The position numbers and the translations under genes were made by a program. From Candidatus Zixiibacteriota bacterium (GTDB lineage: Bacteria; Zixibacteria; MSB-5A5; GN15; FEB-12), in NCBI GenBank assembly GCA_041742355.1, contig JBGSIV010000244.1, positions 1 through 28,394 of the forward strand: a stretch of DNA of 28,394 nt, in the 5' to 3' direction. The notes under the pieces are model-generated. The model had not been told where the DNA came from and ran no database searches. It saw nothing but the letters and a program-made list of their open reading frames with translations. Position 1 is the stretch's first letter; every line of letters begins with the position of its first letter. This document shows, one piece after another, positions 1 to 28,394 of this stretch.

Positions 1-248
1 TGGATGACGCCATGCAGCACCTGCTCAACATGCGCGCCTCGGTCGGCGCCCGGGACATCCGCCTCGAAAACACCCACAGCCGGCTGGTCGAACTGGAACT
101 GGGCTTCACCAAGCTCCTGTCGGAAGTCGAGGACGCCGATATCACCAAGCTGGTGACCGACCTGGCGACGTACGAGAACAACTACCAGGCGTCGCTCATG
201 GCGAGCGCGAAAATAGTGCAACCGAGTTTGCTGGACTTTCTCAAATAG
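1..248 (+). CDS. flgL: Flagellar hook-associated protein 3 (hook-filament junction), C-terminal fragment; 5' end lies outside the window
   Basis: Flagellin-family C-terminus (RASVGAR...LSEVEDADITKLVTDL...YQASLMASAKIVQPSLLDFLK). The SLLDFL ending is typical of FlgL, and the gene lies directly upstream of fliW. Confidence 0.88.
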   Translation, partial: DDAMQHLLNMRASVGARDIRLENTHSRLVELELGFTKLLSEVEDADITKLVTDLATYENNYQASLMASAKIVQPSLLDFLK

Positions 249-272
249 GCCCCAACCATGGGAAGTGCAACT

Positions 273-743
273 ATGCATGTGCAGACTGATCGCTTCGGTC
301 CGATCGACGTCCCTGAAGGGAAATTGATCCGGATGCAGAAACCGATTCTCGGATTCGAGGATCTGGAGACGTTCTTCCTGGTCGAGCAGGATGATTTCCG
401 GCCCTTCATGTGGCTGCAATCGGTGGACTGCCCGGACCTGGCGTTCATCGTGGTCAACCCGACCCTGGTGTGCCCGGACTACCGGATCGAAGTGCACGCC
501 AAGGAGGTAGGAGACCTCGTGATCACCAGGCTCGAACAGGTCGAGACCTACGTTATCGTGACGGTGCCGGACAACCCGCGCGACCTGTCGGTCAACCTCC
601 AGGGACCGATCGTGATCAACACCGCCAACAATTTCGCCAAACAACTGGTGCTGGTGAACTCGAACTACAGCACCAGGCATCGCCTCCTCGACGCGACGGA
701 GACGGCCAGAACCGCGCCGGCATACGAAACGGCCGGAGTGTAA
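273..743 (+). CDS. fliW: Flagellar assembly factor FliW (flagellin/CsrA partner-switch protein)
   Basis: FliW motifs TDRFG, ILGFE, FMWLQS, LAFIVVNP, VNLQGPIVIN and KQLVL. ATG 273 follows GGAAG (261-265); ATG 258 is an alternative start. Confidence 0.95.
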   Translation: MHVQTDRFGPIDVPEGKLIRMQKPILGFEDLETFFLVEQDDFRPFMWLQSVDCPDLAFIVVNPTLVCPDYRIEVHAKEVGDLVITRLEQVETYVIVTVPDNPRDLSVNLQGPIVINTANNFAKQLVLVNSNYSTRHRLLDATETARTAPAYETAGV

Positions 744-820
744 CGGGACGTAGCGCAGCTTCGGACAAGTAGCGGTCCAGGGATGGACACGGCGCCGGAG
801 GCGCTCGAACACAGGAGTGT
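743..820 (+). promoter_or_regulatory. Array of five GGA-loop hairpins (putative CsrA/RsmA binding sites) in the fliW-glycosyltransferase spacer
   Basis: ACG-GGA-CGT (743-751), CTT-CGGAC-AAG (759-769), GTCCA-GGGA-TGGAC (775-788), GCGCC-GGA-GGCGC (792-804) and ACAC-AGGA-GTGT (809-820, overlapping the SD of the next gene). Confidence 0.6.
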
Positions 821-825
821 GCTGT

Positions 826-1851
826 ATGAAGGCCAGGACGGGCATGGACACCGCAAGCGCGCCAACGACACGCGGGACCAACGCGGGCGAGATCACCGGC
901 AAACGGATAGCGATCTTCGCCGAGTACCCCTCATTTCTCACCGATATCATTGCCTACCTGTCGCGGCGGAACGATGTCCGCTTCTTCGAGCGACCGACAC
1001 CGGATCGAATCGCGCAGATGTCCGGCTGGGCCGATCTGGTCTGGTTTGAATGGTGCGACCAACTCCTGATCCATGCATCGCACCAAACCAAAGGGCGGCC
1101 GATTGTCTGCCGGCTCCACAGCTACGAGGTCTTCACCGACATGCCGGCGAAGGTGAACTGGCCGCAGGTGGATCAGCTCATCTTCGTCAATGACTCGGTG
1201 CGGCAGCTCTTCGAACGGCAGGTGCTGTGCGCCACCCCGAAAACCGTCATCTATAATGGCGTCGATACGGACCTCTTCGCAATCCCGCCCGATAAGCCCC
1301 GGACCAAGAAGATTGCCTCGGTTGGGTTCATCAACTACAAGAAAAATCCCGCACTCCTGTTATACTGCTTCAAGAAGATTCACGAGTACGATCCGGGCTA
1401 CACGCTGCACATCGCCGGTACGTTCCAGGACAGCCGCTACCAGCTCTACTTCGAACACTTCCTGAAGGAGCATCCGCTGCCGGTAGTGTTTGACGGCTGG
1501 GTGAACGACATGCCCGCGTGGTACGCCGATAAAGATTTCGTCATTTCCACTTCCCTGTTTGAGTCATTCCACTACTCAATCGCCGAGGGTATGGCCGGCG
1601 GCGTGCTGCCGCTGATCCATGACTGGTACGGCGCCGAAAATCTGTATCCCCGGGATCACTTCTTCAGCGATCCGGACGAATGCCTGGCGCTCCTGCAGCG
1701 GCTTGAATCGGCCGATCGCCGCGAACTCATCGAACGGAACCGTCGGCACATCACCGACCGCTTCAATACCGCCGACCGGTGCCGGGAAGTGGCCCGGCTG
1801 CTGGAAGAGGTTCTGCAGCGGACACATGTCAACAACGAGGTGCGAGTATAA
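826..1851 (+). CDS. GT4-family (GT-B, group 1) glycosyltransferase, probably for flagellin glycan modification
   Basis: GT4 motifs VIYNGVD and SVGFINYKKNP, plus EX7E (ESFHYSIAE-GMAGG). AGGAG (813-817) precedes ATG 826; ATG 844 is an alternative start. Lies within the flagellin locus. Confidence 0.85.
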   Translation: MKARTGMDTASAPTTRGTNAGEITGKRIAIFAEYPSFLTDIIAYLSRRNDVRFFERPTPDRIAQMSGWADLVWFEWCDQLLIHASHQTKGRPIVCRLHSYEVFTDMPAKVNWPQVDQLIFVNDSVRQLFERQVLCATPKTVIYNGVDTDLFAIPPDKPRTKKIASVGFINYKKNPALLLYCFKKIHEYDPGYTLHIAGTFQDSRYQLYFEHFLKEHPLPVVFDGWVNDMPAWYADKDFVISTSLFESFHYSIAEGMAGGVLPLIHDWYGAENLYPRDHFFSDPDECLALLQRLESADRRELIERNRRHITDRFNTADRCREVARLLEEVLQRTHVNNEVRV

Positions 1852-4532
1852 TGGCCGGTAAGAAAACACGCCGTGGCCGCACGGCGACACAGCCACCCAG
1901 GCCCGCTCGGCGCCGGGTGACGCTCGAAGATCTGCTGTCCGCAATCCGGATGGACCCGGAGAATCTGACTCCGCGTCTGGTGCTGGCCGAACACTACCTC
2001 TGCGGCGACATGGGGGAGAGGATCCTTGAAGCTTTCGACGGCTTCTCGTCGCCGGGCGCATTCCCGGACATCAAGACGGAAAGCCTGTGCCATCGCCTCC
2101 GGGCCTACGGCCACGCCCATCGCCAGCAACTGATCGAAGCCGAAGAGGCCGCCTCGAAGGCGCTCCGGGTCGATCCCGAGTCACTCGACGCGCTCTTCGT
2201 CCTTGCGTTTGTGCACCTTTCGCTGCGCGAGTATGAAGAAGCGGCGAATACGGCCGATCGGTTCATCCAGGTGTACCGGTTCATTCAGCGCACCAAGGTG
2301 GATCCGAAGCAGTTTGCCGCAAACAACGAGCACCTGGCCCAGGTACACAATTTCGTCGGCAGCGCCGCCTTCGAGCGCCGCGAGTTCGAACCCGCCGAAC
2401 ACGCCTTCGAACAGGCCATCAAAGCCGACCCGACCAATCACCTGCCGTATCTCAACCTGTGCCGCCTCTACCGCCAGACAAACCAGCCCGACCGGGCCAA
2501 CACGGTGATCGAACGTGGGCTGACCACCTGCTCCCAGGTGCACGAGTTGCGGCTGGTGGCCGACTCCCTCCACAGCAAGAGCACGGTTTCGGCCTGCATG
2601 ATCGTGAAAAATGAAGAAGAATTGCTGCCCGGCTGCCTCGAGTCCATTCGCGGTTGGGTGGATGACATCGTCGTAGTCGACACCGGTTCGACCGACAAAA
2701 CGGTCGCGATTGCCGAGTCGTACGGCGCCAGAGTCTTTCACCAGGAGTGGGAAGGAGACTTCTCCAAACACCGCAACTACTCAATTGGCGAGGCCACCGG
2801 CGACTGGGTATTCATTATTGATGCCGATGAACGGATGACCGATGCGGACATTCCCTCAGTACGCCGCTGCCTTGCCGATCCGCAGGCAAAAATCATCGCG
2901 GTCAACGTGCTCAATGTCGGCGGCAAGTTCGACGAGCAGGTGACCTTCCTCCCGTCGGTGCGGTTCTTCCGCCGGGAACTGGGCCTGCGCTACGAAGGGA
3001 TCGTGCACAACCAGCTCCGGATCGACGCCAAACAGCCGGTGCTGCGCACCGGAGTGACGATTCGTCACCTCGGCTACGGTCTCTCCCCGGAGAAGCTCGC
3101 GGCCAAGGCGGCCCGGACAATCGAATTGCTGGACAAACAGCTGGCCCAGAATCCCAAGGACGCCTTCGCGCTCTTCAACTACGCACAGGTACTGCTCGGG
3201 CTCGGCATATCCGCCCATGTGGACAACGCGAAGAAAATCAAGGACGCCGCTGGACGGGCGGTGAAGTTGACCCGGCCGGAGGTGCGCGGCGAGCGGCACA
3301 TTCACCTGATGGCCCTGTACCAGATGGCCCTCCTGAACTTCCTCACTGCGAAGTACCCGGAAGCCGGCAAGTACGCCTCTAAGGCCCTCAGTTACAAGCA
3401 TGACTACCTTGACCCGATTCTGCTGTTGGGACATATCAACCTGCGCACCGGCGATTTCGACCTCGCCGAACAGTTCTACTGCCGGTACCTCGCCGTGCAG
3501 GCGACGTACAGTGAGTCGGCCGAAACCGATGATATCATCGTGATCCATCCCCGTAGCGCCCACCATGCCTGGTACAGCCTGGGCGTGATCGCCGAGCACC
3601 GCCACGATTGGGCGACGGCCCAGTCAAACTTCGACAAGGTGCTGGACGTGATGCCCGAGTTCGCCGATACCAACGCCCGCCTCGGTTACATGAAGCTCCG
3701 CGCCGGCCTGCCGGACGAAGCCGACGAGTGCTTCCTGCGGCAATTGAAGATCCAGCCCGACTCCCATGTCGCCGCAATCGGCTGCGCGCTTGTTAATTTC
3801 GAGCGGGGGAGAGTGATCGAGGCGGAGGACCTGGTGGAGGCGGCGCTCGCGTCCTGCCCGGCCGATGCCCCCGAAATCCTCCTCCATGCCTCCACGCTCG
3901 AGCAGATCGACCGCCGAGCCGAGGCGATGCGATTTGTCGACAAAGCGTTCACGGCAGAGAACCTGTCCGGCGCAAGAGGGCGAACGGCAGCGGATCTGTA
4001 CTTCCGGCTGGGCCGGTATGATCGGGCCGCCGAGTTGTACCTGGCGCTGACCAAGGCGGGCGAAGCAGACGGGAGCCTGCTGAATGACCTCGGCGGCTGC
4101 TACTATAAGATGAGTGACTTCCCCCGGGCCGAAGAGTGGTACCGAAAGGCAGTCGAGGCCGACCAGCCCCCGGCTATTGCGTTGCGCAACCTTGGCTTAA
4201 CCCGGGTTCGCCTGGATCGGACCAAGGAGGCGCTGGTGGTACTGGAACGGTACCTCGATCTGGCCCCCGAGCAGATGGAGATTGTGCACCTCGTCGGAGA
4301 TCTGTACGCCCGGCTGGGTCAGGACCGTGCGGCTATCCCATTCTATGAGAAGTGCTTACAGGTCAACCCGAAGGATCGCTTGGCGCTCTTCAGCCTCTCC
4401 GAGTGTTACCTTCGGCTGGGCCACCGTGACTCGGCGCTGGTCGGATACCGACGGGTCCTCGATCTGGACCGGGACTTCGAGCCGGCGAGTCGCCGCTTGA
4501 CTGAACTGGCCGAGCCGGTAAGAATTCCCTGA
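1851..4532 (+). CDS. TPR-repeat GT2 glycosyltransferase (TPR - GT2 - multiple TPR), putative flagellin O-glycosyltransferase
   Basis: GT2 core SACMIVKNEE..LPGCLESI..DTGSTDKT..DFSKHRN..DADE..YEGIVHNQL..HLGY, flanked by TPR repeats. ATG 1851 overlaps the upstream stop (TAATG). Directly upstream of flagellin. Confidence 0.88.
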   Translation: MAGKKTRRGRTATQPPRPARRRVTLEDLLSAIRMDPENLTPRLVLAEHYLCGDMGERILEAFDGFSSPGAFPDIKTESLCHRLRAYGHAHRQQLIEAEEAASKALRVDPESLDALFVLAFVHLSLREYEEAANTADRFIQVYRFIQRTKVDPKQFAANNEHLAQVHNFVGSAAFERREFEPAEHAFEQAIKADPTNHLPYLNLCRLYRQTNQPDRANTVIERGLTTCSQVHELRLVADSLHSKSTVSACMIVKNEEELLPGCLESIRGWVDDIVVVDTGSTDKTVAIAESYGARVFHQEWEGDFSKHRNYSIGEATGDWVFIIDADERMTDADIPSVRRCLADPQAKIIAVNVLNVGGKFDEQVTFLPSVRFFRRELGLRYEGIVHNQLRIDAKQPVLRTGVTIRHLGYGLSPEKLAAKAARTIELLDKQLAQNPKDAFALFNYAQVLLGLGISAHVDNAKKIKDAAGRAVKLTRPEVRGERHIHLMALYQMALLNFLTAKYPEAGKYASKALSYKHDYLDPILLLGHINLRTGDFDLAEQFYCRYLAVQATYSESAETDDIIVIHPRSAHHAWYSLGVIAEHRHDWATAQSNFDKVLDVMPEFADTNARLGYMKLRAGLPDEADECFLRQLKIQPDSHVAAIGCALVNFERGRVIEAEDLVEAALASCPADAPEILLHASTLEQIDRRAEAMRFVDKAFTAENLSGARGRTAADLYFRLGRYDRAAELYLALTKAGEADGSLLNDLGGCYYKMSDFPRAEEWYRKAVEADQPPAIALRNLGLTRVRLDRTKEALVVLERYLDLAPEQMEIVHLVGDLYARLGQDRAAIPFYEKCLQVNPKDRLALFSLSECYLRLGHRDSALVGYRRVLDLDRDFEPASRRLTELAEPVRIP

Positions 4533-4576
4533 CCAAACCGGTCAGGGCAAGAGGTTCAATTTGTGCGGGTTAGCCG

Positions 4577-4603
4577 TTAAGTTGACGACCAAGTTGCCGA
4601 TGA
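4577..4603 (+). promoter_or_regulatory. Sigma28 (FliA/SigD) promoter of flagellin
   Basis: TTAAGTTG (4577-4584) - 11 nt - GCCGATGA (4596-4603), versus consensus TAAAGTTT-N11-GCCGATAA; about 205 nt upstream of the flagellin start. Confidence 0.85.
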
Positions 4604-4770
4604 TGTGACTAAGCGATAAAGGCACGACTACGTGATACAGGCATTACAAACGGAGGAGGATGATTCAATAGTCCACGGTTCTCGTGAATCAATGAGCGCC
4701 CAGGATGGACCTCATCAACTGACATTGGAAGTGACAGCAATCTGGACAGCAACCCGAACGCCAAATAACC

Positions 4771-4802
4771 GGGTAGGGATACCCTACAGTGTTCAAGGAG
4801 GA
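4771..4802 (+). promoter_or_regulatory. Putative CsrA operator of flagellin mRNA (hairpin site plus SD-overlapping site)
   Basis: Hairpin GGGTA-GGGA-TACCC (4771-4784) followed by AAGGAGGA SD (4795-4802); same two-site layout as the Bacillus subtilis hag leader. Confidence 0.65.
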
Positions 4803-4808
4803 TGACAG

Positions 4809-6980
4809 ATGTCACTTCGCATCAATCACAACCTTGCCGCGTTAAACGCTCACCGCAATTTGGTGAACACCAACAACGCGCTGCAACAGTCCATGCAGAA
4901 GCTGTCCTCGGGCTACCGGATCAACCAGGGCGCCGACAACCCGGCCGGCCTGGTGATTTCCGAGCAGTTCCGGGCGCAGATCGCCGGCCTGAACCGCGCC
5001 GTTGAGAACTCCGAAGGTTCCATCAGCATGGTGCAGACGGCTGAAGGCGCTCTCAATGAGATCAACAACCTGCTCATCTCAATGAGAGAACTGGCGATTC
5101 ACGCCGCCAACGAAGGCTTCAACGACGCCGACCAGCTCGCAGCCGACCAGGCTGAAATTGAGAACGCCGTGGCCACGATCGACCGTATCGCGGCCAACAC
5201 GCAGTTCGGCACCAAGAAGCTGCTCGATGGTTCCAAGGCCAACATCGCCACCATCACCAGCTCGAACAACTCCAACCTGACGATCCGGTCGTCCAACCTG
5301 TCCAGCGGCACACACTCCGTGACCGCCACCAAGACGGCCGAATCGACCGCTACGCTGAACACGACCTCGCTCGGCTTCTCGCTGGCGAGCACCGACGGCA
5401 ACCCGATCAACCTGACCGAAGACATTCACAATCTCGATGTCGTACAGGCCTCTGACGTGGCCAAGAAGACCTCGGGTTCCGTGAAGGTCGCCGACGCGTT
5501 CGGCAACAACCTGACGATCGCCGCCGCGGCGACACAGGCTTCGATTGCCACCGGTACGTTCAACGCCGCGACCGCCAGCCATGTCGGCACCTACTCCTTC
5601 ACGATCCAGTACTCGGACGTGAACGAAGGGACGACTTCGGCCCAGACGATCGCCGTCGACGTTGAGGCGGGCGACCAGGCCGACGAAATCGCGGCCAAGA
5701 TCAACACCGAAATCGCGCTGAACTCGGTTCTGGCCGGCAAGATCACGGCCGCCGGTACGGCCGGTGACGGCAACGCGGTATTCCTGCAGGCGGCCAACGC
5801 CGGTGCGCAGTACTCGATCCGCACGACCGCGTCCTCCAACGACGCGACGGCCTCGTTGTTCAGTGTGGGCGCGGCCAGCTCCCGCGGCGTCAGCGACAAC
5901 CAGCTGACCGTGACCGCGACGACTGAAGCCAATTCAACCGTGGCGCAGACGCTCACCCTGACGGCGGGAACCTACACCTCCCTGTCCGCCCTCGTGGCCG
6001 AGCTCGACACCCAGCTCGCGACGGCGTTCGGCGACGTCGCCGGTGTCGCCGGCGAATCCGATGTCGATGCGGCCGTGACCGACACCGACAAGATCCAGAT
6101 CCGGACGAAGGACGAAGGCTCCGCGTACAGCATTCAGATGGGTACGCTGGGCACCGCGACCGGTAACCTCGAGCACGTCCTGGGCCTGAGCGAGGACAGC
6201 ATCGCGAACACCGGTACCGACGCCCTGATCAGCTTCGACAACTACACCACGGCGATCGACAAGGTGAAGTACGGCTCGACGTACGACCTGCAGGTTGCCA
6301 ACAAGGCCACCGGTCAGACCACCCGCGGCATCGTGAACCTTACCGTCAGCCGCGCCACCACCGGCATGAATGTCGGCAGTGCGCTGCTCGATGTGAAGGC
6401 GGCCAAGTTCGACGTCCGTCTGGACGGCGGCCCGGCCACGTCGGTCACCGCTGGCGTGAACACGACCATCTACAACGCCGACCGGTCCGAGTCGCTGGTC
6501 CTCGGCTACGGCCTGACCTCGGCGGGCGGCACCGAAACGATCAACAACGTCGACCGTTCGCTGGTCTTCCAGATCGGCGCCAACGTCGGTCAGACCGCTC
6601 AGATCGGCCTCCGGAACATGGCCGCCGGCGCCCTCGGCAAGGGCCTCGCCGGCAACCTGTTCACCTCGCTGGCCGAAATCGACGTCACGACCGTCCAGGG
6701 CGCCCAGGATGCCCAGTCTATCATCGACGCAGCGATCAACGAAGTGTCCACGACCCGCGGTACGCTCGGTTCGTTCCAGAAGAACACGCTGGAATCCAAC
6801 CTGCGCAACCTCCGGATCGCGGCCCAGAACCTGACCGCTTCCGAGTCGATGATTCGTGACACCGACATGGCGAAAGAAATGTCGGAATTCACGAAGAATC
6901 AGATTCTGGTTCAGGCCGGCACCTCCATGCTGGCGCAGGCCAACCAGAGCCCGCAGATCGTTCTGTCGCTGTTCAGCTAA
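4809..6980 (+). CDS. fliC: Flagellin, 723 aa, with a very large Ala/Thr/Ser-rich variable region
   Basis: N-terminus MSLRINHNLAALNAHRNL...KLSSGYRINQGADNPAGL; C-terminus FQIGAN...IRDTDMAKEMSEFTKNQILVQAGTSMLAQANQSPQIVLSL; strong SD. Confidence 0.98.
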   Translation: MSLRINHNLAALNAHRNLVNTNNALQQSMQKLSSGYRINQGADNPAGLVISEQFRAQIAGLNRAVENSEGSISMVQTAEGALNEINNLLISMRELAIHAANEGFNDADQLAADQAEIENAVATIDRIAANTQFGTKKLLDGSKANIATITSSNNSNLTIRSSNLSSGTHSVTATKTAESTATLNTTSLGFSLASTDGNPINLTEDIHNLDVVQASDVAKKTSGSVKVADAFGNNLTIAAAATQASIATGTFNAATASHVGTYSFTIQYSDVNEGTTSAQTIAVDVEAGDQADEIAAKINTEIALNSVLAGKITAAGTAGDGNAVFLQAANAGAQYSIRTTASSNDATASLFSVGAASSRGVSDNQLTVTATTEANSTVAQTLTLTAGTYTSLSALVAELDTQLATAFGDVAGVAGESDVDAAVTDTDKIQIRTKDEGSAYSIQMGTLGTATGNLEHVLGLSEDSIANTGTDALISFDNYTTAIDKVKYGSTYDLQVANKATGQTTRGIVNLTVSRATTGMNVGSALLDVKAAKFDVRLDGGPATSVTAGVNTTIYNADRSESLVLGYGLTSAGGTETINNVDRSLVFQIGANVGQTAQIGLRNMAAGALGKGLAGNLFTSLAEIDVTTVQGAQDAQSIIDAAINEVSTTRGTLGSFQKNTLESNLRNLRIAAQNLTASESMIRDTDMAKEMSEFTKNQILVQAGTSMLAQANQSPQIVLSLFS

Positions 6981-7004
6981 GCCGAACACGACTGTAATAA
7001 TCCG

Positions 7005-7032
7005 GCCGGAGGAGGCTAACCCCTCCTCCGGC
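7005..7032 (+). terminator. GC-rich stem-loop after flagellin (mRNA-stabilising hairpin or leaky terminator)
   Basis: Perfect 11-bp inverted repeat GCCGGAGGAGG-CTAACC-CCTCCTCCGGC; no real U-tract follows. Confidence 0.6.
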
Positions 7033-7136
7033 TCCTATCGCCGCCGCAGCATCCCGGTACCCACCGGGGCGAGCCGGCAGCCGCAGTAGCGCATGGAGAC
7101 GAACGACAGTGATGTCACGGACACGAGGAGAGAAGG

Positions 7137-9467
7137 ATGGCTGCAACCAGCGCGATTGACGGCATAATCTCCGGTCTGAACACGACCGAGATCGTCGACA
7201 CTATCATCAAGGCCGAACGCCGCAACGCCGTCCTGCTCGAGGAAGAGCAGGCGATGAAGACGACGATCATCTCCGCCTTCAAAGCTCTCCAGGCAAAGTT
7301 CCTCGCCCTCAACACCGAACTGAGCCAACTCGTCCGCTCGTCATCGTACGAGGCCGCGACGGTGGACGTTTCGGACACGTCGTACCTGACCGCGACCGGC
7401 ACCGGCCGGGTCACGAGCGGCTCCTACGACATCCGTGTGCTCTCCCTGGCCCGCAACCACCAGATCGCCGGCCAGGGGCTCACGAGCGATTCACTCGCCC
7501 TCATGGGGACCGGCGCCATCAGCATTCAGGTCGGCGACGGTGCGACGCAGACGATTACCATCGACGGCACCAACAATTCGCTGGTCGGCATCAAGCAGGC
7601 GATCAACAACGCCAAGGCGGGCGTGACAGCCAGCATTGTCAACGACGGCTCGGCCTCAAATCCCTACCGCCTGGTGCTCACGGCCAACAAGACCGGCGTG
7701 GCCAACAAAATTACGATCAACTCCAATCTCGTCGGCGGGACCAATCTCAACTTTGCGACGCCGAGCTTCGACGCCCCGGAAATCCTGTCGTTCGACGAAG
7801 ACTCCACCGCCGAGGTATCCCTCGGCACGACCGCCGCCTACACCGGCGCCGGCAACAAGATCTTCACCTTCACCGTCCGCGGCTCGGGCACCCACACCCT
7901 CGGAAACGAACCCATTACTCTCGACTGGAGCGATGGCACCAACACCGGTTCGGTAGTGGTCACGCAGTCCGACACGGAAGTGGAACTGGTCGGAGCCGGA
8001 GCCGACGGCCTGAAGCTCAACCTCAGTGGGGGAACCCTCACGGGCGGCGACACTTTCCAGGTCGGTACCTTTGCCCCGACTCTGCAGGCGGCCTCCGATG
8101 CCCGCATTTCGATCGGATCGCAGGACGGCAGCGGCTCGCCGATAATGGTCGGTTCCGACACGAACACTTTCCGCGATCTCGTCGGCGGCGTGACCATCCG
8201 CGTGGCGAAAGTGACGCCTGCGGGCGAGTCGGTTACGATCAACACCGACATCGACGTCGAAGGCGTCAAGACCAAGATTCAGAACTTCATCAAGCGCTAC
8301 AACGAAGTCATAGATTTCATCGAAGAGCAGAACCGCTACGACCAGGAAAAGGAAGAGTCGGGCGTGCTGTTCGGCGACGCGACCCTGTGGATGGTCCGCA
8401 ATTCGCTGAGCAACGCGATCGGCAACAAGATCACCGGACTCGACAGCAAATTCTCCCAGCTCTACGCCCTCGGGATCCGGTCCAAGGGCGACGGGCGGCT
8501 GGCCATCACCGACAGCACCCGGTTCGACGACGCGCTGCGCAACAACCTCGACGAGGTGATCAAGCTCATGTCCAGGGCGGGAGTGTCCTCGCGCAGCGGG
8601 ATAGATTTCGTTTCCTCGACCACGGAGACCAAGGCAGGAGAGAACTACGAAGTCAACATCACCCAGGCGGCGGCCAAAGGCTACCTCCAGGGGAACGACC
8701 TGGGCAACCTGCTGACCAATCCGATTACCCTGACCGGATCGAACAACACGCTGAAGCTAACGGTCGACGGACTCAAATCCCGGGAGATCTACCTCGCCCA
8801 GCGAACGTACGACTCCGGCGACGACCTCGCCGAAGAGGTGCAGGCCCGGATCGACGCGGATGAGTCCATTGGTAACCGCGGCGTAACGGTGGAGTGGGTT
8901 TCCACCGGGGCGGGTGGCTACCTCAAGCTGACCAGCTCGACCTACGGATCATCGTCATCAGTCGCCGTGGACACGATCTCCAACTCGGCATCGATTGTCC
9001 TCGGGTTGAGCGCGGGCACGGCGGTCAAGGGACTCGATGTTGCCGGCACAATCAACGGGGAAGAAGCCGACGGCAAGGGACAGCTCCTCAGCGGCAAAGA
9101 CACCAGCAAGACGATCAAAGGGCTGGTGCTAAAAATTGCGATGGATTCCGGGCAACTCACCGAGGCCATTGAAGGGACAGTCACCGTGACCAAGGGGGTC
9201 GCCGCCCGCTTGGCCGACGTGGTCGACAGCCTGACCAAACAGACCGAGGGAACGTTCGACCGCAGGATCAAGTCCTACCAGGATCAGGTGGACACGATCG
9301 CCAAACGGGTCGAGGAAATCGACGAGCGCCTCGAGGTGCGCCGCGCCTCCCTGATGCTGAAGTTCCAGCAAATGGAGGACGCGCTCGGACAGATGAAGAG
9401 CACCGGGGACTACCTCACCAACCAGCTGGCGTCAATCAACGCCAACTGGATTAGGAGCAGGAAATAA
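7137..9467 (+). CDS. fliD: Flagellar filament cap protein FliD (HAP2), 776 aa with extra inserted domains
   Basis: N-terminal GIISGLNTTEIVDTII, ASIVNDGS..PYRLVLTA, IQNFIKRYNEV, GVLFGDATL, and C-terminal helices (LMLKFQQMEDALGQM..YLTNQL); located between fliC and fliS. Confidence 0.95.
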   Translation: MAATSAIDGIISGLNTTEIVDTIIKAERRNAVLLEEEQAMKTTIISAFKALQAKFLALNTELSQLVRSSSYEAATVDVSDTSYLTATGTGRVTSGSYDIRVLSLARNHQIAGQGLTSDSLALMGTGAISIQVGDGATQTITIDGTNNSLVGIKQAINNAKAGVTASIVNDGSASNPYRLVLTANKTGVANKITINSNLVGGTNLNFATPSFDAPEILSFDEDSTAEVSLGTTAAYTGAGNKIFTFTVRGSGTHTLGNEPITLDWSDGTNTGSVVVTQSDTEVELVGAGADGLKLNLSGGTLTGGDTFQVGTFAPTLQAASDARISIGSQDGSGSPIMVGSDTNTFRDLVGGVTIRVAKVTPAGESVTINTDIDVEGVKTKIQNFIKRYNEVIDFIEEQNRYDQEKEESGVLFGDATLWMVRNSLSNAIGNKITGLDSKFSQLYALGIRSKGDGRLAITDSTRFDDALRNNLDEVIKLMSRAGVSSRSGIDFVSSTTETKAGENYEVNITQAAAKGYLQGNDLGNLLTNPITLTGSNNTLKLTVDGLKSREIYLAQRTYDSGDDLAEEVQARIDADESIGNRGVTVEWVSTGAGGYLKLTSSTYGSSSSVAVDTISNSASIVLGLSAGTAVKGLDVAGTINGEEADGKGQLLSGKDTSKTIKGLVLKIAMDSGQLTEAIEGTVTVTKGVAARLADVVDSLTKQTEGTFDRRIKSYQDQVDTIAKRVEEIDERLEVRRASLMLKFQQMEDALGQMKSTGDYLTNQLASINANWIRSRK

Positions 9468-9501
9468 CGCCAATCACCACATAGGAGCAAGGGAAGACAC
9501 C

Positions 9502-9933
9502 ATGGACGGGAAACTCACCGCCTACCGCAAAGAAGATACCGCCGGAAAATCGCAGGTCGATCTGATCATCCAGGTCTACGACGGGGCGATCAGCGCCTTC
9601 CGCACCGCCCGGGAACGTTATGAGACCGATGATTCCACGGCCGGGTACAATCAGCTCGAACGCGCCCGCAAGTTCCTCACGCACCTGTATACCACCCTGG
9701 ACTACGAAAAGGGCGGGGACATCTCCGAACAGCTCGGTCGCCTCTATGCCTTCGTCATCAATCAGATCAATGTGGCGGAAGCGACCAAAGATTTAAGCGT
9801 GATTGACGATAACATAACTATACTGAGTAACCTGCGCGAAGGCTGGACCGGCCTGAAAGCGCAGACATCGGAAGGCGTCCGGACGGCCGAACCCGCTCCC
9901 GCACCGGCGGGCGGATTCTGCCACACCGCATGA
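9502..9933 (+). CDS. fliS: Flagellin export chaperone FliS
   Basis: LIIQVYDGAI, LDYEKGGDISEQLGRLY and LSNLREGW motifs; follows fliD. Confidence 0.95.
   Translation: MDGKLTAYRKEDTAGKSQVDLIIQVYDGAISAFRTARERYETDDSTAGYNQLERARKFLTHLYTTLDYEKGGDISEQLGRLYAFVINQINVAEATKDLSVIDDNITILSNLREGWTGLKAQTSEGVRTAEPAPAPAGGFCHTA
9786..9812 (+). promoter_or_regulatory. Putative internal sigma28 promoter inside fliS
   Basis: CAAAGATT (9786-9793) - 11 nt - GACGATAA (9805-9812); 6/8 and 7/8 consensus matches with exact spacing, in a locally AT-rich codon patch. Confidence 0.6.
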
Positions 9934-9942
9934 GTGGGCAGC

Positions 9943-10395
9943 ATGGATTACGACGTCCTCAAGCAACTCGAACGCGAACTGCTGGCAGTGCTCAAAGATG
10001 AGTACTCGTTCTACCAGTCGCTTTACATCACCCTGGACAAGCAGCGCGACGCGATCAAATTCAACCGCGACGATCAACTGCTGGACCTGTTCGCCGAAGT
10101 CGAACGGTACCGGCAGCGCATTGCCAAATCGGAAGCGACCATCCGCCAGCTCCAGGAGAACCATCCGAAAGCGTTCCGCATGGCGGCCGTGCTTCCGGAA
10201 GTCAAAAAGACGATCAACAGCATTCGGACCCTCGTCAAGAAGAGCGTCGACGTGGTGACCGAATGCGAAGGCCATCTGCAGGGTCGCTACGACCGTATCA
10301 AAGAGGAGTTGGGCGAACTGCGCAACAGCCAGCAAATCCTGCAGTACATCAGCGAGCCGACGCCTTCGCCGCAGTTCGTCGACGGCAAAAAGTAA
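9943..10395 (+). CDS. FliT/FlgN-like flagellar export chaperone
   Basis: About 150-aa all-helical protein. The N-terminus resembles FlgN (LLAVLKDEYSFYQSL); the C-terminus Y...FVDGKK and the position after fliD-fliS fit FliT. Confidence 0.65.
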   Translation: MDYDVLKQLERELLAVLKDEYSFYQSLYITLDKQRDAIKFNRDDQLLDLFAEVERYRQRIAKSEATIRQLQENHPKAFRMAAVLPEVKKTINSIRTLVKKSVDVVTECEGHLQGRYDRIKEELGELRNSQQILQYISEPTPSPQFVDGKK

Positions 10396-10522
10396 GCCGG
10401 ACCGAAACGAGGCCGGGGCGGGCGCGGAGCGCCCGAAAGCCCGGCCGACCCTGTACATAGGAAGGTAAACCGGCGCCCGCGCGCCGGAAGGACGATGGAC
10501 CGAAATTGAGTGGGGTTGCCGT

Positions 10523-10879
10523 ATGAAGATAGGATCTGCCCACCGGGTGCGGACGGTTCACGGCGAGACAGCAGTCAATGTGCCGAAGAAACGAGAAACG
10601 TCAACGGGAGACCGGAAACACGGCGATGAAGTGATCATCTCCGACCACGCCCGCGAGCAGCTGGCGAAGCTGGCCGATGAGGCGCGGGCGACCATGAAGT
10701 TCGATCCGGTCATCGAAGACGTCGACGAGATTCGAATCAGCAAAATCCGGCAAGCGAGGGAGCGGCTGCAAAGCGGCTACTACAACCGGCCGGAGATACT
10801 GGAAGATATAGCGGGCCGCCTGGCCGACTCCCTGTTCGACCGGCCGCCCGATACAAACGAAACGCCCGAGCAGTCATGA
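10523..10879 (+). CDS. flgM: Anti-sigma28 factor FlgM-like protein
   Basis: MKI start, low-complexity N-half, DEVIISDHAR motif, and C-terminal RISKIRQARERLQSGYY..DIAGRL resembling the FlgM sigma-binding region. Confidence 0.72.
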   Translation: MKIGSAHRVRTVHGETAVNVPKKRETSTGDRKHGDEVIISDHAREQLAKLADEARATMKFDPVIEDVDEIRISKIRQARERLQSGYYNRPEILEDIAGRLADSLFDRPPDTNETPEQS

Positions 10880-11763
10880 CAACGACGACAGCAGATGCGA
10901 AAATCAAGCAGGTCGTATCCAATATCCGCAACCTGCCCACGCCCCCGGTCGTATTTCACCAGATCCAGAAGGTCATCAGCGACCCGAATGCCTCGGCGGC
11001 TCACGTCGCGGCCATTCTCGCCGAAGACCCCGCCATGTCGGTGAAAGTGCTCAAACTCACGAACTCCGCTTTCTACGGCCTGGCCCGCGAGGTGGAATCG
11101 GTCCGGCAGGCCGTGGTCATTGTCGGCATGGAGGCTATCAAGAACCTCGTCCTCTCGGCCAGCGTCCTGGACATGTTCAAAGGCAATCAGATCGACCAGG
11201 AGCACCAGGAGCGCTTCTGGCGGCATTCCCTGGCGACCGCATTCTGCTGCCGCCTCCTGGCACGATCGATCCGGGACCGCGGATTTGTCGATCCCGACGC
11301 GGCCTTCTCGGCCGGCCTGCTGCACGATGTCGGCAAAATTGTCATCTCCTGCTTCCTGCCCGACGAATACAAGCGGTACATCACTGCCCGCAAAGACAAC
11401 TTCACGGCGACCGATGTTCGGGTGGAACTGGAGGCCCTCGGCTATACCCACGGCCATGTGGGCGGATTCTTGGCGCTGCAGTGGAAGCTGCCGGAAAAGC
11501 TGTGCGAGGCTATTATCCACCACCATGCCCCCAGTGAATCGCAGCTGCGTGATCCGCTCGTGTACATGGTCTGCTTGGCCGACTTCATCGCCAAGAGGAC
11601 ATTTTACGATCGATTGGAAGCCCCCCTCGTCGGCGAGGCGGACGTCGAAGTGATGACGGTGCTGGGGGTCGATGACCTTCGGCTCGAGGGCTTCTCCGAG
11701 AAACTCCGCGAGGAGTACGTTAAGGCAGAGACGTTTATGCAGATGGTCGGATTGGCCTCTTGA
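10876..11763 (+). CDS. Stand-alone HDOD-domain protein
   Basis: LPTPP, EDPAMSVKVLKLTNSAFYG, FWRHSLATA, AGLLHDVGK, HGHVGGFLALQWKLP and HHH motifs; start overlaps the flgM stop (ATGA). Confidence 0.92.
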   Translation: MTTTTADAKIKQVVSNIRNLPTPPVVFHQIQKVISDPNASAAHVAAILAEDPAMSVKVLKLTNSAFYGLAREVESVRQAVVIVGMEAIKNLVLSASVLDMFKGNQIDQEHQERFWRHSLATAFCCRLLARSIRDRGFVDPDAAFSAGLLHDVGKIVISCFLPDEYKRYITARKDNFTATDVRVELEALGYTHGHVGGFLALQWKLPEKLCEAIIHHHAPSESQLRDPLVYMVCLADFIAKRTFYDRLEAPLVGEADVEVMTVLGVDDLRLEGFSEKLREEYVKAETFMQMVGLAS

Positions 11764-11797
11764 CGGCCGCCAACCGCTGCCAAACAGGCTTGTGGAG

Positions 11798-11832
11798 GCG
11801 CCCCGGGGAGATTTTCCCGGGGCGTTTTCGTT
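11798..11832 (+). terminator. Rho-independent terminator ending the flagellar block
   Basis: Stem CGCCCCGGG(GA)...(TT)CCCGGGGCG followed by TTTTCGTT. Confidence 0.8.
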
Positions 11833-11944
11833 GAGGACGAGGGCCGGCAGCAGACCCAGAATCACCGGGAACCCAAAGGGAATGTTAAGGTTAGAAAGAG
11901 AGATCGCCCACCTGTTCTTTCCCCGGGGGAACCCAACTTTCGGC

Positions 11945-11973
11945 TTGACAATTTCCCCTTCAGGGCATAAACT
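11945..11973 (+). promoter_or_regulatory. Sigma70-type promoter for tRNA-Val/thrS
   Basis: TTGACA (11945-11950) - 17 nt - TAAACT (11968-11973). Confidence 0.82.
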
Positions 11974-12018
11974 GGTTGACTGCCTGCCGCCTGATAAGTC
12001 GGTGGCAGTGACAAGGAT

Positions 12019-12095
12019 GGGCGATTAGCTCAGATGGTTAGAGTACTTGCTTGACATGCAAGGGGTCACTGGTTCGATTCCAGTATCGCCCACCA
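12019..12095 (+). tRNA. tRNA-Val (anticodon GAC)
   Basis: Cloverleaf with acceptor stem GGGCGAT/ATCGCCC, D arm GCTC..GAGT, anticodon arm CTTGC-TTGACAT-GCAAG, T arm ACTGG-TTCGATT-CCAGT and encoded ACCA; 77 nt. Confidence 0.97.
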
Positions 12096-12115
12096 TTCAA
12101 TTTACGGAATCGATG

Positions 12116-12160
12116 AGCGGGTTGCTCCGTGGGGCAGACCCCACCCGTCAATCCGCTTTT
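12116..12160 (+). terminator. Terminator-like stem-loop between tRNA-Val and thrS
   Basis: Outer stem AGCGGGTTG/CAATCCGCT, inner GTGGGG-CAGA-CCCCAC, followed by a short T run. Confidence 0.5.
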
Positions 12161-12180
12161 GTCATGATGGAAGAGACGTT

Positions 12181-14127
12181 GTGCCGGAGATGCAGATAAC
12201 ATTACCGGATGGCTCGGTTCGGCCGTTCGCCCCGGGGACCACCGGCATGGAGATCGCCAAATCCATTTCGCCGCGACTGGCGAAGGATGCGATCGCCGTG
12301 CGGGTTGACGGCGTGGTGCGCGACCTCAATGCGCCCGTCCCAACCGACGCGAAAGTCGAGGTCCTCACGTTCGACCATCCCGACGGCCGGCAGGTGTTCT
12401 GGCACTCCAGCTCCCACATAATGGCCCAGGCGGTGCAGGAGCTGTTCCCTGGCGTCAAGCTGGCGATCGGGCCGTCGATCGACGAGGGTTGGTATTACGA
12501 TTTCGATGTTTCAAAGCCCTTCTCGCCCGAAGACATTGCCCGGATCGAAGAGCGGATGCAGCAGATTATCAACGAAGATGCCGAGTTTTCGTGCAGACGC
12601 AGCCCGAAGCGCGAGGCGATCGATTTCTACAAAGAACGCGGCGAGCAGTACAAAATCGAATTGCTTGAGGGATTCGAGGACGAAGAAGTCAGCTTCTACT
12701 CGCACTCCCGGTTTGTCGATCTTTGCCGCGGCCCACACATCCCGCGCACCGGGATTATCAAGTCGTTCAAGCTGACCGCGACCTCCGGCGCCTACTGGCG
12801 CGGCGACGAAAAGCGCCCGATGCTCCAGCGCATCTACGGGGTGTCGTATCCGAAGAAGGCGATGCTGGACGAATACCTGACCCGGATGGAAGAGGCCAAG
12901 AAGCGCGACCATCGGGTGCTGGGCAAACAGCTTGAGCTGTTCCAGTTGACCGATGAGATCGGCGGCGGGCTGGTCCTGTGGCATCCGAAGGGTGGCATCG
13001 TCCGCAACGAGATCGAAACCTTCTGGCGCCAGGAACACCTGCGCGTCGGTTACGATCTCGTATACACGCCGCACATCGCGAACCTCGAGCTTTGGAAGAC
13101 CAGCGGGCACCTCGGGTTCTACAAGGACTCGATGCTCAGCCCGATGGAAATCGAGGACCGTCAGTTCCAGCTCAAGCCGATGAACTGCCCGTTCCATATC
13201 GTGATGTACAAGTCCAGGCTCTGGTCCTACCGGGATCTCCCGCTACGCTGGGCCGAACTGGGGACAGTCTACCGGTACGAACCAAGTGGCACGCTCCACG
13301 GCCTGATGCGGGTGCGCGGATTCACCCAGGACGACGCCCACCACTTCGTGACCGCCGAGCGGATGGAAGCCGAGGTCAAGTGGACGCTCGATTTCTGCCT
13401 GCATATCATCCGGTCGTTCGGATTCAATAATTTCGATATCTACCTCTCGACGCGCCCGGCCGAGAAGTCGGTGGGCCGGGAAGAGGATTGGCTTGCGGCC
13501 CAGGACGGCCTGCGGCGCGCACTCGAAGCGAGCGGATTGCCGTTTGACATCGACGAGGGCGGCGGCGCGTTCTACGGACCCAAGATCGATATCAAGATCA
13601 AAGACGCGCTCAATCGCTCGTGGCAGTGCTCGACGATCCAGTTCGATTTTAATATGCCGGAGCGCTTCGATTTACACTATATTGACAGGGATGGTCAGCC
13701 TAAGCGGCCATTTATGATACACCGCGCCCTGCTCGGGTCAATCGAGCGATTCTTCGGCGTGCTCATCGAGCACTACGCCGGGAAATTCCCGCTCTGGTTG
13801 GCGCCGGTGCAGGCAAAGGTGCTGCCGATTACCGACAGCCTCAACGACTACGCCGCTTCGGTCGTGAACGACCTGAAGCAGGCCGGCATTCGGGCGCAGC
13901 TCGACGACCGATCGGAAAAGGTCGGTTCGAAGATTCGCGATGCCGAACTGGCCAAGGTGCCGTACATGTTTATCGTGGGCGGCCGCGAAGCGGAGCAGGG
14001 GCAGGTATCGGTGCGCAAACACGGCGCCGGAGATGTCGGCGCCAAGCCTCTGGCGGAAGCCCGCGATATGCTGCTCGCGGAGATCCGGACCAAGGGGTTG
14101 GACCCAGGCAGTACGACTGCATTTTAA
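12181..14127 (+). CDS. thrS: Threonine--tRNA ligase
   Basis: TGS domain (ITLPDGS), editing motifs HSSSH and DLCRGPH, catalytic LKPMNCPFH, RVRGFTQDDAH, GAFYGPKID and HRALLGSIERF. Confidence 0.99.
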   Translation: MPEMQITLPDGSVRPFAPGTTGMEIAKSISPRLAKDAIAVRVDGVVRDLNAPVPTDAKVEVLTFDHPDGRQVFWHSSSHIMAQAVQELFPGVKLAIGPSIDEGWYYDFDVSKPFSPEDIARIEERMQQIINEDAEFSCRRSPKREAIDFYKERGEQYKIELLEGFEDEEVSFYSHSRFVDLCRGPHIPRTGIIKSFKLTATSGAYWRGDEKRPMLQRIYGVSYPKKAMLDEYLTRMEEAKKRDHRVLGKQLELFQLTDEIGGGLVLWHPKGGIVRNEIETFWRQEHLRVGYDLVYTPHIANLELWKTSGHLGFYKDSMLSPMEIEDRQFQLKPMNCPFHIVMYKSRLWSYRDLPLRWAELGTVYRYEPSGTLHGLMRVRGFTQDDAHHFVTAERMEAEVKWTLDFCLHIIRSFGFNNFDIYLSTRPAEKSVGREEDWLAAQDGLRRALEASGLPFDIDEGGGAFYGPKIDIKIKDALNRSWQCSTIQFDFNMPERFDLHYIDRDGQPKRPFMIHRALLGSIERFFGVLIEHYAGKFPLWLAPVQAKVLPITDSLNDYAASVVNDLKQAGIRAQLDDRSEKVGSKIRDAELAKVPYMFIVGGREAEQGQVSVRKHGAGDVGAKPLAEARDMLLAEIRTKGLDPGSTTAF

Positions 14128-14136
14128 GGAGGTACT

Positions 14137-14814
14137 ATCAGCAGCAAAGACTTGCGCATCAATCGCCGCATCCGCGTTTCGCCGGTTCGGCTGATTGGTC
14201 CCGAAGGTGAGCAGATCGGCATATTGCCGACGAAGGAAGCGATGGAGCGCGCCGAGCAGTTGGGCCTCGACCTCGTGGAAGTGTCCCCCAACAGCCGTCC
14301 TCCCGTCTGCCGCATCATGGATTTCGGAAAGTACAAGTACGAGGTCGCCAAGAAAGACCGGCAGGCAAAGAAACGACAGCACTCGTTTCAACTGAAAGAA
14401 ATGCGCTTCCGGCCGAAGATCGACGATCACGACTTCGAATTCAAAACGAAGCACGTGCGCAATTTTCTGGAATCGGGCAGCAAGGTAAAGGTTTTCGTCA
14501 TGTTCCGCGGCCGCGAAATGGCCTACCAGGAGTACGGACGGCAGGTCCTCGACCGCGTTATTGAGGACCTCAAAGACGTCGGTACGGTGGAAAGCGCACC
14601 GAAGATGGAAGGCCGGAACATGAACATGCTGATGGCGCCGCGTCCGGAGGTGATGAAGAAGCTCAAGCAGAAGCAGGAGCAGAAAGCCCGCGACAAGAGT
14701 GTCGAACCCGGGGCCGAGGTTGAACCGGATGTGGAAGACGATGATGTCGACATCGACGATCTTGACATCGACGATATCGACGACGAGAACGAGACGGAAG
14801 ATAGTAACGCGTAA
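14137..14814 (+). CDS. infC: Translation initiation factor IF-3, probable non-canonical ATC start, acidic C-terminal tail
   Basis: RINRRIR..VRLI, LDLVEVSPN..PPVCRIMDFGKYKY, KEMRFRPKIDDHD and MFRGRE. SD AAGGAGGT (14126-14133) precedes an in-frame ATC at 14137. Confidence 0.95.
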   Translation: MSSKDLRINRRIRVSPVRLIGPEGEQIGILPTKEAMERAEQLGLDLVEVSPNSRPPVCRIMDFGKYKYEVAKKDRQAKKRQHSFQLKEMRFRPKIDDHDFEFKTKHVRNFLESGSKVKVFVMFRGREMAYQEYGRQVLDRVIEDLKDVGTVESAPKMEGRNMNMLMAPRPEVMKKLKQKQEQKARDKSVEPGAEVEPDVEDDDVDIDDLDIDDIDDENETEDSNA

Positions 14815-14836
14815 CGTATAGAAGGTAGACCAGCCC

Positions 14837-15031
14837 ATGCCAAAGATGAAAAGCCAGCGCGGCGCCGCGAAGCGGTTCAAGAAGACCGGCACTGGCAAGT
14901 ACAAACGCAAAAAGGCCTTCAAGAGTCACATCCTGACGAAGAAGTCGCCCAAGCGTATCCGGCAGTTGCGTAAGGCCACGCTCGCATCGAAGAGCGATGA
15001 GAAGCGCCTGAAGCGTATGCTGCCGTACTGA
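14837..15031 (+). CDS. rpmI: 50S ribosomal protein L35
   Basis: [21 protein letters not shown]...[15 protein letters not shown]; infC-rpmI-rplT synteny. Confidence 0.98.
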
Positions 15032-15069
15032 GTCGTCCGAGAAGTGAAGTCCTGAAGGAGTACGAGTAA

Positions 15070-15420
15070 ATGGCACGCGCAAAGAACAACGTCGCCGCCC
15101 ACCAGCGGCACAAGAAGGTCCTGGACCGGGCCAAGGGAAATTTCAACGGTCGCGGCAAACTGTACCGCACCGCGCTTGAAACGGTTCACAAGGGCCTGAA
15201 GTATGCCTACCGGGATCGTCGCGCCAAGAAGCGCGAGTTCCGTCAGTTGTGGATCGCCCGCATCTCCGCCGCCGCCCGCATGTGCGGCACGAACTATTCG
15301 CAGTTCATGGCGGGAATGACGAAAGCTGGAGTGAATCTCGATCGCAAGGTGCTGGCCGACATCGCCGCCCGCGATATGGCCACCTTCGAGTCCCTGGCCA
15401 AAATGGCCGCCGGTAAGTAA
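15070..15420 (+). CDS. rplT: 50S ribosomal protein L20
   Basis: YAYRDRRAKKREFRQLWIARISAA and NLDRKVLADIA; SD GAAGGAG. Confidence 0.98.
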   Translation: MARAKNNVAAHQRHKKVLDRAKGNFNGRGKLYRTALETVHKGLKYAYRDRRAKKREFRQLWIARISAAARMCGTNYSQFMAGMTKAGVNLDRKVLADIAARDMATFESLAKMAAGK

Positions 15421-15437
15421 GCCAGGGGTGCATTGGC

Positions 15438-16451
15438 ATGCCACTCCTGGATGAGATCGCCCAACTGGAACGCGAAGCACTCGAGCGAATCGGTCAGGCC
15501 GATTCGCTTGATTTGCTTAACGACCTCCGGGTCCGCTACCTCGGCAAGAAAGGCGGCCTGACGGCCGTCCTCAAGGGCCTGGGGCAGCTTGCCCCCGAGG
15601 AACGCAAAGTGGTCGGCGCCGCAGCGAACACCGCCCGCGAAGCAATCGAACGCCACCTCGCCGACGGCATGGCCCGCCTCGAGACGGGCGGACTCAGAGC
15701 CTCGCTCGACCCCACCCTCCCCGGAACCGGCCAATACGTCGGGGCGGTTCACATCCTCAATCAGGTCATGAACGACATCTGCCGGACGTTCTACGGCATG
15801 GGTTTTGAAATCGCGTACGGCCCCGATGTCGAGACCGACTACTACAACTTCGAAGCGCTGAATTTCCCTCCCGACCACCCTGCCCGCGATATGCAGGACA
15901 CCCTGTTCGTCGAAGGCGGGCGGCTCCTGCGGACCCACACCACTCCGGTGCAGGCGCGCGTGCTTGAAGTCCGCAAGCCCCCGATCAAATGCATCACCCC
16001 GGGACGGACCTTCCGCAACGAGGCGATCTCTACCCGCGCTCACGTCGCGTTCCACCAGGTCGACGGCTTCCTGGTCGACGAGGGCGTGACGATGGCCGAC
16101 CTCAAGGGCGCGCTGGTCGCCTTCTGCAAAGCATTCTTCGGCCCGGAGGTCAAACTGATCTTCCGACCGTCGTATTTCCCCTTCACCGAACCCTCGGCCG
16201 AAGTCGACATCTCCTGCTTCCTCTGCGGCGGGAAGGGCTGCCAGCTGTGCAAGTTCTCCGGCTGGCTGGAAATCCTCGGCTGCGGCATGATCGATCCCAA
16301 CGTGCTGGACAAAGCCGGGATCGACAGCGAAAAGTACACCGGCTACGCCTTTGGCATGGGCGTGGAGCGTCAGGCGCTCCTGAAGTACCGGATCAACGAC
16401 ATCCGGCTGTTCTTCAACAACGATATTCGCTTCTTGCGTCAGTTCAGGTAA
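15438..16451 (+). CDS. pheS: Phenylalanine--tRNA ligase alpha subunit
   Basis: HPARDMQDT, LLRTHTTPVQ, FHQVDG, FRPSYFPFTEPS, LEILGCGM and GYAFGMGVER. Confidence 0.99.
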   Translation: MPLLDEIAQLEREALERIGQADSLDLLNDLRVRYLGKKGGLTAVLKGLGQLAPEERKVVGAAANTAREAIERHLADGMARLETGGLRASLDPTLPGTGQYVGAVHILNQVMNDICRTFYGMGFEIAYGPDVETDYYNFEALNFPPDHPARDMQDTLFVEGGRLLRTHTTPVQARVLEVRKPPIKCITPGRTFRNEAISTRAHVAFHQVDGFLVDEGVTMADLKGALVAFCKAFFGPEVKLIFRPSYFPFTEPSAEVDISCFLCGGKGCQLCKFSGWLEILGCGMIDPNVLDKAGIDSEKYTGYAFGMGVERQALLKYRINDIRLFFNNDIRFLRQFR

Positions 16452-16455
16452 GCCG

Positions 16456-18840
16456 ATGAAAGTCTCTTACAAATGGCTCCTCGAACTCACCGGTCTCGAC
16501 TGGCCGGTTGAAGATCTCACCCGGCGGCTGACCCTGTGCGGGACCGCCTGCGAAGATACCACCCCGATCGCCCGCTACATGGACAAGGTGGTGGTGGGCC
16601 AGGTGACCGCCGTCAAGCCGGTCGAAGGCGCCGACAAACTGCGGCTGGCAACCGTCAATCTCGGCGACGCCACGCTTGACCTGATCTGCGGCGCTCCCAA
16701 CGTGGCCGCCGGCCAGAAAGTGGCCGTGGCCACGATCGGCGCAACGCTGGCCGGGGACATGGTCATCAAGAAGGCCAAAATCCGCGGGATCGAATCCTGC
16801 GGCATGATCTGCTCCGAGCGCGAACTGGGCCTCTCCGACGACCACAGCGGCATCCTGGTGCTCGAACCGGACGCCCCCGTCGGAATGGCGCTCGCCCGCT
16901 ACCTCGATATCGAAGATTACCGACTCACTTTTGAACTGACGCCCAATCGGCCCGACTCCATGTCGGCGCTCGGAATCGCCCGGGATATGGCCGCGCTGGG
17001 ACAGGTCAAACTGCGCCGCCCGGAATCCTCTGTGAAGGAATCCGCAGGGAAAGCGTCGTATCAGATCAGCGTACGACTGGAGGACCCAGTCGGCTGTCCC
17101 CGGTACGCCGCACGGGTCATCAGGAACGTCAAAATCGGCCGGTCCCCCTGGTGGTTGCGCAAGCGGCTCATGATTTCCGGGGTGAGACCCATCAATAACG
17201 TGGTGGATGTCACCAACTACGTGATGCTCGAATGCGGCCACCCGCTCCACGCCTTCGACCTTGACCGGTTCGGATCGAACGAAGTTGTGGTGCGCCGCGC
17301 GAAAGCGGGGGAGAAGTTCACCACCCTCGACGGCCGCGAACACGAATGTACTCCCGATGTACTCCTGATCACCAACGGCAAGTCCGGGGTGGCCGCTGCC
17401 GGCGTCATGGGCGGGCAGAACTCCGAAGTCGAACCGACCACTACAAATATCCTGCTCGAAGCCGCCTACTTCAATCCGTCGGTGATTCGCAAGAGCCGCC
17501 GCCTACTCGACACAGTTAGTGAATCCTCTCAGCGCTTCGAGAAGGGGGCTGACCCAAACGGCATCGAGTATGCAATCAACCGGGCTGCCCGCCTGTTCGC
17601 CGAATTGTGCGGCGGGGAAGTGGTCGAGGGAATTGTCGACGCCTACCCGAACCGGATTGATCCGAAGAAGATTTCTCTGCGGCCGGCGCGCTGTAACGCC
17701 CTGCTCGGAACGCAGCTGCCCGCCGAGCGCATGCGCGAGATCCTGACCGGCCTGGAGTTCAAGGTTGTGGGGAATGATCCCCTGTCAGTGACCGTGCCGG
17801 CCTTCCGCCCCGATATCGAACGCGAGATCGACTTGATCGAAGAAGTCGTGCGGATCGAGGGGTTTGCGCAGGTCGAAGATTCCGTAAGCAATGTCGGGCC
17901 GCTGTTTACGCCGCTTCGCTTCGAGGATCGCTTTAAGGATGAGGTGCGCCACATCCTCACCGGAGCGGGATTCGACGAGATCCTCCACCATGGTCTGGCC
18001 GACAGCCGTCTGGCTTCGGCCGTGGTCCCGGACCTTCCGCAACTGAAGTTGGTGAGCACCGCCAGCGCCGAGCTGAATATCATGCGCAACAGCATGGTGT
18101 TGTCGGCAATGACGATCATCGGCCACAATGTCTCCCACCGGAACCTCGATCTCAGGCTGTTCGAACTGGGGAAGGTCTATTTCCCACCCGACCCGACCGG
18201 ACGGTGGATAGAGGACGAGCGGATCATGCTGGCCGTGACCGGCAGCACGCCGCATACCTGGCGGGAAACACCCCGTCCGTTTGACTTCTATGATCTCAAA
18301 GGGGCGATCCATCGGCTGGTCGATCACTTCCACTGGCCGACTCTGGAGTTCGCGCCGGAAGCGGTGGCCTTCCTGGAGCCGCAGGCGTCGTTCGTCGTCA
18401 AACTCAACGGTCGGCCGATAGGCACTGTGGGGCAGTTGGCGGCACGCTTGGCGAAGTCGGTCGATGTCAAGCAACCGGTCTGGGTGGCCGAACTGGCCGC
18501 CGAACCGCTGATGGCGGTGAGCAGCCGGGTGTCGACGTACGAACCGCTGCCGATCTATCCGGCCGCTCCGCGTGATTTGTCGCTGGTGGTCGACGAGCAG
18601 GTGCCCGCGGGCGCGATTGTGGCGTCGATCAAAACGGTGGCGGGGGAGATGGCCGAAGCTGTCGACATCTTCGACCTCTACACCGGCAAGCAGATCGAAG
18701 CAGGCAAGAAGTCGATTGCGGTGGCGATTGCCTATCGTTCGCGGGAACGCAGCCTGTCGAGCGAGGAAGTCGAAGCGGTACAACAAAAAGTTATCGACGA
18801 GCTCAAGAATACGTTTAAAGCAGTGGTGCGTGACAAATGA
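16456..18840 (+). CDS. pheT: Phenylalanine--tRNA ligase beta subunit
   Basis: ICGAPNV, GMICSERELG, TPNRPD, INNVVDVTNYVMLECGHPLHAFD, RPDIEREIDLIEEV and a C-terminal FDX-ACB domain. Confidence 0.99.
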   Translation: MKVSYKWLLELTGLDWPVEDLTRRLTLCGTACEDTTPIARYMDKVVVGQVTAVKPVEGADKLRLATVNLGDATLDLICGAPNVAAGQKVAVATIGATLAGDMVIKKAKIRGIESCGMICSERELGLSDDHSGILVLEPDAPVGMALARYLDIEDYRLTFELTPNRPDSMSALGIARDMAALGQVKLRRPESSVKESAGKASYQISVRLEDPVGCPRYAARVIRNVKIGRSPWWLRKRLMISGVRPINNVVDVTNYVMLECGHPLHAFDLDRFGSNEVVVRRAKAGEKFTTLDGREHECTPDVLLITNGKSGVAAAGVMGGQNSEVEPTTTNILLEAAYFNPSVIRKSRRLLDTVSESSQRFEKGADPNGIEYAINRAARLFAELCGGEVVEGIVDAYPNRIDPKKISLRPARCNALLGTQLPAERMREILTGLEFKVVGNDPLSVTVPAFRPDIEREIDLIEEVVRIEGFAQVEDSVSNVGPLFTPLRFEDRFKDEVRHILTGAGFDEILHHGLADSRLASAVVPDLPQLKLVSTASAELNIMRNSMVLSAMTIIGHNVSHRNLDLRLFELGKVYFPPDPTGRWIEDERIMLAVTGSTPHTWRETPRPFDFYDLKGAIHRLVDHFHWPTLEFAPEAVAFLEPQASFVVKLNGRPIGTVGQLAARLAKSVDVKQPVWVAELAAEPLMAVSSRVSTYEPLPIYPAAPRDLSLVVDEQVPAGAIVASIKTVAGEMAEAVDIFDLYTGKQIEAGKKSIAVAIAYRSRERSLSSEEVEAVQQKVIDELKNTFKAVVRDK

Positions 18841-19106
18841 CTCTGGAAGAGAAGTTCAATCGGCTGGCGTCGATGGTCGGAGATCTGACCGAGACGTTGC
18901 AGCAGCTCCGGCAGGAGAACCAGGTTCTCCAGCAGGAGACCGAACAGCTTCACCGTGAAAATGACGGTCTGAAGCAGGAGTTGACGTCGCTGCGAGGGGA
19001 ATGTCATAAACTGAAACTGGAAGCTGCCGACCGGACTGCGCTGGTGACATCGAAGCTATCCGGAGTGCTGCAGCGTCTGGAGGAACTCGAACGCCTCGAG
19101 GGGTAG
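18837..19106 (+). CDS. Coiled-coil cell-division protein, ZapB-like
   Basis: 89-aa heptad coiled coil (LQQLRQENQVLQQE..LHRENDGLKQE); overlaps the pheT stop (ATGA) and precedes zapA. Confidence 0.7.
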   Translation: MTLEEKFNRLASMVGDLTETLQQLRQENQVLQQETEQLHRENDGLKQELTSLRGECHKLKLEAADRTALVTSKLSGVLQRLEELERLEG

Positions 19107-19117
19107 GAAGTTTTATC

Positions 19118-19146
19118 TTGACAGATTCCTGCTCCCTTGCTATAAA
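19118..19146 (+). promoter_or_regulatory. Sigma70-type promoter for zapA-rny
   Basis: TTGACA (19118-19123) - 17 nt - TATAAA (19141-19146), with an extended -10 TG. Confidence 0.72.
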
Positions 19147-19217
19147 TCATTGACTGTAAGCGGGATAAGAAGGAACAAGCTCGATCTGCCGATCGGGCCG
19201 TTCAGGTACCTGAACAT

Positions 19218-19520
19218 ATGGCAGCAAACGTAGTTGTGGTGAACATATACGGCGACGAGTACCCGATCACCGGTGTTACTGACGCCGCTCATATTTCCCG
19301 GGTAGCGGATTATGTCAATGCGCGTATGACCGAGATCGCGCGTGTCAGCAAGGTGAAGGCGAAAGACAAGATTGCCATTCTGGCGGCCATGTCAATTGCC
19401 TCGGAATTGCTGGAGAGATCCGACGAGTTGGCGTCGACCGATAAAACAGTCGAAACGCGGCTCGATCTGCTCCTGGAGCAACTCGAACGCGATCTGCCGG
19501 TTGTGTCTGAAGGCGCCTGA
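19218..19520 (+). CDS. zapA: Cell division protein ZapA
   Basis: VVVNIYGDEYPI, RVADYVNARMTEI and IAILAAMSIASEL motifs. Confidence 0.93.
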   Translation: MAANVVVVNIYGDEYPITGVTDAAHISRVADYVNARMTEIARVSKVKAKDKIAILAAMSIASELLERSDELASTDKTVETRLDLLLEQLERDLPVVSEGA

Positions 19521-19621
19521 TCTTCGGCCGAGTGATTCGATCGTTCCGGTTCTCTTCTTACTCCCAACTTTGAGATAAATGCACCAGTCCTCCGGCGCAC
19601 CGCGCCGGGGTGGAGGACGCA

Positions 19622-21193
19622 ATGGACGCCAACAGCATCATCATCCTCGTTGCCCTGGCTATTGTCGTCGGCGGCGTGGCGTTTTTCCTGTCGTGGCGCG
19701 CGGCCGGTCGTATGAGTGCCGAACGGTTCTCTGCGGCGGCTGCCGAGGCCGAGCGGGTGGTCGAAGAGGCCAAGAAAGAGGCCGAAATCAGGCGGAAAGA
19801 AGCCCGCCTGGAAGCCCGCGAAGAATTCCTCAAACTCAAGGGGGAGTTCGATAAGGAAGTCCACACGCGACGCCAGGAACTCGACACCCTGGAAAAACGG
19901 CTTTACGACCTCGACAATTCCCTGCAAAAGAAACACGACCTCCTCGATACCCGCGAAAAAGACCTGACCAATCGGGAACGCGCGACGCAGACCCGGGAAA
20001 AAGGAATCACCCTGCGGGAAGAGGAACTCGACCAGATCATTGCCCGGCAGAACGAGCGGCTCCAGAAGATTGCCCAAATGACCCCGGAAGAGGCCAAGCG
20101 GCAGCTGATGGACAACATGATCAACACGGCCAAAATGGAAGCCGCGCAGTATGTGAAGGAAATCAAGGAACGGGCTGAATCCGACGCCGAAAAAGAGGCC
20201 CGGGAGATCATCATCTCGGCCATTTACCGGTGCGCTGCCGACCACACCGTTGAAACGACCGTCTCGGTCGTCAACCTCCCGTCCGACGAAATGAAAGGCC
20301 GCATCATCGGCCGCGAAGGGCGCAACATTCGATCGTTTGAAACCGCCACCGGAATCGACGTCATTGTCGACGACACGCCGGAGGCGGTGATCCTCTCAGG
20401 ATACGACCCGGTCCGCCGGGAAATCGCCCGCATGGCCCTTGAAAAACTCATTGCCGACGGCCGCATCCACCCGACCCGGATCGAAGAAGTCGTGGAAAAG
20501 GCGCAGAAGGAGATGGACGTGATCGTGCGCGAGGCGGGCGAACAGGCCTGCTTCGAACTCGGTATCCACGGCCTGCACCCGGATGTCATCAAGATGCTCG
20601 GCAAGCTGCACTTCCGGACTTCCTACGGCCAGAACGTACTGGCGCACGCCAAGGAAGTCGCGATGCTCTGCGGCCTGATGGCGGCCGAACTCGAGCTGGA
20701 TGCCCCGCTGGCCAAACGCTGCGGCCTGCTGCACGATATCGGCAAGGCGATCGACCGGGAAACCGAAGGCACCCATACCCAGATCGGCGCCGACTTCATC
20801 CAGCGCTACAAAGAAGCGCCGGAAGTGGCCAACGCGATTGAATCGCACCATGGCGACGTTCCCATGATCGGGCCGTACCCCGTGCTCGTGCAGGCGGCCG
20901 ACGCCATCTCCGGGGCTCGTCCGGGAGCGCGGCGCGAGCCGCTCGAAGCGTACATCAAGCGCCTCCAGCAGCTGGAGGCCCTGGCCGACAGCTTTAAGGG
21001 TGTCGCCAAAGCGTACGCGATCCAGGCCGGCCGCGAGATCCGCGTCATCGTCGAAAACGATACGCTCGACGACCTCGGAACCTCGATTCTCGCCGGCGAC
21101 ATCGCCTCCAAGATCGAGCGCGAGATGCAGTACCCCGGTCAGATCAAGGTGACCGTGGTGCGCGAGACGCGGGCAACGGAATTCGCGCGGTAG
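19622..21193 (+). CDS. rny: Ribonuclease Y
   Basis: N-terminal TM helix, coiled coil, KH domain ([14 protein letters not shown]), HD domain (LLHDIGK) and [17 protein letters not shown] precedes ATG 19622. Confidence 0.98.
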
Positions 21194-21239
21194 GAACTAT
21201 TCGCCCGGTCCGCTGTTTCTCCAGTTTAGTCATTGCATG

Positions 21240-21269
21240 AAAGGCGGAGTTGTCGTAAACTCCGCCTTT
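21240..21269. terminator. Perfect 12-bp inverted repeat, potentially a bidirectional terminator between rny and ymdB
   Basis: AAAGGCGGAGTT-GTCGTA-AACTCCGCCTTT, followed by AGTTATT. Confidence 0.72.
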
Positions 21270-21352
21270 AGTTATTGCGGCCGTAGACGGTGGCAGCGGT
21301 GGGCGCCCCGGCTTCGGACATAATCGCTGGCCCGCCTTAGAAAGCTCTCGGA

Positions 21353-22243
21353 ATGGCTCAAATCAACGTCTTGTTCATCGCCGACGTGTGCGGCAAAGTC
21401 GGCCGCCAGGCTCTCGCGCACATGACCAAACCCCTCCGCCGCAAGTACGACATCTCTTACGTCATAGCCAACACCGAAAACGCCGCCGGCGGCTTCGGCA
21501 TCACGGCCGAAATGGCCCGCAAGGTGTTCACCTACGGAGTGAACGTGCAGACCTCCGGCAACCACATCTGGGATCGTTTCGACATCATCCGCTATCTTGG
21601 CGAAAACAACCGCATGCTCCGCCCGGCCAATTTCCCGGAAGGCGTGCCGGGACGCGGCATGAGTATCGAGGATGTCGGCGGGATCAAGATCGCGGTCATC
21701 AACCTGATGGGCCGGACCTACATGAAGGACATCGACTGTCCCTTCCAGGTAGCCCGCTTCCTCGTCGAAGAAGCCCGCAAGCACACCAAGGTGATCTTCA
21801 TCGACATGCACGCCGAAGCGACCTCCGAGAAGCAGGCGATGCACTACTACCTCGACGGCCAGGTGACGGCGGTGGTCGGCACCCACACCCACGTGCCCAC
21901 GGCCGACGAGTACGTCTCGTCGAAGGGGACCGCGTATGTCACCGATGTCGGCATGACCGGGCCGTACGACTCCATCATCGGCATGGACAAGGAACCGTCG
22001 CTCCAACGCTTCCTCACCGGCATGCCCAAACGCTTCAACACGGCCGAAGGGGACTGCCGGCTGGCCGGTGCGGTGGTGACGCTTGAGACGGAAACCGGCC
22101 GGGCATACAAAATCGAACGAATCATGTACCCGTTTGACATCAACACCTTTAAGCCGAGCGATATCGCGCCCGGCGCCGATAACGATGAGGTCCCGCATCT
22201 GGCCGACGATCTGGATGGGGACGCTAGTGGGGAGAACTGGTAA
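21353..22243 (+). CDS. ymdB: YmdB/TIGR00282-family metallophosphoesterase
   Basis: LFIADVCG, NTENAAGG, TSGNHIWD, DMHAEATSEK, GTHTHVPTAD and TDVGMTGP; rny-ymdB synteny. Confidence 0.93.
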   Translation: MAQINVLFIADVCGKVGRQALAHMTKPLRRKYDISYVIANTENAAGGFGITAEMARKVFTYGVNVQTSGNHIWDRFDIIRYLGENNRMLRPANFPEGVPGRGMSIEDVGGIKIAVINLMGRTYMKDIDCPFQVARFLVEEARKHTKVIFIDMHAEATSEKQAMHYYLDGQVTAVVGTHTHVPTADEYVSSKGTAYVTDVGMTGPYDSIIGMDKEPSLQRFLTGMPKRFNTAEGDCRLAGAVVTLETETGRAYKIERIMYPFDINTFKPSDIAPGADNDEVPHLADDLDGDASGENW

Positions 22244-23148
22244 TGGCTGCCAACATAATTGACGGCAAGGTGGTTGCCCAAAGCGTGCTCGACCGGCTCC
22301 AGCCTCGCATTGAGGCGTTGGCTGCACGCGGAATCAAGCCGGGATTGGCCGCGGTGCTGGTCGGCGACGACCCGGCTTCGGCCACCTACGTTCGCTCAAA
22401 AGCCAAGAAGTGCGAGGAGATCGGCCTGTACTCCGAGGTCATTACCCGCCCGGCGGGGATCACCCAGGAAGAACTCAACGGCATCGTCGCTGACTTGAAC
22501 AGCAGCGCAAAAATCCACGGCATCCTCGTGCAATCGCCGCTTCCCCGGCACCTCGATGAGATGGCCATTACCCTGGCCATCCGGCCCGAGAAGGACGTCG
22601 ACGGCTTCCACCCTTATAATGTAGGCATGATGCTCCTGGGCTACCCGCGCTTGCTCCCGTGCACGCCCCATGGCGTCGTCAAGCTGCTCGAGTACTACCA
22701 GCTCGACCCGGCAGGGAAGCAGGTGGTCGTGGTCGGGCGGTCGAATATTGTCGGTAAACCGCTCGCCGCAATGCTGGTGCAGAAGGCGCAGTGGGCCAAC
22801 GCCACGGTTACCGTCGCCCATTCCCGCACGAAGAACCTGGCCGAGATCACCCGGCAGGCCGATTTCGTGGTCGCCGCTATCGGACACCCGAATACGATCA
22901 CGGGCGACATGGTGAAAGAGGGGGCAGTAGTGATCGATGTCGGCGTGAATCGGGTTGAGGACGCATCGAAAAAATCAGGCTACCGCCTCGTGGGAGACTG
23001 CGACTTCGAAGCCTGCGCCCGAAAGGCGTCGTGGATCACTCCGGTGCCCGGCGGCGTCGGCCCCATGACCATCGCGCTTCTCATGTCGAACACGGTTTCG
23101 GCGGCCGAAGCGATTAACGCCGGATCGACCGTCCCTGCAAAACCATAG
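22243..23148 (+). CDS. folD: Bifunctional methylenetetrahydrofolate dehydrogenase/cyclohydrolase
   Basis: YVRSKAK, PEKDVDGFHP, PCTPHG, VGRSNIVGKP and ITPVPGGVGPMT; ATG overlaps the ymdB stop (TAATG). Confidence 0.98.
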   Translation: MAANIIDGKVVAQSVLDRLQPRIEALAARGIKPGLAAVLVGDDPASATYVRSKAKKCEEIGLYSEVITRPAGITQEELNGIVADLNSSAKIHGILVQSPLPRHLDEMAITLAIRPEKDVDGFHPYNVGMMLLGYPRLLPCTPHGVVKLLEYYQLDPAGKQVVVVGRSNIVGKPLAAMLVQKAQWANATVTVAHSRTKNLAEITRQADFVVAAIGHPNTITGDMVKEGAVVIDVGVNRVEDASKKSGYRLVGDCDFEACARKASWITPVPGGVGPMTIALLMSNTVSAAEAINAGSTVPAKP

Positions 23149-23177
23149 CCAATTTGAGCATGTTCGTGCATAATGTC

Positions 23178-23217
23178 CGGCCGGTCCGAAGAACTCTCGG
23201 GCCGGCCGCTTTCATTT
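23178..23217 (+). terminator. Rho-independent terminator after folD
   Basis: Stem CGGCCGGTCCGA/TCGGGCCGGCCG followed by CTTTCATTT. Confidence 0.72.
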
Positions 23218-23349
23218 CCGGCGAAGGGCTACGTCAGGACTTCCGGTCACTTTTGTAACCTGCTGCTCCATAACCCGTTGCGTCGGTGCACGCAGATCTC
23301 TGCTGAGGGAACATATTTCCCGTCACAGAATCCCACCTAATCCAAAACA

Positions 23350-23365
23350 GGGCATATGCTTTGCT
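23350..23365 (+). promoter_or_regulatory. Putative sigma54 (-24/-12) promoter
   Basis: GGGCAT-ATGCT-TTGCT versus consensus TGGCAC-N5-TTGCW, with exact GG-N10-GC spacing; 58 nt upstream of ATG 23424. Confidence 0.55.
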
Positions 23366-23423
23366 TTTTGCAGGGACAAGGTGTGCCGCATCCTCTGAAC
23401 TTGACTACGATGTAAACTGATAA

Positions 23424-26400
23424 ATGAAACTGGCCCTGGTCACAGTCATCTTTGTCCTCCTCGCCGCTGGCAGTCTGCTTTCTGCCGACCTCCAGCTGGT
23501 TTCGGAGACACACAGCGCCCTGCTTCGCCAGACGCTCGACCAAGCCCTGACTACACCCATTCCGGTGGCTCCCGGGCGATTCCACGAATTCGACATTGAA
23601 CTGGCTGACACTCTGGTCGCCGATACAGCTCGTTACGCCCTGGTCTTCCGGGTTTCGGAAACGAGCCAGCTTGCCCTGCACCTTGGCGGATTTGTGGTGG
23701 CCTTTCCCGACGAATTTGACCTGACCCGGGCGGAGGCAGGCGAACTGACCGATGACCATCCCGAGCTGCTCTTCACCGTCAACTCGACAGTCATTGCCAA
23801 CAATACCATTACTATCGGCATCGACAAATCACGGCTCACCAGCGGCCCGATCAATACTGACTCGACCATTGTCTTCTCTATCGTAATAGCCGATGTGATC
23901 AACACTCGCCTCGCCGGAATCTACCACCTAGCCGCACTGGCCTACGACAACGCCGGCGATATCATGGCGGGCCCGGCACTGTCGACGCCGTTTCGGGTGC
24001 ATCCGCTCGGCCTGCAGTCGCTCTGGGTGCGGCCGGCAATGGACACGACGGTACCGGCCGGAACCATGGTCTCGTTATCAGCGGGCGGCGTCGATCTCTT
24101 CGGCAACATGATTTCCGACCTCGGGGCGGTGTGGTCGCTGAAAGCCGGATCTGACCCGATCGGCGATCTGGACGGCAGCCTCCTCCTGGCTACGACTGCC
24201 GGCACGGTCAGGGTGAAAGCTTCGTACGGCGGCTTTGAAGCGGAGAGTGGCCTGATCACCGTCCTCCCCGGTCCGCTTGCTCTTATTGACCTCGATATCC
24301 CCTTGCAGCAACTGGTGGATCAGCCGCTCTTCGGACCGGTGACCGCGACGCTGCGAGACGCATACGGCAACCTTCGAACCGCTCATGACCTCGCCGCCGA
24401 ACCGCTGCACCTGTCGTGCGAGGCCGGTGTTCTTGCCCCGTCGATTCTCGATGACAACAACCTGTTCGGCAACGGCATCATAGATATTGCGGCAGCCGGC
24501 GTGACGTATCACGGTCACTCGGCCCAGACGGTTCTCACAGCCACTATCGGCGGCGTCTTTTCAAGCGGGGAAGCTGTGTCGTTCAGTGGCTATGATATCG
24601 TCGAGGTGCTCGGGGGCGACGACACCCCGTTGTCCCGGCTTCGTGCGGGCAGTATCAGTGCGGTGAAAGTGCAGGTGCGCAACAACGGACTGCTTGCACC
24701 AAGCAGGCTGGTCGGAGCGGTGTCCGCGCTGCGGGCGCACGGCGGGCGCGACTCAAGTGACGTCGCCGGCACCTCCGGCGGACGGCTCGAAACCATCACC
24801 ATGGAACTCCCGGTGGGGGCCGACAGCCTCATGCAGGACACCCTGCAGGTCCACCTCGAAACCGCCTTCTCGGTCAGCGGTGCAGAGTACCCCGTGACCG
24901 CCGAGCGGACGGTCGCGGTTGACCTCGTGCAGCCGGTGCTCCTGAGCCTCGCTTCGCCCACCGTGGGCCCCGACACGATCTACCCCGGCAGCCCGTTCCC
25001 GCTGACCTTCGCAATCCTGGCCAGCGGCCTCAACGGAGCTTCGGTCGACAGCTCCGGGCTGAGGGTGACCTTCCCCGACGGCCGAGAGCTGTTCCAGGGG
25101 CGCATCGGCCCCTCCTCCGTTTCGGGAGACACGATCTTCTACGAGAACATTCCGGCGACCCTCCAACTGGAGCAGATGCTCCCGCTCGGTTCCTTTACGT
25201 TTGAAATTGCTTACGTCCTGTATTCCGCCGGCGACCGCTTCACCTTGCAGGTGTCGGCCAATCCGACCCTTGTCCTTCCGCTGGTGGATTTGGCCTATGT
25301 TCAGGCGACGCTGTCGCCGCGCGTCGTCGCAGCAGGCAGCCAGGCGTCGTTCCTGTTCCGCGTCAACCTCGGCAGTTCCTACGAAGTGGAGGTGGTTCCG
25401 TCAACCTCCTCAATCACCGTGCAGGGGACCGCCTTCTCAGCGTCCACCAGTCTCATCAGCAGCCTCGGTCCTCTGGTGATTGGCGAGAATCTCATCCAGA
25501 CCGAGTCGGTGTTCATTCCCGAAACCCAGCTCGGTAACTTTCTATCGGCAACGGGTCTGTTGGTGCTCCGCATTCCGTCGGCCGCGGCGCTCGACACCTT
25601 CGCATTCAGTTTCGGCACGGAGACGGTCGAAGTGCGCGATCTGCCGGTGGCGCAGGTCGTCGCGCTCGAGGTGATCGCACCGAATGCCCCCAATGTCAAC
25701 ACCGGCCAGTCCTTCCAACTGCACGGACTGGTCGCCAACCTGTCCTCAACCCCCCTGGGTCCGGTCAGGCTGGCCCTCACGTCTAATGGAGCCTCCACGT
25801 TTGATTCCTCGATCGTGCTCGACCTCATCGAAGCCGAGGACACCGTTGACGTCTTCTTCGACTGCGTGGCGGCCGCGACACCGACGGCCGCGGAAATCTT
25901 CCGGCTAAACATTCGCTCGGTCCAATTGGAGCAGGTCTTCCTGCAGCCGCCCGAGGACGACCTTGCACTCGTGCGCATCCAAACACCGGCCCGGCTGGTT
26001 CTTGAGTACACCCTCTTCGGCGTGGCCAACGGCATCGTCGACCACCAATCTCCGTTCGGCCTGACGGTCGAAATCAACAACAATGGGGAGGCCTCGACCG
26101 GGTCGGGATCTTACCGTCTCACCACCGGTGGAGTCGAATTCGGAACGAACGATACACTGACCGGGACAATCCTCGTCGGGCCACACAAAGAATTTCTGTT
26201 CACTTCGCCCTCGTTCGATACCTCGGCGCTCTTCCAGTTCGACCTGCTCTCCGTTCCCTTCGACCTGAACATCGGCGCCCCGGCCGAAATCGACCGGGAA
26301 ACCTTCTCGTTCACTATTCGCGTGGAGTCCCAGGATGTCGACCTTTTCGCGTCAGTGGAGCCGCTCGGTTCGAATCTCATACGCGCTGCCGATTCCAAGA

Positions 26401-27116
26401 ACCTGTTCCGGATCTCCCTGACCAACCGCGGCACGTCGTCGCTGACGCAGGTTCGCCTTGAGAGCATCGCCCTGGACTTCAAAGACATGGCGGGCGATCC
26501 GGTGAGCGCCGCCTCGCTCGTGAATCCGGAGATGTCCGCGATTATCGAGGGGACGTCCGAGGTGCCGGTCCAACTCCTCTTCAGCGAACGGATGCTCGTT
26601 AACTTCGAGAATTTCGCCATCGCTTCGGGCCAGACCAGATCGCTCGATTTCAACCTGGGATTCACCGAACGTACCCCCAGCACCTTTGTGATTTCCTTCG
26701 GAACGCAGGATATCGACGCGGTTTTCAGCGGCGGGCCGCAGGACGGCAACCCCGTCTTGGTTCAGGGCCCCGATGGCCAGGCACTCTTCTCCCGCACATA
26801 TGTGGTCCACGGCGCCGGACTCGAAGAATCGTTTGTGATCGAAAACAACCCGTTCAATCCGCTCGAACAGCCGGCCGTATTTGCGTACGATCTGGACAAA
26901 CCCTCGCGCGTGGAGTTCCGCGTCTTCACCCTGACCGGGGAAGAGGTATACGCGGAGGATATACCCTCCGATGCCGCGCTGATCGGCGAGCGCCAGATCG
27001 AATGGGACGGACGCAACAATGAAGGCGGGATGATCAGTAACGGTGTCTATATCGTCTCCCTGCGGGTAGTGGCCACGGGGGAGACGGCCAGAATGAAAGT
27101 GGCGGTGGTGAAGTGA
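23424..27116 (+). CDS. Large secreted beta-rich/Ig-like protein with C-terminal FlgD-Ig / T9SS sorting-like domain (1230 aa)
   Basis: Sec signal peptide MKLALVTVIFVLLAAGSLLSA; Ig-like DLFGN and DAYGN motifs; CARDB-like segments; C-terminus NNPFNP..VFTLTGEEV..WDGRNNEG..NGVYIV..KVAVVK. Confidence 0.8.
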   Translation: MKLALVTVIFVLLAAGSLLSADLQLVSETHSALLRQTLDQALTTPIPVAPGRFHEFDIELADTLVADTARYALVFRVSETSQLALHLGGFVVAFPDEFDLTRAEAGELTDDHPELLFTVNSTVIANNTITIGIDKSRLTSGPINTDSTIVFSIVIADVINTRLAGIYHLAALAYDNAGDIMAGPALSTPFRVHPLGLQSLWVRPAMDTTVPAGTMVSLSAGGVDLFGNMISDLGAVWSLKAGSDPIGDLDGSLLLATTAGTVRVKASYGGFEAESGLITVLPGPLALIDLDIPLQQLVDQPLFGPVTATLRDAYGNLRTAHDLAAEPLHLSCEAGVLAPSILDDNNLFGNGIIDIAAAGVTYHGHSAQTVLTATIGGVFSSGEAVSFSGYDIVEVLGGDDTPLSRLRAGSISAVKVQVRNNGLLAPSRLVGAVSALRAHGGRDSSDVAGTSGGRLETITMELPVGADSLMQDTLQVHLETAFSVSGAEYPVTAERTVAVDLVQPVLLSLASPTVGPDTIYPGSPFPLTFAILASGLNGASVDSSGLRVTFPDGRELFQGRIGPSSVSGDTIFYENIPATLQLEQMLPLGSFTFEIAYVLYSAGDRFTLQVSANPTLVLPLVDLAYVQATLSPRVVAAGSQASFLFRVNLGSSYEVEVVPSTSSITVQGTAFSASTSLISSLGPLVIGENLIQTESVFIPETQLGNFLSATGLLVLRIPSAAALDTFAFSFGTETVEVRDLPVAQVVALEVIAPNAPNVNTGQSFQLHGLVANLSSTPLGPVRLALTSNGASTFDSSIVLDLIEAEDTVDVFFDCVAAATPTAAEIFRLNIRSVQLEQVFLQPPEDDLALVRIQTPARLVLEYTLFGVANGIVDHQSPFGLTVEINNNGEASTGSGSYRLTTGGVEFGTNDTLTGTILVGPHKEFLFTSPSFDTSALFQFDLLSVPFDLNIGAPAEIDRETFSFTIRVESQDVDLFASVEPLGSNLIRAADSKNLFRISLTNRGTSSLTQVRLESIALDFKDMAGDPVSAASLVNPEMSAIIEGTSEVPVQLLFSERMLVNFENFAIASGQTRSLDFNLGFTERTPSTFVISFGTQDIDAVFSGGPQDGNPVLVQGPDGQALFSRTYVVHGAGLEESFVIENNPFNPLEQPAVFAYDLDKPSRVEFRVFTLTGEEVYAEDIPSDAALIGERQIEWDGRNNEGGMISNGVYIVSLRVVATGETARMKVAVVK

Positions 27117-27124
27117 TCTCCGGA

Positions 27125-28394
27125 ATGCGCAAAGCAGTCGCATGGTGCGCGGGATTGATGCTGCTGGCGGGTGTGACGCTGGCCGGCGATGCCGGGCAGG
27201 AGCCACCTTTCACAGTTGGCGCGGGCGCCCGGGCGCTCGGACTCGGCGGCGGATTCACCTCGCTGGCCGACGATGCCTCCGCCTTGTACTACAACCCCGC
27301 CGGACTCTCACTGCTGGATTACCACCAGGTCTCTCTGATGCACATGACCCTGTTCGAGGGCTCGATATACGATTATGCTTCCTGGGTCTATCCGACCGTC
27401 TCGCTCGGCGGCTTTGGCCTCGGCCTGATGCGCGTCGGCACCAACGACATCATCAAACGCGAAGGATTCGTCGAGATCGGCACCTTCGACTACTCCTACT
27501 CCCAGTTTGTCGTCTCTTACGGTCGGCAGATTCGCAGTCGATTCGCCGCCGGGGCGTCCCTGAAGATCGCCTACCAGTCGCTGGACATGTACTCCGACTG
27601 GGGGGTGGGCCTTGACCTCGGGATGGTCGCCCGGCCGACCGCGAAACTCTCGCTGGGGTTGATGCTCCGCGATATCGTACCTGCTACGCTCAATCTCAAG
27701 GATGCCGAAGAAACGCTCCCGACCTCTGTGGCGGGCGGACTGGCGCTGCGCGACCTGCACCTCTCGCCCAAGGTCGTGGCCCTGCTGTCGTTCGAATTGG
27801 AAAAGATCGAGGCTCGCGACCTGCGGGTGCACTCCGGCGGGGAACTCCTGTTCGACGGCACCTATGCGCTGCGCGCCGGTTACGACCGGGACAACGTGGT
27901 GTTCGGCGCCGGCCTCCGGCAGGGACGCTTTCTGATCGACTACGCCTACAAGGTGATGGATTACATCGACGACTCTCACCGCTTCTCGCTCACCTACAAC
28001 ATCGGGGCATCGATCCCCGAGCAGCGGGCGGCCGTGCGCACCGAGGAAGTGCGCAAGGGAACCGTCCTCCTGGCCGAAGAGCGGCAGCGGCAGTTCCAGA
28101 TGTACAAAGACCGGGCCGAAATGTTCTACCAGCAGTACCGCCTTGATTCCGCCCTCACGTACTACCAGCGCGCCCTGGCATTCGACGAACAGAATCCGGA
28201 GATCATCGGGACGATCGCCGCGATTGAAAACTCCCGCCGAATTCAGCAGGAGCACGAGCAGGGACTGCGCGAACGCCAGAACGAATTGAACCTGATGATC
28301 GATACCTACATGGCGCAGGCGCGGAGCTTCTACGCCAAAGAGTACTACCCCGCCGTGCTCGACATGCTCCAGCTGATTTTCGAGATCGACCCTG
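27125..28394 (+). CDS. PorV/PorQ-family outer-membrane beta-barrel fused to C-terminal TPR-like helices (runs off the window; absent from the ORF track)
   Basis: Manual translation gives signal peptide MRKAVAWCAGLMLLAGVTLAG, motif GAGARALGLGGGFTSLADDASALYYNPAGL, GVGLDLG, LRAGY, barrel end DSHRFSLTY, then LDSALTYYQRALAFDEQN. In-frame GTG 27113 is an alternative start. Confidence 0.85.
   Translation, partial: MRKAVAWCAGLMLLAGVTLAGDAGQEPPFTVGAGARALGLGGGFTSLADDASALYYNPAGLSLLDYHQVSLMHMTLFEGSIYDYASWVYPTVSLGGFGLGLMRVGTNDIIKREGFVEIGTFDYSYSQFVVSYGRQIRSRFAAGASLKIAYQSLDMYSDWGVGLDLGMVARPTAKLSLGLMLRDIVPATLNLKDAEETLPTSVAGGLALRDLHLSPKVVALLSFELEKIEARDLRVHSGGELLFDGTYALRAGYDRDNVVFGAGLRQGRFLIDYAYKVMDYIDDSHRFSLTYNIGASIPEQRAAVRTEEVRKGTVLLAEERQRQFQMYKDRAEMFYQQYRLDSALTYYQRALAFDEQNPEIIGTIAAIENSRRIQQEHEQGLRERQNELNLMIDTYMAQARSFYAKEYYPAVLDMLQLIFEIDP

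Follow-up and report, generated by a model that had tools for sequence, protein, structure and literature searches.

The stretch of DNA analyzed here (the window, 28,394 nt) raises the question of what is encoded in the short spacer that separates fliW, the gene of a protein antagonist of CsrA, from two glycosyltransferase genes lying upstream of the flagellin gene. The earlier note had read this spacer as a CsrB-like array of GGA-loop hairpins in the usual position of csrA, acting either as a multi-site CsrA operator or as a cis-encoded CsrA sponge, and had considered neither arrangement to be described. The window begins inside flgL, the remainder of which was found on contig C207 together with csrA and flgK, and the two contigs were joined on the basis of 8 nt shared, in frame, with the window start. 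The complete order is flgK-csrA-flgL-fliW, so that flgL separates csrA from fliW. The order flgK-csrA-flgL was recovered in 35 of 39 genomes, the remaining four breaking off inside flgL, and here as in 34 relatives csrA belongs to this flagellar operon. The "usual csrA position" is therefore correct for the textbook order only, as csrA lies between flgK and flgL in this lineage, and the replacement of csrA by an RNA was ruled out by its presence in the operon. The csrA gene that the genome search was expected to reveal if the idea held was indeed found (PF02599, 81.5 bits, over cut-off; NCBIfam CsrA also over cut-off). Residues R44 and N55 were present in all 35 csrA genes, with CsrA lengths of 101-116 aa (the role of N55 is described in the available text of 10.1101/2020.07.02.184341), and this genome contains fliW and flagellin together with a csrA with both N55 and the C-terminal extension. 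The fliW gene was present in single copy in the genome, with its stop codon at 741-743.

Downstream of the spacer (Table 1), the GT4 protein had 339 homologues, most relatives (about 550 aa) carrying an N-terminal TPR region. No related solved structure was found for it, no NCBIfam family matched it over cut-off, fliW or fliC matches were absent from the 1.5-kb flanks of its distant homologues, and a plasmid search for its relatives returned nothing at 60% identity or above. ATG 844 was disfavoured as its start by an 85%-identical homologue (P0002) of the same length and start register, which has no Met at that place. A small ORF at 783-1049 (88 aa) had no Pfam match. The start of the second transferase gene and the GT4 stop share 1 nt, which makes translational coupling of the two genes likely, and in 13 of 18 genomes the two genes were separated by -20 to +11 nt. 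Of the two transferases, it is the product of 1851-4532 that is a GT2 + TPR protein encoded next to flagellin. A combination of GT2 and TPR in a flagellar locus is also known for Listeria monocytogenes GmaR (PDB 22ao; available text of PMC3150276), the best natural solved-structure match to the second transferase, although the match is limited to the GT2 domain (residues 245-432); GmaR also has an anti-repressor role. On the basis of gene position, the GT4 enzyme may act on flagellin, and position together with the resemblance of the GT2 domain to GmaR suggests that both enzymes could be flagellin glycosylators.

Table 1. Features of the window discussed in the text, with positions counted from its first nucleotide.
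Feature	Position	Strand	Remarks
flgL, 3' end (hook-filament junction protein)	3..248	+	Flagellin_C match
fliW (protein antagonist of CsrA)	258..743	+	start 258 or 273; Pfam FliW, E 9e-39
Intercistronic spacer (GT4 leader)	744..825	+	82 nt; predicted multi-site CsrA operator
Hairpin 1	743..751	+	next to fliW stop; GGA triloop on 3-bp stem; weak, +1.3 kcal/mol; pairing probability 0.02-0.69, varying with context
Hairpin 2	758..770	+	weak, +0.6 kcal/mol; pairing probability 0.06-0.14 in all contexts tried
Hairpin 3	775..788	+	strongest site; pairing probability 0.98-1.0
Hairpin 4	791..805	+	6-bp stem, GGA triloop, -8.7 kcal/mol; pairing probability 0.21-0.99 by context
Hairpin 5	809..820	+	Shine-Dalgarno (813-817) in and beside loop, 8 nt before ATG; GGA 814-816; pairing probability 0.32-0.91 by context; position conserved across lineage
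GT4-type glycosyltransferase	826..1851	+	341 aa, ATG 826; Pfam PF00534/PF13692
Hairpin 6	832..843	+	within GT4 codons 3-6; pairing probability 0.04-0.79 by context
GT2-TPR glycosyltransferase	1851..4532	+	GT2 domain resembles Listeria GmaR (22ao, E 1.5e-33)
Sigma-28-type promoter of fliC	4578..4603	+	core -10 motif in 28/35 fliC upstream regions
fliC leader	4771..4805	+	strong GGA-loop hairpin 4771-4784, SD hairpin 4793-4805; serves as positive control for CsrA design within the window
fliC (flagellin)	4809..6980	+	723 aa; followed by fliD, fliS

Folding of the region confirmed the earlier description in most of its details: six GGAs are present in the spacer (746, 763, 781, 785, 797 and 814), five of them can occupy hairpin loops at the places given for them, with that at 785 lying in a stem, a further hairpin (hairpin 6) falls inside the GT4 reading frame, and hairpin 5 presents the GT4 Shine-Dalgarno (SD); the 16S ends in the genome carry the standard anti-SD. 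The third hairpin, for which a high-affinity form had been claimed, was the most solid of all and can be read as an ANGGAX hexaloop whose stem is closed by C-G (loop form as in the available text of PMC4005645), a high-affinity form shared by just 19 of the genome's 3183 leaders. It was retained at -47/-48 in both same-genus genomes with GT4, its outer stems having changed, and hairpin 1 was not found at the corresponding place in these two spacers. GGA-loop hairpins at -28 to -33, in the region of hairpin 4, were also detected in five relatives (G001, G014, G017, G018 and G019). Only hairpins 3, 4 and 5 were well supported, and chance or a minor role could account for hairpins 1, 2 and 6. Loop GGAs were spaced 16-22 nt apart, those at 781 and 797 lying 33 and 17 nt from the GGA of the SD, that is, within the 10-63 nt range reported for CsrA bridging and at or just below the stated optimum of >18 nt (PMC7652899, in the text available).

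The enrichment of looped GGAs was evaluated against dinucleotide shuffles and against other leaders of the genome. Six loop GGAs were reached by none of 5000 shuffles of 741-850, which averaged 1.2; with the GGAs kept fixed, 38 of 5000 shuffles reached this number. The GT4 leader ranked first among 3194 leaders, although these were crudely called, and in genome-wide sliding windows the array was the top window in three of four settings and fourth in the remaining one, with four further 105-nt windows also reaching six loops. The loop definition was lax, 869 of the 1902 SD GGAs in the genome (46%) counting as looped. The folding energy of 735-855 was ordinary (z 0.10; 102 of 200 shuffles equally good) and its global minimum-energy fold differed from the array. 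The notion of an array of mini-hairpins stands as regards enrichment, but shrinks to three hairpins as regards structural support. No second copy of 741-850 was found in the genome, and a repeat or mobile origin of the array was accordingly rejected.

Conservation was analyzed in two sets of relatives, and the null counts given below overstate significance because the genomes are related. In the first set of GT4 leaders (n = 21, including this genome), the GGA of the SD was looped in 15 (null 7.5; 0/200 shuffles) and a strong upstream hairpin was present in 10 (null 2.2; 0/200), while spacers of the same set followed by GT2-TPR (n = 18) remained at null level (five SD loops and two upstream hairpins), for which reason the element was rejected as part of the fliW 3' end. 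In the held-out genomes the SD hairpin was found in 23 of 31 GT4 leaders (null 13.2, maximum 19 in 60 shuffles) and in 17 of 45 leaders of the GT2 set (null 12.9, maximum 21). The strong upstream hairpin was not replicated in the held-out GT4 genomes (4/31; null 2.4, maximum 5) and was dropped as a lineage-wide feature. Overall, the SD GGA was looped in 38 of 52 GT4 leaders. The strict ANGGAX/AGGAX form occurred in 7/21 leaders of the first set vs. 0/31 held-out and, when pooled, in 7/52 GT4 vs. 3/63 GT2 leaders (Fisher p 0.18). A second GGA hairpin, upstream of the SD and within bridging distance, is predicted here and was detected in 14 of 52 genomes of the lineage, belonging to 10 of 30 genera; in 10 of 30 genera, unrelated stems were seen with GGA loops at comparable positions.

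Pairing in a fixed register around the SD GGA was 0.70 and 0.61, vs. 0.36-0.39 in controls, and double changes in the SD stem were observed among relatives (e.g., A-U to G-C and A-U to C-G). Covariation was modest (59% of cells paired, 10/500; covariation score 26/500, exceeded by a -2 slide), and RNAalifold returned no consensus fold for 18 SD windows. The conserved SD loop departs from the high-affinity consensus, since in 74% of 47 leaders the base two positions ahead of GGA is U instead of A. Loop GGAs numbered 0-3 in the other 20 spacers of the first set and 0-4 in the 31 held-out ones, and were lacking altogether in 2/21 and 5/31, respectively. A related-locus search of genome contigs gave one locus, on the same contig as genome G013, and a metagenome search gave 22, none with more than 71% identity in its best segment. 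As judged from these predicted folds, conservation of the loop GGAs holds for the SD hairpin, which follows the GT4 gene across the lineage in both sets of genomes, and does not extend to the upstream hairpin or to the six-hairpin array itself, relatives showing mostly 0-3 loops.

The leaders of csrA and fliC provided a comparison. The SD hairpin was present in 35/35 fliC leaders, with a strong upstream hairpin in 18/35, and the same design was observed in 31/35 csrA leaders; canonical loops were found at the csrA SD in 28/35 and upstream of fliC in 14/35. Housekeeping leaders (n = 114) did not share the design, with 20 SD hairpins and four upstream hairpins. The design of the GT4 leader matches that of the fliC and csrA leaders.

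Because the operon includes a csrA with R44 and N55 intact, because the SD hairpin exceeds shuffles and follows the GT4 gene, and because the fliC and csrA leaders are alike, the operator branch of the earlier proposal gained support, and we consider it probable that the spacer acts in cis on the polycistronic flagellar mRNA as an operator through which CsrA represses translation of GT4 and, by coupling, of GT2-TPR. In this model, one CsrA dimer would anchor at an upstream hairpin (775-788 or 791-805) and reach across to the SD hairpin, keeping ribosomes off GT4 and, through coupling, off GT2-TPR. By extension from B. subtilis and C. jejuni, cytoplasmic flagellin would hold FliW before hook completion, leaving CsrA free to repress; once flagellin is exported, FliW would bind CsrA, and flagellin and both transferases would be translated together, flgL and fliW, on the same mRNA, escaping repression. 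Within this explanation, the five to six sites predicted here represent the local enlargement of an element that otherwise has one to three.

Pseudaminic acid synthesis for flagellin glycosylation starts with the enzyme PseB. In C. jejuni, which has FliW but no CsrB/C, the pseB 5' UTR is a validated CsrA target (119.7-fold enriched, with reporter derepression of over 10-fold in the csrA-null background), intercistronic CsrA sites in Cj0310c-Cj0309c and Cj0805-dapA repress the downstream gene, and the flaA leader carries two GGA-loop hairpins (SL1/SL2), one of them over the ribosome site, its mRNA acting as a CsrA sponge (Dugar et al. 2016, PMC4894983, in the text available). The statement that neither arrangement had been described was, in view of these cases, too strong. 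GGA-loop hairpins, one over the ribosome site, and a site between genes are predicted here as well, but for a glycosyltransferase pair in the csrA/fliW operon, in another phylum and with up to six sites. The Hag-FliW-CsrA system of B. subtilis shares the presence of fliW and csrA in a late flagellar cluster, the N55 residue and an SD-occluding site in the flagellin (hag) leader (available texts of PMC4894983, PMC7652899 and 10.1101/2020.07.02.184341), whereas the gene order differs here and the element lies on a mid-operon gene other than flagellin. In the hcnA leader of P. fluorescens, an RsmE operator with five GGAs (PMC4005645), and in the E. coli glgC leader, with four CsrA sites (PMC7652899), the GGA sites are likewise unequal, an upstream hairpin tethers a dimer that bridges to the SD, and extra sites matter less, as far as the available texts describe them; both are 5' leaders of Gammaproteobacteria that sRNAs control, unlike the present intercistronic element, which would be FliW-controlled. 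Helicobacter pylori jhp0106 (PseE) offers a CsrA-dependent flagellin glycosyltransferase, as is predicted here, yet its control is positive, indirect and transcriptional via RpoN (PMC5368276, PMC7988653, in the parts available), while direct translational repression would operate on GT4.

The sponge branch fared worse. The spacer resembles CsrB/CsrC and RsmX/Y/Z (RF00018, RF00195, RF00166) in its run of short GGA-loop hairpins and in a total length near that of RsmY/RsmZ, yet differs in overlapping a start codon, in its lack of conservation and in Rfam scores far under cut-off: RsmY 15.4 bits against 57, with three other genome sites scoring higher, and no RsmZ or CsrB match at the array. No sigma-70-type promoter site and no plus-strand terminator were found in 1-2000, the best sigma-28 matrix score at the GT4 leader was 8.5 vs. 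a training median of 14.4 (0/21 GT4 leaders at 12 or above), these being the two promoter types covered, and a run of five T was absent from 21/21 GT4 spacers. A discrete sponge RNA, lacking promoter, terminator and Rfam match, was rejected, and the spacer is probably not a separate sponge RNA. A short RNA cut from the flgK-csrA-flgL-fliW mRNA, or a decoy embedded in it like the C. jejuni flaA leader, buffering CsrA alongside FliW, would agree with five to six sites 16-22 nt apart, more than one dimer needs, with the weak RsmY likeness, with the lack of any other match to CsrB, RsmY or RsmZ over cut-off in three genome-wide Rfam searches (150/252, 150/169 and 103/118 candidates scored), and with the sponging shown for flaA mRNA. 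It is nevertheless improbable, since the array lies over the SD and codons 3-6 of GT4 and is missing in this form from nearly all relatives, and multi-site operators are known from hcnA and glgC. If it did hold, an RNA decoy and FliW would act together, the decoy being derived from the operon of the two regulators themselves and serving also as a flagellin-glycosylation switch; the available text of a 2020 review treats joint action of FliW and sRNAs on CsrA as undetermined in any species (PMC7652899).

A somewhat less remote, though still unlikely, explanation is that the SD hairpin tunes initiation independently of CsrA, or is an mRNA processing or stability element, the additional GGA hairpins being a GC-rich chance extreme picked from the whole genome. 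Ordinary SDs contain GGA anyway and are often looped under the lax rule, the conserved SD loop is non-consensus, the upstream hairpin failed in held-out genomes, other windows reach six loops and the overall fold energy is unexceptional. Chance would, however, have had to place the top window of 8.7 Mb exactly on an 82-nt spacer beside fliW and ending on an SD, with a rare high-affinity hairpin 3 kept in both same-genus GT4 spacers, GGA loops carried on unrelated stems and a design common to the fliC and csrA leaders. Binding by another RNA-binding protein, or by a flagellum-specific translation factor of the lineage that also reads the fliC leader, would suit the departure of the lineage-wide SD loop from the CsrA consensus and the conserved motif of its own that the GT4 leader has around GGA; we regard it as the least probable of all, given that the same operon encodes a CsrA whose residues for binding RNA and FliW are intact, that the csrA and fliC leaders often have canonical loops, and that no alternative candidate protein was identified.

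The mechanism itself is already known, the probable operator on the GT4 leader being a further case of CsrA control. Among the papers searched, none paired Zixibacteria with CsrA or brought together CsrA, FliW, glycosyltransferase, flagellin and translational repression, and no direct CsrA operator on a flagellin glycosyltransferase appeared among the papers listed; the C. jejuni target list may include glycosylation genes other than pseB. Being small, the element suits a standard E. coli reporter. If the operator reading is true, the CsrA-FliW circuit would extend to a new phylum and to glycosyltransferase as a direct target, operator strength ranging from none to six sites among relatives, and the mid-operon site would allow genes of one mRNA to be translated at different times. 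The flagellin checkpoint of this uncultured Zixibacteria lineage would then govern the filament-modifying enzymes in addition to flagellin and CsrA.

The spacer between fliW and GT4, the gene of a GT4-type glycosyltransferase, contained six GGA triplets, five of which can occupy hairpin loops where the earlier note had placed them, with a sixth hairpin at the start of GT4. Based on folding in several contexts, these hairpins were of uneven strength, and the total folding energy of the region was unremarkable (z 0.10).

Features of the spacer and its surroundings (window positions)
Feature	Position	Remarks
flgL end	3-248	
fliW	258-743	
Hairpin 1	743-751	folding energy positive
Spacer	744-825	82 nt
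Hairpin 2	758-770	folding energy positive
Hairpin 3	775-788	probability 0.98-1.0 in all folding contexts
Hairpin 4	791-805	good in local folds, faces competition in longer folds
Hairpin 5	809-820	good in local folds, faces competition in longer folds
GT4-type glycosyltransferase	826-1851	
Hairpin 6	832-843	GT4 codons 3-6; formation varies with folding context
GT2-TPR protein	1851-4532	
fliC, fliD, fliS		next after GT2-TPR
fliC upstream region	4578-4805	sigma-28-type promoter ~210 nt upstream of fliC, conserved two-hairpin leader
Further GGAs upstream of fliC	4652-4744	
Near-palindrome upstream of fliD	7105-7116	12 nt

When a GGA was scored only if it lay entirely within a 3-8 nt loop on a stem of at least 3 pairs, a generic rule devised once the spacer had been seen, six loops were reached by none of 5000 dinucleotide shuffles of 741-850 and by 38 of 5000 shuffles with GGA fixed, the enrichment test that the earlier note had proposed. 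When the 4.37-Mb genome was scanned on both strands, this cluster was the top window in three of four settings and fourth in the remaining one; four 105-nt windows elsewhere held six loops, and the GT4 leader ranked first among 3194 leaders delimited by a crude gene caller. The rule is permissive at the Shine-Dalgarno (SD), where 869 of 1902 GGAs passed. Judged from sequence, the cluster is real, unusually dense and of predicted CsrA type. The second-ranked five-loop window was located on contig C121 (minus strand, near 45820-45924) upstream of a gene that we take, by eye, to be AccB-like, and contains a palindrome of 20 nt that matches roughly a dozen other places in the genome. Three strong GGA-loop hairpins also occur in just one other leader (contig C259, minus strand, 13539), which precedes what is presumably, also by eye, a gene for NADH dehydrogenase subunit B.

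A genome search for csrA located it between flgK and flgL on contig C207. Since C207 overlaps the beginning of the window by 8 nt, and the flgL frame is continuous across the join, csrA and fliW belong to one operon, with csrA two genes ahead of fliW. Both fliW and csrA were present in 39 of 41 genomes, with flgK-csrA-flgL in 35 of 39 and the four remaining contigs stopping inside flgL. All 35 CsrA proteins read retained R44, a marker of the RNA-binding surface (PMC7652899), and N55, required for FliW binding in B. subtilis (10.1101/2020.07.02.184341). The spacer, which had been thought to occupy the place of csrA, is therefore no stand-in for a lost csrA, and that explanation was ruled out. 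A second, divergent fliW (32% identity) adjoins a second csrA away from the main cluster in one relative (G020, contig C295). In the csrA leader (C207, L001:1660-1685, minus strand), 31 of 35 genomes place the SD within a short hairpin loop, canonical in form in 28 of those 31, and a strong upstream hairpin was present in 5 of 35. CsrA thus likely autoregulates its translation across the lineage, its leader hairpin being more consistent than the GT4 element. The two 16S rRNA 3' ends on contigs C77 and C106 diverge at several sites ahead of the anti-SD, perhaps because the genome has two types of operon or because one contig is foreign.

Conservation was scored in a first set of 39 genomes, 21 with a GT4-type gene after fliW (including that under study) and 18 with GT2-TPR there; the starts of relatives G001 and G021 were placed by hand, and G021 was classed as GT4 by its N-terminal TPR region, though its frame stops at 220 aa. 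In the GT4 class, the SD GGA was looped in 15 of 21 leaders (GGA-fixed null 7.5) and an upstream hairpin of -3 kcal/mol or better was found in 10 of 21 (null 2.2), each matched by 0 of 200 shuffles, nulls that overstate significance because the genomes are kin; the GT2-TPR class remained at null level (5/18 and 2/18). SD and upstream hairpins were found, respectively, in 35/35 and 18/35 fliC leaders, 19/30 and 1/30 fliD leaders (the former a mild enrichment, matched by 6 of 200 shuffles), and 20/114 and 4/114 pooled housekeeping leaders. Among 99 further fliW-matching genomes, 80 were taken as a held-out set and 76 scored with the same rules (three dropped for contig ends, one without a start). 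The SD hairpin replicated in the GT4 class (23/31; null 13.2, maximum 19 in 60 shuffles), while that of the GT2 class did not (17/45; null 12.9, maximum 21). The upstream hairpin failed to replicate (4/31, null 2.4), with counts of the strict ANGGAX/AGGAX form dropping from 7/21 to 0/31. With both sets pooled, 38 of 52 genomes, from 21 of 30 genera, had the SD hairpin, and 14 of 52, from 10 of 30 genera, the upstream one.

Conservation, which the earlier note proposed as a check, thus exceeded shuffles in both sets for the SD hairpin and did not replicate for the upstream one. The other 20 first-set spacers hold 0-3 loop GGAs versus six here, the three of G001 (-48, -33, -12) corresponding to those at -45, -29 and -12 in the window, on mostly different stems. 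Fixed-register pairing around the SD GGA reached 0.70 and 0.61 versus 0.36-0.39 in controls. Covariation on 18 aligned windows was modest (59% of cells paired, 10/500 shuffles; 12 double changes, 9/500; covariation score, 26/500), and RNAalifold gave no consensus fold among SD windows.

What is conserved is the ribosome site, which tracks the GT4 gene rather than fliW, a cis-operator pattern that favours the multi-site operator among the two readings of the earlier note; we consider it probable that the spacer is an expanded CsrA translational operator on the glycosyltransferase pair. CsrB/Rsm RNAs possess their own transcript ends. No sigma-70-type sites or plus-strand terminators were found in 1-2000, and all 21 first-set GT4 leaders lacked a sigma-28 site (its core motif precedes fliC in 28 of 35) and a run of five T. 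The spacer matched RsmY at 15.4 bits against a cut-off of 57, and among the candidates scored genome-wide none exceeded the cut-off of CsrB, RsmY or RsmZ, so that a CsrA sponge, for all its dense loops, is improbable. Somewhat less unlikely is that the hairpins are CsrA-independent or partly due to chance, as the loss of the upstream hairpin in the held-out set would suggest. In 74% of 47 leaders the conserved SD loop carries U two bases ahead of GGA, a departure from the high-affinity consensus; a site for another protein seems very improbable beside intact CsrA proteins. Where GT2-TPR follows fliW, a GT4-type SD hairpin sometimes remains, within the first codons (L061 of G005) or ~100-120 nt upstream of the start (L116 and L117, from held-out genomes), an arrangement that resembles the remnant of a GT4 deletion.

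The near-palindrome before fliD, possibly a transcription-factor site, turned up in 14 of 30 genomes; the fliC, csrA, thrS and GT4 upstream regions tested all lacked it. Named GT4 homologues were mostly from Zixibacteria, and no relative of solved structure was found. The GT2 domain of GT2-TPR resembles Listeria GmaR (E 1.5e-33), described in PMC3150276. Distant GT4 homologues included one GT2-TPR-GT4 fusion and a second, cut at the contig end, that appears similar; these hint that both transferases act together and are silent on substrate. No fliW or fliC match was found near ten distant GT4 loci. The window GT4 lacks the ~200-aa N-terminal TPR region of most relatives, a short form shared with G010 and a few homologues. 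In family f2 (L034, L049, L053, L063) the GT4-type gene encodes ~1200 aa, and in L034, L049 and L053, which extend far enough to show the following gene, a gap of ~1.7 kb separates it from GT2-TPR.

PseB has a role in flagellin glycan synthesis. In C. jejuni, which according to PMC4894983 has FliW without CsrB/C, the 5' UTR of pseB (listed there under flagella formation) showed 119.7-fold CsrA enrichment and >10-fold derepression in a csrA-null reporter, intercistronic CsrA sites repress downstream genes, and flaA mRNA is both CsrA target and sponge. The H. pylori flagellin glycosyltransferase jhp0106 is controlled by CsrA indirectly, via RpoN (PMC5368276; PMC7988653), whereas the GT4 spacer is proposed as a direct operator. 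Hence, contrary to the novelty claimed in the earlier note, this kind of control is already known, and the spacer would be a further instance. Literature listings, covering few subscription journals, gave no direct CsrA operator for a flagellin glycosyltransferase, and no paper on CsrA in Zixibacteria.

Beyond this anatomy, we infer the mechanism. Hairpin 3 can be read as an ANGGAX hexaloop sitting directly on its stem, a form that RsmE binds with high affinity (PMC4005645); in the genome, 19 of 3183 leaders have the strict ANGGAX/AGGAX form upstream. Hairpins 3 and 4 lie 33 and 17 nt from the SD GGA, both inside the 10-63 nt range that a CsrA dimer bridges (PMC7652899); CsrA tethered at an upstream hairpin would occlude the SD, as in glgC and hcnA. 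As the GT2-TPR start overlaps the GT4 stop (in 13 of 18 genomes the two genes lie -20 to +11 nt apart), repression would likely extend to GT2-TPR. Under the partner-switch model (PMC4894983), both enzymes would be made once flagellin export frees FliW, the protein antagonist of CsrA.
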